Under the pieces are notes generated by a model. That model did no database searches. It saw nothing but the letters and a program-made list of their open reading frames with translations, and had not been told where the DNA came from. Below, piece by piece: positions 1 through 64,000 of a DNA stretch of 64,000 nt. A program made the translations under genes and the position numbers. The stretch is from an uncultured Fibrobacterota bacterium. GTDB taxonomy: Bacteria > Fibrobacterota > Chitinivibrionia > Chitinivibrionales > FEN-1185. Location of the stretch: contig CAVWBU010000026.1 of assembly GCA_963753345.1 (NCBI GenBank), positions 228,398-292,397 on the forward strand, in the 5' to 3' direction. The stretch's first letter is position 1. Each line of letters opens with the position of its first letter.

Positions 1-1332
1 CTGCCGTACGAGTTTTACAAAGAGAAAAAGATCCGGCGCTACGGTTTTCACGGAACGTCGCATCTGTACGTTTCGCTCAAGGCGGCCGAGTTCCTCAAAC
101 GGCCCTTTTCGGGCCTCGACCTCATCTCCTGCCACCTGGGCAATGGCGCGTCGCTGTGCGCCGTGGACCACGGCCGGAGCGTGGACACGTCAATGGGCTT
201 CACGCCGACGCAAGGTTTGCTTATGGGAACGCGCAGCGGCGACCTTGATCCCGGCATCCTGATCCACCTGATGCGCACTGAGAAAATGGGCGCCGATGAC
301 CTGGAAAAGCTCATCAACAACAAAAGCGGATTTCTGGGCGTGTCGGGCATCACCAACGACATGCGCGAAATAGAGATCGCGGCGCAGCAGGGCCATCACC
401 GTGCCCTCCTGGCATACAAGACGTTCTGCTACCAGATCCGCAAGTACATCGGCGCGTACGTGGCGGCCATGCAGGGGCTCGACGCGGTGATCTTTACAGG
501 CGGGATAGGCCAGGGGAGCGCAGGCGTGCGGAGCCTTGCCTGCCAGGGTCTGGGCTACATGGGTATCGAGATCGACGAGACAAAAAACCGCAGCATCGAC
601 GGATTCGCTTCTGTAAACGACATTTCTGCCGACGGCGCCCGTGTGAGGGTGCTCGTGGTCCCCACCGACGAGGAGCGCATGATCGCCCGTGAGACCATCC
701 GCGCGGTGTCGTCCGGCTACATCGGCGACATCCTCAAGGCGCAGAAGAGCACGCCCGTGCCCATCGAAGTGTCGGCGCACCACGTGCACCTGGCCGCGGA
801 GCACGTGGAGGCGCTGTTCGGCAAAGGCAGCACGCTCACGCCCGAGCACGAGCTGTCGCAGCCGGGCCAATTCGCGTGCAAGGAAACGGTCAACCTCGTT
901 GGCCCCAAGGGACGCGTTGAGCGCGTGCGCGTGCTCGGGCCCGTGCGCAAGGAAACCCAGGTGGAAATCGCCATGACCGAGCAGTTCAAGCTGGGCATCC
1001 ACCCGCCCATCCGCGAATCGGGCGACCTGGAAAACACGCCCGGCATCACCATCGAGGGAACGGCCGGCTCGGTCGCCATCCCCAAGGGCGTGATCTGCGC
1101 GCTGCGGCATATCCATATGTCAACCGAGGACGCGCTCAAGTTCGGCCTGCGCGACAAATTCAAGGTGCGCGTGCGCGTGGAAGGGGAGAGGGAATTGGTA
1201 TTCGGCGATGTTCTGGTGAGGGTCAATCCGCAATTTAAATTGGCAATGCATATAGATACCGATGAGGGAAACGCGGCGAATATCAAGACGGGCGCGGTGG
1301 GGCATATTGAGGCGGTACAAACAAGAGATTAG
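1..1332 (+). CDS. ackA-pduL: Acetate/propionate kinase (5'-truncated by the window edge) fused to a C-terminal PduL-type phosphotransacylase
   Basis: Frame open from base 1. AckA motifs RRYGFHGTSH, CHLGNGAS, DTSMGFTP, GTRSGDLDP, FTGGIG, PTDEE are followed in frame by PduL motifs VSAHHVHL, LSQPGQFA, RVLGP, RESGDL, RHIHM, MHIDTDEGNA. Confidence 0.9.
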   Translation: MPYEFYKEKKIRRYGFHGTSHLYVSLKAAEFLKRPFSGLDLISCHLGNGASLCAVDHGRSVDTSMGFTPTQGLLMGTRSGDLDPGILIHLMRTEKMGADDLEKLINNKSGFLGVSGITNDMREIEIAAQQGHHRALLAYKTFCYQIRKYIGAYVAAMQGLDAVIFTGGIGQGSAGVRSLACQGLGYMGIEIDETKNRSIDGFASVNDISADGARVRVLVVPTDEERMIARETIRAVSSGYIGDILKAQKSTPVPIEVSAHHVHLAAEHVEALFGKGSTLTPEHELSQPGQFACKETVNLVGPKGRVERVRVLGPVRKETQVEIAMTEQFKLGIHPPIRESGDLENTPGITIEGTAGSVAIPKGVICALRHIHMSTEDALKFGLRDKFKVRVRVEGERELVFGDVLVRVNPQFKLAMHIDTDEGNAANIKTGAVGHIEAVQTRD

Positions 1333-1363
1333 ATATATAATTATCTCAAGTCAAGAAGAATGT

Positions 1364-1805
1364 CTGGGCGTTCCCCCTTGTAGAGGCACACGGCCGTGCG
1401 CCTCTACAAGGGGTCGGCCCTCCTTCCGGTCTCGGCCTTCGGCCTCGGGCCGCCTGCCACGAGGGCCCTGCGGGCCGTGGTCAGGCAGCACCGCGTTCTA
1501 ACGCGGCCTCCAGTCCTGCCTAACGCGCGGCAGTGGAAATCTATTTAGTCAAATATTTATTCTCGCGCCAATCGATATTCAAAACACGCATACGTAAACG
1601 CGTCTACGCGTGTACCTGCCAAATTCTCAACTTCTCAACATCTCAACTACTCTTCGTGGGTGCCCCCGCACAGGTGCATGGTTCTGCAACTGCTTCTACT
1701 TGGGGTGCACCCAGGAGGGGGTAGCGGAAGCCCGGCACGCGTGTGATCTCAAGAGTCAATATCGTGCCGCGTGCCGGGCTGGAGCGAGGGGGAAACTTCC
1801 CCCAC
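1364..1805. repeat. Bipartite structured intergenic element, copy 1 (module 1 at 1364-1533, module 2 at 1658-1805)
   Basis: CTGGGCGTTCCCC-hairpin-GGGTCGG...CCTAACGCGCGG and GGGTGCCCCCGCA...GAGGGGGT...GCGAGGGGGAAACTTCCCCCAC recur at 4322-4715 and 8318-8801. Confidence 0.8.
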
Positions 1806-1840
1806 ATGAATATTATAAAACGATGCTTGACAAATAACTT

Positions 1841-2869
1841 CTACGCCTTTTCCGCCAACTCTTTAATTAGTCTCTCCGTATCATCCCACCCCAGACACGG
1901 ATCGGTAATCGACTTCCCATATACATTTTCATCCGGCTTCTGCGTTCCTTCCTCAATAAAGCTCTCGATCATGAGGCCGCGAACGATTTTCCGCAGCGTG
2001 GGGGACTGTCTTCTGCTCTCCATGATCTCGAGCGCGATCCTCGGCTGGTCCTTGTACCGCTTGTTGGAATTGGAGTGGTTGGTGTCGACCACGATTGCCG
2101 GATTGACAAGCCCGCGCCGGTGGTATTTCTCCGCGCAGAGCATGAGGTCCTCGTAGTGGTAGTTGGGGATGTTCTGCCCGTAGTGGTTCACCGCGCCGCG
2201 CAGCACCGCATGCGCGTGCGGGTTGCCGCTCGTGCTCACTTCCCACCCGTTGTAGAGAAAAACGTGGCCCGTCTGCGCCGCCGCAATGGCGTTGAACATC
2301 ACCTCCATGTCGCCGCTTGTAGGGTTCTTGGCGCCCACCGGAATGTCAAGCCCGCTCACGGTGAGGCGGTGCGCCTGGTTCTCAACCGAGCGCGCGCCGA
2401 TTGCGACGTACGAAAGCAGGTCTTCGAGGTAGGGATAGTTTTCCGGGTACAGCATTTCGTCGGCTGCGGAAAGCCCGGTCTCGGAGAGCGCGCGGATGTG
2501 CATGCGCCGTATGGCGCGCAGGCCCTCCACGATGTTCGGCTCCTTCTGCGGGTCGGGCTGGTGAGCCATGCCCTTGTATCCCACGCCCATGGTGCGGGGC
2601 TTGTTGGTGTAGATGCGCGGCACAAGGATGAGGCGGTCTTTCACTGCTTCGCCGGTCTTGGCGAGCCTGTTGATGTAGTCGCACACCGCGTCTTCGTCGT
2701 GCGCCGAGCACGGGCCGACGATGAGCACGAATCGGTCGGTTGTTCCCGACAGGGCGTCGATGATGTCGCGATCGCGCTGCTGCTTGATGTCGGTGAAGTA
2801 TTTTGACAAGGGCATCTGCGAGAGAATTTCCTTGACTGTGGGGACTTTCTTGAGTTTCTTGAAGCTCAT
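1841..2869 (-). CDS. aroF: 3-deoxy-7-phosphoheptulonate (DAHP) synthase, class I alpha
   Basis: IVGPCSAHD, KPRT, AIGARS, KNPTSG, LRG, DTNHSNS, GLMIES and YGKSITDPCLGW motifs. Start taken at MSFKK. Confidence 0.92.
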   Translation of the reverse strand: MSFKKLKKVPTVKEILSQMPLSKYFTDIKQQRDRDIIDALSGTTDRFVLIVGPCSAHDEDAVCDYINRLAKTGEAVKDRLILVPRIYTNKPRTMGVGYKGMAHQPDPQKEPNIVEGLRAIRRMHIRALSETGLSAADEMLYPENYPYLEDLLSYVAIGARSVENQAHRLTVSGLDIPVGAKNPTSGDMEVMFNAIAAAQTGHVFLYNGWEVSTSGNPHAHAVLRGAVNHYGQNIPNYHYEDLMLCAEKYHRRGLVNPAIVVDTNHSNSNKRYKDQPRIALEIMESRRQSPTLRKIVRGLMIESFIEEGTQKPDENVYGKSITDPCLGWDDTERLIKELAEKA

Positions 2870-2950
2870 GGATATTTCCAATACAATAAAGGGTGATGAC
2901 TGAAACGGAAAGTTACCTTTTGAAATATACAATCAAGAGATGTGATTTAG

Positions 2951-3024
2951 GTGGGGGAAGTGCCCACTTGTAAGTAAGAAAGGCGGAAATTGGGCGCCCC
3001 GCCGCTATGCGGCGGAACGCCCAA
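2951..3024. repeat. Short inverted remnant carrying both ends of the bipartite element
   Basis: The reverse complement begins TTGGGCGTTCC-hairpin and ends ACTTCCCCCAC, the two termini of the ~400-480 bp copies. Confidence 0.5.
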
Positions 3025-3053
3025 TTCTTCTTTCTATCGTACTTACCATGCAG

Positions 3054-4280
3054 TCAATAATCCGCTATTATCTCCTCGCCATTGACAACTACGAGTCTCG
3101 CCTCCGGCTCGCCCATGATGAGTTCTTCGAGAAGGTCGGCACCGGGTTTCTGCGGAAAGCGCAGGCCCGTGATGTCGGCCCGCAGCCCCGTCGCAAGGCT
3201 TCCGATTTGTGAAGATGCGCCGAGCGCGGCCGCCGGGTTTGAGGTGATCCAGCGGAGCATGTCGGCCGCCGGCACATGGGGGTACGCGCGCCGGGCGCAG
3301 AACAGTTCGTCGAACAGGTTCATGGAGCGCTCGAGCGAGAGGCTCTCGGTGGCGGCGCAGAGCAGCATGCCGCGGTTGATCGCGGCGTCGAGCGGGAAAG
3401 CCTTGTGGCCCGCTTCGCGCGAGTACTGGAAGCAGAGCACGATGGACGCACCGAGCTCGGCAAGCCGCGAAAGCTCCTGGCCGTTGACGTAATTGCAGTG
3501 GTAGCAGATCGCTCCCGGCGGGATCAGGTTTTCCGAAAGCGCGCAGTCCATGGAGCCCGTGGTCACCCGGCCGAAAGGCCAGGGCTTTCGGCGCGTCATC
3601 TGAAAATAGAGGTCGCCGGTCTGATCGGAAAACGCCTGGAGCTCCTCTGCGCTCTCCGCGACATGGCACGACCACAAATACCCGTTTCGGCGTCCGAACT
3701 CGGCAAGGGCCGCGTGAGCGTCCGGCGACAGCGAGTACACCGCATGCGGTCCTACCCCGGTGGCGGCGCGGTCCGCGGCCGCGCCGATACGGTGGGAAAG
3801 CGCGACGACGATTTCGTTCTCGTCCTCGGCCGTCTCGGGGTGCGCCTCGTGGAACACATAGGAGCGGATAGGCTCCTGCGCAAGCACGCGGCCGGAAATT
3901 CCCCTTTGTGAACAGTCCGCCACGGTGGTGATGCCGGACGAAAGCATTTCCCTGGTCGCGAGCCGCACCGCGTTTTCAATCGCGGCGTCGGAACAATGGC
4001 GCAGCCGCGTGCCGCGCTTCGCGGTCCACGAGGCGAATGTTTCGTTTTCGGCCCTCGGCATGTCGCGCACTACGTTTTCCTCAAGGTGCGTGTGGATGTT
4101 GATGAGGCCGGGCAGAAGAAACATGTCGCCGAGGTTCACCACGCGGTCTTGGTCGCCGTGTTTCGTCCAGCCCCTTGGTCCGGCGCTCAGGATACGGCCG
4201 TTCTCCACGGATACTGCCGCGTTGTGAAGCACTTCGAAGGAGGGGAGAAGGACCCATTTGGCGAAATAAATAGTAGCCAT
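3054..4280 (-). CDS. Metal-dependent amidohydrolase (TRZ/ATZ or aminodeoxyfutalosine-deaminase-like)
   Basis: LLPGLINIHTHLE, SGITTVAD, GPHAVYS and HVAES motifs. Confidence 0.85.
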   Translation of the reverse strand: MATIYFAKWVLLPSFEVLHNAAVSVENGRILSAGPRGWTKHGDQDRVVNLGDMFLLPGLINIHTHLEENVVRDMPRAENETFASWTAKRGTRLRHCSDAAIENAVRLATREMLSSGITTVADCSQRGISGRVLAQEPIRSYVFHEAHPETAEDENEIVVALSHRIGAAADRAATGVGPHAVYSLSPDAHAALAEFGRRNGYLWSCHVAESAEELQAFSDQTGDLYFQMTRRKPWPFGRVTTGSMDCALSENLIPPGAICYHCNYVNGQELSRLAELGASIVLCFQYSREAGHKAFPLDAAINRGMLLCAATESLSLERSMNLFDELFCARRAYPHVPAADMLRWITSNPAAALGASSQIGSLATGLRADITGLRFPQKPGADLLEELIMGEPEARLVVVNGEEIIADY

Positions 4281-4321
4281 GTGATGAGGTGCAAAATAAG
4301 TCTTCCAAGAGACGAGAAGAT

Positions 4322-4715
4322 CTGGGCGTTCCCCTCCCCCTCGACAAGCTCGGGGTCGGGTCGGTTCTCCTTCCGGTCTCGGGCCATGCCCTCGGGCCGC
4401 CACGGCCCTATGGCCCACAGGGCCGGGTCCGGGCGGCATCCCGCTATGGCGGGACCTCCAGTCGCCCCTAACGCGCGGAAACGGAATTCTATTCAGTCAA
4501 TTACCTATTCTTGCGCCAATTGGAATCTCAGGGAGAAAAGCAACATTCTTGATGTTAACTTTTCAACTATTCAACTCTCTTTCTCGGGTGCCCCCGCAGC
4601 CGAAGCTTGTTTCTTGCAAATCAACTCTCTTGGGGGCCACCCACGAGGGGGTATGCCGCCCGGATCACCGGTGCGCAGCGCCGGAAGCCGGCAGCGAGGG
4701 GGACACTTCCCCCAC
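4322..4715. repeat. Bipartite structured intergenic element, copy 2 (4322-4478 and 4586-4715)
   Basis: Same conserved blocks as copy 1, with different hairpin inserts. Confidence 0.8.
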
Positions 4716-4845
4716 CAACTAAGTACTATTTACCAAAAATTCTAGAAATTACAGTTGCACATCAATCCATCACGGAGCCATTTTTGAGGGCTGTCGAAAA
4801 TGCGACGCGGGCAAAATTGGTTTATTACTCAGCCGAGAAACGTTT

Positions 4846-7497
4846 ATGAACGCCGCCCCCAACGCTCCGAACCGGCCTGCCCCGAAAAGGTCCCTTCTCA
4901 AGTCAAAAACCGCCGCCGATGCAAGGAAGCTCATTGACGCATGCGCATGCACCGAAGGCGAGGCGTTTCGCATTCTGCAAACCGGGCAGGCCGGGCTCTC
5001 AGCGCAACAGGCTGCGGAGCGCCTCGCTACGGTAGGTCCCAACACCCCGGCGTCGGCGCGGAAGACTTCCGCATTGGTGGACCTTTTCCAGCGCGGAAAG
5101 GACCCGCTGGTGATCCAGCTCATGGTGATAAGCGTCGTGGCACTGCTCATGGGCGACGTGCGGTCGGCCGTGGTGGTGGCGCTCATGCTGATGCTGAGCG
5201 TGGTGCTCGCCTATGTTCAGGAGCAGCGCTCCATCCGGGCGGCCGAGGAGCTCAAAAAGCTGGTTCAGACGTCGGCGCTGGTGGTCCGCGACGGCAAGGA
5301 ACAGGAGATACAGCTGTCCGAGGTTGTTCCGGGCGACCTTGTGGTGCTCGCGGCCGGCGCCATCATCCCCGCCGACATCCGCGTCGTATCGGCAAAAGAC
5401 TTCTTTGTCAACCAATCGTCCATGACCGGCGAGTCCATGCCCGTGGAAAAGGGCCCGGCGGTCGCGGCCGCGCCGGTGACCGAGGCGCTCGACCTCCCCA
5501 ACGCGTGCTTCCAGGGGAGCACCGTGGTGAGCGGTTCGGCCAGGGGCGTCGCGGTGTGCACCGGAGGGTCAACGCTGCTCGGCGCCATCGCGCGCGACGT
5601 GTCGCGCGACAAGGAGGCCACGAGCTTTGACAAAGGGGTAAAATCGTTCGTATGGCTCATGGTGCGGTTCATGGTGGTGATGGTGTCGGCGGTGTTTCTT
5701 ATTGTGGGCATCACCAAACACGACTGGATGGAGGCGCTTTTGTTCGGGCTTTCGGTGGCCGTGGGTCTCACGCCCGAGATGCTCCCCATGATAATGACCG
5801 TGTGCCTGTCCAAGGGCGCCATCGCTATGTCGCGGAAAAAGGTTATCGTCAAGAAGCTCAAGGCCATTCAGAATTTCGGGGCCATGAACATATTGTGCAC
5901 CGACAAGACCGGCACGCTCACGCAGGACAAAATCGTGCTCGAACGGTACGTCGACGTCACCAACCGGCCCAGCGAGGACGTGCTGCGCTACGCCTACATG
6001 AACAGCTACTACCAGACCGGCCTGAGAAACCTGCTCGACAAGGCGATACTGGGCCACGAAGACCTCGATGTGGAACGCTCCTGCCGCAAGGTCGACGAAC
6101 TGCCATTTGATTTCGTGCGCAAGCGCATGTCGGTGGTTATCGACAGCGAAGACATGCATGTTCTTATCTGTAAAGGCGCGGTCGAGGAGGTGTACGGCGT
6201 TTCCACCTATTACCAGGTGGACGACGACATTTACCCCCTGTTTGATGTTGTGCGCAACGATCTCATGGAGGAGTACCAGCGCCTGAGTTCCGACGGCTAC
6301 CGCGTGCTGGCGGTCGCCTACAAGGAATTCCCTAAAGACAAGGAGTCGTTTTCCGCAGCGGACGAAACCGGCCTGGTGCTGCTCGGGTACCTCGCGTTCT
6401 TCGACCCGCCCAAGGAATCGTCGGCGCAGGCCATCAAGGCGCTCTCGGAAGCGGGCGTCGCGGTGAAGATCCTCACGGGCGACAACGAACTTGTCACGCG
6501 CAACGTTTGCAGGAACGTGGGGCTGGACGTGGACACCGTGATCACCGGTTCCCAGCTCGCCGGGCTTTCCGAGGAGCAGCTCTGTAAGACGGTGATCGAG
6601 GGCGTGGCGTTCGCCCGTCTGTCTCCCATGCAGAAGGAGACGATCATCGAGTGCCTCAAGCGCCAGGGCAAGACCGTGGGCTTTCTGGGCGACGGCATCA
6701 ACGACGCGGCGGCGCTCAAGGCCGCCGATGTGGGCATTTCGGTGGACACCGCGGTGGACATCGCCAAGGAATCGGCCGACATCATCCTCCTCGAGCGCAG
6801 CCTGCTCGTGCTGGAGGAGGGCATCAAGGAGGGCCGCAGGATTTTCGCGAACATCATCAAGTACATCAAGATGGGCGCGAGCTCGAATTTCGGCAACATG
6901 TTCAGCGTGGTGGGCGGCAGCTACTTTCTGCCCTTCTTGCCCATGGCGCCCATACAGGTGCTGCTCAACAACCTGCTCTACGACATATCGCAGACCGGCA
7001 TTCCCACCGACCATGTCGACGAGGAACTGGTTGCGAAGCCGCAGGCCTGGGACGTGGGGTTCATCAGGCGGTTCATGATGATTATCGGGCCTATAAGCTC
7101 GATATTCGACTATGCCACGTTTTTTCTCATGCTGTACTTCTTCAAGTGCATTGTGTTTTCGCATGAGGGAACGTCCCACGAGATGAAATCGCACCTCGAA
7201 TGCCTGTTTCACACCGGGTGGTTCATCGAATCGATTTTTACCCAGACGCTCATCGTCCACATCATTCGGACCAACAGGATCCCCTTTCTGCAAAGCAGGC
7301 CGAGCGCCGGACTCCTGTTCTCCACCCTCGGCATTCTCGCGGTGGGGGCGTACCTGCCGTATTCCCCTTTGGCAACATACCTCGGCCTCGTGCCGCTGCC
7401 GCTTGTCTACTGGGGGTGGATTGCCGGGTTTATGGCCTGCTACGCGCTCATCACCAACACGGTGAAGCAATGGTTTAACCGCAAATACGGAGTGTAA
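4846..7497 (+). CDS. mgtA: Mg2+-translocating P-type ATPase
   Basis: TGES, GLTPEMLP, DKTGTLT, KGAVEE, TGD, GDGINDA and ASSNFGN motifs; 883 aa. Confidence 0.93.
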   Translation: MNAAPNAPNRPAPKRSLLKSKTAADARKLIDACACTEGEAFRILQTGQAGLSAQQAAERLATVGPNTPASARKTSALVDLFQRGKDPLVIQLMVISVVALLMGDVRSAVVVALMLMLSVVLAYVQEQRSIRAAEELKKLVQTSALVVRDGKEQEIQLSEVVPGDLVVLAAGAIIPADIRVVSAKDFFVNQSSMTGESMPVEKGPAVAAAPVTEALDLPNACFQGSTVVSGSARGVAVCTGGSTLLGAIARDVSRDKEATSFDKGVKSFVWLMVRFMVVMVSAVFLIVGITKHDWMEALLFGLSVAVGLTPEMLPMIMTVCLSKGAIAMSRKKVIVKKLKAIQNFGAMNILCTDKTGTLTQDKIVLERYVDVTNRPSEDVLRYAYMNSYYQTGLRNLLDKAILGHEDLDVERSCRKVDELPFDFVRKRMSVVIDSEDMHVLICKGAVEEVYGVSTYYQVDDDIYPLFDVVRNDLMEEYQRLSSDGYRVLAVAYKEFPKDKESFSAADETGLVLLGYLAFFDPPKESSAQAIKALSEAGVAVKILTGDNELVTRNVCRNVGLDVDTVITGSQLAGLSEEQLCKTVIEGVAFARLSPMQKETIIECLKRQGKTVGFLGDGINDAAALKAADVGISVDTAVDIAKESADIILLERSLLVLEEGIKEGRRIFANIIKYIKMGASSNFGNMFSVVGGSYFLPFLPMAPIQVLLNNLLYDISQTGIPTDHVDEELVAKPQAWDVGFIRRFMMIIGPISSIFDYATFFLMLYFFKCIVFSHEGTSHEMKSHLECLFHTGWFIESIFTQTLIVHIIRTNRIPFLQSRPSAGLLFSTLGILAVGAYLPYSPLATYLGLVPLPLVYWGWIAGFMACYALITNTVKQWFNRKYGV

Positions 7498-7499
7498 CC

Positions 7500-8312
7500 A
7501 TGAAGAGCCTTCTCTCGGCGCTCCAGGAAGGGCGCCTCGTGGAACTGCCGGACCCCAACAAGGAAAAGGCGCTGGAGTACCTTGCGCTGCTCATCGAGGC
7601 CATTCCCGACGGGCACGCCCAGGCCGACATTGTCCAGGAAGTAAAGCAGCGGGAGGCGGCGGCGAGCACGGCGCTGGGCAAGGGCATCGCGTGCCCGCAC
7701 GCGCGCAGGATCGGCGAGGGCGACCTGCTCTGCGCCGTGGGATGGTCGCCGCAGGGCATCGACTACGGCGCGCCCGACGGCCAGAAGGTGCAGCTCGTGA
7801 TCATGTACTTCATTCCCGACTCACAGCGCAATTCGTACCTCAAGGAGATCTCGGGCCTTGCCAAGGCCGTTGACAAAACAAAAGGCATCGCGTCCATCGC
7901 CACCGCGGGCGACATCCATGCCGTCCGCAGCCAGCTGCTTGACTGGGTCGGATACGCCATCGACTCCGCGATCCCCGATGCCAAGGCGCGGATGATCAAG
8001 CTTCAGGAGAAGCAGGCTGCCATCATGGCCGGCGAACCCGGCAAGGCGGCGCGGCCGTTTACCATCGTTCCGTTCTACGTTCTCGTGGCCGAGGCGGCAA
8101 AACCCGTGGTGCTCGCACCCGACGCCGATTTCGTGAAGGCCATCGAATCGCAACCGTCAATTACCGACCTGCTCCGAAAGACCGACGCGTTCGAGTGCGG
8201 CGGTTACCAGATCATGGTGCGCTCGGCCTCGAGCTTCGCGGCCAACAGGGTTCTGCATGATTGTCTTGCAGTAAAGCCTGCTCAGAGTCCTGGATCTTCC
8301 AATACCAAATAA
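7500..8312 (+). CDS. PTS EIIA (Ntr/fructose-type) domain protein with a C-terminal extension
   Basis: REAAASTALGKGIACPHAR (phospho-His motif) and GIDYGAPDGQKVQL; starts 2 bp after the mgtA stop. Confidence 0.82.
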   Translation: MKSLLSALQEGRLVELPDPNKEKALEYLALLIEAIPDGHAQADIVQEVKQREAAASTALGKGIACPHARRIGEGDLLCAVGWSPQGIDYGAPDGQKVQLVIMYFIPDSQRNSYLKEISGLAKAVDKTKGIASIATAGDIHAVRSQLLDWVGYAIDSAIPDAKARMIKLQEKQAAIMAGEPGKAARPFTIVPFYVLVAEAAKPVVLAPDADFVKAIESQPSITDLLRKTDAFECGGYQIMVRSASSFAANRVLHDCLAVKPAQSPGSSNTK

Positions 8313-8317
8313 TGAAG

Positions 8318-8801
8318 CTGGGCGTTCCCCCTTTGTAGAGTTGCACAGCTGTGCAACTCTACAAAGGGGTCGGTCTCCCTCCGGGCTCGGCCTGTCGGCC
8401 TCGTTGCCGCTTGTCCCAACCGCCTTCGGCGAGGGATCAAGCGGCAATGCGCTCTGGCGCACCACTCCGGTCCACCTAACGCGCGGCAGAAGTTGACATC
8501 CGCAATTTTACGCTCCTCTTCGCACTATTAATCAAATCGATGAGTACCTTTCGCTCCCCCTCTCCCCGTGGGAGAGGGGGACGGGGGGTGAGGTTCTCCC
8601 CCTTATCAAGGGGGAGGTGCCGAAGGCGGAGGGGGTTCTTCCGCAGTGGTTGCGTTGCAAAGGGGCGACGGCTCGCGAGCGCCAAGCGAGCGACATAGCC
8701 GCGCCCCTTTGCTGGAGGGGGTGTGCCCCGAGACCCCGCAGACGCGCAAAGCGCGGCGAGGAGGCTTGGGGCCAGGGGGAAACGCGAAGCGGTGCCCCCA
8801 C
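8318..8801. repeat. Bipartite structured intergenic element, copy 3, with nested REP-like palindromes
   Basis: Module 1 at 8318-8489. A diverged module 2 at about 8660-8801 ends GGTGCCCCCAC. A CCCTCTCCC..GGGAGAGGG palindrome lies between them. Confidence 0.75.
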
Positions 8802-8832
8802 CAAGAGCATTAATATTAACTATTGGTATTAG

Positions 8833-10233
8833 TCAATCATGAGCCGAAATCGAAAGCTTCCCCCGTGCCAGCACCACGGCCCGGATGGCGTTGTCGGTGA
8901 GGGTGACGCCGCCCAGGGCGAGCGAGTCGATGTCGCCGGTGACAAAGAGGTTCTTCGAGATTTCCTTGTGGGAGAGCATCTTCTGGACAAGGAGCTGCGT
9001 TTCGAGCAGGTGCTCGCGAAGCGGAAAGCGGAGAAACGGTTTCACCTTGTCAAGGATGATGCCGTGAAAGAGCCAGCCCGCGGCGGCATGCAGCGCGTTG
9101 CGCGTAGTGATGTCGAACTCCAGGTCCTCTATTGACACGGTGGAACTCGCTTCGTCGTACCGCACGCGGCCGATCACGTACACCGTACCCGAAAAGGAGC
9201 CGGTGAACTGGATGCTCACCACCGCATATCCCTGCATGCCGTACAGCGAGACGTCCTGGACGATCACTTCCTTGTCGCCTGCGGTAAAGTTCCTTCCCTT
9301 GAGCGCGCTTATGAGCATCTGGCTTGCGCTTGCATAGGAAATCTCGCTGTACAGGTTTATCACGAACGACGTGTCGATGCTGTCCGACACCGTGAACGGC
9401 GGCAGCGAATCGACCGGGTTTGACGCGGGCCGGTTACCCAGGAACGTTTCGGCAACCGAGCGTATGCCCACCGACCCCCGGATGGTTCCTGCCGTGCCCG
9501 AAAGCTGGGTCATGTACACCGACTGCGGGGAAAGCCTCAGCCACAGGCTGTCGGGCGCATTGGTGAGCAGGATGGGCGTCTGGATGCGCGTCCAGAGGGG
9601 CTGCAGCATTTTCTTGAGGTCGAGAGAGCCGTTCACGGCGCTGTCGACCATCGCGCCGAGCATATTCTGCTGTGTCAAGAGAATGACGTCCGCGACCGGA
9701 GTGACGGGAATGGCAACAAACCGCAGGCGCAGCATGGGCTCGGATATCCATTCGTACCCGTCCGATTGCGTTGCGGTGACCACCTTCCAGTCGTTCTTGA
9801 CGGAAAAGTGCGAGCGGAACTTGAGCGCCAGCGCCGCCTCCACCTCCTGGTATTCGGTGTGCGAGAACCCAAGCGCACCGACCGTGAACTGAAATTGCAG
9901 CCAGATCTTCAGCGGCACGCGGTACGATATTTCGTTTCCGTCAAGCGCTATCCGGATTGAGTCGCCCTTCCACACCTTAAGCTTGACCGGCTTCATGCCG
10001 GCAACGGTCATGGTGTCGCATTCGTAAAGAAGGCCGTTCACCTGGTCGTTGAGGAGCTTCTCCAGGTACCACGATTTCATCTCAAGGGGCACGTCGATCA
10101 CCGACGGCACGGGCGCAAACGCGGCCGCGGGAGAGATGTCGGCCGGCAGCTCGGGCTTGGCGTTCTGGAGGGAAGGCTGCTTGCAGGATACAACAGCGAG
10201 GAAAAAGGAAAGGAGGATGATTTGTTTTTTCAT
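8833..10233 (-). CDS. DUF4403-family lipoprotein
   Basis: Lipobox-like LAVVSC signal; length and pattern (VPLKIW, WISEP, WLRLSP, FSGTVYVIG) resemble DUF4403. Confidence 0.7.
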   Translation of the reverse strand: MKKQIILLSFFLAVVSCKQPSLQNAKPELPADISPAAAFAPVPSVIDVPLEMKSWYLEKLLNDQVNGLLYECDTMTVAGMKPVKLKVWKGDSIRIALDGNEISYRVPLKIWLQFQFTVGALGFSHTEYQEVEAALALKFRSHFSVKNDWKVVTATQSDGYEWISEPMLRLRFVAIPVTPVADVILLTQQNMLGAMVDSAVNGSLDLKKMLQPLWTRIQTPILLTNAPDSLWLRLSPQSVYMTQLSGTAGTIRGSVGIRSVAETFLGNRPASNPVDSLPPFTVSDSIDTSFVINLYSEISYASASQMLISALKGRNFTAGDKEVIVQDVSLYGMQGYAVVSIQFTGSFSGTVYVIGRVRYDEASSTVSIEDLEFDITTRNALHAAAGWLFHGIILDKVKPFLRFPLREHLLETQLLVQKMLSHKEISKNLFVTGDIDSLALGGVTLTDNAIRAVVLARGKLSISAHD

Positions 10234-10416
10234 GACTGATTTTTTGGGCCTCAGGGTGAGCGGTTGACTCATCAGATCAAGAAGGAACAATGGTTCCAAC
10301 AATGGATATAAGCGCCATGGGTGGCTCGGAAAGGAATATAAATGATAGCCGTGGACGAAAAAAATACGGCTTGTCAACCATAGGGGTCAACAAACCGCAT
10401 TTCCGGCAGAATCAGC

Positions 10417-11166
10417 TTACATCTCGTGATGATGATGCTTGTGCGGCCCCCATCCGCCGAGCACCAGCCTGATATACGGACCCGCCTGCTGGATGGACGG
10501 CAGATCGCTCAGGACGACTCCGTCGGAATACCAGCGTTTGGTGTAGTACAGGTCCGCAAGGAATCCCACCCTCAGCCCTGCCGTAAGCCCCCTGGTGCCG
10601 TCTTTGTTGGCAAACAGGAAATTTGACCCGAGCCCGAGGTCAAGCAGCGGGGTGAACTGCCAGGCGTAAACATTCGGTTCGCTTGTCGCAAGGAGCGAGG
10701 CGAGGGTTCTTGAATTTGCACGGAAGAACATCGCGTTCAGTCCCGCGCCCAGTCCGAGATACGGGTACAGGCTTGCAAACAGGTCGGGCGGCAGCACATT
10801 GAACCCGGCCCTGCCGGTAATGTCACCGACGAACAGCGAGGTTCGCAGACCCGCGTTGAGATTGTCGCCGTAAATGTCTAGCGACAGCGAGCGCTCCATG
10901 ATCAGCCTGCGGAACTCCTTTTCCCTTCCGAACGACAATGTCCAGGCGTGGTCAGGAAATCCGCTGAGGCCGGATGAAGCAAGAAAACCGTTCAGTTGTC
11001 CCAGGGAAGTCCACGAGATCCCCGGGCTCACATAGCCGAACTCGCGGGTCGGCGTCATCATCTTTTTCATCGCCGAATCGCGGCTTTCCTGGTTCGGCTC
11101 TTCTGCGGCAACGGCCGACAGCGAAAGCAGCAGCATGCTTAACAAGATCCTGTTGAGCGTTCTCAT
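10417..11166 (-). CDS. Exported, probably outer-membrane beta-barrel protein with a His-rich C-terminus
   Basis: Signal peptide, alternating beta-strand pattern (YPYLGLGAG, GLRVGF), ends HKHHHHEM; good RBS. Confidence 0.65.
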   Translation of the reverse strand: MRTLNRILLSMLLLSLSAVAAEEPNQESRDSAMKKMMTPTREFGYVSPGISWTSLGQLNGFLASSGLSGFPDHAWTLSFGREKEFRRLIMERSLSLDIYGDNLNAGLRTSLFVGDITGRAGFNVLPPDLFASLYPYLGLGAGLNAMFFRANSRTLASLLATSEPNVYAWQFTPLLDLGLGSNFLFANKDGTRGLTAGLRVGFLADLYYTKRWYSDGVVLSDLPSIQQAGPYIRLVLGGWGPHKHHHHEM

Positions 11167-11440
11167 ACATGCCTCCTTGATGGTGTATCTCCTCTCGGGA
11201 AGGTGCCCGCTTCCCCTTCTTCCTATCTCTGTATTGTTAATTTACGGACAAGTGCCGTGAGAATTGCGGGTTTTGGATGATTAATCGCCACGGTTGGGCC
11301 GATTAGGACTGCGGGGACCATGCCATGCGCCGGCAATCCAGCGGGTTTACAGGAGCTTGCATCAAATTTTGCAGGGGGTTATTTTTGTCCCGTTCATCGG
11401 TACGCTGCGTTTCCCACAGAATGCGAAGGATGCCACACCC

Positions 11441-12493
11441 ATGCCTCTCAAACTCACCTGGGCGGAACGCCAGATCTTCCTAAACCGCGCATGGGGGCCC
11501 GGTCCTCTGCTCGACATGTTTTCCGCGCTCGGGTTCAAGGCGGTGTGCGCCGCCGTGAAGCTGAGTCTGTTTGAGACCCTGGAATCCGGCGGCCCTCAAA
11601 CGCCGGCGCAGGTCGCTTCGACCATCGGCGCCGACGGCCGGGGCGTGGAACTTCTCCTGCGCGTGCTGCAGGGACTGGGGTACGTGCGCCGAAGGGGAAA
11701 ATCGCGTTATGTCAATTCTCCGATGACCCGCGCCTGGATGCTTCCCGACTCGCCGGTCGACTGCTCCGTCATGCTGGGATATTTCGAGGACGCCTGCGAG
11801 CGCTGGTCGAGGCTCGATGCCTCAATCCGCGGCGGCGCGCCGGCCGAGACCTGCGACAAGTGGCTCAACCGCCACCCGGGAACCTGGGAGCGCTATCACG
11901 CGAACATGTACGGTGTGGCGCGGCTTATCTCCGGGGAAATCGGGGCGCGGTGCAAACTGCCGCCGTCCGCGAAACGGCTCATCGACCTCGGCGGCGGCCA
12001 CGGGCTTTACAGCGTGGAATTCTGCAGGCGCAATCCCTTGCTCTCCGCCGTGGTCTTTGACTGGCCGCAGGCCAGGGCAGCCGCCGAGCAAACGATACGC
12101 AACCACGGGATGGCCGAAAGGGTTCGCTTTACGGAGGGGGATTTCTTCCGTGACGACATCGGCGCCGGCTACGACGCCGCGCTCCTGTTCAACGTGATCC
12201 GGATCTTCATGGAGGGCGACGCCGTGGCGCTCCTTTGCAAGGCGCGGGACGCGCTCAGGGCGGGCGGCAAGGTGTTCGTTGCAGATCAGTTCAACTCAAG
12301 AACGCCCACGGAGTTCTCTAAAGTAAACGCATTTCTCGTTCACCTCGAACTGTACAACGGGTGTCCGGGCATTTCGTACACCGCCTCCCAGGCAATGGAC
12401 ATCCTGGGCAAGGCGGGATTTTCGCAGGCACGGGAAATTCCGCTCAGGCGCGCCGGGGGCGTGAGCGTGATCGAGGCGGTGCGCGGCTCCTAG
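11441..12493 (+). CDS. SAM-dependent O-methyltransferase (dimerisation plus Methyltransf_2 domains)
   Basis: LIDLGGGHG, VFDWP and FTEGDFF motifs, with an N-terminal wHTH dimerisation region. Confidence 0.88.
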   Translation: MPLKLTWAERQIFLNRAWGPGPLLDMFSALGFKAVCAAVKLSLFETLESGGPQTPAQVASTIGADGRGVELLLRVLQGLGYVRRRGKSRYVNSPMTRAWMLPDSPVDCSVMLGYFEDACERWSRLDASIRGGAPAETCDKWLNRHPGTWERYHANMYGVARLISGEIGARCKLPPSAKRLIDLGGGHGLYSVEFCRRNPLLSAVVFDWPQARAAAEQTIRNHGMAERVRFTEGDFFRDDIGAGYDAALLFNVIRIFMEGDAVALLCKARDALRAGGKVFVADQFNSRTPTEFSKVNAFLVHLELYNGCPGISYTASQAMDILGKAGFSQAREIPLRRAGGVSVIEAVRGS

Positions 12494-12591
12494 ACGCCTT
12501 CGCAGATGTCCCTCATTTATCTGTTGCGCTAAAACAGGAACATACTATTTTTCTCTTTGGATACTCCCTTCCTTTTTTACAGGAGGCTACC

Positions 12592-13104
12592 GTGAGAAAA
12601 TCAATGAAAGTCGCCGCGGCACTGTGTCTAGCCGCGCTCTTTGTTTCCTGCAGCTCGCCTTCGTCTTCCTCTTCGACTACTCCGGTCACACCCAAAGCGT
12701 TTACGTTGACCGCCACTGTTGATGGCACAACGCAGTTTTCCGGCGGCGCCACGATCACAATCTTTCCTAACGGCAATACGTCGGTGATCGATATTAAGGC
12801 CACCTCTTCGTCGCTGGGTCAAAGCATGGAGCTTTCTTTTGTGTCTCAGTCAAAGGTGACAGCGCCGGTCACGCTTGGCCCTACCAGCCCGGGATTTGTG
12901 AGGGGCCAATACTTCTATGGTGACGTGGGGAGCAATACAGTCTGGCTCAGTGGAGACACCGCTACTGCAACCGTCGATTCCTTTTTCGTGGGACCGACCG
13001 ATACGACCCTTGCCGTTGATTTTTCATTCGCTGCATGGGGCGGTGAAGGTACAGGAACCGCGACCCTCAAGAATGTCACGGCAGGAAGGGTTCGGAAGAA
13101 CTGA
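12592..13104 (+). CDS. Hypothetical lipoprotein
   Basis: AGGAGG RBS, LFVSC lipobox, Ser/Thr linker. Confidence 0.7.
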   Translation: MRKSMKVAAALCLAALFVSCSSPSSSSSTTPVTPKAFTLTATVDGTTQFSGGATITIFPNGNTSVIDIKATSSSLGQSMELSFVSQSKVTAPVTLGPTSPGFVRGQYFYGDVGSNTVWLSGDTATATVDSFFVGPTDTTLAVDFSFAAWGGEGTGTATLKNVTAGRVRKN

Positions 13105-13130
13105 CGCCGAATAATCGTGTCTATCAAAAA

Positions 13131-13165
13131 CGAAAGAGGCGCGGGCAAAATCCGCGCCTCTTTTG
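13131..13165. terminator. Intrinsic, probably bidirectional, terminator
   Basis: AAAGAGGCGCGG-GCAAAAT-CCGCGCCTCTTTT hairpin between convergent genes. Confidence 0.75.
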
Positions 13166-13191
13166 TCATCTCCTAACGTTCCGATCCGCTG

Positions 13192-13422
13192 CTAGTTGTA
13201 CATCCCCAGGTGCCGCCGCACAGTTTCCGTGAGCTTTCCCCACGGAATAAAGATGGAATCGGTGCGGATGCGGTTCTGCGGCCCCGTGGTCACCTGGTGG
13301 ATGATCTCGACGCCGTCCTTCTCCTCGTAATACCAGTTGTGCTCGTCGATATTCTGCGGTGCAACCGAATGGTGCACGAGATGAATGTTCCGCTCCAGGC
13401 CCGTGTCGCTCTGCTTTCTCAT
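13192..13422 (-). CDS. Small hypothetical protein
   Basis: ATG with AGGAGA RBS; co-oriented with the upstream operon; coding-like codon usage. Confidence 0.6.
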   Translation of the reverse strand: MRKQSDTGLERNIHLVHHSVAPQNIDEHNWYYEEKDGVEIIHQVTTGPQNRIRTDSIFIPWGKLTETVRRHLGMYN

Positions 13423-13459
13423 GAGAAGTTCTCCTTTTCCTGCGGCACAAACGCCGCCG

Positions 13460-14218
13460 CTATTCTTCCTTAATAGTGATATTGCCGCTGGTAGCCGAAC
13501 AGGTGATGACGGCCGTGGAATCCCCGCCGTTGAGGGCGGTTTTATTTCCGTGCGGAGTGGTAATGACCCCTGATTTTGTGGAAAGCGCCAGGTTCGCGCT
13601 GAAGCTGCGCGGGACGCTGATGCTGATATTCCCGCTTGTCGTGTTGAATGTTGCGCTTGCAAAGGTGCTGTCCGGCTCAAGGGTTGCGTCGATGTTCCCG
13701 CTTGTCACGCTGATGTAGCAGCCGTGGACGACGTCGGCGCTTACGTTGCCGCTGGTGGATTCCAGATTGATAAACCCGTTGATGCCGGAGAGCGTGATGT
13801 TGCCCGAGCTGGTTGTTGCGTACACGTCAAGCGAACGGTTGACCACAAGGGTCGCCTCTTCGAACCGGAGAAGCTCCCACAGGTCCTTGTTGTCGGTGAG
13901 GGAGAACCCCACCGTTGCCACGCCGTTTGCCGGGGTGACCGTCACGGTAAGCTGGTCGGCCGCGGTCTCGCCCGAACCCTGTATCGCCATTTCGCTCACC
14001 GTGAGGGTCGCCTTGACGACCGAATCGGCGGTCCCGCTTACCGTGATATTGCCCAGACGGTCGCCCAGATCGATCGACGCTACGTTGACGGAAGCGCTTG
14101 AGCACTCGCCGCTTTTCTCGGTGGTGATCCTCGTTGCGTTAAAGACGCATCCGGCCGCACCCGCCGCGGCGAGCGCCGCCAGGGGCCACAGAAGGCTTCG
14201 AACCGTTTTCACGTTCAT
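13460..14218 (-). CDS. DUF4097 beta-strand-repeat (putative adhesin) lipoprotein
   Basis: Lipobox AAGC; repeated T(S/T)SGNI units. Confidence 0.8.
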   Translation of the reverse strand: MNVKTVRSLLWPLAALAAAGAAGCVFNATRITTEKSGECSSASVNVASIDLGDRLGNITVSGTADSVVKATLTVSEMAIQGSGETAADQLTVTVTPANGVATVGFSLTDNKDLWELLRFEEATLVVNRSLDVYATTSSGNITLSGINGFINLESTSGNVSADVVHGCYISVTSGNIDATLEPDSTFASATFNTTSGNISISVPRSFSANLALSTKSGVITTPHGNKTALNGGDSTAVITCSATSGNITIKEE

Positions 14219-14236
14219 CGGAGTGCGGTCCTTTCG

Positions 14237-15370
14237 TCAGAAGTTGAAGGCGTAGGACATGCCCACGTCGATCCACAGTGCGCCCTGCGGCAGCACGCCC
14301 GAGTGCTGGCTCAGCGCCGCGGTGTAGTAGGGTCCGTAGGCCGCGTAGTTGAGGCGCACAAGGGGGCTAATCGAAAAATGATTTCGTACCCATACTTCGT
14401 TGAACAGCGCAAGGAACGGCGCCACGCTTGCGCGGGCAGGGTGCCCCGCGCCCACCCGCCCCTCCACCGAAACGCCTGCCACGGCGCCGAGCTGCAGTCT
14501 CTTGACAGGAAAGATTGCGAATCGCGCCGAAGGAGATGCCGCCACCGCGTACCGCTGTCCGTCCGGCGTCTCCTCCCAGTAAGCCGTGATGTCCTGCAGG
14601 CCCAGGTCGAAGTTCTTGGTGAGCGTGTAGGTGAGGAACATGCCGTGGAGAAGGAGCAGGTCCAGCTTCTGCTGGTTGTAGGGACCGACGTCGGTGATGC
14701 GGAGCTGGAACCCGAAATGCAGGGGAAACCGTTTTGAAAGCGCAAGCGGGTTCTGGTCTTCGGCGAGCCTGTTGGCTTTTTCCGAAAGGTCTTCCGCAAG
14801 GTCTTCGCGCTTGCCGGCGGTCTCCTCGAGTTCACGGGCCTTGACGGACATCTCCCGGGATTTGTCGAGGAGCTCCTGGGAGTTTTCCTGGATTTCCTGC
14901 ACCAGTTTTTTCTGCTGTTCCAGGTCCTGCGACGTATCACTTGACATATGCGAAAGCACGGCGTCGAGGCTGTCCGCCTGGAATTCGTACAGGGAATCTT
15001 CCGCGGTCTTCGCGCCGTGCGCCCGCCTCACGCGCTCGACGTCGGCCTGGATGAGTTTCTTGATCCGCTCGATTTCCGTTCGCACCTGCCCGGCGGCGTG
15101 GCGGACGTCCTGCTCGCCGATTTCCTGCTGGAGTTTTTCCGCCTTTTGCTGGGCTTCGACGGCCCGCTTTTCAGCGTCGTCGGACGAGCGGTTGAGGGTA
15201 TCTGCCAGATCGCGCAGCGCCTTTGCCTCCGCCTTGAGCCGCGCCGCGTCGGCGCGCAGGCTTTCAACGCTCACGCGGTTGGTTGCGGAATCTTGGGCCG
15301 CGTTCAGGGGAAAAAAAAGTGCGAGCAGAATTGCGGGCATCGCGCGCACCAGTTTCGACGAAAGTGTCAT
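14237..15370 (-). CDS. Exported protein with an N-terminal coiled coil and a C-terminal beta-barrel
   Basis: Signal peptide, about 190 aa E/K/A/Q-rich heptad region, barrel-like C-terminus ending in F (YAFNF). Start uncertain. Confidence 0.65.
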   Translation of the reverse strand: MTLSSKLVRAMPAILLALFFPLNAAQDSATNRVSVESLRADAARLKAEAKALRDLADTLNRSSDDAEKRAVEAQQKAEKLQQEIGEQDVRHAAGQVRTEIERIKKLIQADVERVRRAHGAKTAEDSLYEFQADSLDAVLSHMSSDTSQDLEQQKKLVQEIQENSQELLDKSREMSVKARELEETAGKREDLAEDLSEKANRLAEDQNPLALSKRFPLHFGFQLRITDVGPYNQQKLDLLLLHGMFLTYTLTKNFDLGLQDITAYWEETPDGQRYAVAASPSARFAIFPVKRLQLGAVAGVSVEGRVGAGHPARASVAPFLALFNEVWVRNHFSISPLVRLNYAAYGPYYTAALSQHSGVLPQGALWIDVGMSYAFNF

Positions 15371-15547
15371 GTGAAACCTCGTTTGTGCTGAACGATAGGG
15401 GCCGGGTTCTGTAGAAGAATTTACCATTGCCTTTGTAAGCCGGGCAATCACGGAATCCGCCACCTGCACGCGGGGTCGGTGAACTGCATCGCGCGACAGG
15501 CGGTAACGGGGAAATCGGGCGCTTCTGTCAACAAACGGGAGGGGCGG

Positions 15548-16258
15548 TCACGCGGCCGGGCTTTCCAGCCTTGTGCGGATTGCCTGATAATGCGTCCGGC
15601 TCACCGGGAGCAGGGTACCGTCGCGCAGCTCGAGCTCGTACCTGCCGCCGCCATGGACGCGGATTTCCTTTGCGTCAAGCAGGTTCACGATGTACGACTT
15701 GTGAATGCGGCAGTAGGTTGGGGGCAGGAGGCGGGAGAGCGACTCCATGGACTTGGCGTACAGCTCGAGGGTGCCGTTGGTCAGGTGGAGTTCCACGTAA
15801 TCGTCGGCCCCCTTGAAGAACCGAACGGATTCCACGGGGATGAGCCGGACCGCGCCCAGGTTTTTTACGGCAAGGAGCCGCATGCCGGGCGACGGCGCGG
15901 GCACGGCCGACCGGAGCCTGTCGAAAGCCTTTTTGAGGCGCTCGCGGTCGTAGGGCTTGGGCACGAAGTCGAGCACGCCGTACTCGAACGCCTTGACGGC
16001 CTGGTCAAGGCTTGCCGAGACCACAATGGTGTGGAACGATCCTGCCGCCATGCGCGACAGCAGTTCGAAGCCGCTGGCGCCGTTCAGGTTGAGGTCGAGA
16101 AGCACGAGGTCGGCACGGTGGCCGGCAAGGTGTTCCTCGGCCCCGGCGAGGGAGTTCTTTATTGCCAAGGAACCGGCGGCGGCGCCGAGGATCTCGGCGG
16201 TCATGCGCTCAAGCCGGCGTGCGGCAAGCGCCTCGTCTTCCACAATGAGGATGTCCAT
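15548..16258 (-). CDS. LytTR-family response regulator
   Basis: ILIVEDE, LLDLNL and FVPKP receiver motifs; RIHKSYIVN and LPVSR LytTR motifs. Confidence 0.93.
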   Translation of the reverse strand: MDILIVEDEALAARRLERMTAEILGAAAGSLAIKNSLAGAEEHLAGHRADLVLLDLNLNGASGFELLSRMAAGSFHTIVVSASLDQAVKAFEYGVLDFVPKPYDRERLKKAFDRLRSAVPAPSPGMRLLAVKNLGAVRLIPVESVRFFKGADDYVELHLTNGTLELYAKSMESLSRLLPPTYCRIHKSYIVNLLDAKEIRVHGGGRYELELRDGTLLPVSRTHYQAIRTRLESPAA

Positions 16259-16260
16259 GG

Positions 16261-18069
16261 TCACGCTGCCCCCTGCACAATCTCCATGCGCGCCTCCCAG
16301 CCTCCCGGCACCGGGCCGCCGGAAAATTTCCATGCCCCCGGAAACGCCTCCTCAAGTCGGGTCTTTACGTACCGGACGCCGGTTCCCTCGGGGCCCGGAA
16401 CCACGGCCGCGTCGCCTACGCCGTCGTTGAAAATAATGTAGGTGACGCGCGCGCCGTCCGTCTTCCGGCGGAACACGAACTTCCCGCGGCCGTCCTTGCA
16501 ACCGTGGGTGAGGCCGTTTTCCACCAAGGTGTGCAATACCAGGGGCGGAACGCGTTCGGCCTCCGGCGCTGTTTCCGCTTCAAGAACGTAGGCGCGGTCG
16601 TGGCGCAGTCCCATCACCTCAAGGTGAAGGCCGCACAGCCTGAGTTCTTCGTTGACCGGAACGAGTTTCTCCTTTGAAAACTGAATCATCAGACGCAGCT
16701 CTTCGGCAAGGGCGTTGACAAGACGGACCGCATTGGCGGGGTTCTCCTCCAGCCACGCGACAATGGAGTTGAGCGAATTAAGCAGGAAATGGGGCTGGAT
16801 GTGCTTCTTGAGAAGCTCGAGTTCGAGCCGCGCGCTCCGCAGCTCGCTTTCCTGGCGTCTGCGGTTCTGTTCGGCCATCTGGCGGGAGAGCGACAGCGTG
16901 AGCAATACGATGAGCGCGCAGAACCCCAGGGCCCAGGCATAATCGGTGCGGCGCTGGAACGAAACGTAGATGCCGGCAAACAGCGCGATGCAGCCCGAAA
17001 GGGCGAGCACGGCCCCCTTGTTTCTGCGCAGAACATTGATAAAAGCGATAACCGCCGAGAACAGCGTCACGGCATACATCAGGAAACGGTTCGCAACGTC
17101 GAAGACGGGAAGCCAGCCCACCGGCAGCAGCCCGAACATAATGAGCCGTGGCGGCACGATACAGGCAAGCGCCACGACAGCAATTGCGGCCGAGAGTTTG
17201 TGGCGCAGCGGGTGGGCGAACTCGTACAGAAAGAAGACCGGCAGAAGCGCCATCATGAGGAACCACGGGATGTCGTTGACAAGTGCGATGGCGTAGTAAT
17301 GCGCCAGGTTGGTGGGGAAGTAGCTTACGGCGACGTCGATGAGCAGGTACACGGCCGACGACAGGCACAGCACCGCGAACAGCGCGTAGGCGGGCCCGCG
17401 CGCGCGTCCGAGGATCACGGCGAAGTGGAACAGGGCGGTGATGAGGAAGACCCCGGCGCACAGGATCAGCAGGGTCTGGCTGCGGCGCATGCCGCCGAGC
17501 AGCTCGTCGAAATAGCCTATTTGTAAAGGAGTTTCCACGAGGCCGGAGAACGTTTTTGCGTTTCCCACCCTGAGCGCGACCGTGTGCCTGCCCGGCGTTG
17601 CAAGGTAGCGCGGCACAATCGCAAACGCCGCCGAAACGCCGGGGGCCTCGGGAGAATTTCCCATGGCGATCCTGCCGTTTTGCGAAATGAGAACGCCGTC
17701 CCAGTACAACTCCGAGGCGCATACAGCGGCGCGGCAGAACAGGCCGCAGGGCCTCAGGGAATCGAGCGGCTCCGGAAGAAAGATCGTCTTGCGGTACCAC
17801 TGCACGCCCGTGCCCGGCGCCTTGTCGCGCGCCCACAGCGTCCCGACCGCTTCGGCGGTCCAGCGCGAATCATCGAAGCCTGGAAAGCGCCATGCGGAAT
17901 CGTCTCCCCGGCGTGTTTTCCACAGCGCCAGAAAGGTGACCGGCGTTTCATTGGGAAACAGGTACACGGCCGTGGAATCGGCAGGCTGGGCGCCGCATTC
18001 CGGAATTCCGCAGACGCCGCAGACAATCAGTATATTTAGAATGACACGAACTGCCAATAATTGGCGCAT
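16261..18069 (-). CDS. LytS-type sensor histidine kinase with an extracytoplasmic sugar-binding-like domain and a 7TM region
   Basis: IQPHFLLNSLN and LHTLVENGLTHG; N-terminal W..PGFDDS.W and GVQWYRKT (GH2-N galactose-binding-like); about 7 TM helices. Confidence 0.88.
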   Translation of the reverse strand: MRQLLAVRVILNILIVCGVCGIPECGAQPADSTAVYLFPNETPVTFLALWKTRRGDDSAWRFPGFDDSRWTAEAVGTLWARDKAPGTGVQWYRKTIFLPEPLDSLRPCGLFCRAAVCASELYWDGVLISQNGRIAMGNSPEAPGVSAAFAIVPRYLATPGRHTVALRVGNAKTFSGLVETPLQIGYFDELLGGMRRSQTLLILCAGVFLITALFHFAVILGRARGPAYALFAVLCLSSAVYLLIDVAVSYFPTNLAHYYAIALVNDIPWFLMMALLPVFFLYEFAHPLRHKLSAAIAVVALACIVPPRLIMFGLLPVGWLPVFDVANRFLMYAVTLFSAVIAFINVLRRNKGAVLALSGCIALFAGIYVSFQRRTDYAWALGFCALIVLLTLSLSRQMAEQNRRRQESELRSARLELELLKKHIQPHFLLNSLNSIVAWLEENPANAVRLVNALAEELRLMIQFSKEKLVPVNEELRLCGLHLEVMGLRHDRAYVLEAETAPEAERVPPLVLHTLVENGLTHGCKDGRGKFVFRRKTDGARVTYIIFNDGVGDAAVVPGPEGTGVRYVKTRLEEAFPGAWKFSGGPVPGGWEARMEIVQGAA

Positions 18070-18221
18070 ATTCAGGATGATTTCGTGAAAGAAGTCGTAT
18101 CCTTTACAGTGCCGGATTTCCCGTATGTCAGGATTTCGATCATAAGAATACTTGATGGGACATCCGCGTGCGAGAAAATAATTCGCGGCTGCCGGCGGCA
18201 CTTCCGGGAGCATTTCCGGGC

Positions 18222-18707
18222 ATGACAAGCAAACGGAAACAATTGCGAGGATTCCGATCAACGGCGGCGGTTTTGGCCCTTATCGCGCTGTGTATGGGCT
18301 GGCTTCCCTTTGCGCGCTCCGCGCGGGCGCAGGTCTTCCGGGGATATTCGCAGAGCGGTTCTTTACAGATGAAATCGGACCTGCGGGGCAACAGAAAAGT
18401 CATCACCACGTATTACGCGAGCGGCAAGCTCGAGGCGGTTTACGAATACGAAGACGGGAAGCTGAACGGCGTGACGCGCCAGTACTACGAAAACGGGGTG
18501 CTGAGGACCGAAACCTGGTACAAGAACGACAAGCGGGACGGTACGGCGAAGTTCTATTATCCGAGCGGCATGCTCAAGGCGAGGATCGAGTATCAGAACG
18601 ATGTGCAGACGGGCGTGCCACGGCTGTACGACGAGAAAGGCAGGCCTCTTCCGGTTCCCGGCGCAGAAAAACCCGCCGCCACCGTCCCTTCCTCTTCTGC
18701 TCGATAA
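18222..18707 (+). CDS. MORN-variant repeat (YwqK-like) exported protein
   Basis: Repeats YYASGKL, YYENGVL, YYPSGML, YDEKG. Confidence 0.8.
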   Translation: MTSKRKQLRGFRSTAAVLALIALCMGWLPFARSARAQVFRGYSQSGSLQMKSDLRGNRKVITTYYASGKLEAVYEYEDGKLNGVTRQYYENGVLRTETWYKNDKRDGTAKFYYPSGMLKARIEYQNDVQTGVPRLYDEKGRPLPVPGAEKPAATVPSSSAR

Positions 18708-18721
18708 AGAGTATTGTCCTG

Positions 18722-19495
18722 TCAACCTTCGGCATCGTCGCGGGCTTCCCGCGCGCCTTTCTCCAACCTCGTGATATCGCGGATCGGCAGGCCGCCCAGC
18801 GCGGCGATCACCGATCGGTCCGGAATCTGCTTGTTCTTCCGGATGAACGAGTACTGTCCGATGACGCAATTTCTTCCGATGGTCACTCCCGGACTTATGT
18901 AGCATTGCTGGCCGATGAAGGTGTTGGCGCCTATCTTTACCGGCTGCAACAGCAGGAAGCCATGCTCAAACGTGTGACAGGAGATGTCGGACTTGCCGCC
19001 GATGATCACGTTGTCGCCGATTTCAAGAAGGTACGCGTCATTGAGAAACCACGTATTGATCGAAACGTTCCTGCCGATTTTCGCACCGATAATCCGGAAA
19101 AACAATGTTGCCAGGAAACTGAGCGGAATTAACTCGAGGATCGTTTTACCTGCCAGGTGATAGATGCCGCTGTACGTGAGCCACCGAATCATGGTGAACG
19201 ACACCATGGGATACCTGCCTGCCTTCATGCCGAGGCTGAGGAGCCGGACCACAACGCTCATCACAATGGTGCCGGAAATGAAATACAGGAATAGCGCAAG
19301 TCCGCAGGCCACCGAAAATGCAAGAACATGGAGCGGCGCACCCTGCGCCAGAATAACCTTCTTCGCCCAGAATACGAGGCAGATCGACGGTGTCAGCGAA
19401 ATACCGATGACTAGCGCGTCTCCGGCGTAGATGACAAGAGTGACAAGCGCCTGAATCAGTTCCGATTTGCCAATGGCGGCAATGACTTTGTTCAT
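18722..19495 (-). CDS. Membrane-anchored hexapeptide-repeat (left-handed beta-helix) acyltransferase
   Basis: GAKIGRNV, IGDNVIIG, VKIGANTFIG and PGVTIGRNCVIG repeats after TM helices. Confidence 0.85.
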   Translation of the reverse strand: MNKVIAAIGKSELIQALVTLVIYAGDALVIGISLTPSICLVFWAKKVILAQGAPLHVLAFSVACGLALFLYFISGTIVMSVVVRLLSLGMKAGRYPMVSFTMIRWLTYSGIYHLAGKTILELIPLSFLATLFFRIIGAKIGRNVSINTWFLNDAYLLEIGDNVIIGGKSDISCHTFEHGFLLLQPVKIGANTFIGQQCYISPGVTIGRNCVIGQYSFIRKNKQIPDRSVIAALGGLPIRDITRLEKGAREARDDAEG

Positions 19496-20881
19496 CACAC
19501 AATCCCTTGGTTCTGGTTTGCGGCAAGCCTGCTTTTGATTTCTGCGTGCTTTGCCGCGTTGATGGGGTAAAACGCAAGGATCGCAAGTCCGGCAGCAATA
19601 AAGGCGAGCGGCAACCCCGCAAGAAGCACGTTGATTCCCCGGATGGCGCTTAAGGATTGGTCGAGCACCGCGCCGCCCGGTGCCTGGGCAAATCCGGTCG
19701 CCGAGAGAACGGCGCCGTTGATTGCTGCGCTTGCGGCCATGCCGAGCTTTTGGACAAAAAACCACAGGCCGTAATAGATGCCCTCATTGCGCCGGCCGGT
19801 CTGCATTTCCCCGTATTCAACCACGTCGGGAATCATGGACCACAGCACGATGAAGAACGACGACAGGCCGATTCCGGAAACTATTGCCAGCGAATAGAAG
19901 ACCCCCTGGCCCGCGGCAAGCCCGATCCGCGAAACGCAAACAAGCCCCGCGGCAAACACCGCCATGCCTGCGAAAAGCGAAACTTTCTTTGATGCCGCCT
20001 TCGAAACCCAGGCCCAGAGTGGCAGCGCGGCGATCGCGGCCATCACCAGCACTCCCATAACGAGGCTCGACTGGAAGTCGCTGCGGAGCCTGAGCGAATA
20101 CTTCACAAAGTAAACGAATATCCCCGATACGCCGGTGGTGGCGATGGTGAGCAGCAGATACGACGAGACCAGGAGCACGAACGGCCTGTTGCGGAAGGCC
20201 GAAAGCCATATCCGGAAGTGGACGCCTTCCGGTTTGTCAACCACCGTGTCGCGGTTGCGCGTTGCGGCAACGGCGGTGAGGCCGCCGCCGAGCATCACCA
20301 CGCCGTACACGCCCGCCATTCCCGGGTACCCGACGTGGGGCAGGCCCGCGAGCAGCTGGGTGGCCCCGGCGCCGATGATCATTGCGAAGAGGGAGAAGAC
20401 CATCCGCACGCCCGTGAGGCTCGTGCGTTCGTGGTAGTCGCGGGTGAGATCGGCGGTCATGCTGCCATAGGGAATATTGTACATGGTGAAGGAAGTGGAG
20501 AACAGAACAAACAGCAGCGAATACACGACGAACTGCACCGATCTGATTTCCGGGAAACCTGAACCACAGCAGGGCGAAGAATATAACAAAGGGGCCGATG
20601 GCGGCAAGCATCCAGAACCGGTGCTTGCCTTGCTTCGACGTCGTGCTGTCGACAATCATTCCCATCACGGGGTCCATGACAGCGTCCCATGCCCTGCCGA
20701 TAAGGAGTACGAGCCCGGCAAGATAGGCCGGCATGCCGACAACCGTGTTGAGGAAATAAAGATAGAAAAAATTGAGGACGTTAAAGGCAAGTCCGGCGAC
20801 AAGATCGCCGGAACCATAGCAAAGTTTTATGCGCAGCGAAAGTGATTCCCTGCCGTGCGGGCCGCCGTCTGCAAGGTTCAT
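19495..20881 (-). pseudogene. Glycoside-pentoside-hexuronide (MelB-like) MFS symporter with one frameshift near 20542
   Basis: The N-terminal part (YGSGD..GRAWDAVMDPVMG..D.T.SK.GK) and the C-terminal part (NIPYGSM, ERTSLTG.R, PDVVEY, RNEGIYYG) are in different frames. May be a sequencing indel. Confidence 0.8.
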
Positions 20882-20885
20882 GGCC

Positions 20886-21776
20886 CTATTCCTTTGGTAC
20901 AAAGGCGTCCGCAAGCCGGAAATCGGCGCCGAGCATGCAGCCGACAAAGTACCTGTGGTTAAAAAGCGGATCCTGCGGATAGAAACCGACGGTCACCGCC
21001 GCAAAGGTGGATTTGAGGGCCGGGCGCGTCGGCTTGACAATTGCAATTGCGCACAGCCGTTGCGACCGGAGCGCCGTCCCCGTCACGTACGCGAAGCGGT
21101 ACGTGGCGCCGGCCAGAAGCCAGGGCGAGCATTCGGCGAGAAGATATGCTTCGTTGATGACGTCGAGATCGTTCGTGCGGTGCGGCAGGTACGAGCGCAC
21201 CTCGAGGAAATACCCGGTGCCGTTGATGCCCAGCTGGTTCACCGTCACGGTGTTGAGCGCGACAAGCCGCCAGAGTTTCGCCTTGAGGGTGGGAGCCACC
21301 GAAATCCAGTATCCGCGGGCGTTGTCCGGCGTAAGCTTCCGTTGCGCGTCCGGCCCGTACGCGTCCTTTGGAGACCCGAGCCTGAAACACCCGTAGCCGA
21401 GCAGGTTGTACATGTCGTATACGCCCGCCTTGCACACCAGTTCGAAAAACGCCACCGGCTCCATGCTGACCCGCCCGGACGCCACATTGTCGGCAGGCGT
21501 CCATTCGTTTTGCACCCCGCCCGCGATGTTTGTGGATTCCCAGAGAAGGCCCGGTTTCTTGACAAGAGGAAGTCTCCCGAAAAGCCTGCTGTCGAGAATG
21601 ACGCCCAGCGGATTGAGCGAAGCGCCTATGGACTGGCTGAAGAACAGCCCATCATCGGTTTTCTGGGCAATGGCTGCCGAGGCGACAACAAGGATAAAGA
21701 GCGCGGCAACTGCTCCGGAAATGCTGGAAGAATTTGTGTTCAGGGGATCCGAACGTGCGGTGCGATTGGATTGCAT
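20886..21776 (-). CDS. Hypothetical exported or outer-membrane protein
   Basis: Signal-like segment and beta-strand-rich body; in an operon with the MFS gene. Start uncertain. Confidence 0.6.
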   Translation of the reverse strand: MQSNRTARSDPLNTNSSSISGAVAALFILVVASAAIAQKTDDGLFFSQSIGASLNPLGVILDSRLFGRLPLVKKPGLLWESTNIAGGVQNEWTPADNVASGRVSMEPVAFFELVCKAGVYDMYNLLGYGCFRLGSPKDAYGPDAQRKLTPDNARGYWISVAPTLKAKLWRLVALNTVTVNQLGINGTGYFLEVRSYLPHRTNDLDVINEAYLLAECSPWLLAGATYRFAYVTGTALRSQRLCAIAIVKPTRPALKSTFAAVTVGFYPQDPLFNHRYFVGCMLGADFRLADAFVPKE

Positions 21777-22208
21777 TTCCGGTAAGGTCTTCAAATGACG
21801 TGCCAGAGAGTCCGATGTTGTGCAACGTGTTGTTTCATAAGCGGAAATCCTGCTTTGGCCTGCGTTGCTCGAAAGGCCGATAACTATGCAGGAGCGCAAC
21901 GAGGTGACCGTTATGTGCAATTCCGCAACCGAATCTTCAGAAAGACCTAGAACGGATGTGCGAAACGGCCGAACTTCCCTACGTATCCCTTGTTGAACGC
22001 AGGAACGGTTCCTGGAGTATCTTCTCCCTTTTGCTCACCAATAATATAGTCTTCGCTCGTCTGCTTTGCACATGCGAAAGCGGAAAACCTGGCGATCGAG
22101 GCCTGCCGCATGTTATTTCTAAAACATGGCGCGGTTCGGAGACCCCGCCGTCGCCGCGAAAACGGACGTGCCGGGGCGGACACCATTTGCTAGGGGAGAC
22201 AAGCCGGC

Positions 22209-23237
22209 ATGAACGTTCCAAAAACGATGCTCGCCATGGTGCTGGAAAAACAGGGACGGCGGCTTGTCAAAAGGGAAATACCGGTTCCGTGGCCCGGGCC
22301 GGGCCAGGTCCTGCTTCGCGTGGCCGCGTGCGGCGTATGCCGCACCGACCTGCATATCCTCGACGGCGACCTGCCGGCGCCGGCACTGCCGGTCATCATG
22401 GGACACGAAATCGTGGGGACCGTGGTTGCCGCCGGAGCGAACACCTCGAGGTTCGCCATCGGAGACAGGGTGGGAGTTCCGTGGCTCGGTTCCACCTGTG
22501 GCACGTGCCGATATTGCCGAAGCGGACGCGAGAATCTGTGCGACAAAGCGTGCTTTACAGGATACACCATCAACGGCGGCTACGCTGAATATTCGGCCGC
22601 AGACGAGCGGTTCTGTTTTCCCGTGCCACCGTCGTACGGCGACGCCTCCGCCGCGCCGCTTCTGTGCGCGGGCCTCATCGGCTACCGGTCGTACCGGATG
22701 GTTCCACGGCACGCGCGCGACATCGGGGTGTACGGTTTCGGCGCGGCCGCCCACATCATTACCCAGATCGCGCGTTACGAGGGGAAGAGGATATTCGCTT
22801 TTGTGAAGCCCGGTGACGCCAAGGGCCGAGCGTATGCACGGCGGCGGGGGGCTTTCTGGGCCGGCGGTTCGGACCGGCCGTCGCCGTCGGAGCTTGATGC
22901 GGCGATACTCTTCGCGCCCATCGGGCCGCTCGTGCCCGCCGCGCTCAGGGCGTGCGCGAAAGGAGGCGTCGTGGTGTGCGCCGGGATACACATGACCGAC
23001 ATCCCTTCGTTTCCGTACGGCATTCTCTGGGGCGAACGCGTCGTCCGCTCGGTGGCGAATCTCACCCGGCAGGACGGTGAGGAATTGATGGCGCTTGCCC
23101 CGAAGGTCCCGGTTCAAACGGATTGCACGGTCTTCAACCTTGCAGACGCGAACGCGGCACTGGAAACCCTGAGAAACGGCGCGGTTGACGGCGCGATAGT
23201 CCTCTCAACCGAGGCCGCGCCTACGGGACGTAATTGA
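22209..23237 (+). CDS. Zinc-dependent alcohol dehydrogenase (AdhP-like)
   Basis: CGVCRTDLH, GHEIVG, CGTCRYC..G.ENLC, APLLCAG and YGFGAAAH motifs. Confidence 0.93.
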   Translation: MNVPKTMLAMVLEKQGRRLVKREIPVPWPGPGQVLLRVAACGVCRTDLHILDGDLPAPALPVIMGHEIVGTVVAAGANTSRFAIGDRVGVPWLGSTCGTCRYCRSGRENLCDKACFTGYTINGGYAEYSAADERFCFPVPPSYGDASAAPLLCAGLIGYRSYRMVPRHARDIGVYGFGAAAHIITQIARYEGKRIFAFVKPGDAKGRAYARRRGAFWAGGSDRPSPSELDAAILFAPIGPLVPAALRACAKGGVVVCAGIHMTDIPSFPYGILWGERVVRSVANLTRQDGEELMALAPKVPVQTDCTVFNLADANAALETLRNGAVDGAIVLSTEAAPTGRN

Positions 23238-23607
23238 TTATGGTGGTGCCTTGGAACTGGAAGGCATTCTGGTAGGTTGAATTCTCGGTGACCGCAGGAT
23301 CAACAAACGAGGCCACGTTTTCATTCTTGCCCGCGCTCTGCATGATCATAGGCGGGAAAGCCGGGCGCTGATCGGCCTTGATGAGAACCATCTGGGGACG
23401 ACGGATTTTTCCTTCGATCTTCTGTTCCTCGAAAATTATCCTCTGCACGGCGGCTTTTCCCTTTTCGGGATTCTTGGAAACCGGCGCAGCCTTGTCGTCT
23501 TTCGAAGGAGCGGCGTGTGCGACCAGGAACAGTCCTGCCACGCAGACGGCAGTGAGGCTGAGCCACCGCCTGTTGCGACATCGCGTTTTTCCATGAATCC
23601 TGCTCAT
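23221..23607 (-). CDS. Small exported protein, possibly CglF/GltF-like
   Basis: Signal peptide followed by IIFEEQKIEGKIRRPQ, which resembles the F-x4-IEG-x3-P motif of myxobacterial GltF. Confidence 0.5.
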   Translation of the reverse strand: MSRIHGKTRCRNRRWLSLTAVCVAGLFLVAHAAPSKDDKAAPVSKNPEKGKAAVQRIIFEEQKIEGKIRRPQMVLIKADQRPAFPPMIMQSAGKNENVASFVDPAVTENSTYQNAFQFQGTTIINYVP

Positions 23608-23867
23608 GCCATAAAAGTACGATTTGTTTGGCCGGTTTTCAAGCATAAAAAAACGGGCATGGCCTGTATACACCTTGAATACGGAAAGTGCATTCTTTGC
23701 GCAGTTTTGTCGGGTTTCAGGATGTTTTGTTGTTACATTAGTAGTATACGCTGCTCCATGATTTGTTTCAGAAATAGTGCGCGCGTGGGGGAGGGGCAGG
23801 CCAAGGGGGAGACATAAAGGGATGAGAGCCGGCAGCACGCCGGTCTTTCATCCCTTTCCTTTTTTAA

Positions 23868-23970
23868 CTCACCCCTCCTCGCTTCGCTCGGTTTCCCCTC
23901 TCTATCAAGAGAGGGGATTAAGGGGTGAGTTGTAGATTCTGGATACCTCGAAGCTTGCTTCGGGGTATTT
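23868..23970. repeat. REP-like palindromes (CTCACCCC..CCCTCTC..GAGAGGG..GGGGTGAG, plus CCTCGAAGCTTGCTTCGGGG)
   Basis: Nested inverted repeats; related sequences at about 8555-8640, 27113-27202, 36396-36512 and 53750-53858. Confidence 0.65.
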
Positions 23971-24001
23971 CATTTGATGCCGGACAATCCGGGCCGAACG
24001 G

Positions 24002-25888
24002 CTACCGCGCCTGTGCGTGCGCCACGAGGAAGGCGGCTGCAGCCGCGACGAGGAAAATCGCCTCACCGATAAGGAACGAATACAAGACCGTCACCCCTGT
24101 GGTGGTGAACCCGTACGAGTGCATGCCGATCCCCAGCAGGTTCACGCCGATCCACGCGAACATCACCAGCACAAGGCTCAAAATCGCGCCCACGGCGGTT
24201 CCGGTCTGCTTTACCATGCCGGCCCGGCGCGCGTGAAACACCACGGCGCACCACAGAATGATAAGCAGCGCGCCGTTTTCCTTGGGGTCCCATCCCCAGA
24301 ACCTGCCCCAGCTCTGATCCGCCCACATTCCGCCGAGCATGGTGCCGATAAGGGTGAATACCAGGCCGAAGGCAAGCATTCCGTACACGGCATTTGCCGT
24401 GGAGGCGAGCGCTTCATCCGCAGCCTTCAGGAAGAGCTTCTTAACAAGGTACACGTGCCCGATGATGCCTGCGCAGCAGCACCCCGCATAGCCGAGCGTC
24501 ACCGTCATGATATGCGTGGTGAGCCAGAAATTCGAATTGAGCACGGCTGCGATCATTCCCATGGAGTCTTCGCCCACGTTGTACCTGCCCGCAAGGTGAA
24601 GAAAGAAAAACCCGCACAGGGACGAGATGAGAATGCCCAGTGATTTTTTCTGGATGAATTCGAGGACCAGGCCGAGGGCCGCGCACGCCCACGCGACAAA
24701 AAGGAATGTTTCGTAGATCGTGGCGAGCGGCGGACGGTGCAGGATGACGACGCGCGCGACAAGGCCGAACGTGTGCGGCACGAGCGCGCCGCAGACGAGG
24801 GCGAGCGCGAGCGCGGACATCCACCTGCGGGAGACGACGGCTACAAGCAGGAGCGCAAGGAGGGCGGCAAGGCCGTAGAGGATTTTCGCTTTTGAAAAGG
24901 GGTTGATCCGGTTGTACAGCAGTTCCACGGCGGGCGACGGCGCGTGCGCGGTCTGCCGCACCGCAGCTTCAAACGATACCGCGGCAACGGCAAAGCCTTT
25001 GTCGTCGCCCGAAAGGAATGCGGCGCGCATCCCTGCAAGGGACGAGAGATCGGCGCGCGCCTGCGCCTTCTCGCCCGCGTCGAGCATCACCACCCACGGA
25101 CACTGCCACTCTTCGCGTCCGTCAACAAGGCGCGGAATGATGTGAAACGGCTGGTCCCCGCGCGACTGGGTCCAGCGGTTTAGCGCCCTGGAAAGCGACA
25201 GCATGGTCATATCAAAAACCGTCCATCGGTTCCTGTCTTTTTGTTCGGCCGCCGCCGCGGCCTGCGCGATTTTTTCGGCATGGGGCGTGAGATCGTAGAA
25301 GGAGAGCTGCGCCGCTTTCGGGGCGAGGCCCAAAAATGCGCGCGCCGAAGAATCGTTCACGCTGAATTCCGGATACGGCATAAGGAACATGAGCACCGAC
25401 GAAAGCTGCAGGTAGTCCTGCAGGTTGCGCGACACGCGCACCAGTTCGTTTTCGAACTGCGAACGCTCCTTTGCATCCTTCATCTGCGCGGCCCGCGCCA
25501 TGCCGGTGAGCTGGTGATAGCCGCGCTTGATGTCGCTGAAGCTGTACCGCCGACGCTTCTCCGGCGCAACGCCTATTGCGTCGGCCACCTCCGGGTTGTT
25601 GATGAGAAACACCTTGTCGTCGGCTGCGGCGAGCGGCGTGAAGATCACGCGGCCAAGCCATTGCGCGGGCGACATTCCGTGAAATGTCTGGCGGCCGGAA
25701 AACTGGGTAAGCATGGAACGGGCATACGAATCGAGAGGCTTGAGGCGCCCGTTGTCGAGGATCAGGATCGATGCCAGGGCATCGGCCTTCGCGCATGCAA
25801 CGGAAGCGTTTTCGCCATGCGCCGCCGGCGCGAGCAGTGCCAGCGCAACAATCGCGGCGGCAGGGAATCTGCCGAGGAAGGCGCTCAT
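24002..25888 (-). CDS. ccsA: Cytochrome c biogenesis system II protein CcsA (large, with a periplasmic domain)
   Basis: GGMWADQSWGRFWGWDPKE WWD motif, GRLKPLDS, WLTTH and GMHSY. Confidence 0.93.
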   Translation of the reverse strand: MSAFLGRFPAAAIVALALLAPAAHGENASVACAKADALASILILDNGRLKPLDSYARSMLTQFSGRQTFHGMSPAQWLGRVIFTPLAAADDKVFLINNPEVADAIGVAPEKRRRYSFSDIKRGYHQLTGMARAAQMKDAKERSQFENELVRVSRNLQDYLQLSSVLMFLMPYPEFSVNDSSARAFLGLAPKAAQLSFYDLTPHAEKIAQAAAAAEQKDRNRWTVFDMTMLSLSRALNRWTQSRGDQPFHIIPRLVDGREEWQCPWVVMLDAGEKAQARADLSSLAGMRAAFLSGDDKGFAVAAVSFEAAVRQTAHAPSPAVELLYNRINPFSKAKILYGLAALLALLLVAVVSRRWMSALALALVCGALVPHTFGLVARVVILHRPPLATIYETFLFVAWACAALGLVLEFIQKKSLGILISSLCGFFFLHLAGRYNVGEDSMGMIAAVLNSNFWLTTHIMTVTLGYAGCCCAGIIGHVYLVKKLFLKAADEALASTANAVYGMLAFGLVFTLIGTMLGGMWADQSWGRFWGWDPKENGALLIILWCAVVFHARRAGMVKQTGTAVGAILSLVLVMFAWIGVNLLGIGMHSYGFTTTGVTVLYSFLIGEAIFLVAAAAAFLVAHAQAR

Positions 25889-27042
25889 GCCGCCCCCTGT
25901 TTACGAATGTGCAAAACAAGCTTGACGCCGAAATGGAGCACAAGGCCCAAGGCCATGAGCAGTCCGGCGACGTAGGGGAGCCACTTGCCCTGGTTTTCCA
26001 CCACCGCAAGGGTCGACGACTGCCGGCCGTTGCTTTGCGAATACGACGATTGATAAAAGGTATACTGCCGGTATCTAAACGGCTTGTTCATGGAGATCAC
26101 CGCCTCGCGGTCGATGTCGGGCCCTTTTGCGTGAATGGTGCTGCTGAACTGCCGCGCCGTCTGCGTACCGGCGTAGTCTTCCTTGACAAATTTTACAAGC
26201 GTGATCGCAAGCGGAAGCGGTTGCGGTTTGCGTCGAACGGAACAGTGCAGCGTGTCGCCGCCGATGGGCACGCGAATCGGATCGGCCGACCCGCCGTACA
26301 GTACCGCGCGTGCAGCAGGGCCGCCGTCCGCCGCAATGGAGATCACTGCGCCGGGAACATTGTCCGCCGGATCCGCCGCAGGTTTCTCAGCCTCTATTGA
26401 ATCGATCAAAAGCGGGATGGCAGTTGCAGGCATGGAATCGGTCATGGCCGAGGGCATGAGCGCGGCGCAGTTCTTGTACACGCTTTCAATTGCAAGCGCT
26501 GCGTCCCGCAGGGCGGAACGGCAGGATTGGCCCGGCCGGAGCGTGTCGAGGCCAACGGCGCAGACCGCCGCTGCCCGGCCGGTTTTCGCGTCTGTCCAGG
26601 TTGCAAGCTGCCAGTCGCGGTAGGAGAGCGCCTGGTCCGACGTTTCACCTTCCCAGAGCGCAAGAAACGTCTCGCGGGCCGTGTACGAAACAATGCCGCC
26701 GCCTATGAGAAGCACGAGTATGCCGCAATGGGTGACGATAAGTCCCGCCTTGGCGGGCCGCCATTGCTGTTTGAAAATCAGAATTGCCGCCTGATTGAGT
26801 ACGAGAGCGCACACGGTGAGACGCACGCCCGGGAATGGAATCATGCCTCCGATCATCACGATCCATGCGGAAAAAAACCGCGCCTTGGCGGCATAGATGC
26901 CGTGGTCCACCTGGTAGAGCGTTCCCCACAGAACGAGGATACAAAGGACGATGAGGCAGACAACGGTTGTGTGAAGAGAGAGAAACAGCGATGAGAAAAT
27001 GTTCGCGGCTGTTGCCGATTTCTTTTTCGCGCCTGTCGTCAT
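25885..27042 (-). CDS. ResB/CcsB-like cytochrome c biogenesis protein
   Basis: GTLYQ, TM His (VTHCG) and ISMNKPFRY..YTFYQSSY; overlaps the ccsA start by 4 bp. Confidence 0.85.
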   Translation of the reverse strand: MTTGAKKKSATAANIFSSLFLSLHTTVVCLIVLCILVLWGTLYQVDHGIYAAKARFFSAWIVMIGGMIPFPGVRLTVCALVLNQAAILIFKQQWRPAKAGLIVTHCGILVLLIGGGIVSYTARETFLALWEGETSDQALSYRDWQLATWTDAKTGRAAAVCAVGLDTLRPGQSCRSALRDAALAIESVYKNCAALMPSAMTDSMPATAIPLLIDSIEAEKPAADPADNVPGAVISIAADGGPAARAVLYGGSADPIRVPIGGDTLHCSVRRKPQPLPLAITLVKFVKEDYAGTQTARQFSSTIHAKGPDIDREAVISMNKPFRYRQYTFYQSSYSQSNGRQSSTLAVVENQGKWLPYVAGLLMALGLVLHFGVKLVLHIRKQGAA

Positions 27043-27112
27043 GACAATACTGCTGCCAAGCCTTTTCTGTTCAACAAGGTAAACCCTTGCCTTGGTGGAT
27101 TCTTGTAGCCGC

Positions 27113-27277
27113 ATCCCCTGTCCCCTTCTCCCACAAGGAGAAGGGGGTTGGATGAATCTTTTGTCAAGCCCCTCTCCTGCGGGAGAGGGGATGGGGTGAG
27201 GTCAAAGGAAACAAGCGATGTCATGAGGCACGCTTCAAGGGTGCTCAATTAGTGACCCCCGCTATGGCGGGGGGATT
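27113..27277. repeat. REP-like palindromic cluster
   Basis: CCCCTTCTCC..GGAGAAGGGG, CCCTCTCC..GGAGAGGG..GGGGTGAGG and CCCCCGCTATGGCGGGGG hairpins. Confidence 0.6.
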
Positions 27278-27301
27278 CTTTATTTCAAGCGCGGGAAGAA
27301 A

Positions 27302-28762
27302 TCACCGCATGACGGCCGCGGCCGACGACGCCTCCAGATTGCCGTCTGTCAACACTATCCTGTACACTCCCGACCCAAGCCCGGTCCCTGCCAGCGAAAA
27401 GGCATTTGATCCGGACCGCATCGACCTGACCCTGGAAGTGAGGTCGAGCGCCAGCCTGCCGTTTGCGGAAAAGATTTTCAGCGATGCGGCCGATGGATGA
27501 ACGAGCCTGAGCGTTACCACGGCTCCGTGAACCGACAGACCGTCCGTGTTCTTCATTAGAACGGGCGCAGATGGAAGAACCGACGTGTTGCCGGTTGCGC
27601 GGAGATACATCTCGTATCCCGCCTGCAGAAAAGCGCCTTCGCCCTCGGGCGAGGAGTTGTTGACGTCTGCGCTCAGATCGGCCCGCGGCATCCAGTCCAC
27701 ATGCTGACAGCGCATGAGCCTGCCGTCGGAGCCGATGTTCTTGACTAAATCCCGCCAGGCCTTGTTGATAACTGGATTATAAATCGCGGAATCCAGAAGG
27801 CCGTTTCGCACCCCCCACGCCATTGCAAAGCAGAAGAAAGCCGAACCGCTGGTTTCGGGGAACGGGTAATCAGGATGATCGAGCATGCATGTGGTCCAGA
27901 GGCCGTCGAACGATGTGTTATTAAATCCCTGTTCAGTCTTGATTGCCGCGCACATGTCCTGGAATTGGCTGACGAACTGCGGACGGTTCATGTAGGTCTT
28001 CGGCATATGGTCAAGTATTCTCGCCATTCCGCCGATCACCCAGGCTTCCCCGCAGGACCAGAACATCGGTTTGCCGTTTGGGCAGACATTTTTGGGCGGG
28101 ATAAATCCTCCATCCCTGTAATAAAATTTGTAGGTATTGTTATAGAGCGAGTCCGCGACCAGTCCCCACCAGTTGTTCAGGGAATCCAGATATTTCGGCT
28201 GATTGGCTGCTTGACAATAAAGGACAATGGCGGGAGGAGCCATGTAAAGCGCGTCGCACCACCACCAGCAGGTTTTCGGGTTCAGGTGTGACCCGAACAG
28301 GTTCGCCAGGTTTTGTGCGGTGTTGGCAATCATGTAGTTGTTCGCGGTTACCGGGTTGAGAAGGTAGATTTCGGTGTAGGTCTGCGTACAGCAGATATTG
28401 TCCGCAGTTGTTGTGTTCACACCGTTCCAGGGCAGCCAAGTGAAATACGTTGCCCATCGCTTGGCGAAATTGAGATATGCCGTGTCCTGCGAGGTGTAGT
28501 ACATTGCCATGAGCCCGGTCATGAACGAGCCGACATCCCAGTCGTTTCCCTGGTTGGCCCCGTCGTACGGGTTCGGTTGATCGCCCTTGCCGGCGGACGT
28601 GTGATTATACAGGTTGGCAATGTCGGCGTAGGTCATCCGGTAATGAGCGACCCGTTTCATGACATTCACGATGCTGTCTGCGTCGAATTCGGTAAGAGCG
28701 AAGGATGGATGAACAGCTAGGACGATTCCTGCCAGCAACAGCACGATACCGTGTGATTTCAT
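27302..28762 (-). CDS. Secreted GH105/GH88-like (alpha/alpha)6 unsaturated glycuronyl hydrolase with a C-terminal sorting tail
   Basis: ADNICC.Q, WWWCDALYMAPP, ETSGSAFF..AWG and GAFLQA; C-terminus ..LGSGVYRIVL.. Confidence 0.82.
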   Translation of the reverse strand: MKSHGIVLLLAGIVLAVHPSFALTEFDADSIVNVMKRVAHYRMTYADIANLYNHTSAGKGDQPNPYDGANQGNDWDVGSFMTGLMAMYYTSQDTAYLNFAKRWATYFTWLPWNGVNTTTADNICCTQTYTEIYLLNPVTANNYMIANTAQNLANLFGSHLNPKTCWWWCDALYMAPPAIVLYCQAANQPKYLDSLNNWWGLVADSLYNNTYKFYYRDGGFIPPKNVCPNGKPMFWSCGEAWVIGGMARILDHMPKTYMNRPQFVSQFQDMCAAIKTEQGFNNTSFDGLWTTCMLDHPDYPFPETSGSAFFCFAMAWGVRNGLLDSAIYNPVINKAWRDLVKNIGSDGRLMRCQHVDWMPRADLSADVNNSSPEGEGAFLQAGYEMYLRATGNTSVLPSAPVLMKNTDGLSVHGAVVTLRLVHPSAASLKIFSANGRLALDLTSRVRSMRSGSNAFSLAGTGLGSGVYRIVLTDGNLEASSAAAVMR

Positions 28763-28842
28763 GGCGCTTATCTCCTTCGATCAAAAGGAAAAATCCGGCA
28801 ACCCGTATCGGAGAAAATAATGAATAACCGCCGGTTCGGCAG

Positions 28843-28878
28843 AAAAAAAAGCCCGGCCGCTGGGTTCTGCGGCCGGGC
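28843..28878 (-). terminator. Intrinsic terminator
   Basis: On the minus strand GCCCGGCCGC-AGAACCCA-GCGGCCGGGC followed by T8. Confidence 0.85.
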
Positions 28879-28904
28879 ATGCATCATTAGCCACCCAGAC
28901 AGCT

Positions 28905-29888
28905 CTATCTCGTGATTACAAAGCGCGACTCTTCGGAAATGCCGCTTTGCTCAACTCTCACAAAGTAAACGCCCGGGGAAAGCCCTGCGAGGGGCACGCT
29001 CTGCGCCTGTTCACCGGCGGCAAGAGTCTGCACCGTCGAACGAAACATTTTTCCCCTGGAATCGGCAATGGACAGCAACGTGTTTCCCGCCTGCAGAAGG
29101 TTGAAGGAGACGCTCAATGCTCTATTGGCGAGGAATGTCCGGAGTGCCATTGCTTCATGCAACTGGCGCACAGCGAAGTTCGGAGCCGTTCCCGCCGGGC
29201 TCTTGAGCGAAAACTCTATCCAGTCGAAATTGAACCCGCCCTGGACATAGGTGTACTTGACAAGGTACAAGCCTGTGTCGAGCGTCACCTCGCCAACGTC
29301 GGGAAAGGTGTCCCACGCGTGCCAGACTTCGCTCTTTATCTGAGCTGCGGTCGGCACGTGCAGGTTGTTGATGTAAACGTTGGTCGTGGTGTCCTCGTTA
29401 AAGGTGATGCAGGTGGTGTTCGGTGTTGAGGCCGGGACTTCGTGCAGGCATATCGAGTAGGTGCCCGCGACATTGACGTGACAGCTCATTCTCTGGTATT
29501 CGCCTGGATCGATCCATGATATATGCCAGGTCTGTGAGCCTGTGGAATCGGTCATCAGATAGACCGTCCAGTCCCAATACGAATTGAAATACTGCATGTC
29601 AACCGGCAGGTCGGCCTGGATTTGCTGGCCGTTCTTGTCTAACCGCATCGAGCCGCCCTGATTCCCAACAGTGGTTTCGTGGAATCCAACGCCTTCGCCG
29701 CCCGAGTCGAAAAAGACGGCCTTAACCACGCCCGGTATCTGCTGGTAATGTCCGTTGAGCGTGTCGCAGCAGAAGGGCTTGCCCGTGTAGCTTGCGGGAA
29801 TGCCCGAGGGGATTACTGCCGCGCTAATGGACATTGCGCAAAACGCCGCCGCCATTGCCGCGATGGCAATTTTGTGATGAAGATGCAT
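28905..29888 (-). CDS. Secreted CBM6-like carbohydrate-binding protein, clade A
   Basis: Signal peptide; YTGKPFCCDTL..IPG..FFDSGGEGVGFH; WIDPGEY; WHAW; FNFDWIEF; CTD LSPGVYFVRV. Confidence 0.78.
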   Translation of the reverse strand: MHLHHKIAIAAMAAAFCAMSISAAVIPSGIPASYTGKPFCCDTLNGHYQQIPGVVKAVFFDSGGEGVGFHETTVGNQGGSMRLDKNGQQIQADLPVDMQYFNSYWDWTVYLMTDSTGSQTWHISWIDPGEYQRMSCHVNVAGTYSICLHEVPASTPNTTCITFNEDTTTNVYINNLHVPTAAQIKSEVWHAWDTFPDVGEVTLDTGLYLVKYTYVQGGFNFDWIEFSLKSPAGTAPNFAVRQLHEAMALRTFLANRALSVSFNLLQAGNTLLSIADSRGKMFRSTVQTLAAGEQAQSVPLAGLSPGVYFVRVEQSGISEESRFVITR

Positions 29889-29948
29889 AACAAAAACTCC
29901 TCTGAAAAATTGTTTGGAACTCTTGCCTTCTTTACGTAAAAGAACAGC

Positions 29949-30914
29949 TCACCGTGTAATAACGAACCGCGATTCCGCCATGATGCCGTCATGCCTAAGT
30001 TCCAGGAAGTAAACGCCGGGACGCAACGTGCCAAGAGGCATACTTTGCGAATGCGGTCCGGCAGCCAGAGACTTTGTAACCGGGTTTCCTACTAATTTGC
30101 CCTTGCAGTCCACAATTGAGAATGACGTCTTGCCTGACTGTGCAAGAGTGAATGAGATATTGATGCTGTTCTCCACGGGATTAACTTTCATTGCGTCTGG
30201 TTCTGTGACGTGAATAAGGCTTGTCTGCACGACTGGAGTGGGGTAGTGGAGATCAAAACTTATCCAATCCAGGTTCCAGCTGCCGAGCAAAAAAGTAATC
30301 TGAAAAACCTGTAGTCCGGTGTCGAGCATCACCGAATCCACATTGTTGTTCATGGTCCAGGAGTGCCAGAGTTCGGGGCATCCCGGCGGTACCGTTACAA
30401 CCGGCAGATTGATAACCGAATCTATTTTTGTCTTGGCACCGTCATAGTAGGTGAGCACTTCACAGTTTGGATAATAGGCGGTCGCCTGGTGAAAGCTGAT
30501 ATAATACATGCCTGCCGTATTCACATGGATGGAGTACTTGTTCCATTGCCCGTTCGAATCAATCCAGGCCAGATGCCAATAGCCGGCTTCATGCTGGTCG
30601 GTGATCATGTCGTAATCGTTGCCGCTGTATTGTTGCATGCATAAGGGGGCATCGGCCTGGATCACCTGACCGGCCTTGTTCAGCCGCATCGTGCCGCCTC
30701 CGCCGCAGCCGCCGGGGTAATGGAATGCAACCCCTTCCCCGCCCGAGTCGAAAAATACGCATACAACTTGTCCGGGAATCTGCTGGTAATGCCTATTGAG
30801 AGTGTCGCAGCAGAAAGGCACGCCGGTGTATCCCGCGGGAATGGCGGCGCTTGTAAAGGATACGGAGAGAAAGCATGCGATTGCCGCTACGGCAATTTTA
30901 AAAGAAAGGCGCAT
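29949..30914 (-). CDS. Secreted CBM6-like carbohydrate-binding protein, clade A
   Basis: IPAGYTGVPFCCDTL..IPG..DSGGEGVAFH; GCPELWHSW; CTD LRPGVYFL. Confidence 0.78.
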   Translation of the reverse strand: MRLSFKIAVAAIACFLSVSFTSAAIPAGYTGVPFCCDTLNRHYQQIPGQVVCVFFDSGGEGVAFHYPGGCGGGGTMRLNKAGQVIQADAPLCMQQYSGNDYDMITDQHEAGYWHLAWIDSNGQWNKYSIHVNTAGMYYISFHQATAYYPNCEVLTYYDGAKTKIDSVINLPVVTVPPGCPELWHSWTMNNNVDSVMLDTGLQVFQITFLLGSWNLDWISFDLHYPTPVVQTSLIHVTEPDAMKVNPVENSINISFTLAQSGKTSFSIVDCKGKLVGNPVTKSLAAGPHSQSMPLGTLRPGVYFLELRHDGIMAESRFVITR

Positions 30915-31000
30915 AGCAAAAGCTCCTTGTAATGGATGTATGATGCTCTTCCCTTGTTCTCGCGCTAAAATGACAAAATGGCGTTCATCTCATGTGTCAA

Positions 31001-32023
31001 TCACTTGAAGGTCTGGAACTTCACCGCTCCTGCATTGCCATTATGAGCAACGTGCAGGAAGTAAACGCCTTGTTTCAAGTTGGACGTGTTGACTGATGCC
31101 AGGTGCTCGCCTGCAGCCAGATAGCGGTTCATGATCTGCGAGACCTCCCTGCCGAGGCAGTCAAAAACCGTCACCCTGGTCATGCCCGCGTCTGGAATTG
31201 AAAAACGTGCTGTTTTTTGTGCAAGGGAAATATTCAGCGATCCGGCGCTTGTTGATTGTGCGGGAATCCGGCGAATTGCAGTTGTGAATTGGCCTGAATC
31301 TGCCGCGATAAAAAGGAAATCCTGGTTGAGATGGAATGAACCGTTCTGGAATTGCATCACTTGCACACCGGAATCAAGCTGGATTGACGCAAAATCGCTG
31401 AATCTTCTCCAAGCGTGGTAGGAGCCTGACCCATTGAGCGTTACGGCTGGTGTGCTGACGGTTGTGGTACCGTTCAAAAAATTAACGTGAAAGGTTACTG
31501 GCCAGGAATCTGCAGCCCAAATGGAGCTGATCCAGTATTTTCCCGCCCGTGGAACATGAATGGTGTACTTTGTCATGCCGTCCGGATGGCTGGCTCCGAT
31601 GTACCAATCATTAACCGAGGTATCGGAACCGGGATACCTGGTGCCGTTCGGATAAACTACTCCGGCCGCGTAAAAAGTGTCGGAGGACGGCACATGCCAC
31701 GTCAGGTATAAGGCAGGCCACGCGTTATCGCTGTCTGCGGGTATGCCGGGAATTTTGCCGTCCCTGCCGCCGGCATTGCTATTAGCTGCATAGGCCTGAT
31801 CGTCCTGGACAAAAGTGACGCCATTGGATTGTCCTAGCGATGGCGGTACATAGTCGTAATCGTGGAAACTAATTCTTCCCGGAATCTCGTGCGGCGCGCT
31901 GCCGGGAGGATAAGGCCTTCCGGGGTAGCCTGCAGGAATCGCTGCCTGTGAAACAGAAAAAAGAAACACTCCGGCTGCCAGAGCGGCTAGGAGAAATTTT
32001 GAAGAACTCCTCGCACTTTTCAT
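31001..32023 (-). CDS. Secreted CBM6-like carbohydrate-binding protein, clade B
   Basis: IPAGYPGRPYPPGSAPHEIPGR..FHDYD; YIGASHP; SYHAWRR; HLNQDF; CTD LKQGVYFL. Confidence 0.72.
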   Translation of the reverse strand: MKSARSSSKFLLAALAAGVFLFSVSQAAIPAGYPGRPYPPGSAPHEIPGRISFHDYDYVPPSLGQSNGVTFVQDDQAYAANSNAGGRDGKIPGIPADSDNAWPALYLTWHVPSSDTFYAAGVVYPNGTRYPGSDTSVNDWYIGASHPDGMTKYTIHVPRAGKYWISSIWAADSWPVTFHVNFLNGTTTVSTPAVTLNGSGSYHAWRRFSDFASIQLDSGVQVMQFQNGSFHLNQDFLFIAADSGQFTTAIRRIPAQSTSAGSLNISLAQKTARFSIPDAGMTRVTVFDCLGREVSQIMNRYLAAGEHLASVNTSNLKQGVYFLHVAHNGNAGAVKFQTFK

Positions 32024-32302
32024 CTTGTCTCCTCTTGGGCAACCGGTTGTTAGGATAGCCGATCAAATCAGTCTTCTTCCCTTGCACATAATATAAGAAG
32101 AAACAAGAGCTGTTACAGAATTCTTTTTGGCAAAAGAAGATCCCAGGAAAGAGTTTTGGAGATCTTTTTTCGGAGCATTGAAAAAAGCCTTCGGGTCAGT
32201 TACCTTGCCGAAAGGTGCGGCGACGTTGTCGTTTTGTTTCTATCCGCTCGTCCGATTGGGGTATCTGCATCTGGTGGAAGCATACGAGTTGCGGCTTGCA
32301 TT

Positions 32303-32412
32303 GAAAAACCCCGCCCCAAGTGGCGGGGTTTCTTCCATAGCTAAGGAAGTAGAATAATTTATATTCGCCCGCTAACCCCGCGCCAACTCGCGGGGTTAGC
32401 GGGCTGTGCTAT
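32303..32412. repeat. Non-autonomous palindromic element (MITE/REPIN-like), inverted relative to the 36396 and 53750 copies
   Basis: ACCCCGCC-CCAAGT-GGCGGGGT and CGCTAACCCCGCG..CGCGGGGTTAGCG hairpins flanking TTCCATAG..GGAA. Confidence 0.65.
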
Positions 32413-32520
32413 TCACGGCAGCGCAAAGGAATCAGCGGCATAACCAGAAAATTAAAGAAATGAGAAGAGGGGAGGGAGAGAATTTATGTATCCACTCTCC
32501 CTCTTTCTTTACAATCTTCT

Positions 32521-33498
32521 TTAGCGTGTTATGAGGAACCGCGATTCCACCATGATCCCATTATTTTCCATCTGCAAGAAATAAACACCCGGAGCCAGTT
32601 TTCCAAGAGGCAGGCTCTGCGATTGCGGTCCGGCACCCAGAGACTTTGCAACCGGGTTCCCGACCAATTTACCGCTGCAGTCCATTATTGAAAACGATTC
32701 CTTACCTGCTTGTTTCAGGTCAAAAGAAACCCTGAGCATGCTCTCCGTGGGCCGCACTTTCATTGCGTCCGGCTCTGTGAGGTGAACAGGGATTTTCCGC
32801 TCAACCTGTGTGGGGTAATGGAGATCGAAATTCATCAGGTCAAAGTTCCAACTGCCAATCAAAAAGGACACCTTGATAACCTGCAATCCTGTGTCGAGCA
32901 GCACTGAATCCACATTTTGATTGATGGTCCATGAGTGCCACACCTCAGGGCAGCCGGGAGGTACTGCGCAGATTGGCAGGTTCTTGACGGAATCAGACTT
33001 TACGTTGAGTCCGTCGTAATAAGTGAGCACCTCAAGGTTCGGATTATAGGCAGTCGCCTGGTGGAAGCTGACATAGTACATTCCTGCCGTATTGACATGC
33101 ACTGAATATTTGGTCCATTCACCCGGGTCGGTGGCAGTGGCCTGTTCCATCCATGCCAGATGCCAATAGCCGACTTCATGCTGGTCGGTAATCATATCGT
33201 AATCGTTGCCGCTGTAAGCCTGCATGCTTATTTTGAAATCGGCCTGGATTTGGTTCCCGCTTGCGTCCGAACGCATGGAACCGCCCTGATTGCTGCCGGC
33301 GTAATGGAAACCTACTCCCTCTCCGCCCGAGTCGAAAAATACCATGACCACTTGCCCGGGGATTTGCTGGTAATGCCTCTTGAGCGTGTCACAGCAGAAA
33401 GGCACGCCCGTGTATCCCGGGGGAATTGCGGCGCCAGGCAAGGATACGGTAAGAAAGCATGCGATTGCCGCCACAGCAATTTTGAGAGAAAGACGCAT
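32521..33498 (-). CDS. Secreted CBM6-like carbohydrate-binding protein, clade A
   Basis: Close paralog of 29949-30914 (shared YSGNDYDMITDQHE.GYWHLAW); CTD. Confidence 0.78.
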   Translation of the reverse strand: MRLSLKIAVAAIACFLTVSLPGAAIPPGYTGVPFCCDTLKRHYQQIPGQVVMVFFDSGGEGVGFHYAGSNQGGSMRSDASGNQIQADFKISMQAYSGNDYDMITDQHEVGYWHLAWMEQATATDPGEWTKYSVHVNTAGMYYVSFHQATAYNPNLEVLTYYDGLNVKSDSVKNLPICAVPPGCPEVWHSWTINQNVDSVLLDTGLQVIKVSFLIGSWNFDLMNFDLHYPTQVERKIPVHLTEPDAMKVRPTESMLRVSFDLKQAGKESFSIMDCSGKLVGNPVAKSLGAGPQSQSLPLGKLAPGVYFLQMENNGIMVESRFLITR

Positions 33499-33524
33499 AC
33501 GGGGAACTCCTCGGGAAGACGGCA

Positions 33525-34535
33525 TTAATGCGTGATTGTTATCGATTTCGCTTCCTTTATTCCGTCGTGCTCAACGTTTACAAAATACACTCCCTGGCGG
33601 AGGTTCTGCACGCCTATCGCCGTGCTCCGGGAGCCGACAAATCCGTTGTTGTCCAAGGTCTGGACAACCGACCTGCCGGCACAATCGGTGAGGGAGATTT
33701 TCGCGAAAGCCGGTGAAGCGGCATGGTAGGAAAGCATCAACCTGGCGCCGGACAAACTGGTCCTGATTCCCGCATGACCGGCCGAGGACCTCAAAAGGAC
33801 AGGCGCCTGTGTTCCGGTAGGGAGGAGTGTAAATCTCATCCAGTCGTAGTTCCAGCTGCCTGTCACAAAGGCCATCTTCACAACCTGCAACCCGGTGTCA
33901 AGAGTGACCGTGTCGACGTTCATAAAACAGTTCCAGGCATGCCAGACTTCCGGACAGCCTGCAGGAGTAATGCACATGGGCAAGTCCTTGATTGAATCTG
34001 TTCTTGTCGATGCACCGTTGTAGAATGTGATCAGCTGAAGGCTGGGAGGAGCATAGGCCTCGGCCTCCTTGAGATCTATTGTGTAGGTGCCGGCCACATT
34101 GACGTGCACAGTGTGTTTGTACCAGTCTCCCTCGCTTGTCGGGCCGGACGCATTTATCCAAGAAATATGCCAGGTGAGGGGTGTCGCGGTTACGGATGAG
34201 TCATGCTGACCGGAAGTACCATATCCCACAACATCCCAATCGTTGCCGGAATACGACTGCATGTCAACGGCGAAATCGGCCTGAATCTGCTGACCGTTCT
34301 TTAGTCTCATGGAGCCGCCCTGGTTGCCGTTGTCCCCGTCGTGGAACCCGACGCCTTCGCCGCCGCTATCGAAGAATACGCCCTTTACAATGCCGGGTAT
34401 TCCCTGTGGATGACCCAGGAGTGTGTCACAACAAAACGGCTTGCCCGTATACCCCGCGGGGATAGCGGCGCTGGCAAGAGAAGCGAGCAGAAACATTGAA
34501 ATCACGACAGCCGCAATTTTTGCATAGAGACGCAT
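33525..34535 (-). CDS. Secreted CBM6-like carbohydrate-binding protein, clade A
   Basis: IPAGYTGKPFCCDTL; DSGGEGVGFHDGDNGNQGG; GCPEVWHAW; CTD LRQGVYFV. Confidence 0.78.
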   Translation of the reverse strand: MRLYAKIAAVVISMFLLASLASAAIPAGYTGKPFCCDTLLGHPQGIPGIVKGVFFDSGGEGVGFHDGDNGNQGGSMRLKNGQQIQADFAVDMQSYSGNDWDVVGYGTSGQHDSSVTATPLTWHISWINASGPTSEGDWYKHTVHVNVAGTYTIDLKEAEAYAPPSLQLITFYNGASTRTDSIKDLPMCITPAGCPEVWHAWNCFMNVDTVTLDTGLQVVKMAFVTGSWNYDWMRFTLLPTGTQAPVLLRSSAGHAGIRTSLSGARLMLSYHAASPAFAKISLTDCAGRSVVQTLDNNGFVGSRSTAIGVQNLRQGVYFVNVEHDGIKEAKSITITH

Positions 34536-34929
34536 AACAAGACTCCTTTGGTTGATGAGGTGAGCCTCTTGCCCTTTTATCATTTTCAGCTCGTTGCAAT
34601 CGACGGCCCGCGGCAAAGAAGGCCGCTATCGAAATTGATAATGGGGGAAGTTCCGAATAAGAAGGCTTGATATGCTGTCGCGGGATGCAATGACTCTCGG
34701 AAGCCCGGCTGCAGATTTGTCGCCATCCCCCTCAGTATCAAGCGAAAAGGCCGCGATTCTTGATAGCCAACCAATATACCAATAGGCGCCCCGCCTTCTA
34801 AGGCACTTGTTCAAGAATACTGCGGGCCGGAATCTTTAGGAAAATATACACATATATAGATTGATCCGCCAGAAAAATTTTCGGTCTCCGGAAATACTGG
34901 GAACCATCAGGCTTGTGGCGCGGAACGAA

Positions 34930-36270
34930 TCACTGTTCGACAACCACGCGCCTCATGACTCCGTCCGGGTCCACGATATAATAAATGCCGGGGACAAGTT
35001 TTTGCGCTGCCTTGGCATTTGGCACAATGCGACCTCTGATGTCAACCACCCAGCTGTTACCATTGAAAGGATCACTGCGATGCCCTCCGCGAATGCCGGG
35101 CAATTGTATAACGCCGCCCCTGTAATTCGTATCGATCCAAACTGCCGAAAAGGCCAGGAGCGTAGCATTGCTCACCGGCTTTAGAGGTGTGAGAATCCTT
35201 GTCCATGTGTTGGTGGGCCATTGAACAAGGAATATGCAGCCCGAGTCTGTTCCGATTTTATGCCCCCAAGCGTCGCAAGAGACATAGTTGCTGTCGTTCG
35301 TGAAACACCATCCTCTGACATCGGAACCTTGATCGTTGGTATCTAACCCAAGACCAGCAGTGTCATTAGGGTTAAGTAATAAGAAGTTAGCCGGGGCCCA
35401 GTTTATGCCGATGGCCATTGTCTTAACGAGAACGGATGGCCAACTCACCGGAGTCGCATTCTCCTCCTGGAAAGGGAGCAGCACGCACGATTTATGCCGC
35501 GCCAGGCAGAATTCATCCAGCATGCAATGACACCATTGGTCAAACCCCGGATTATAAACGCAGATGTGGCCGTCATGCGACATCGAAGGCATGCAGCCTA
35601 ATTGAGGATATTCAGTTGGTTTATAGAAATCGGCGTTTGTGGCCGTGCCGGTGCCGTTATTGGGAATGGTAATCATTTTCGGACCCATGTTTGCATCGTC
35701 AAATCTCATGAATATATGATTGTGCGAGACGCCCATCGTGAACTCTGCAGAGCCCCCGGTTAAATTGGCGATTATATGGTCCGTGCCGAACGTGGGTGCG
35801 GCAGCACCGAAAGTGACGGGGATTGCATGTATTGTTGCATCGCCGGCTGCCCTGTAGACAACTTCCAACTCACCACTGGGAGCATGCCACCAGAAGGTGC
35901 AACAGCCCTCGCTGGTGGAGGCGTTCACCGCCGGCACGGCAGTTTTGAACTGCCCGTCGATGCGGATGATCTTGGGCCCCCCTGCGTTATAGAGGATCCA
36001 TTGTCCATCTTCGGTTATTTGAGTGCTGTTACACATTCCATCCTTATCGGAGTTAGGAATGAGAGTCGGAGTGTTCTGGCCTAATGGAGCAGTGTAAAGT
36101 CCATTCGCATACAGCAGACCACAGACCACCGTTCCTTTGGGAAGAACGGCCCCTGAATCCACATATTGTTTGGTAGCGACTTTGTGGACAAATGCCGGAC
36201 ATTGCGCTGAAGCCAAGCCGACGCCCAGAAGCAGTACCACGGCCAACCCATACACGCAAATACACCTCAA
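34930..36270 (-). CDS. Secreted Cys-rich, probably beta-propeller, hypothetical protein with a short C-terminal tail
   Basis: Signal peptide; ITEDGQWI and MSHDGHI blade-like motifs; tail VVDIRGR..PGIYYIV; TTG start with RBS. Confidence 0.65.
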   Translation of the reverse strand: MRCICVYGLAVVLLLGVGLASAQCPAFVHKVATKQYVDSGAVLPKGTVVCGLLYANGLYTAPLGQNTPTLIPNSDKDGMCNSTQITEDGQWILYNAGGPKIIRIDGQFKTAVPAVNASTSEGCCTFWWHAPSGELEVVYRAAGDATIHAIPVTFGAAAPTFGTDHIIANLTGGSAEFTMGVSHNHIFMRFDDANMGPKMITIPNNGTGTATNADFYKPTEYPQLGCMPSMSHDGHICVYNPGFDQWCHCMLDEFCLARHKSCVLLPFQEENATPVSWPSVLVKTMAIGINWAPANFLLLNPNDTAGLGLDTNDQGSDVRGWCFTNDSNYVSCDAWGHKIGTDSGCIFLVQWPTNTWTRILTPLKPVSNATLLAFSAVWIDTNYRGGVIQLPGIRGGHRSDPFNGNSWVVDIRGRIVPNAKAAQKLVPGIYYIVDPDGVMRRVVVEQ

Positions 36271-36395
36271 ATTTGATCTCCCTCTGCTAAACCAAATGAA
36301 AATGTGAACCGATCATGTCGGCCCTCTGCGTTTTGAATAGAATAATGTTGATCAGATCTCAAGACGAGCATATTCTTTTCAACAGATAAGCCCTG

Positions 36396-36512
36396 GAATC
36401 CCACAGCGAGCGCATTCCGCGGAGCTTGCTCCGGGGTTAGCGAGCAACTATGAGTATGTTTTCTTTCCATAGGAATGGAAGATTCCCCGTCCCGCGGGAC
36501 TGCGGGGTTCTT
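36396..36512. repeat. Non-autonomous palindromic element (MITE/REPIN-like)
   Basis: AATCCC..GCGAGCGCATTCC.CG.AGCTTGCT.CGGGGTTAGCGAGC.ACTAT..TTCCATAGG.ATGGAA.GATTCC nearly identical to 53750-53858. Confidence 0.8.
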
Positions 36513-36556
36513 CCATCTGCTTCCAGGGCTTATCCCAGGGTTGGCGGAATCGTAGG

Positions 36557-37582
36557 TTATCTAGTAACCTGGAGCCTGGCAGTGACGCTTGCATTGCCAT
36601 GCTGCATGCGAACGAAGTAAATACCATTTCTCAGGCCAATTTCGCTCAGTGCCAATGAATGTTTCCCGGCCGCCAGGTTTCGATCCAAAACCTTCGCGAT
36701 CTCTTTTCCAAGGCAGTCAAAGACCGAAATTTTTGTATTGCCCGCGTCCGGAAGCGAGAACCGCACGGCGCCCTGGCCTATGGCAATGCCAAAAGACGGG
36801 GAAGCGGCAGGATTGACAGAGGCTTGGCGAATCTCGGTTGTAAACTGGCCGGAGTCTGCGGCGATATAAAGGAAATCTTGGTTGAGATGGTATGAACCGT
36901 TCTGGAATTGCATTACCTGGATCCCGGAATCGAGTTGGATGGAAGTGAAATCACCGTACTCTCTCCAAGCGTGGTAGCTGCCCGATCCGTTGAGCGTTAC
37001 TGTTGGCGTGCTGACTGTGGCGGCGCCGTTCAGGAAATTGATCTTAAAGGAGATAGGATAGGCATCTGCCGCCCAGATGGAACTGATCCAATATTTTCCG
37101 GCTTTGGGAACATGTACTGTATACTTTGTCATGCCATCTGGATGGCTGGCACCTATATAATAGTCGGCGTGAGCCACAGAGGTGTCGGGACCGGGGTAAA
37201 TTGCGCCGTTAGGATAGGTAACTCCTGAGGCATAAAAAGTGTCGTGGTCTGCATGCCATGTCAGGTAGAAAGCCGGCCAGGAGTTGTCGCTGTCTGCGGG
37301 TATGCCTGCAACTTTTCCGTCCCTGCCGGCGGCAGTGCTTCCCGCTGAACCGGACAGATCGTCTTGGACAAAGGTTATCCCATTCGATCCCCCCAGGGAT
37401 GGCGGCACCCAGTCGTAGTCATGAAAGTTAACTCTCCCCGGAATCTCGTGCGGCGCGCTGCCCGGAGGATAAGGCAAACCTTTGTATCCTGCGGGAATCG
37501 CCGCGTTTGAAAGCGATACGAACATGACTCCTGCCGCCAAGGCGGCCGGAAAATACCTTGAAAAACGACGTACATTACCCAT
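36557..37582 (-). CDS. Secreted CBM6-like carbohydrate-binding protein, clade B
   Basis: Close paralog of 31001-32023; CTD LRNGIYFVRM. Confidence 0.72.
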   Translation of the reverse strand: MGNVRRFSRYFPAALAAGVMFVSLSNAAIPAGYKGLPYPPGSAPHEIPGRVNFHDYDWVPPSLGGSNGITFVQDDLSGSAGSTAAGRDGKVAGIPADSDNSWPAFYLTWHADHDTFYASGVTYPNGAIYPGPDTSVAHADYYIGASHPDGMTKYTVHVPKAGKYWISSIWAADAYPISFKINFLNGAATVSTPTVTLNGSGSYHAWREYGDFTSIQLDSGIQVMQFQNGSYHLNQDFLYIAADSGQFTTEIRQASVNPAASPSFGIAIGQGAVRFSLPDAGNTKISVFDCLGKEIAKVLDRNLAAGKHSLALSEIGLRNGIYFVRMQHGNASVTARLQVTR

Positions 37583-37623
37583 TCGATCCCCCTCTGAAAT
37601 TATAGGAATTACCGACAATGAGT

Positions 37624-38304
37624 CTAATTGTCCCGAATGCACCGGACACCGAGCCCGCATTGATAGGCGTTGTAGTATCTGCCCACGTATATGTCGTTGT
37701 AAACAAAAGCAAGGTCCTGCGCGCTCGTAGCGTCGTGTGCCGTAGCCGTCCACAAATAACCGAGGGAGCCGACGTACCAGAATGGCCCAAGGAACAAACG
37801 CCAACCGCACGGAAGCGCCGTAAATCCATATTCATCGGTGGCACCGGCATTAGGAGAATCCCAGTGCGCCGTCCCGGTTTCCTTCAGTTTTCCGCCAGCC
37901 ACGTTTGGGCCGCCCAGAAATGTGAAGAGCACTGTCCATTCCGAGTCGGTCGGCACATGCCAGCCTTTTGGAGCCAGTTTGCCGGTGTTTACCGCGTACC
38001 AATTGTACAGAGCGCCATAGGTCGCCTTGTAGGAGTCTGAATCGTTGTACCAGCAATAGCCGGGTGTTTTAAGCGCGGCCCATATTGTATCAACGGTAAC
38101 CAGTGGGATTGCCGTGCCGTCATTGAGCTTGGTTGTCTTCAGGTTTTCCGCCATCCAAGTTTGCGTCCCTATCGTGACATAGTGATAAACATTTCCGTCA
38201 ATGTCGGACATCGTTCCGGTTCTTGGCAGGGGCTGGGTGGGATTTTTGCCGCATCCAATAACCAAAGAAAGAACAGACGCCATGATTAAGAACCATTGCT
38301 TCAT
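37624..38304 (-). CDS. Fibrobacter succinogenes major paralogous (FISUMP) domain lipoprotein
   Basis: DIDGNVY..VTIGTQTWMAENL, YGALYNW.AV, LAPKGWHVPTD.EW, GFTALP.G.R and VRCIRD; lipobox VIGC. Confidence 0.92.
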   Translation of the reverse strand: MKQWFLIMASVLSLVIGCGKNPTQPLPRTGTMSDIDGNVYHYVTIGTQTWMAENLKTTKLNDGTAIPLVTVDTIWAALKTPGYCWYNDSDSYKATYGALYNWYAVNTGKLAPKGWHVPTDSEWTVLFTFLGGPNVAGGKLKETGTAHWDSPNAGATDEYGFTALPCGWRLFLGPFWYVGSLGYLWTATAHDATSAQDLAFVYNDIYVGRYYNAYQCGLGVRCIRDN

Positions 38305-38523
38305 AAGGTTTTCCTTTCCTTTCCACATGCCTTACTACCGAATTGAGTTGGCGTCCTGTCTGTCTTGATAATATAAATTCTGTTCGGGCTTCCGACGAGG
38401 GTGCCAAAACCTGAGCCAAGCGGGTTTCCTACCATGGCGAAATAAGTCCGTCGTCCAGCAATGCCGCCGAAATGAAAAAATCGCGGGGCCTGCAATTAAC
38501 AATTGGCGCACAGAGCTGTAAAC

Positions 38524-39555
38524 CTATTTCGCAATGGCCTCAAACCTCGCAACCGAATTTTCCGCATTGTGATTGATATGCAGAAAATAAACGCCCGGGT
38601 TTAAATTCGCGGCGGGCAATAGAGCCGTATGTTCTCCGGCACCGAGGTTTTTATTCATGACGCAGCCGATTTCCCTTCCCCGGCAGTCGAACACGGAAAT
38701 GGTTGTCTTTCCCGCATCGGGAAGCGTGAATCGCACTTCGTTTCGGGATACTGCAATTTTCAAAGCACCGGACGGCGCAAATTTTCCGGGTGTTTGAAAG
38801 ATTGCCGTGGTGAACTGGCCGGAATCTGCCGCGATATAAAGAAAGTCCTGATTCAAGTGATTGGACCCGTTCTGGAACTGCAATACCTGGACTCCGGAAT
38901 CAAGCTGTATGGAAGCGAAATCGCCGTACTGTCTCCACGCATGATAACTGGCTTCAGGAGGATTTAGCGTTATAGTTGGCGTGCTGACCGTATTGGTTCC
39001 GTTCATGAAGCTGAGGTGAAAAGTCATTGGAGGCGCGTCTTCCGTCCAGATTGAGCTGATCCAGTATTTTCCGGCTGTGGGAACATGTATGGTGAACTTC
39101 GTCATGCTGTTTGCATGGCTGGCGCCGATGTAACAGTCGGCAACCGTGGTATCGACGGCGTTGGGATATCGCACTCCGTTGGGCCATTTTACGCCGTCTG
39201 CGTAGAATGTGTCAAGATCATAGATGTTGTCATTAGTAAACCAGAAAGCAGGCCACGTCTTATCACTGTCCCCGGGTATGCCCGCAATTTTGCCGTCCCT
39301 GCCGCCGGCGTTGCTTCCAGCCGAACCGGACAAATCGTCCTGCACAAAAGTAACTCCCTGGGAATTCCCAAGCGATGGCGGTACGTAGTCGTAATCGTGG
39401 AAATTAACCCTCCCCGGAATCTCATGCGGCGCGCTGCCCGGAGGATAAGGCTTTCCAATGTACCCTGCAGGAATTGCTGCATTGGGAATTGAAACCAGCA
39501 AGAAAACAATGGCTAAAGAGGAAAGGAAAACGTGCGGACGACGTACCTCAATCAT
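38524..39555 (-). CDS. Secreted CBM6-like carbohydrate-binding protein, clade B
   Basis: IPAGYIGKPYPPGSAPHEIPGRVNFHDYD; CTD LNPGVYFL. Confidence 0.72.
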   Translation of the reverse strand: MIEVRRPHVFLSSLAIVFLLVSIPNAAIPAGYIGKPYPPGSAPHEIPGRVNFHDYDYVPPSLGNSQGVTFVQDDLSGSAGSNAGGRDGKIAGIPGDSDKTWPAFWFTNDNIYDLDTFYADGVKWPNGVRYPNAVDTTVADCYIGASHANSMTKFTIHVPTAGKYWISSIWTEDAPPMTFHLSFMNGTNTVSTPTITLNPPEASYHAWRQYGDFASIQLDSGVQVLQFQNGSNHLNQDFLYIAADSGQFTTAIFQTPGKFAPSGALKIAVSRNEVRFTLPDAGKTTISVFDCRGREIGCVMNKNLGAGEHTALLPAANLNPGVYFLHINHNAENSVARFEAIAK

Positions 39556-39722
39556 CTGATCCCCCTTAGGAAAATGAAACAAGACTACTAATTGTACTCT
39601 CTTTCCGGTAGTTAATATAATGAGAAAAACGGATGGCTATGTACAAATTTCTTTGCCAAAAACAACGGAACCCCGGGAGGTTTTCTTTCCCGGAGTTCCG
39701 TTTCAAACGGGAGGTGGAAGGC

Positions 39723-40688
39723 TTATCTGCTGATCTGGAACCTCGCAACGGCCAGTTTGTCGGCATGCTCCATTCGTACAAAGTAAATGCCCTGTCTGAA
39801 TCCCGCAGTATTCAAGGACACGTTGTGATTTCCGGCGGACAGATTGCGGTCCAGAACCGATGCGATTTCTCTTCCCAGGCAGTCGAAGACAGCGATCCTG
39901 GTTTTGGCCGCGTCGGGCAGCGTGAAACGGACCGTCTCACGGCTCACCGACAGAGCGAATGATTGGGTGTTTTTCACTTTTGACGCAGGCTGTGAAATGC
40001 CGGTAGGGAACTGGCCCGAATCGGTCGCGAAATAGAGGAAGTCCTGGTTGAGATGGTTGGAACCGTTCTGAAATAACAACACCTGCACGCCGGTATCCAG
40101 TTGTACGGAAGCAAAGTCGCTGTACCTTCTCCAGGCATGATAGCTTGCTTCCTGCTGAAACGATATTAATGGAGTGCTTACCGTGTCTTTTCCATTCAAG
40201 AACAACACGCTATAATGGGCCGGTTCTTCCATTGCCGACCATATGGAACTAATCCAATATTTCCCGGTTTTGGAGACATGGACCGTCCATTTTACCCAGG
40301 TATTTGCATGGCTGGCGCCGATATAACAATCCTGCACCATCGTATCAACCGGGTCAGGATAGCGCACGCCGTTTGGCCAGACAGTGCCGCTCGCATAAAA
40401 GGTGTCACGATCACTTGAATTATCGTTGGTGGAAAAAAAGGCAGGACCGGCTGTGTCATGGGAAGGTCTTCGGTTAGGAGCGACACCCCAATCATCATCT
40501 TGATACCAGGCAACGTTTTTCCCGCCAAGGTCATACTCGTTAAAGTCGATTCGCCCCAGAAGTTCCCTTGGTGCGCTGCCGGGAGGAAAAGGTGTTCCCG
40601 CATAGCCAGCGGGAATTTCGGCATTGGCAAGCAAGGCAAGAAAAGATCCGCCCAATAAAGCGCCAAGAAGGAACTTGGAAGCAGACAT
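39723..40688 (-). CDS. Secreted CBM6-like carbohydrate-binding protein, clade B (most CBM6-like member)
   Basis: GRIDFNEYDLGGKNVAWYQDD; WVKWTVHV..TGKY; CTD FRQGIYFVRM. Confidence 0.75.
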   Translation of the reverse strand: MSASKFLLGALLGGSFLALLANAEIPAGYAGTPFPPGSAPRELLGRIDFNEYDLGGKNVAWYQDDDWGVAPNRRPSHDTAGPAFFSTNDNSSDRDTFYASGTVWPNGVRYPDPVDTMVQDCYIGASHANTWVKWTVHVSKTGKYWISSIWSAMEEPAHYSVLFLNGKDTVSTPLISFQQEASYHAWRRYSDFASVQLDTGVQVLLFQNGSNHLNQDFLYFATDSGQFPTGISQPASKVKNTQSFALSVSRETVRFTLPDAAKTRIAVFDCLGREIASVLDRNLSAGNHNVSLNTAGFRQGIYFVRMEHADKLAVARFQISR

Positions 40689-40977
40689 CTTGACCCCCTC
40701 TGCTGAGAAATTAGCTGACAAAGTAATTACAACTCACCCTGTAGATAAGTAATATAATGCATATATTGCTTGTGTGCACTTTTTTGAATAACACAACCCG
40801 TGCATTGCATTAACAGCTATCATGCCGATATAGTGTCCGTTGTGTTCGTGATTATTAATGAGAACACAAATGCCGGAAGGGAGAATTCATAAACAAAAAG
40901 GACCGGAATCGTATTTCCGGCCCTTCTTTATTCCTGATTTTGAAACTAAGATGGGATTGCTATGCTGATATGTTTTG

Positions 40978-42016
40978 TTATCTTATAACTTGGAACTTTG
41001 TCACGCTTGCAGCTCCTTCATGTTCCATGCGCACAAAGTAAATGCCGCGTTTCAGGTTGTTTTCGCTCAGCATCACGCTGTGGCTTCCTGCCGAAATAGA
41101 CCGGTCAAGCACAGGCATTATTTCCCTGCCCAGGCAGTCGTACACCGAAATCTTCGTTTTCCCTGCGTTCGGAACCGCGAATCTTACGATTCCCTTGTCT
41201 ATTGACAAATTAGACTGCGCCTTGCTTGGGACCTTTGACATCGGTTGCTCGATTCCGGTGGGGAACTGGCCGGAATCTGCAGCTATATAGATGAAATCCT
41301 GGTTGAGGTGCATCGATTCGTTCTGAAATTGCATCACCTGAACGCCGGAATCGAGCTGTACGGAAGCAAAATCGGAGAACCTATACCATGCATGATAACT
41401 TCCGGTCATACCGTTGCAGGTGACGGACGGCGTGCTCACCGTGCTGGCACCGTTATAGAAACTGAGGTGATACTGAGCCGGTGGCGAAGCCGAGGCCCAG
41501 ATCGAGCTGATCCAATATTTCCCAGCCGCGGGAACATGAATGGTGTACTTTGTCATGCCGTCCGGATGGCTGGCGCCTATATACCAATCGTTTACATTTG
41601 TATCTGCACCCGGAAACCGTACTCCGTTGGGCCACTTGACACCCGCTGCGTAAAACGTGTCAGGAATATTCGTCATCAGTGTGATGATTGGTTTTCCACA
41701 TGGCCGGCCATGCATTGCAGCTGTCTATGGGAATGCCGGGAATGCTGCCGTCCCTGCCGCCGGCAGTGCTTCCTGCCGCCGAACCTGCCAGGTCGTCCTG
41801 GATAAAGGTGACCCCATTCGGGCTCCCTTGGGACGGTGAAACATAGTCGTATTCGTGAAAATTGACTCTCCCCGGAATCTCATGCGGCGCGCTGCCCGGA
41901 GGATAAGGCTTGCCTTTGTATCCTGCAGGAATTTCCGCGTTGGCAAGCGCTACGAAAAGAATTCCTGCGGCCAAGGCGGCCATAAAATACCTCGAAGAAC
42001 GGCATGCATTGACCAT
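40978..42016 (-). pseudogene. Clade B CBM6-like paralog split by a frameshift at about 41660-41695
   Basis: The N-half (..WPAMWKTNHH) and the C-half (PDTFYAAGVKWPNG..CTD) together align with the intact 38524-39555 paralog but lie in different frames. Confidence 0.8.
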
Positions 42017-42204
42017 TCGATTCCCCCTCGGAATGAAGTAACGAACTTTCATCTCGGAGATTTACTCCTCTTTTCCTATGGATAATATAATGTGAAACCG
42101 GCCCGGAACTTGCATTTTTTTGCTCCGATCCGGTTTGCGAACCTGCTTGGTCCGGTCTGCGCCAAAGACCGAAAAACATGACTCATTTGCCAAGGCGCGG
42201 GCGG

Positions 42205-42753
42205 CTACTTTCCCGGTTCCGCCTTGATCGACGCAAGGATCTCCGCATCGGCCGGCATGCCGCGCCGGGCGAAGACAATTTTTCCCTCCCTGTCGACTAC
42301 GTACACGGTGCGCTGGACCATGATACCGTCGGCGCCGTACTGCTTTGCCACGTTCTTGTCCCTGTCCACGAGCAGGGGAAACTGGTATCCCTGTTTCTTG
42401 ACAAACCGCACATGCGATTCCGCGTTGGCAGGGTTCACGCCGAACACAACGGCGCCCTTTTTCCCGAATTCCGCGTAATCGTCGCGGATCGCGCAGAGCT
42501 GTTTGGTGCAGCCGGGCGTCTGGTCGCCGGGATAGAAAATCAGGACCACATGATTCTTTCCGCGGAATGCGCTCAGTTTCACCGTATCGCCCTTGTCCGA
42601 AACAAGGGTAAAATCCGGCGCCGTTTTTCCTGTGTCAAGCATGTTCGCCTCCACGTTTGCCCGGGTCCCGGCCGCGAGAACTGCGGCAAGAACACCGGCG
42701 GTGAAAAGGTTGGTTAAGGACGTCAAGGATAAAAACTGAATCTTGCCTGCCAT
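42205..42753 (-). CDS. bcp: Peroxiredoxin, BCP/PrxQ family
   Basis: APDFTL, FYPGDQTPGCTKQLC and RTVYVVD.EGKI; N-terminal signal-like segment. Confidence 0.88.
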   Translation of the reverse strand: MAGKIQFLSLTSLTNLFTAGVLAAVLAAGTRANVEANMLDTGKTAPDFTLVSDKGDTVKLSAFRGKNHVVLIFYPGDQTPGCTKQLCAIRDDYAEFGKKGAVVFGVNPANAESHVRFVKKQGYQFPLLVDRDKNVAKQYGADGIMVQRTVYVVDREGKIVFARRGMPADAEILASIKAEPGK

Positions 42754-42921
42754 CGCATCCCCCTGGCTATTGGTTGACGGACCGTAACGCTTGCTCCCGT
42801 AAACCATCATCGTACGAATCCGTTCCCTGTGCTTAATATACTACGTTGCGAACATCCGGAAAATTAACCGGCCGGGATGGCCCCAGCAGGACAGCGGCCG
42901 CGGCCGAAAGCGCCGCGTTTC

Positions 42922-44091
42922 TCAGGCCGGCCCGTTGCGCGAGCGCCTGAATCTTGTCAAGAGGAGAATGGAGAACCCTGCCGCGAGCAGCCCGCCCACC
43001 GATATCACGCCGGCGGCCGCGGACGCCGGCACGAGGACTATCGCGCACGCTCCGCACGCGGGCCCCGCAAACAGTCCGGCGCCGATCATCGCTTCGTGGA
43101 GACCGCCGTGGGCGCCGCGCTCGCTTGAGACGTTCATCGAATAGTACAGCGAAGAATAGTAGATGAGTCCCACCGAGACCCCGAACGCCGCCTGCGCAGC
43201 AAGCAGCATCGCAGGCGACCGCGCAAGCACGATGCCGGCGAACCCTGCGATCATGAGCGCGAAGGCCCCTGCGAGGAACCGGAACCGGTAATGCCACCAG
43301 GTCCATTTCCACAGAAGAACAAAGGCGAACAGCCGCGCAAACATCCAGGCGGAGCACATTATCCCGGCGGCGCCCGTTGACATATGCAGTTTCCCGGCGA
43401 TGGACGGCACCAGGGGAAGAACGGTGTTGATCGCGACATACGAGAGCGGATTGGCGAACCACGCCATGTGGAGGAAACTTCGGCCGGCCGCGGCTCCCTG
43501 TTCGGCGGCGGCCGGCGCCGGGGGCGCGGATCGGCCGTTTTCTCTTTTGGAAAGATGGACGGCGAGCGGCGTGAGGGGTAGCTGCAGCGCGACCACGGCA
43601 AGGGGCAGCCAGAAAAGGCTCTGCATGCCCAGACGCTCAAGCATCATGCCGGCCGTAAAATAGGCGACCGCTCCACCCAGCGCCCAGGTAATGTTGTAAT
43701 ATCCGACCATGTCCGACAAATTGACGAATGCGCCTTCGCTCACCAGCGCCTCCAGTGCAGGCCATACAAAGCACACCGATACCGTCCACATCCCAAAGGC
43801 GAGCACCTGGCCCGGCGCGGAATGCAGCGAGAGCCCTGCAATCATCGATAATGCCATGCCGGAAAAACCGAGGTAAAGCGATTTTGTGCAGCCGTGGCGC
43901 TGCGCAAACGCTCCGCCCTGCCATGCGGCAACGGTGTACACCAGTCCGTTGAACGCGGCGAGCATAAGGTTCTCGAGTTCACCGAACCCGAACCTGCTCC
44001 TGGTATAGAAGAACAGGAAATTGGAATAGTAGACCGCCGCATAACAGTTGAGCAGCTCGATAAGGAAGTAGACTGCTTTGGATGGGGTCAT
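42922..44091 (-). CDS. MFS transporter
   Basis: About 12 hydrophobic helices in a 6+6 arrangement; about 390 aa. Confidence 0.8.
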   Translation of the reverse strand: MTPSKAVYFLIELLNCYAAVYYSNFLFFYTRSRFGFGELENLMLAAFNGLVYTVAAWQGGAFAQRHGCTKSLYLGFSGMALSMIAGLSLHSAPGQVLAFGMWTVSVCFVWPALEALVSEGAFVNLSDMVGYYNITWALGGAVAYFTAGMMLERLGMQSLFWLPLAVVALQLPLTPLAVHLSKRENGRSAPPAPAAAEQGAAAGRSFLHMAWFANPLSYVAINTVLPLVPSIAGKLHMSTGAAGIMCSAWMFARLFAFVLLWKWTWWHYRFRFLAGAFALMIAGFAGIVLARSPAMLLAAQAAFGVSVGLIYYSSLYYSMNVSSERGAHGGLHEAMIGAGLFAGPACGACAIVLVPASAAAGVISVGGLLAAGFSILLLTRFRRSRNGPA

Positions 44092-44328
44092 GGCGGCACG
44101 GATCAATTTGATTTTGAGTGACTGCTAAATATACGAGATGGAACGGGGGGATCATGAAGGAGGGCCGTGATCGCCGCCGACAACCTAGAGGCCTGAAATT
44201 TCATCCGAGCAAGAATTTCCGGCTGGAAGAAAAGCGTATTAAAACGTTATCCTTTGTTGATCGCGCGAGTCGGCCCTTGCGCGTTTGGGCGGGGCAAGAC
44301 AGTTTCATATACTACGAAAGGAACTCTC

Positions 44329-45517
44329 ATGAAATACCGTACCATGGGATCGCTTCCGTGGAAGGTTTCGGCGCTGGGATTCGGCTGCATGCGGCTGCCC
44401 ATCCAAAGGCATGCTGCGCGCGGTGGATGAAAAGGCGTCCATCGAGATTATCAGGCCACGGCATCGACCTCGGCATCAATTATGTGGACACGGCAATAGC
44501 TGTATCACATGGGGCAACAGCGAACGGGTGCTCGGCAAGGCCCTCAGGACGGCTATCGCGACAAGGTGCAGCTCGCCACCAAGCTTTTCATGATTCGGGG
44601 TGCGCGAGTGAGGGCGATTTCGACAAATATCTTGACGAGCAGCTGTTACGCTGCCGCAGACCGACCGCATCGACGTATACCTGTTCCACATGCTGACGCA
44701 GGGCAATTTCGACAAGCTCAAACGCCTTAATCTTATTGACAAAATGGAGCAAGCCCGACGCACAGGGGAAAATCCTCCACGTCGGCTTCTCGTTCCACGA
44801 CACGCTGCCCTTGTTCAGGGAAATCGTCGATGTTTTACAAATGGGACATGGCGCAGATCCAGTACAATTACATGGACACAGGCAATTCAAGCCACCACCG
44901 ACGGCCTCGCGTACGCCCACGCCAAGGGCATTGCCGTTGTGGTGATGGAGCCGCTCAAGGGCGGACGGCTGGCAAACCCGCCCGCAGAAGCCGTGGAGTT
45001 GATCTCCCGCGCGCCGGTGTCGAGAACGCCCGCCGATTGGGCGCTCCAGTTCCTCTGGAACAAGCCCGAAGTCTCCTGCGTACTGAGCGGCATGGGAAGC
45101 AGGAAAATGGTGGACGAGAATTGCGCCAGCGCCGATGCGTCGGGCGTGGGGACGCTGTCGGCCGTAGAGAACAGGATCATCGAGGAACTCGCGAACATCT
45201 ACCGCTCAAAAATTGTGGTCCCCTGCACCGCGTGCGGGTACTGCATGCCATGCCCGTCTGGCGTCGACATTCCCAGGAATTTCGCTTTTCTCAACAACAA
45301 AGCGTTCGGCAAATCGGTTGGGCTTCAAAGCAGATTGGTCCAATGGATGATAACCAGGAACTACCGCAAGCTTGCGCGGAACAAAAAAGAGCTTGCGCGC
45401 CGCGCTAACAGGGGAAGCGCCAACCTTTGCACGAAGTGCAACGCGTGCGTGCCCAAGTGTCCCCAGCACATTCAGATCCCGCAGGAATTGGAAAAGGTGA
45501 GGGCCGCGTTTTCGTGA
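44329..45517 (+). pseudogene. Aldo/keto reductase with a C-terminal 4Fe-4S domain, multiply frameshifted in the 5' half
   Basis: MKYRTMG..VSALGFGCMRLP, GINYVDTA, HVGFSFH, AQIQYNYMD, VMEPLKGG, PCTACGYCMPCP and CTKCNACVPKCPQ are spread over several frames at about 44400-44900. Confidence 0.85.
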
Positions 45518-45533
45518 GATGGGCGGTTGCTCT

Positions 45534-47255
45534 TCAAACCGCAATTCCCCACATTCTGCCGAGCACAAACGCCCCGTTTAGTAGCGCGCAGATTGTCACC
45601 GCTGAGCCGAAGACTATAGCCATTACCCGCATGGCGCTCAGCACCCCCAGCTCTTTTGTAATTGTAAAGAACGAAGCCACACACGGCACGTACAATACCA
45701 TAAAGACGCAGGCGATCACAAATTGAGCGCCGGAGAGAGCAAAGGGCGCCAGAAGCGCTATTGATACGTCTTTGCGCAGAAAGCCCAAAATGAGCACGGG
45801 CGCAATGTCGTGGGGCAGGCCGAGCAGAAACGACAATGGTCCACCCAAGGCGCTAGACACGAAGCGAATGACGGATAATGAATCGAGAATGTTAATAACG
45901 AGCACGCCCACCACAATCAGGGGAAATACCTCGGCAAAGTACTCCGCGATGCGTATCCACAGCTTACGCGCCATGAGACGGAGCGAGGGCAGCCGGTAGG
46001 CGGGAATTTCCATAAAGAGTTCCGGCGTTTCTCCTTTTGTTGCCTTATTGAGTATCGCGTTCACGCCGATTGCCAGAAAAAGCAGTATAGCGAACACCGA
46101 GCACACTACTATGGCTCCGTATTTCATGCCAAGCGACACGATCATGGCGCTTTGCGGAAGGCACGGCGCGCTCATGAGGATGAGTGACATGGTGAGTATT
46201 TTCTCGCGTTTGGTGGTGAGCACTCTGGTTGCGAGGAATGCGGGGACTTTGCATCCAAGGCCCAGCATCACCGGAATCGACGAATAACCGTGAAGTCCCA
46301 GCCGGTGAAAAAACGTGTCAAGCACCACGGCAATGCGCGGAAGATATCCCACGTCTTCCAGGAGGCCGAACAGCAGGTAAAACGATACGAAATAGGGGAA
46401 CACCAACACCGTGGCGATGTACACACCCGTGGTGAGTATGCCGAACGATGCAAGCGGATCGGCGCCCCGCCCCGTCAGAAGCTCCTTTACAAACGTTATT
46501 GGAATGTGTCCGCACAGCTGCAACACAAAAGGATTATACACGCGCGAGAACAGGGGCTCGCATATGCCGCTTGCAAGCGATTCGCCCATGATGCGCACGA
46601 TGGCGAATACGGCGGCGAGCACCAGTGCGGCAAATACCAGCCCGCCCACCGGATTGAGTGTGAAGTCTGCAAGCATTTCCCCCGCGGTATGGTGCCGGTG
46701 CGACAGCTTCTGCACCCTGCCGATAATCGCGCCGATGCGGGCCCATGTGTCGGCCGGATCGCCCAGGGCGCGTCCCGGCCGTGTGCGGTGCAGCGAGTCC
46801 ACGAGCCGGGGAATCCCGTCCCCGCGCAGGGCGCTTGCCGCCACAACAGGAACGCCCAAGATTTCTTCGAGGGCGGGCACGTCTATCGAAATCCCGTTAT
46901 GCGCGGTGTCGTCCCACAGGTTGAGGCACACCACCATCGGTTTTGCTTTTGCAAGAAGGCCAAGGGTGAGGTTCAGGTTGCGTTCGAGGTTGGTGGCATC
47001 GACCACGTTGACGATTATATCGCACGTGTCAACAATACGGATTGCGGCTTCGTCGGCGGCCGACAGCACGTCGAGCGAGTATATGCCGGGTACGTCGATA
47101 AGCTCGAATTCGTCGGCTGCGTGAACCAGTTTGCCGGTCTTGACGCCAACCGTTGTGCCGGCATAATTGGACGAAATGACGCCGACGCCGGTGATGCGGG
47201 AGAACACGAGACTTTTCCCGACGTTCGGGTTTCCGACAATTGCGACTTTTTTCAT
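45534..47255 (-). CDS. feoB: Ferrous iron transporter FeoB (short form)
   Basis: GNPNVGKS, NYAGTTV, DVPG, DATNLERNL, LEDVGYLPR, GLGCKVP and YVPCVA. Confidence 0.93.
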   Translation of the reverse strand: MKKVAIVGNPNVGKSLVFSRITGVGVISSNYAGTTVGVKTGKLVHAADEFELIDVPGIYSLDVLSAADEAAIRIVDTCDIIVNVVDATNLERNLNLTLGLLAKAKPMVVCLNLWDDTAHNGISIDVPALEEILGVPVVAASALRGDGIPRLVDSLHRTRPGRALGDPADTWARIGAIIGRVQKLSHRHHTAGEMLADFTLNPVGGLVFAALVLAAVFAIVRIMGESLASGICEPLFSRVYNPFVLQLCGHIPITFVKELLTGRGADPLASFGILTTGVYIATVLVFPYFVSFYLLFGLLEDVGYLPRIAVVLDTFFHRLGLHGYSSIPVMLGLGCKVPAFLATRVLTTKREKILTMSLILMSAPCLPQSAMIVSLGMKYGAIVVCSVFAILLFLAIGVNAILNKATKGETPELFMEIPAYRLPSLRLMARKLWIRIAEYFAEVFPLIVVGVLVINILDSLSVIRFVSSALGGPLSFLLGLPHDIAPVLILGFLRKDVSIALLAPFALSGAQFVIACVFMVLYVPCVASFFTITKELGVLSAMRVMAIVFGSAVTICALLNGAFVLGRMWGIAV

Positions 47256-47270
47256 GGGATTTCGGTTTGT

Positions 47271-47603
47271 TTACTGTTTGCCAATCTTATCCACAAGCAA
47301 CCGGAGCGCCATGGCGTACCCAATTGCGAATTGCGTGGAGCCTTTTTTCAAGACAATTGGGCCTTTCAGCGGCGAAGCCCCCGTCTTAACGATTATCGCT
47401 CCGGGCACGACCCCCATTGCCGCAAGTCTTTTTGCCGCCTTGCCATCGCCTTGGACGCATACCACGCGTGCGCTGCTTCCGTTGCTAAGCTGGGTGACGC
47501 TCACCGATTTCTGGCAGCGCTGGGAACCTCCCGGCTTGGCTCCGCGTCCACATGCGCGCGCGGCACAACCCGCGCAGCGCCTTAATAACTGGATCATTTT
47601 CAT
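47271..47603 (-). CDS. feoA: FeoA-family protein
   Basis: RLAAMGVVPG..I....PLKGPI......FAIG...A; GAGGGAG RBS. An alternative start is at 47690. Confidence 0.85.
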   Translation of the reverse strand: MKMIQLLRRCAGCAARACGRGAKPGGSQRCQKSVSVTQLSNGSSARVVCVQGDGKAAKRLAAMGVVPGAIIVKTGASPLKGPIVLKKGSTQFAIGYAMALRLLVDKIGKQ

Positions 47604-47686
47604 AGAACTCCCTCTCATTCCTGCGCCGCGGCGTCTTTTCATGTGCATGGCGGCGTCGACACAGGTCTTGAGCACCCTTGACATCT

Positions 47687-48178
47687 TCATTTCCGGCCTC
47701 CCAATTCTGTATGCCCTGCAGCCGCGCGCGGCCGGCCGAAGCGCCACCTGCGTCCTTTCCTGCATTCCCTGCACGTGCCGTACAGGTTCATGCGGTGATA
47801 CGCGGGAAGGAATCCGTATCGCTTGACAAGCCGCTCCTGCAGCCTCTCGATGTCGGGATCGACGACCTCCACGAACCTGCCGCACGAGGTGCAGATGAGG
47901 TGGTCGTGATGGTCGTGACCGTACCGGTGCTCGTAGCGCGTGGTACCGTCCTCAAAGTTAATCTCGCTGCACAGCCCGCATTCGGCAAGGAGCTTGAGGG
48001 TGCGGTACACGGTGGCGTATCCTATTCCCGGGTGCTTCGCCTTGACCGCGGCCCAGAGCTCCTCGATGGTCACGTGCTTTTCTATGCCGAGAAACACGCT
48101 CAAAATCTGTTCGCGGGGCTTGCTGTGCCTGAGGCCTTTGCCCGCGATGAATTGTTCCAGCACAGCTCGTTCGTCCAT
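47687..48178 (-). CDS. fur: Fur-family transcriptional regulator
   Basis: GYATVYRTLKLL, HHDHLICTSCG and GTCREC. Confidence 0.92.
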   Translation of the reverse strand: MDERAVLEQFIAGKGLRHSKPREQILSVFLGIEKHVTIEELWAAVKAKHPGIGYATVYRTLKLLAECGLCSEINFEDGTTRYEHRYGHDHHDHLICTSCGRFVEVVDPDIERLQERLVKRYGFLPAYHRMNLYGTCRECRKGRRWRFGRPRAAAGHTELGGRK

Positions 48179-48196
48179 GGCTCGCTCCCAGTTAAT

Positions 48197-48245
48197 GAAA
48201 ATGACTTTCATTATCAATTATAAGTCATTGCAGGAGAAATGTCAA
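48197..48245 (-). promoter_or_regulatory. Consensus sigma70 promoter with an adjacent Fur box
   Basis: Minus strand TTGACA (48245-48240), 17 bp, TATAAT (48222-48217), then GATAATGAAAGTCATTTTC (48215-48197), a 16/19 match to the E. coli Fur box GATAATGATAATCATTATC. Confidence 0.88.
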
Positions 48246-48360
48246 AGGGAAAAAGGAAAGTTGTTGGCGGCCCGCGCGAAAGCAGCCACCCGTCGGGAGG
48301 GAATTCGGGAAAAACGGGGATTTCTTCGGAGGCATCAAGAACAGGCTGTCGACGTGGAAC

Positions 48361-49467
48361 TTAGTTCTTTGACAAAAACGACTTCAGGTTTTCCCTGCAG
48401 TCGCCTTTCTGCCTGGCGATCGACCTGACCGCCTGCATTGTCGAACGAAAATCGCGGTTGTTCTTTTCGTAAAGCTGATAGAAGAGGCCCAGATCGAGCG
48501 TGTACGTCATGTCAACCGCGATGAATGCATTATTGATGTCGGCTTTTTCAAGTCCCCTAAACGCCGGGGTGAGAAAGAACGAGTCGTAACGCGCCGCGAT
48601 AACGTCTTTGAAGCGAGTGATGATTTCGTGCTTTTCCCGCACTTTCCACCCGCGTGAAGAATCGCTGTTGTAAACAAGAGCAAGCGAGTCGTAGAGTGAC
48701 CTGATGCAACGGTAGTAGGTCGTGATGTCCTTGGCTGTTTTCGCCGCCTTTATGTACGTCGCCGACGTGTCCCCGTATTTCGCCGCAATGAACCGGAGCG
48801 CGCCTTCCGAACCCGTAAACGACGCAAGCTCTTCGTCGAACTCGACCTGGTTCTTTACATACACGGTCGCGTGCGTGAGTTCGTGAATGATCAGGTTGGC
48901 GATCCGGTAGACCGAAAAATGCCGCATGAACGAGTACACGGGATCGGCAAGATACCCCAGCGTGGAAAAAGCATCCACGGTGCCCACGTACACGTCGTAC
49001 CCCTTGCGCGAGAGCCGCGCCGCCTCGGAATCTGCGTCGGCCTTGTCGAAATACCCGCGCAAAGGCCAGCACCCGAACAGCGGATAGCACCAGGTGTAGG
49101 GAGAAAAATCGGCCTCTCCTGCCGCCGAAACGAGGTCGATGAGATACTTTTTGTCAATCGAAATGTAGGAAGTGTAGTTGCTTGTTTTTCTGAGCCCCAT
49201 GGAATCGGTCGCAAAGGAGCGTATCTCGTTTACCAGGGACAGGAACCGCCTGAGGGAATCCGGCGTTGCCGGATCGGCGTGCAGTTTCTTTATGGGAACC
49301 GATTCCATGGTATACGTGAGCACACGCGTGCCCTGCTTCCAGAGGTAGCAATTGCACGACAGCGGAAGAAAACAGGCGAGGACGATAACCGACACGCGCC
49401 GGAATTCGCGGGATGAAGTTGGCATCATTCTATATAAATGAAACATGCGCCGGCCGGATGCAAGCAA
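48361..49467 (-). CDS. Predicted zinc aminopeptidase (DUF2265-like)
   Basis: WCYPLFGC.P.RGYF, AFSTLGY..DP and IIHELTH..DEELASF. Start uncertain. Confidence 0.85.
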   Translation of the reverse strand: MLASGRRMFHLYRMMPTSSREFRRVSVIVLACFLPLSCNCYLWKQGTRVLTYTMESVPIKKLHADPATPDSLRRFLSLVNEIRSFATDSMGLRKTSNYTSYISIDKKYLIDLVSAAGEADFSPYTWCYPLFGCWPLRGYFDKADADSEAARLSRKGYDVYVGTVDAFSTLGYLADPVYSFMRHFSVYRIANLIIHELTHATVYVKNQVEFDEELASFTGSEGALRFIAAKYGDTSATYIKAAKTAKDITTYYRCIRSLYDSLALVYNSDSSRGWKVREKHEIITRFKDVIAARYDSFFLTPAFRGLEKADINNAFIAVDMTYTLDLGLFYQLYEKNNRDFRSTMQAVRSIARQKGDCRENLKSFLSKN

Positions 49468-49869
49468 AAGTGGAAGATGTCATGTTCCCCTCTCGATCCC
49501 AAAGCTCCTGCGTAAACATTGTTCGAGTTGACAAGCATCGCAGAGAACCGTATATTCTCAGAAGAGGCAGGCGGCCTGAATTGGGTTCTCGCATGCCTTT
49601 TTCGACTTTACTTAATTTCAGACATATGTCAAAGAGAGTGGAAAATGAGCGGTGAATGGACTTTCTCTCCTGTAATCGATGGGGTTTTCACAGTCGATAT
49701 TTCATCCTGGGATTATTATATCGAGTTCATTAATAAGCAGACACTGATGTTGCTGGCCGTAAGGGCGCTAAAAGTTGCAATATCATAAACGGTCTGAAAG
49801 AAGATTGTAAGGCGTACATTGGTGATGCTTCTTCCGGCTCTTGCAACCCTTTCCCCCCGAGAGTCTACC

Positions 49870-50913
49870 ATGCCGCCTGTTCCATCAAGATCCCGTTTCT
49901 CCACTGTCTCCATTGTCAACATTGTCCTGACGGGCTCGTTCCTGCTGCTTCCGGTTCCCGCCTCTTCCGCAACCATCACCTGGGCCGGCCATGCGTGGAA
50001 CGTGACCACGGGCGGCATGGCCGGAAACAACACGGGTGCTGCGGGCAACGTTGTCGTTGATGCCGATGGTTATCTGCATCTCAAGATTGCACAATCGGGC
50101 GGCACATGGACCTGCGCCGAGATGTTTTCCGCCGATACCATGGGCTTCGGCACCTACCGGTGGCAGGTTGATGCGCCTGTTGACAAATTGGACAAGAATG
50201 TGGTGCTCGGGCTTTTCCCGTACGGGCCGGAAGGCGGGATCGGCGCGGACGGCACCAACGAAATCGACATCGAGTATGCCCGGTGGGGAAATAGCGCCTG
50301 GCCGAACGGCAATTACACGGTGTACCCGAATTCCGGATCAACGGTGGGGGAGACAACCTTCAATTTCACCCTGACCGGCACCTACACCACATCGTCGTTT
50401 GCATGGACATCCACCGGCATCGCCTTTTCGAGCCAGGAAGGCCTCAAGGCGGCCGGCGATAACACCGGAATTATCAAGAGCTGGACCTATGCTCCGTCAA
50501 ATCCTGGCGTCAATATTCCCCAGAGGGCCATGCCGCTCGGCATGAACCTCTGGCTCTGCAGCGGCTGCGGCGGCGCGCCGAGCAATGGCCAGAGTGTGGA
50601 TGTGACGATACGGAGCTTTGAGTTTATTGCGGCGGGAACAGGGGTAGTGAAGGGGAGCAGGAAGGCTGAGCATGAAGTCAATTCGGTGACGTTTTCGGTT
50701 CATGGGAGATGTATCATTGCAAAGCTTGACAAACCTGCGCTTCGGAATATTAGAATGCAGGTTCTTGACACACGAGGCCATCTTTTACATGATGTGACCA
50801 TACCAGCAGGCAATGATAATTACACAATTCCCCGGCTCGGCATAGGCGCTTATGTTGTAGCAATTTCTGAAGTTGCAATTCTGAATCGGATTCTAATTGT
50901 ATTCCAGAGGTGA
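49870..50913 (+). CDS. Secreted GH16-family glycoside hydrolase with a C-terminal sorting tail
   Basis: NVVVDADGYLHLKI, GFGTY and the catalytic EIDIE motif; C-terminal LDTRG..GAYVV tail. Start uncertain. Confidence 0.8.
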   Translation: MPPVPSRSRFSTVSIVNIVLTGSFLLLPVPASSATITWAGHAWNVTTGGMAGNNTGAAGNVVVDADGYLHLKIAQSGGTWTCAEMFSADTMGFGTYRWQVDAPVDKLDKNVVLGLFPYGPEGGIGADGTNEIDIEYARWGNSAWPNGNYTVYPNSGSTVGETTFNFTLTGTYTTSSFAWTSTGIAFSSQEGLKAAGDNTGIIKSWTYAPSNPGVNIPQRAMPLGMNLWLCSGCGGAPSNGQSVDVTIRSFEFIAAGTGVVKGSRKAEHEVNSVTFSVHGRCIIAKLDKPALRNIRMQVLDTRGHLLHDVTIPAGNDNYTIPRLGIGAYVVAISEVAILNRILIVFQR

Positions 50914-51004
50914 GAAATTGAGAAGCGGCAGGAAAGGCGTTCATTATTTCTTTTTTAATAATCCGGCCGGCGCAAGAAGAATTACTTGACTTATGATAAA
51001 TCTG

Positions 51005-51152
51005 CTGCCGCGCGTTAGGTGGACCGGAGGGTGAGCAAGAGCGAATTGCCGGCTGACCCCTCCCCGAAGGGGACTAGGGCGGCCCGGCAACGAGGCGAAC
51101 AGCCGAGCCCGGAGTGAGACCGACCCGCGCCTGAGGCGCGGGGAACGCCCAG
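51005..51152. repeat. Module 1 of the structured intergenic element, copy 4 (inverted)
   Basis: The reverse complement reads CTGGGCGTTCCCC-hairpin-GGGTCGGTCTC.CTCCGGGCTCGG...CTCCGGTCCACCTAACGCGCGGCAG, closest to copy 3. Confidence 0.82.
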
Positions 51153-51158
51153 GTTTTT

Positions 51159-52157
51159 TTAGTTTTTCGGTGGAATCTCAATTTCTTTTTTCTCCATCGG
51201 ATACGCAAGGCCCCATTGGGCGCGCATGGAATCCATTATCTCCATGACCGCGAGCGAATCCGACAGGGGCATTAGGTCACTCTCCAGCCTGCCTTCCGCG
51301 ATGCACCGCATGACCTCTTCCGCCTCGTATTCGTAGCCGTTGGCCCTGAACGGGATTGTGATTTCCCTTTTGTCGCCGGCAAAAACCGTGGCGGTTACCG
51401 CGCGCCAGAACGACGGAATGCGGATGGAACCGCTTGTGCCGAAGATGTTCGCTTCATTGGCGGTCTGGGCAATAATGGCGCTTGATAAAAGCGCCATTTC
51501 TCCTTTGTCGTAGCGCAGGATCGCTGCGGCCTGTTCGTCCACGCCGGTTGGCCCGAGCGAAGCCGCGCTCGCCAGGGCCGACGGCGTCCTGTTGAAAACC
51601 ATGAACGCCATTGCCACGCTGTAAACGCCGACGTCGAGGAGCGAGCCGCCCCCAAGCGCGGGATCAAAAAGCCGCGATCCGGGATTTGCCTCCGCGCGAA
51701 AGCCGAAATCCGCCGTGAGCATCCGGACATCGCCGATGACTCCGTCCGTCAGCAATTCGCGCACCTTGCGTATGACAGGCAAAAACCGCGTCCACATCGC
51801 CTCCATCAGGAAAAGTTTTTTCGTCCTTGCGACGGCGGTCATCTCCTCCGCTTCTTTGCGATTGATCGCAAAAGGCTTTTCGCAGAGAACAGGTTTGCCG
51901 CCGTTGAGACAAAGAATGGTGTGCGCTTTGTGAAGCGCATGGGGCGTGGCCACATATACCGCGTCCACCTTGGGATCGGCAACAAGTGCATCATAGCCGG
52001 CATACCATTTTGTCGGGTTGTGCTTTTCCGCGAACTCGCGAGCTTTGGTTTCGCTCCGCGAGGCAACCGCGTGCAACTGCGCGTTCGGGACCGCGAGTAA
52101 CGCATCGGCAAACTTATCGGCAATGTTACCGCAGCCGAGGATTCCCCATTTTGTCAT
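51159..52157 (-). CDS. Gfo/Idh/MocA-family oxidoreductase
   Basis: WGILGCG.IA, VYVATP, LCEKP, MEAMWTRF and GGGSLLDVGVY. Confidence 0.92.
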   Translation of the reverse strand: MTKWGILGCGNIADKFADALLAVPNAQLHAVASRSETKAREFAEKHNPTKWYAGYDALVADPKVDAVYVATPHALHKAHTILCLNGGKPVLCEKPFAINRKEAEEMTAVARTKKLFLMEAMWTRFLPVIRKVRELLTDGVIGDVRMLTADFGFRAEANPGSRLFDPALGGGSLLDVGVYSVAMAFMVFNRTPSALASAASLGPTGVDEQAAAILRYDKGEMALLSSAIIAQTANEANIFGTSGSIRIPSFWRAVTATVFAGDKREITIPFRANGYEYEAEEVMRCIAEGRLESDLMPLSDSLAVMEIMDSMRAQWGLAYPMEKKEIEIPPKN

Positions 52158-52189
52158 GGTTGAGGTCCTTATAGTGGGTGTATGCGGGG

Positions 52190-52322
52190 AAACGCCGGAC
52201 CCAATATGCCTGACTGCGACCGCATTTTCTCTCCGCAAACAACGAATCTTGTATGAAGAACCGGCCACCCGCACGCCAAAGCTGTTTGCAAATGCGGAAG
52301 GTCATGATTGAGCGACGTATTT
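52190..52322 (-). repeat. Degenerate integron attC site A (distal end of the array)
   Basis: The central ~115 bp is nearly identical to the intact attCs. The R'' box is lost and R' is reduced to GTT. Confidence 0.8.
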
Positions 52323-52392
52323 GATGGCAGCGCAAGCAAATTACAGGCATTTGTTCAGGAAGCCCTCAGTAGTTCTCCCAGGCTTCCTGGCA

Positions 52393-53727
52393 TTATTTCC
52401 GAACGAGCGCAAAAAGACTCTTGGAATTTCCGTAAATACTCCTGCAGGTCGCTAGGTACATTCCGTTGGGAAATTCAAGGTCCGGAATGGATACACTGCC
52501 GTCTGATACATGTGTCGAAAACGAGCGAACGAGCCGGCCGTTGGGTGAATGGATTGATATCTCAAGCGCCGTGCCGTTGAGCCCTTGAGGAAAACGAATG
52601 GAAATTTTGGTCCCGGACTGCTGAACAGACATCCACTGTTTGTCTTCGACGCTTGAGCTTGGGTAAGAAACAATACCCAAGCTGACTGGAGTGGATAAAA
52701 TTGTTCCGTGTGTCCCTACGATTACGATACGATTTGCGTTGGAAACCACAGACAGCAGTGTTTCCTTGACGGTATTTCCCGCCTCGGTCCACGTAGCGTC
52801 TCCATCGAAGAACAAAATCGTTCCTGAATCGCCTATTGTCACGAATTCACGTCCCGTCCAGGTGACGGCATTCAGGTTGATGTCTGTCAGCGTGCCGGAG
52901 GCGGCCAGGTTTATTTGAGTCGGAACCGTATGGCGTACCCAATTTGTGCCATCCTGGGAAGTCAAGACTTCGGGCATTGACGAAAAGTTGCAGGGGGCAG
53001 AAAAGGACCTTGGGCCGACAACCGCGAACACAGTGCCGGTCCCGCCGACGAAACCGGAGCTTCCTCCAAGGGAAGAGTCTACGCTGGTCCAAGCGATGCC
53101 ATCCTTGGATGATGAAATTCTGTACTGGTACGACTCGCCTTGCACGATGGAGCCCCCGCAATAGCACGCACCTGAGCACCAATTGTATTCGTTCTGGAAA
53201 AGGACGAAATTGGATCCTGACCAACAGATTGATTGGATGGTGGTTGGAAATTGAAGAGCCGTGCTGTCAATGGGGCCTGGTGCTGTTCCCACAGTCCATG
53301 AGCTGCCGTCTTTTGAAAGGACGATACTGTTGAATCCGTAACCGGCAACAAATTGGCTTCCAGACCAGGCAACAGCACCTATTCTCGCATTCGGCAAGCC
53401 GACATCGATTTTCTGCCAAGTCGACCCGTTGCCGGAGTAAATGAGAGCTCCGGAGTCTCCGCATGCCAACGCCCGCGTTCCTGCCCATGTCGCGGCCAAC
53501 AGGTTTCTCGAAGTGCCCGACACCTGTTTTGTCCATGCCAGGCCATCTCCTGAGGTCAGAACTACGCCGCTATCCCCGACGGCAATGAATTCCTGGCCGG
53601 ACCAAAGAACAGAATGAAGTGTTGCCGATGTTCCAGAAACGCTTTGCGTCCAGGCATTTTGCGTTGCGGAAAATGCTTGCAAAAAGCATAGCATGAGAAA
53701 CGTCGCGGTTGAAATTAATGTTTTCAT
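52393..53727 (-). CDS. Secreted BNR/YCF48-like beta-propeller protein with a C-terminal sorting tail
   Basis: Repeats L.SV.WSG..F.AVGDSG..LTS.DG..W; tail FPNGMYL. Confidence 0.8.
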   Translation of the reverse strand: MKTLISTATFLMLCFLQAFSATQNAWTQSVSGTSATLHSVLWSGQEFIAVGDSGVVLTSGDGLAWTKQVSGTSRNLLAATWAGTRALACGDSGALIYSGNGSTWQKIDVGLPNARIGAVAWSGSQFVAGYGFNSIVLSKDGSSWTVGTAPGPIDSTALQFPTTIQSICWSGSNFVLFQNEYNWCSGACYCGGSIVQGESYQYRISSSKDGIAWTSVDSSLGGSSGFVGGTGTVFAVVGPRSFSAPCNFSSMPEVLTSQDGTNWVRHTVPTQINLAASGTLTDINLNAVTWTGREFVTIGDSGTILFFDGDATWTEAGNTVKETLLSVVSNANRIVIVGTHGTILSTPVSLGIVSYPSSSVEDKQWMSVQQSGTKISIRFPQGLNGTALEISIHSPNGRLVRSFSTHVSDGSVSIPDLEFPNGMYLATCRSIYGNSKSLFALVRK

Positions 53728-53749
53728 TGTTGGCTGCCTTTCCAAAATG

Positions 53750-53858
53750 AATCCCGCGCGAGCGCATTCCTCGAAGCTTGCTTCGGGGTTAGCGAGCGAC
53801 TATAGATATGTTTTATTCCATAGGGATGGAAAGATTCCTCGCAGCTTGCTGCGGGGTC
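53750..53858. repeat. Non-autonomous palindromic element (MITE/REPIN-like)
   Basis: Two CCTCG.AGCTTGCT.CGGGG hairpins; matches 36396-36512. Confidence 0.8.
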
Positions 53859-53963
53859 TTTCAATTGAAACACTGGCCCCTTCGAACAAATACTCTCTTT
53901 GATCATTGTTTATTCCTGTACGGTATTTTAAATTGTTGGTACGTGACAATTAATGCACCACAT

Positions 53964-54099
53964 TCCGGCCGGAGCTAATATGCCTGACTGCGACCGCATT
54001 TTCCCTGCGCAAACCACGAATCTTGTATGAAGAACCAACAACCCGCAAACCAAGGCCGTTTGCAAATGCGGAAGGTCATGATTTAGCGCGTTGTTAGAA
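53964..54099 (-). repeat. attC site B (R' box lost)
   Basis: Minus-strand R'' TTCTAAC with the long consensus body; the GTTRRRY end is replaced by unrelated sequence. Confidence 0.88.
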
Positions 54100-54109
54100 T
54101 GCCTCAATC

Positions 54110-54619
54110 TTATTGTTTTGCAATCCATAAACTGTCGTTCTGATTGAAATGCAAAGAATGAATTGCATATTCCTGAGAGTAGCACAGTTTCAAATTACTG
54201 CACAATCGCCACCCATAGATCGTTTTGACTAATTTGTAAATGCCAGTTCTAGTTTGTTTGTCTTTTATTAATACAAAGCCCTTTGCATCCTGGTCAAGGT
54301 GCGCCAAGAGCAAATACTTGGTTTCTACAAAGGCCGAGTCTGCTTTTATTATTACCTTTGTTATTTCTTCACTTTTGAATAAATCTGCAACATCCCAGCC
54401 GGGTAAACCATTTGGACATAACACTACGGTATCTAGCCATGGATTTGTTTTGCTAAATTCCCCATTCAAATTTCTCTTGATTACTTCCTCAATAATTTGT
54501 CTTGGCTCAATGCCAGTTTCTTTCAACAAAGTTCCACATTGTTTAAATAGAGCAGTGTCGTTAATCTGACAAAGGCTGGAACAAGAAAGAATGCAAATTA
54601 GAAAGGCAACTATTTTCAT
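54110..54619 (-). CDS. Cassette-encoded exported hypothetical protein
   Basis: AT-rich, with an RBS; stop 10 bp before attC B; cassette bounded by GTTAGAATG/CATTCTAAC. Confidence 0.8.
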   Translation of the reverse strand: MKIVAFLICILSCSSLCQINDTALFKQCGTLLKETGIEPRQIIEEVIKRNLNGEFSKTNPWLDTVVLCPNGLPGWDVADLFKSEEITKVIIKADSAFVETKYLLLAHLDQDAKGFVLIKDKQTRTGIYKLVKTIYGWRLCSNLKLCYSQEYAIHSLHFNQNDSLWIAKQ

Positions 54620-54645
54620 CTTTTATTCCTTTTTTTCATTCTAAC

Positions 54646-56479
54646 GAGCCTGTAGAAAAACCCTCTTTTCAATAAAATCGAATTCCCCTTGTGCTCTGTC
54701 AAGTCAATTCGTACTCTTTGCGGAAAGGTAAGAAGGGAAGTTCAGAACTGTCCTGCCGATGGAGTTTCTAAGCGATTTTGAGGCCTTTTTTGCCCCCTAT
54801 CGATGGACAATTCAGCCCTCTGGTCCTTTTCAATGGCCATAGGAAGGTCCATACCGGTAAATCTTGAAGATGTTGTGCACCATCGAATACAGCTTCCATT
54901 GCGTATCGGCCTTTATCCTGCCGCGTAGGGTAATCCGGTCGAGGCCGAGCGTGCGGCAGATGTTGGCGAACACCGGCTCAACCGTGCCCATTCGCCTGCT
55001 GTAAATGTACCTGCCGAATGCGGAGTCGAATTTCGCTATCATCCGTTTGGTATAGGACCCCGTCGATCTTTGGCCGGATTGATCGAACTTCACTACCTGC
55101 CGCCGCTCCGTGTGGTCAAGCCGCAAACACTGCTTTCGAATTTCACACACAAGGCAGTTCGCCTTCTTCCCGGCATAGGCGATCCCGTGTTCGCCATGCT
55201 TCCCGACATAATTCTTGTTCAGCACGTAAAGTTTGTTACCTGCCGGGCACGTGAGCGTGCCGTCGGATTCGTTCATGATAAAATCACTTGGGGTAAAGTA
55301 GTGCTTTGACCGTACAGGCGTCTTGTTGCGGTCAATCGGATTCTTGTGCCGGTCTGCATCGCCAAACCGAGGGTCGCGCTTGCGGAATTTATTGTCCGCA
55401 ACATAACCGTCGACTCCTTCTTCCGCAAGCATCCGCATGTTCGCTTCGCTATGAAAACCGCTGTCCGCAGTGACTTTCGCTTGAGTGAAAATGTCGGGCT
55501 CGCCAATGGCCTCAAAGTTCTCGCGCACTCCATCGACCATCGGTTTCAAAAGAGCGTTATCCGTTCCGTCGCTGAATGCCTCCGCATGCACGATCACCTG
55601 GTGCTTTTCGTCAACCGCTGCCGCGCCGTTGTAGCCCTGAATAACACCGTGCGAACTCGGCATTTTTGCGGTTTCGTTGTCCGTGATATTGCTCTTCTTC
55701 GCCTGTCCTGCAGCACCGACCTTGTCGTCGTTTTTCCGCAGCCAGCGGTCGATCTTGCGGACCTTCGAACGCAGGTGGCTGATCGCTTTCCTCTCCTTCT
55801 TCCTTATATCCTCGCCAAGCTCGCGTTGATCGCACTCCTGGTGTTTACGCAAAAGGAATCGTACCTGGTACTCTATCTTCTTCTTCCGCTTCTCAAAGTC
55901 CTCGCGCGTGCCGCTCCACTCCTTGGCACAGTTCGAAGACATTTTGCAGCCATCAATCGCGAACATCTGGCGGCTGACCAAGCCTTCTTCCGCGCAGTAC
56001 AACAGAATGTCGCGAAAAAGCGGCGTGATCTCCTCGTGCATCGACGAAATAAAATGCGCAATCGTCGTAAAATGCGGCTTGGTATCGGCCGAGAGCGCCA
56101 TGAACATCACGTTCTCCTCGCAGCACCGTGCTACGTCGCGGCTGTGCATGATGCCGCGGGAATAGCCATACAGCACGATCTTGAGCATGATACGAGGATC
56201 GTAGGCCGGTGCGCCGGTCTCGTCGTTGGAAAACCGGCCATCGAAAACTGACAGGTCCAATACATTATCCACGATCTCGCTCAGCGCGAACTCGAAACTG
56301 CCGGGAATAATCTGCTCGCGAAACGTGACGGGGATAAGCTTCCCTTGTTCGTAGGAGTAGTCTTTGTAGCGGGCCATCAGCCGTCCTTCCTTACTAGTAT
56401 CTGTTTACAAATAATATAAGGAAAGAAGGCCGGAATTTCAGACAAAAGTGAGGCGGAAGGGGGCTTTTTCTACAGGCTC
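54646..56479 (-). mobile_element. IS1182-family insertion sequence inserted at the R' core site of attC C
   Basis: Perfect 15-bp terminal inverted repeats GAGCCTGTAGAAAAA, flanked by an AAC direct repeat (54643-54645 and 56480-56482). Confidence 0.92.
54830..56377 (-). CDS. IS1182-family DDE transposase
   Basis: GAPAYDPRIMLKIVLYGY (DUF772-like), AIDG.K, QGYN, ADSGF, CPAG and R...VEPVF. Confidence 0.92.
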   Translation of the reverse strand: MARYKDYSYEQGKLIPVTFREQIIPGSFEFALSEIVDNVLDLSVFDGRFSNDETGAPAYDPRIMLKIVLYGYSRGIMHSRDVARCCEENVMFMALSADTKPHFTTIAHFISSMHEEITPLFRDILLYCAEEGLVSRQMFAIDGCKMSSNCAKEWSGTREDFEKRKKKIEYQVRFLLRKHQECDQRELGEDIRKKERKAISHLRSKVRKIDRWLRKNDDKVGAAGQAKKSNITDNETAKMPSSHGVIQGYNGAAAVDEKHQVIVHAEAFSDGTDNALLKPMVDGVRENFEAIGEPDIFTQAKVTADSGFHSEANMRMLAEEGVDGYVADNKFRKRDPRFGDADRHKNPIDRNKTPVRSKHYFTPSDFIMNESDGTLTCPAGNKLYVLNKNYVGKHGEHGIAYAGKKANCLVCEIRKQCLRLDHTERRQVVKFDQSGQRSTGSYTKRMIAKFDSAFGRYIYSRRMGTVEPVFANICRTLGLDRITLRGRIKADTQWKLYSMVHNIFKIYRYGPSYGH

Positions 56480-56550
56480 AACGCCAACTTAAGCCGCCGG
56501 TAAGACTGCATACCGCAGTAGCCGGTCATGGCTTGAAGTTGTTGTTAGGC
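56480..56550 (-). repeat. attC site C (short type, about 75 bp)
   Basis: Minus strand GCCTAAC-AACAA-CTTCAAGC...GCTTAAG-TTGGC-GTT, the standard R''-L''-L'-R' layout with an extrahelical base. Confidence 0.9.
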
Positions 56551-56825
56551 ATGTCTTCGTATTTTTTGTTTTCTTTTCTTGTCTCTTGCCAATAAGATAC
56601 GCTTCGGAGGATGGGTCCGTCCAGATTTTTCCGATAATCCCTTCATGGTCGCAAAACCGTGGTGACGCTCGTCACATTTTATCGCGGTTGAAGCATTTTC
56701 GCGATTGTCAGATGATATGCCGAATTTTTGGTAAGGGCCTGGTTTTTCCGTTGATTACGTAAAGTCGAGGTTTGCGGCACGGCGCTTGATTTGTTTCTCC
56801 GGTTTCACCCTCCGGAGAACGTGTC

Positions 56826-58259
56826 ATGCCGCAAGCCGCAATTACTTGCCGAAGCCCCGCCGCGCCAAAAGGCAAGGCAGGGTTGCCCCGCAAATTCTAC
56901 CGCCCGCGCGACCATGCCGCTTCGCCCTTTTTCAAGATTGTCCGCGACCGGTTTGACGAGTTCGAGCGCGTGTACCCGGAGCGTTTTCAGCAGCGGTACG
57001 GCTACTGGAGGCCGGTTATACGCTCCTCGATTGACAAATTTCTTAAGTGTGGCGACGTCAAAGAAGGTTTCGCTCGCGTCAAGTGCAAGGACTGCGGGGA
57101 GGAGTTCTTTGTCGCGTTCTCCTGCCGTCAGCGGTCGTGCTGCCCGTCATGCGACCAGAAGCGGGCGCTGCTGCTGGGGCTTCGGCTGCAGGAAGAAGTT
57201 CTGGCTGAGGTTCCACACTTGCAGTGGGTGTTCACTATACCGAAGCGGCTGCGGGTTTACTTCCGCTACGACAGAAAGTTGCTTGGCAAGCTCTGCCGGG
57301 CCGCCTACGATACCGTGTGCGCCGTTTACGCGCTGGAGCTAGACGGCGATTGCGGCGTTCCCGCAATGGTAGGCGCGGTGCAGACGTTCGGCGATCTCAT
57401 TCACTGGCATTCGCATATTCACGCGATAGTGCCCGAGGGCGTGTTCACGGCCACGGGGCATTTTGTGCACATTCCCGACATCTGGCGTCACAGGGCTGCG
57501 GACATCTGGCAGGAGAAGGTGTTTGACCTGATGCTTGACGAGTTCAAGATAGACATCGAGACTGCGGCGAACATGCGGGCGTGGCGGCACTCAGGGTTTA
57601 ACGTGGACCACTCGGTCCGTATCGAGGCCGGAAACCACACGGGCATGCAGCGGCTGGTGGAGTATATCTCCCGGTGCCCGTTCAGCCTCGCACGCATGGT
57701 CACGCTCATGGACAACGGTAAGATTGTGTATCGCGCATCAAAGGGGAAGTGCTTCCCGTTCCCGCACACAGGCGACCCGGTTTTGCCGGAGCGCTGCACG
57801 CCGCCGATTCAGACGCTCATGGAAGGCATACCGCGAAACTTCGAGGTGTTTGACCCGCTCGACTTTCTGGCTGAAGTCACGCAGCATATTCCCAATAAGG
57901 GTGAGCACCAGATACGGTATTATGGTTGGTATTCTAACAAGAAGCGAGGAATGCAGGAAAAAAAGGTTGCCGCGCTAGGGCAGCCGGAGCCGGACACCAC
58001 TTTTAGGCGGAAATGCCGCATGACCTGGGCGGCCTTGATAAAGTGCGTTTACGAGGTAGACCCGCTCAAATGTCCGAAGTGCGGGGGTGAGATGCGGATC
58101 GTCTCGTTCATCGAGCAAGAACTGGTAATTGAGAAGATTCTGAGGCACTGCGGCCTGTGGAAGGAACAGGCGCCGCGCCCGCCGCCGGAAGATAAGTTGC
58201 CGCTCGTCGCCGCAGAACCTACGCTCGAATATGGGTTTTTCGAGAAAACCTGTGCCTGA
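56826..58259 (+). CDS. IS91-family (Y2, rolling-circle) transposase with a Zn-binding domain
   Basis: CGD...GFARVKC..C, FSCRQRSCCPSC, WVFTIPK.LR, QTFG....WHSHIH (HUH), HSGFNV, YISR, IRYYGWYSN and YEVDPL.CP.CGG.M. Confidence 0.92.
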   Translation: MPQAAITCRSPAAPKGKAGLPRKFYRPRDHAASPFFKIVRDRFDEFERVYPERFQQRYGYWRPVIRSSIDKFLKCGDVKEGFARVKCKDCGEEFFVAFSCRQRSCCPSCDQKRALLLGLRLQEEVLAEVPHLQWVFTIPKRLRVYFRYDRKLLGKLCRAAYDTVCAVYALELDGDCGVPAMVGAVQTFGDLIHWHSHIHAIVPEGVFTATGHFVHIPDIWRHRAADIWQEKVFDLMLDEFKIDIETAANMRAWRHSGFNVDHSVRIEAGNHTGMQRLVEYISRCPFSLARMVTLMDNGKIVYRASKGKCFPFPHTGDPVLPERCTPPIQTLMEGIPRNFEVFDPLDFLAEVTQHIPNKGEHQIRYYGWYSNKKRGMQEKKVAALGQPEPDTTFRRKCRMTWAALIKCVYEVDPLKCPKCGGEMRIVSFIEQELVIEKILRHCGLWKEQAPRPPPEDKLPLVAAEPTLEYGFFEKTCA

Positions 58260-58501
58260 CATCCCCGAATATTTTTTTGCTTGCACCGAAGCCACGAGAC
58301 AGGTATTCCCGGATTTGACAATTGTGGGCGAAAACACCTATATTTTCTCGTGAAGCCGTTCAAGGTGCGGACGTCGGGAACGGGAAAGCGGGGCAAGATT
58401 TGAGCGTCTGTAAAGAAACTTTCCTTATACGCCCACTCTCTCGCAAAAAATTAAACTTCCTATCAGTTGCTGCTGCAAATGGAACAACAAAGGAGAATTC
58501 C

Positions 58502-59197
58502 ATGAAAAGCAATGTGTTGCGAATCTGCCGAGGCTTAGCGTGTTATGCCTGCATTCTGTCGGTTTGGCTCATTGCGTCCTGCATGCCGTCGCTGAACTCC
58601 ACCTCAAGCGGGAATACTAATCCTCCTGGAGTTCCTACGGGCGTCCGGATTACGGGTTCAACAATAGCAACGGTTTCTCTGCAGTGGAATACCGTGTCCG
58701 GCGCATCGTCGTACACAGTGTATTATACGCTCGACGGTTCCCATCCTGGCCCGAACAACAGCACCGATTACCTTTCGGACATCACCACCGCCTCGGCGGT
58801 TCTGTCACAGATTGAGTGCTCGGCCGGCCAGCCGATCGAGGTCGCGGTTACCGCGTCCAACGACAATGGAGAAAGCAACGCGAGTGCAATGGTCGCCTGT
58901 TCGACGCTCGTTCCCACGAATGTCGTGGTTACCCCTGCCGACAGCGGCAAATTTGCCGTCACGTGGTCCGCGGTCTCAGGCGCAGCTTCGTACAACGTCT
59001 ACGAGCAGAACAGCGCCATCGATTCGGCCACCGGACCCACGGAATCGAGCTATGGCCAGGAATATACCGGCAAGTCGTCGCCGTTCCACTGGATCAACGC
59101 AGCCAAGGGACATTATTACCACTTCGCAATCTCTGCGGTCGACGCCAGCGGCAACGAGGGCGGGCTGAGCCTGATCGGGAAGGCAGTAGCGCAATAG
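58502..59197 (+). CDS. Lipoprotein with two fibronectin type III domains
   Basis: AAGGAG RBS, lipobox IASC, W..VSGA.SY.VY twice, VTASN..GES. Confidence 0.82.
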   Translation: MKSNVLRICRGLACYACILSVWLIASCMPSLNSTSSGNTNPPGVPTGVRITGSTIATVSLQWNTVSGASSYTVYYTLDGSHPGPNNSTDYLSDITTASAVLSQIECSAGQPIEVAVTASNDNGESNASAMVACSTLVPTNVVVTPADSGKFAVTWSAVSGAASYNVYEQNSAIDSATGPTESSYGQEYTGKSSPFHWINAAKGHYYHFAISAVDASGNEGGLSLIGKAVAQ

Positions 59198-59722
59198 GCT
59201 TATGTAGCATGGTTGGGCTACATGCAAGTGCAAGATGAGAAGACGTGCGGCAAAGGTGAGCTTTTGTAAATGCAAATTCAACTAACATTTCAAGAGCTGG
59301 AAGGGCCTGGCCGGCCCTTAGACCCGCTTGAGAAAATGCGATTATGTCGCCCACCCACCTCCCTCCGGGAGGCTTTTTACGGTAGATTTGTTTGGTGTTT
59401 TTTTTTCTCGACTAATAACTATTGCAATTACCTTTGTTGGTGGATCCGTTATGAAAAAGTCAATTAAGCTTGTTGCAATATCATTTGCTACCTTGATTTT
59501 TGTAGTGATTCAATATTTTGGATCGACGGGGCGTGCTACGATCGCATTTCCGCAAGTCCTTGGGCTACCGAGATAATTGTTGTGTAGCCAATTTCACGCT
59601 TTGCTTTGCCGTCGCTGGGCGTAAATGGCAGGCCTGCGGCAAGCACGATTGCTTTGTATGATGGGGCAAATCGCAAGACGCGGTAACGTACAATTGCCGA
59701 AAACTCCAGAATCGGAAATCCA

Positions 59723-60571
59723 CTATCTCCAGAGAATCTCCGGTTCCCTGTACACAACTTCTTTGGAATAGCTATTCCTGGCATATCCGAATGCAGAGAC
59801 CGCAAAGATAGTGTATCCTTGCGGAAACTTGACAATGTTTTCAATCCTTTTGTGCGCGTGTTGAGCATAGCCCACGATAAAACTATCGATGCCTGCTGTC
59901 TTACCGAAAAGCATCATATAGTGCTGCGCTGCAACGCAATCGTCTTTTGAATTTGTACCGCCGGTTGGGGCTGCAACGCACACTATGCATTTCGCGTTCC
60001 GGAAAACTTTATCAATTCCCCTTTCATTCTCGGCAACAAGCTTTTTAAATCCTCTTGTGAGCTCTGTCAATTCGTTACGGGCATGCTTGCTTATTAATGA
60101 AATAAGTGTAAGTGTGATCGGATTTAAGATCCAAAGTAAAGCTCTGTAGGTTTTGACGATTTCCGACCTGATTTTCTTTATGTCGTCGGGATTTGTGACA
60201 ACGAGATATTTTCTTGTGCGAAAATTGTGAGCGCTTGGTGCCTTTTCGGCGTACTTGATCAGCTGTTTGATGGTTTCCTGGGCGACGACAGAGTCCTTAA
60301 AAGACCGGACAGACCGTTTTTTATGGAAAAGCAGTGCATCGGTCGGCAGGTTTTGTGGAATATCTTGAATCCGAAAGTACCTGGGCGAATCCGTGTCTTT
60401 GAACGCAATCGCATTTTCGGGACAAATCGCGGCGCAATGTCCGCACGCAATGCATAATTCGGGATGCCCGCTTGTTAATGCGCCGTTGAGCGCCAAGACT
60501 CCTGCAGGGCATTCCTGCATGCATTTTCCACACATCGTGCATTTTGAGCTGTCGATGGAAAGATTATCCAT
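59723..60571 (-). CDS. Nitroreductase-family protein with an N-terminal 2x[4Fe-4S] ferredoxin domain
   Basis: CTMCGKCMQECP, CIACGHCAAICP, KRSVRSF and APSAHN. Confidence 0.9.
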   Translation of the reverse strand: MDNLSIDSSKCTMCGKCMQECPAGVLALNGALTSGHPELCIACGHCAAICPENAIAFKDTDSPRYFRIQDIPQNLPTDALLFHKKRSVRSFKDSVVAQETIKQLIKYAEKAPSAHNFRTRKYLVVTNPDDIKKIRSEIVKTYRALLWILNPITLTLISLISKHARNELTELTRGFKKLVAENERGIDKVFRNAKCIVCVAAPTGGTNSKDDCVAAQHYMMLFGKTAGIDSFIVGYAQHAHKRIENIVKFPQGYTIFAVSAFGYARNSYSKEVVYREPEILWR

Positions 60572-60738
60572 TTTGTCTATCGCTCCATAGAAAGGGGGAG
60601 TGGAATCGGTAGCGAAGAGTACAAAAATACGCAAAGTGATCCGGAAACATTCCTCAAATCCTGATTAAGAACGGTAAGATCGTTTGGCGTAAATTGATTG
60701 GTATTATTGTTATTTGTATTATTCATTGAATTTCTAAT

Positions 60739-60876
60739 GCCTAACGTGGAGCTAATATGCCGGACTACGACCGCATTTTCTATTTGCAAACCACCAATCT
60801 TTCTTGAATAGGCGAGAGCCGGCACGCCAAAGGTGTTTGCAAATGCGGACGGTCATGATTTAGCGACTTGTTATAA
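60739..60876 (-). repeat. attC site D (diverged long type)
   Basis: Plus strand GCCTAAC...GTTATAA, 138 bp; stems GCTAA/TTAGC, CCGCATTT/AAATGCGG and GCAAAC/GTTTGC. Confidence 0.92.
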
Positions 60877-61122
60877 ATTGTTATCTTGATTTCTAGTCTT
60901 TTAAGTAAACTAAGTACCCGTCGGCGGTTCCGAAGCCGATTAAGGGCTTATTTCGGAATAATCTTCTATTTTTATATTGTCTTCAATCTCTTAATTTTCC
61001 TGGCGCAATTCCCACCATTTAAGCCCACCAGCGCGCCATTCTTAATTTGTTTTCGGCACAATGCCTGCCATTTACGCCCGCCAGAGTGCCGTTTTATTGT
61101 CTTATTGATTCTTCATTTCAAT
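60877..61122 (-). other. ORF-less cassette payload 1
   Basis: Cassette ends GTTATAAATTG/CAATTTATAAC are complementary over 11 bp; no minus-strand ORF of 60 aa or more. Confidence 0.75.
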
Positions 61123-61260
61123 TTATAACGCCGCGCTAATATGCCTGACTACGACCGCATTTTCCCTGCGCAAACCACGAATCTTGTATGAAGAACCGAC
61201 CGACCGCGAACCAAAGGTGTTTGCAAATGCGGAAGGTCATGATTTAGCGCGTTGTTATAG
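61123..61260 (-). repeat. attC site E (consensus long type)
   Basis: Plus strand TTATAAC...GTTATAG, 138 bp imperfect palindrome. Confidence 0.95.
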
Positions 61261-61268
61261 CCCCTGTT

Positions 61269-62213
61269 CTAATTCTGGTTGGTCTGTTCGTCTGAAGATA
61301 AAATTGATTTATATTCTGTATTGTCAGAAATGCCCATGCTTTTAAAGAGCGTACTTTTTAGGTCTGCTAATTCAGTCTTCTTGTTGACGAAAACCTTGCA
61401 ACTTGTTTCGAGTTTCGGAAACGGCTTGTAAACCCAAATCGAAACAAGGCCATTGAAAGCATTTAATCCCGCCTGCCTTTCCTTGTAGCAATACCCACCA
61501 AGAAATATCCGACTTCCGATTACTGCATTTCCCGAAAGCTTATAAATCTCCGGTTTGAATTTCAAGAGGAGAATATTATCTGTGGTTGGCATTGCACCAG
61601 GAATATTCTCCATTTCTCCAATCTGCATTTCCTCAAACCCACCCTTTTCTTCATTTTCACCAGTATATCTGCAGGGTTTTGCTGTTCCCCATATTTGAAC
61701 GGTGTCGCTGCGTATGTCCTTAACGACTCCACTTATAAGAAATAGCTTATTTGCAACGACCATGCTATCAAAGCTCTGTACAACCAATGTCCATTCAGAA
61801 TTAATGCTGTCTACCTTCGATATTCTTGAAGCATTCAGTTGTCTAAAAGCGAGCTTACATTTCCCTATTTTGGAAGTGATTAGCTGTGGGTTCTTCAATA
61901 AGGAATCCATTTGAAAGTCGGGATATAGACCATTTGACACGCCGCTCTGGATTTGGCGGTAAATATTTATTGCGCCAACATAATCGGTATTTTTAATGTC
62001 GATTTCAGCCGTAGCCATTAATTGCTGTCGGTTTTTCTCTTGTTCACGTATTTGATTTTCTTGTGCGATTGAATCGGCCGTGGCCCTGTTGCGGGAATTC
62101 TGGACCCAATCATCTTGCGATGTTGCTTGATGTAAATTGTGCAAAATGCCACCGCAGTTCAAATGGATTAAGGAGATTAAAACAGCAGACAGTAGTAAAT
62201 GTTTCTTTTTCAT
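61269..62213 (-). CDS. Cassette-encoded hypothetical lipoprotein
   Basis: MKKKHLLL..HLNC signal; AT-rich; stop 8 bp before attC E. Confidence 0.8.
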   Translation of the reverse strand: MKKKHLLLSAVLISLIHLNCGGILHNLHQATSQDDWVQNSRNRATADSIAQENQIREQEKNRQQLMATAEIDIKNTDYVGAINIYRQIQSGVSNGLYPDFQMDSLLKNPQLITSKIGKCKLAFRQLNASRISKVDSINSEWTLVVQSFDSMVVANKLFLISGVVKDIRSDTVQIWGTAKPCRYTGENEEKGGFEEMQIGEMENIPGAMPTTDNILLLKFKPEIYKLSGNAVIGSRIFLGGYCYKERQAGLNAFNGLVSIWVYKPFPKLETSCKVFVNKKTELADLKSTLFKSMGISDNTEYKSILSSDEQTNQN

Positions 62214-62282
62214 TGTGAGTTTTGCCCTTACTATCGGTGAATTGATTTCTGATTTGGTCTTAATCAGCATTGAATCGGCCTA

Positions 62283-62501
62283 TTATCTTTTATCCGGATG
62301 CAATTCATGGGCGGCTTTTGAGGCTTTGGCTAATAGATTTTTGCAACATCCGGCAATTGTGTAATGGATTTTTCCGCCGATTGTTTGATTTATTACCAAT
62401 CTCGCAGAAGCCTCGTGTTTTTTGCAAGAGATATCGCAGATCTTTTGAGATAGTTCTTCGTACTGAATCTGTCTGTTGTCGAGATCAAGCCTTCTTTCCA
62501 T
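62283..62501 (-). CDS. Cassette-encoded small hypothetical protein (CxxH and CC motifs)
   Basis: AAGGA RBS plus ATG; first ORF of a two-gene cassette. Confidence 0.6.
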   Translation of the reverse strand: MERRLDLDNRQIQYEELSQKICDISCKKHEASARLVINQTIGGKIHYTIAGCCKNLLAKASKAAHELHPDKR

Positions 62502-62568
62502 GAATTTCCTTTTATAATTGTGCATTAATAGGCATATCGACCGCATTGTCTGTTTGTTATTTGTGTGG

Positions 62569-62706
62569 CTATAACGCCGCGCTAATATGCCTGACTACGA
62601 CCGCATTTTCTCTCCGCAAACCACGAATCTTGTATGAAGAACCAACCGACCGCGAACCAAAGGTGTTTGCAAATGCGGAAGGTCATGATTTAGCGCGTTG
62701 TTAGGC
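62569..62706 (-). repeat. attC site F (consensus long type)
   Basis: Plus strand CTATAAC...GTTAGGC; nearly identical to E. Confidence 0.95.
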
Positions 62707-63127
62707 TTTCGCATTGCATTATGGTATTTTGCAATATATTTGTATTCTTATTGTTTGTGCATTCATCATCTATTTGCTCTCTTATTCGTTTTGATTTCTT
62801 AATACTATGAATAAACGTCGGAATTTCCACAGATATTGACAGTGCTGCAACTATTCCAATAATTCCCCATGTAATTTTGTCTCTGTCCGACGGTTCTGAA
62901 CTTTTCTGAATTGTTCCGTCTTGGGACCGCGGCGGCGGATCAGCATGGTAAGTTGAAATAAGAAGACCATAGAACGCTAATCCAACAGAAATGGCAATAC
63001 AGCCGACATCTATTGATTTAAATATCCTTTCATTTCTTAAATTCAATTTCAATTGACCGCAATCCGCCGAAAGAGCCGAACTTGCGAATAGTGTAGAAAT
63101 AAGAATTGTACTAATTATTTTGATCAT
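62690..63127 (-). CDS. Cassette-encoded membrane protein (signal peptide plus 2 TM helices)
   Basis: ATG 10 bp after the core site; the stop lies inside attC F, as is common in cassettes. Confidence 0.78.
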   Translation of the reverse strand: MIKIISTILISTLFASSALSADCGQLKLNLRNERIFKSIDVGCIAISVGLAFYGLLISTYHADPPPRSQDGTIQKSSEPSDRDKITWGIIGIVAALSISVEIPTFIHSIKKSKRIREQIDDECTNNKNTNILQNTIMQCESLTTR

Positions 63128-63137
63128 TTTATTTCAA

Positions 63138-63276
63138 GCATAACGTGCGGTTAATATGCCCGACTAAGACTGCATTTTACCTTTGCAAACCACAAAAGCT
63201 TGTGTAAAGAATCGACCGCCTGCAAACCAAAGCTGTTTGCAAACGCGGAGGGTCATGATTGAACCGCTTGTTATAG
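63138..63276 (-). repeat. attC site G (diverged long type)
   Basis: Plus strand GCATAAC...GTTATAG; compensated stem GCGGTT/AACCGC. Confidence 0.92.
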
Positions 63277-63553
63277 CTCTTGTGTTGAATTTTGTTCTGA
63301 ATTGATTGATTGCCTTGTCCGAATGGATTTGCATTTGTCTTAAATAATTCGGTCTGATTTTGAACCCTTCCCACCGAGTCCTAGGAATCTACCGAAAAGT
63401 TCCCCGGAAATATTGGATTTCGGCTTGATTAATTCGTAAGTTGTTTGACCCCATCCAACCGAATCCAACGATTTAACCTGAAGATCTCCTCGAATGTGTT
63501 TTCTTGTCCGATTGCTTTTTGTCCTTTTCCGATAAATTGCATTTAAATTTGGG
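63277..63553 (-). other. ORF-less cassette payload 2
   Basis: Cassette ends GTTATAGC/GCTATAAC; no contained ORF with a credible start. Confidence 0.72.
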
Positions 63554-63630
63554 CTATAACGTGGCAGTAACATGCCGGTGTATGACTGCATACCGGCTGC
63601 AGCCGGTCATTCTTGACTGCCTTGTTATGT
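63554..63630 (-). repeat. attC site H (short type, 77 bp)
   Basis: Plus strand CTATAAC-GTG-GCAGT...ACTGC-CTT-GTTATGT; shares GACTGCATACCG..AGCCGGTCAT with attC C. Confidence 0.9.
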
Positions 63631-63868
63631 TTCCTTTTTGCGTTTTGCCTTTTCCGAATTGACTTGATTCTGGGTTTATTAATCCGGTCTGGTGCAAACC
63701 GATTCCTACGAGTCCAACAACCAATCCGTAATCTCTTCCGTACTTCTTGTCTCTTGTTTTCAATAATTCGGTCTGGTGTATACCGATTCCATTGGGTTCC
63801 TGCCTGTCCGGAAATTATCTCCTTATTAAATTTCTTGTCTTTTTTCGATTAATTGCTTTCATTTTGAA
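63631..63868 (-). other. ORF-less cassette payload 3
   Basis: Cassette ends GTTATGTTT/AAACATAAC; contains an internal 27-bp direct repeat. Confidence 0.72.
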
Positions 63869-64000
63869 ACATAACGCCGCGCTAATATGCCTGACTACGA
63901 CCGCATTTTCTCTTTGCAAACCACGAATCTTGTATGAAGAACCGACCGCCCGCGAACCAAAGCTGTTTGCAAATGCGGAAGGTCATGATTTAGCGCGTTG
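63869..64000 (-). repeat. attC site I (consensus long type, cut by the window edge)
   Basis: ACATAACGCCGCGCTAATATGCC...GATTTAGCGCGTTG, nearly identical to E and F. Confidence 0.95.

Follow-up and report, generated by a model that had tools for sequence, protein, structure and literature searches.

The window, a single stretch of 64,000 nucleotides analysed as a whole, carries on its minus strand an array of integron gene cassettes in which an insertion sequence (IS) lies between the attC site of one cassette and the first bases of the next. The features needed for what follows are listed here in minus-strand order around the IS, followed by the unoccupied attC sites of the same array; covariance model R1 is described below.

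56480..56550, minus strand: attC of the upstream cassette (sequence and R1 match)
56550-56544, minus strand: R'' box GCCTAAC of this attC, followed by L'', variable loop, L', the spacer GGC and GTT at 56482-56480
56480..56482, minus strand: left GTT of the duplicated 3-bp target, part of the R' core (sequence)
54646..56479, minus strand: putative IS1182-family insertion sequence, 1,834 bp, boundaries from inverted repeats
56465..56479, minus strand: left inverted repeat (IRL), GAGCCTGTAGAAAAA, whose first bases GAGC after GTT give GTTGAGC
54830..56377, minus strand: intact DDE transposase gene, 515 aa, Pfam PF13751, PF05598 and PF01609, same orientation as the cassettes
54646..54660, minus strand: right inverted repeat (IRR) (sequence and repeat search)
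54643..54645, minus strand: right GTT copy of the duplication (sequence)
54639..54645, minus strand: original R' core GTTAGAA, now separated from its attC; the next cassette begins with TTAGAA
54110..54619, minus strand: 169-aa ORF of the downstream cassette (ORF list)
53960..54099, minus strand: long attC of the 169-aa cassette, R'' TTCTAAC (repeat family D1-D4; 3' coordinate approximate)
63630-63558, minus strand: unoccupied attC of short type (R1 match 63558-63630, 17.6 bits)
63276-63142, 62706-62573, 61260-61127 and 60876-60743, minus strand: unoccupied attCs of a 134-135-nt type (repeats and sequence)

Read on the minus strand, the occupied site is ...GGCTTAAGTTGGC-GTT-[GAGCCTGTAGAAAAA ... 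TTTTTCTACAGGCTC]-GTT-AGAATG. The inverted repeats, 23 nt long, match at 87%, and their first 15 nt are perfect. IS1182-family elements measure about 1.3-2 kb and have terminal inverted repeats (range as in ISfinder), and an element of 1,834 bp with 15-bp perfect terminal repeats fits the size and ends of this family. The transposase matches the Pfam models DDE_Tnp_1_6, DUF772 and DDE_Tnp_1 above their cut-offs. The NCBIfam IS1182 model NF033551 aligns over its positions 3-487 of 488, the whole length of the transposase, with 264.6 bits (E 1.8e-78), 5 bits short of the cut-off of 270. The enzyme is probably a divergent IS1182 member or belongs to a sister clade. The IS itself looks active and appears to belong to a large clade of DDE elements of the IS1182 family. 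The only match in its own genome is the copy in the window.

The surroundings are those of an integron. The target has R'' RYYYAAC and R' GTTRRRY boxes with a bulged L stem, and it recurs behind ORFs that all lie on one strand; in the upstream attC the bulged L stem lies between R'' GCCTAAC and GTT. Model R1 matches this site at 56550-56480 with 24.2 bits (E 5e-4), the site being absent from the training set, and yields only two matches in the 64-kb window, both on the minus strand within the array. An integron integrase is encoded on another contig of the same genome (C18, 31088-32026; TIGR02249, 430.6 bits). No family match was found in Pfam or NCBIfam for the 169-aa ORF, whose long attC lacks the GTT at its 3' end. 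The first bases of this cassette, TTAGAA, are exactly complementary to TTCTAAC, the R'' of its attC at 54099-54093; a cassette that was once circular is expected to show this, and the 3-bp GTT is therefore a true duplication. The earlier note was thus right in naming the GTT of the R' box as the duplicated target, and also in describing the transposase as co-oriented with the cassettes. It had further placed the insertion exactly at the attC crossover. The IS does follow the attC directly, between two GTTs, but the integrase crossover, which we take to be G|TT within R', falls inside the duplicated triplet, so that the IS lies 2 nt past it. The IS and the 169-aa cassette now form one unit between two attCs.

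With a survey of relatives, we asked how constant this arrangement is. In genome contigs, 13 of 35 candidate stretches encode a relative, and in metagenomes at least 553 of at least 595 candidates do; the 13 genome contigs and the best 80 of the at least 553 metagenome contigs were analysed, at 50-92% amino acid identity. Insertion position, orientation and GTT duplication are constant across about 100 elements. GTT directly precedes the left IS end at 96 of 99 IRL ends and GTT(RRRY) directly follows the right IS end at 88 of 90 IRR ends, while sites with both flanks present show GTT on either side in 72 of 75 cases. Base -4 is C in 72/85 sites, and base +1 is A in 66/80 and G in 10/80. At the 13 of 85 sites where base -4 is not C, the terminal C is kept as an IS base, hence a duplication of 3 bp and not 4. 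Even at 50% amino acid identity, relatives retain the terminal repeat, as GAGNCTGTAGRAAAA. Tandem elements, seen at seven junctions in five loci, are spaced by exactly GTT, and nine MITE-like elements of 98-158 bp in six loci have the same inverted repeats and the same target spot. Exceptions are few: L084 is flanked by AAC/AAC at R'', inverted relative to GTT; L027 lies at the R'' end of a minus-strand attC; and L039 (GAT), L056 (GTC) and L063 (GGT on the right) depart from the triplet.

Every element starts with GAR, and the upstream attC consequently keeps GTTGAR. The earlier note had proposed that the IS terminus rebuilds the GTTRRRY core. This is what is seen in the window, where the junction reads GTTGAGC, and the purines generalise, GTTRRR being kept in 98/99 elements; the final pyrimidine does not, since the full GTTRRRY is present in just 52/99.

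The clade is found in Fibrobacterota, Deltaproteobacteria, Bacteroidales, Nitrospirae and Pseudoalteromonas. A cultured representative of the last, Pseudoalteromonas piscicida, carries on replicon NZ_CP074588.1 a 42%-identical element of 1,839 bp, flanked by GTT on both sides within a plus-oriented attC array. In a quick tree, attC-positive elements occur in all major clades; the branch lengths of three entries (L035, L063, L072) are implausible and probably result from a wrongly chosen ORF. Peat and sediment samples hold the IS. In four public runs from three studies, contigs break at the IS ends plus AAC, with several different continuations. No contig of these runs bridges the site as an empty allele or as an IS-plus-cassette circle, and such contigs cannot show absence. 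The only joint in the runs, from 54660 to 56464, belongs to a related element with shared repeats. A duplicated IS-plus-cassette unit suspected at another locus (L078) was also set aside, as its 99-nt contig-end repeat, made of an attC end and an IS start, is indistinguishable from an assembly repeat.

Most targets of the relatives are attC sites of cassette arrays. The covariance model R1 behind this statement is not a curated attC model; it was built from 18 left flanks picked for attC-like folding, which align with R'' RYYYAAC and show compensatory changes in 7/9 predicted L-stem pairs. Scoring the flanks of homologues with an attC model had been suggested in the earlier note, and was done here with R1. 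A match ending exactly at the junction was obtained at E<=1 for 37/68 held-out sites (27 of these at E<=0.01) and, with filters off, for five more, a total of 42/68; four weaker matches also end there, but none does for 22/68 sites even at E<=10. In the held-out loci, 44/45 R1 matches lie on the transposase strand. A further 39 matches (31 plus-strand, 8 minus-strand) end elsewhere than at an IS junction, and 35 of these are read as unoccupied attCs of the same contigs. Folding measures gave no separation of targets from background: at least 16 terminal pairs in the constrained fold were counted in 55/86 sites vs 232/1,500 sampled CGTTA[GT] sites of the own genome, and arm hairpin energies of -14 kcal or lower in 46/86 sites vs 219/2,011, all CGTTA[GT] sites of that genome. 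The L' box and the C at -4 are also present in 29/35 unoccupied attCs, and with the same upstream pattern in empty sites the target logo may largely reflect the attC's own conservation rather than a preference of the transposase.

Alternatively, the transposase could recognise a stem-loop or cruciform and join at its 3' foot, attC being an abundant long palindrome and the motif secondary. The GTT of R' is indeed the 3' foot of the attC stem; for IS1272, a member of the IS1182 family, the reported targets are inverted-repeat structures and not sequences (PMC5678879, partial text), and a 27%-identical IS1182 member on a P. aeruginosa plasmid lies within a palindrome that resembles a terminator, in its loop, and is flanked by a duplicated TCACT. 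We consider this explanation unlikely. The triplet is invariant (96/99 and 88/90), whereas IS1272 targets are described as having neither common sequence nor duplication in the accessible part of the same source. The 5' foot, at R'' on the other strand, is used in only two loci (L027 and L084), and possibly in one public run as well, despite its identical structure.

A further Fibrobacterota genome, the MAG G001, bears directly on what the transposase reads. It holds seven insertion sites of one IS, five of the copies full length, one interrupted and one partial, and their aligned parts are 100% identical to the query copy. No integron integrase above cut-off was found in this MAG (86.9 bits vs 265), and for six of the seven sites there is no R1 match at E<=5. 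In all six, WTAR lies 6-7 nt ahead of GTT, and A(G/T) follows the triplet; this motif was defined after inspecting them and occurs at 138 of the 5,462 GTTA[GT] sites in the genome of the window (2.5%). Six of the seven sites are thus non-attC mimics of the L'-spacer-GTT-A half, which implies that the element's own transposase reads the target. The integrase is not needed for transposition, and what is specifically targeted is a sequence of about 20 bp that corresponds to the L'-R' half of attC, rather than attC itself. The idea of an attC-specific DDE element, put forward in the earlier note, is to that extent narrowed, about 100 independent relatives supporting it strongly and the G001 mimics shifting it to a half-site. 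They also speak against recognition of structure: the six sites have a sequence motif in common and no common hairpin by eye, and a sister IS in G001, in another sequence context, duplicates GTT too at sites without attC.

Weak specificity combined with survivorship would produce a similar picture if GTT, or GTTA, sufficed, other insertions were purged and attC became enriched by selection. No gene is broken by an insertion between cassettes, unoccupied attCs have an upstream logo like that of the targets, and non-attC insertions do occur, as in G001. Such a filter is nevertheless very improbable. The own genome offers 5,462 GTTA[GT] sites, many of them intergenic, yet insertions gather at one triplet, that of R' in attCs, and hardly ever at the R'' end, which would be just as neutral. 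The same triplet is re-used in tandem by different elements, and the six recent, presumably unpurged G001 sites all carry the L'-like motif, against 2.5% of the background.

It is barely credible that the element is a gene cassette with a transposase gene, placed by the integron integrase, with the GTTs as crossover products. The flanking GTTs coincide with a cassette boundary, and transposase genes are often among cassette-associated proteins according to the available part of PMC11089894. On the other hand, R1 has no match inside 54646-56479, so that no attC exists at the element's 3' end, and its ends are inverted repeats, which are kept at 50% protein identity; both contradict a cassette identity. 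The MITE-like derivatives, moreover, are little beyond the two repeats, and 100%-identical copies occupy non-attC sites of G001, a genome without integron integrase.

We therefore return to insertion specific for the attC R' box by the element's own transposase, which we hold to be very probable. The transposase would make a 3-bp staggered cut at GTT in the R' core and place the IS there in a single orientation, which duplicates the triplet. It would recognise the L' box, GTT after a spacer of 6-8 bp that mostly has C as its last base, and A or G following the triplet, the same half-site presumably used by the integrase; we lean slightly towards a reading of double-stranded sequence rather than of folded structure. 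On a position matrix the empty site scores 13.7 bits, the left junction 10.2 and the right junction -2.0, with a GTT background of -2.8 bits and a 99th percentile of 8.6. The left junction would thus stay the better target of the two, which would explain why tandem elements are spaced by exactly GTT.

Going further, the IS and the next cassette, held between two attCs, may behave as one composite cassette that the integrase could in principle excise and re-insert. As the earlier note supposed, cassette arrays may also serve such elements as a safe harbour. It is possible, if rather doubtful, that a phylum-spanning clade of DDE elements reads the integrase's L'-R' half-site, that GAR preserves the crossover core and that IS-plus-cassette units and MITEs are excised, shuffled and horizontally spread by integrases as composite cassettes. 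If so, a transposon would be riding the integron system as a second means of mobility, and the clade would add a third independent lineage to the attC-specific mobile elements, the first of DDE type.

These elements are a large, previously undescribed group that lands at GTT in integron recombination sites and thereby colonises the cassette arrays through which bacteria exchange genes. The literature searched yielded no report of an attC-targeting group of DDE or IS1182 type, though supplementary tables of integron surveys might list such elements; two kinds of attC-targeting mobile elements are named in the literature covered, the IS1111 group and group II introns (of type IIC-attC and, in halophiles, a IIB intron). 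An unrelated DDE lineage now joins them, which appears common in environmental metagenomes (at least 553 confirmed relatives). Annotation pipelines count such elements and MITEs inside cassette arrays as cassettes or cassette-associated proteins; in one survey 49% of cassette-associated transposases are 'IS5', with no reason given in the part of the text available (PMC11089894). IS and MITE insertions may also influence how cassettes are expressed and how stable the arrays are. For site-specific transposition, a DDE transposase whose target is oriented and about 20 bp long, and whose 3-bp duplication is invariant, offers a tractable model.

Among known systems, the IS1111-attC group works in a similar way. 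Its members, the subject of Tetu & Holmes 2008 and Post & Hall 2009, reportedly sit in attC in a single orientation, and they are not known to make a target duplication. ISKpn4, ISPst6 and ISPa21, of the IS110/IS1111 family, occupy one defined position near one attC end, and their DEDD transposase is guided by a seekRNA, with subterminal repeats and circular intermediates (PMC11187229, partial text). The window clade likewise uses one position and one orientation in attC but is not a member: it has a DDE transposase of IS1182 type, matching the DDE_Tnp_1 and IS1182 models only and not DEDD (IS110-type), terminal inverted repeats, a 3-bp GTT duplication and no sign of an RNA guide.

With the IS1182 family, the clade shares the transposase domain set, the full-length NF033551 match, size and terminal repeats; the named IS1182 members in the plasmid collection are only 26-27% identical to the window transposase. 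A liking for palindromic targets is reported for the family in the accessible text of PMC5678879 and was also seen at locus L122, and a target at the foot of the attC palindrome fits this trait of some members. Unlike IS1272, which that text describes as having a structural target with no motif or duplication, the window clade invariably duplicates GTT, keeps to a fixed orientation and has attC as its target. Group IIC-attC introns are also a mobile lineage specialised on the attC of cassette arrays, as far as the available part of PMC3001079 tells; they are retroelements made of a ribozyme and a reverse transcriptase, parts that the window IS does not have. The IS1202 family (ISAjo2 relatives), compared by description only, provides a parallel from another IS family, a terminal-repeat IS whose insertions share one orientation and keep a fixed distance to a tyrosine-recombinase site (PMC10132070, partial text), which there is the Xer site dif/pdif rather than the integron attC.

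The insertion sequence (IS) at 54646-56479 on the minus strand is, as an IS, ordinary. Perfect terminal inverted repeats of 15 bp enclose an intact transposase ORF of 515 aa (DDE_Tnp_1_6, DUF772, DDE_Tnp_1), and the NCBIfam IS1182 model aligns across the whole ORF at 264.6 bits, slightly below its cut-off of 270. A search of its own genome gave this one copy only. The element sits among gene cassettes arrayed on the minus strand from at least 52.2 kb up to 64,000, where the window and contig C26 both end.

Features of the cassette array and its integrase.
52190-52325 and 53960-54099, minus strand: decayed attCs at the low-coordinate array end, closest to the core genes
54646-56479, minus strand: IS element of 1,834 bp within the cassette array
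56546-56650, minus strand: ORF of 34 codons with abundant basic residues, read by eye
56826-58259, plus strand: transposase gene of the IS91 family (Y2, zinc-binding), some 275 bp upstream of the attC that the IS occupies
58322-59197, plus strand: ORF with weak, sub-threshold fibronectin-III-like matches, next after the IS91-family gene
Minus strand, 3' of minus-strand ORFs: five complete attC repeats of 134-135 nt
Minus strand, 3' of minus-strand ORFs: two short attCs of 71-73 nt
C18:31088-32026, own genome, on a contig other than the array's: integron integrase (TIGR02249, 430.6 bits, cut-off 265)

One of the decayed attCs has lost the GTT of its R' box and the other its R'' box; a GFO/IDH/MocA oxidoreductase gene borders this end of the array. 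The IS91-family gene and the fibronectin-III-like ORF break up the minus-strand cassettes. The stop codon of the 34-codon ORF falls within R'' of the IS-occupied attC, and its cassette may have been cut down by the IS91-type element.

The sequence bears out the minus-strand reading of the junctions proposed in the earlier note, L'-GGC-GTT / IS / GTT-AGAATG. Left of the IS, 71 nt make up a short-type attC that resembles the unoccupied attC at 63630-63558. On the right, the cassette starts with TTAGAA, the exact complement of R'' (TTCTAAC) in the attC of the same cassette, as expected for a formerly circular cassette; the empty site thus held a single GTT, and the second arose as a target duplication of 3 bp. 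The crossover point of the integrase, which we take to be between the G and the TT, falls within the duplicated triplet.

Relatives of the transposase were sought on genome contigs, giving 13 loci, and on metagenome contigs with a four-sequence alignment, giving at least 553 confirmed relatives, the best 80 of which (50-91% identity) were examined. The inverted repeat GAGNCTGTAGRAAAA is kept in all examined relatives. Six repeat-like matches, partnerless or part of an assembly palindrome, were excluded before counting, and loci were oriented by the transposase gene.

Flanks of the oriented relatives.
GTT before the left end: 96/99
GTT after the right end: 88/90
GTT/GTT at sites with both flanks: 72/75
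Base preceding the left GTT: C 72/85
Base +1 past the right GTT: A 66/80, G 10/80
Base +2 past the right GTT: G 46/80, T 19/80
Base +4 past the right GTT: C 42/80

The bases past the right GTT agree with GTTRRRY. The observation of the earlier note is real, and, the loci being oriented by transposase, insertion is orientation-specific; AAC/AAC flanks occur at locus L084 only. The relatives on genome contigs belong to MAGs of Fibrobacterota, Deltaproteobacteria, Desulfobacteraceae, Bacteroidales, Chitinivibrionales and Nitrospirae. Named IS1182-family transposases in the plasmid collection share no more than 26-27% identity with the query; the closest match, at 42%, is a 1,839-bp element on a 1.3-Mb replicon of Pseudoalteromonas piscicida, with GTT/GTT flanks in a plus-oriented attC array. 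A canonical 1,596-bp family member (L122, locus positions 1096-2691, 27% identical; P. aeruginosa plasmid NZ_CP132996.1) lies in the loop of a terminator-like palindrome (A-tract/GC-stem/T-tract) with TCACT duplicated, an example of the liking of the IS1182 family for hairpins.

Two energy-based attC scores did not separate IS sites from controls and were dropped; a covariance model, R1, was built instead from 18 aligned left flanks (loci L022-L059). These flanks all share the R'' AAC and the GTT; compensatory changes are seen in seven of nine predicted L-stem pairs, and the 5' arm carries a bulge. R1 matched the 64-kb window twice only, each time on the minus strand: at the IS-adjacent attC (24.2 bits), which is outside the training set, and at the other short attC. 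Near the P. piscicida element it gave 37.8 and 23.1 bits. Across 53 held-out loci (195 kb), 44 of 45 matches lie on the transposase strand, the sole exception being an assembly palindrome. The top match in the window's own genome (150 of 2,018 candidates scored) is at 44508-44574 of contig C35, minus strand, at 34.6 bits, on a contig that is neither the array's nor the integrase's.

The earlier note had asked whether homologue flanks score as attC, and with R1 most of them do. At 68 insertion sites outside training with a left flank of at least 60 nt, an R1 match (E<=1) ends exactly at the junction, where the attC GTT meets the IS end, in 37, with E<=0.01 in 27 of them. With filters off, five more sites at E<=1 and four weaker matches were added, all ending exactly there. 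R1 gave 39 further matches away from IS junctions, 35 of which are read as unoccupied attCs on the same contigs. The remaining 22 sites, without a match ending at the junction, comprise six in G001 (a Fibrobacterota MAG), L084, where the R'' AAC of a 39.2-bit attC is the insertion point, and 15 others, some of which have by eye a typical L' box and 5' sequence too short or too divergent. In a quick tree, R1-positive rows occur in each major clade and R1-negative rows do not cluster.

Read on the opposite strand, the R'' end of an attC resembles R' and is rarely used (L027, L084 and a contig of sequencing run X8, the last judged by eye). With a position matrix from 66 occupied sites, 33 unoccupied attCs average 14.0 bits at R' versus 8.7 at R'', which outscores R' in two of the 33 only. 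The gap of about 5 bits, mostly due to C versus T at -4, would be enough for the observed R' bias, in a matrix that mixes transposase preference with the attC's own conservation. R1 matches at L026 (3040-3474) and L027 (136-1787) run on the opposite strand from the attC that adjoins the IS in the respective contig; these may be mixed-orientation arrays or R''-end insertions.

First four bases of the element.
GAGC: 35/99
GAGG: 29/99
GAAG: 15/99
GAGT: 7/99
GAAT: 6/99
GAAC: 4/99
GAGA: 2/99
GACG: 1/99

The proposal that the IS terminus rebuilds the GTTRRRY core holds for GTTRRR, kept in 98/99, and for the full motif in 52/99 only. These four bases pair with R'' RYYY at a mean of 2.10 of 4, compared with 2.27 for the original neighbour (n=40) and 1.49 +/- 0.13 for random 4-mers; insertion leaves the R box roughly as good as it was. 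On the position matrix the left junction reaches 10.2 bits, more than 99% of background GTT sites do (99th percentile 8.6), and the right junction -2.0, so re-insertion is expected between the attC and the resident element. Such re-insertion would fit the tandem elements spaced by exactly GTT (seven junctions, five loci). At L032 a full IS stands between two MITEs (short derivatives with the same repeats), and all three differ in their repeat variant, hence independent insertions. Nine MITE-like elements of 98-158 bp, hardly more than two repeats, occur at six loci. At L078, the final 99 nt of the metagenome contig (4736-4834) repeat exactly an internal attC end plus IS start (2366-2464), and the first 4 nt of R'' are the sole difference between the two attCs; the repeat may reflect a second IS, inserted in the next attC, or else a cycle in the assembly graph.

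In natural populations, nine public runs contained 68% or more of the words sampled from a 2.5-kb query (73% IS). IS contigs are far deeper in words than flank contigs in four runs from three studies (122.7 versus 6-20 in X2). In four runs, contigs break at the IS ends plus AAC plus 1-4 shared bases, followed by several different continuations. Left-repeat-side loose ends in X1, X2 and X5 (two distinct texts) match by eye the plus strand of the long attC family in the window, so in nature other attCs of that family also carry the IS. No contig across an empty site was found in the runs holding the IS.

G001 bears on what reads the target. Its IS protein is 92% identical to the query, and copies of one IS occupy seven distinct sites, 100% identical to the query copy across the aligned part (five full length, one interrupted, one partial). 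G001 has no integron integrase above cut-off (best match 86.9 bits). Of the seven, one is an attC (23.5 bits), and R1 has no match at E<=5 in the remaining six. The earlier idea of an attC-specific DDE element is partly supported: the clade has a precise, oriented attC-R' target, and six of these seven sites lie outside attC. All six carry WTAR, 6-7 nt, GTT and A(G/T), imitating the 3' ends of the long attCs in the window (...ATATTAGCGCGGC-GTT-AT). In the window's own genome the WTAR motif precedes 138 of 5,462 GTTA[GT] sites (2.5%); as the motif was set after seeing the six sites, the nominal 3e-10 is only indicative. From these sequences we infer that the transposase, rather than the integrase, would read about 20 bp of double-stranded DNA matching the L'-R' half of attC. 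Another G001 IS of the same clade (L110-L114, five contigs; five copies, about 1.77 kb, about 68% nucleotide identity) also duplicates GTT, but at GGCTG...T-GTT-G non-attC sites; the target of this sister element has shifted, GTT being constant as the context evolves.

On G001 contig C29 (L115, 1499), a decayed IS end with two repeat mismatches and GGT replacing GTT adjoins a long attC of the window's family, which suggests that the two genomes are related or have an integron type in common. The first 7 kb of G001 contig C8 (L007, L104-L108) form a large inverted duplication of IS fragments and attC in palindromic layout, which is a chimera of the long-read assembly or else a genuine inversion mediated by the IS.

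As far as could be searched, the clade, widespread and with a precise, oriented attC-R' target, is undescribed: searches of open full-text articles yielded no attC-specific IS1182-family or other DDE element. Mobilisation of the IS by the integrase and the cassette array as a safe harbour are hypotheses. As attC-targeting elements PMC11089894 names the IS1111 group only, and it reports that 49% of cassette-associated transposases were 'IS5'. Two further papers describe ISKpn4 and ISPst6 at one attC end, guided by seekRNA (PMC11187229), and IS1272, whose targeting depends on structure (PMC5678879).
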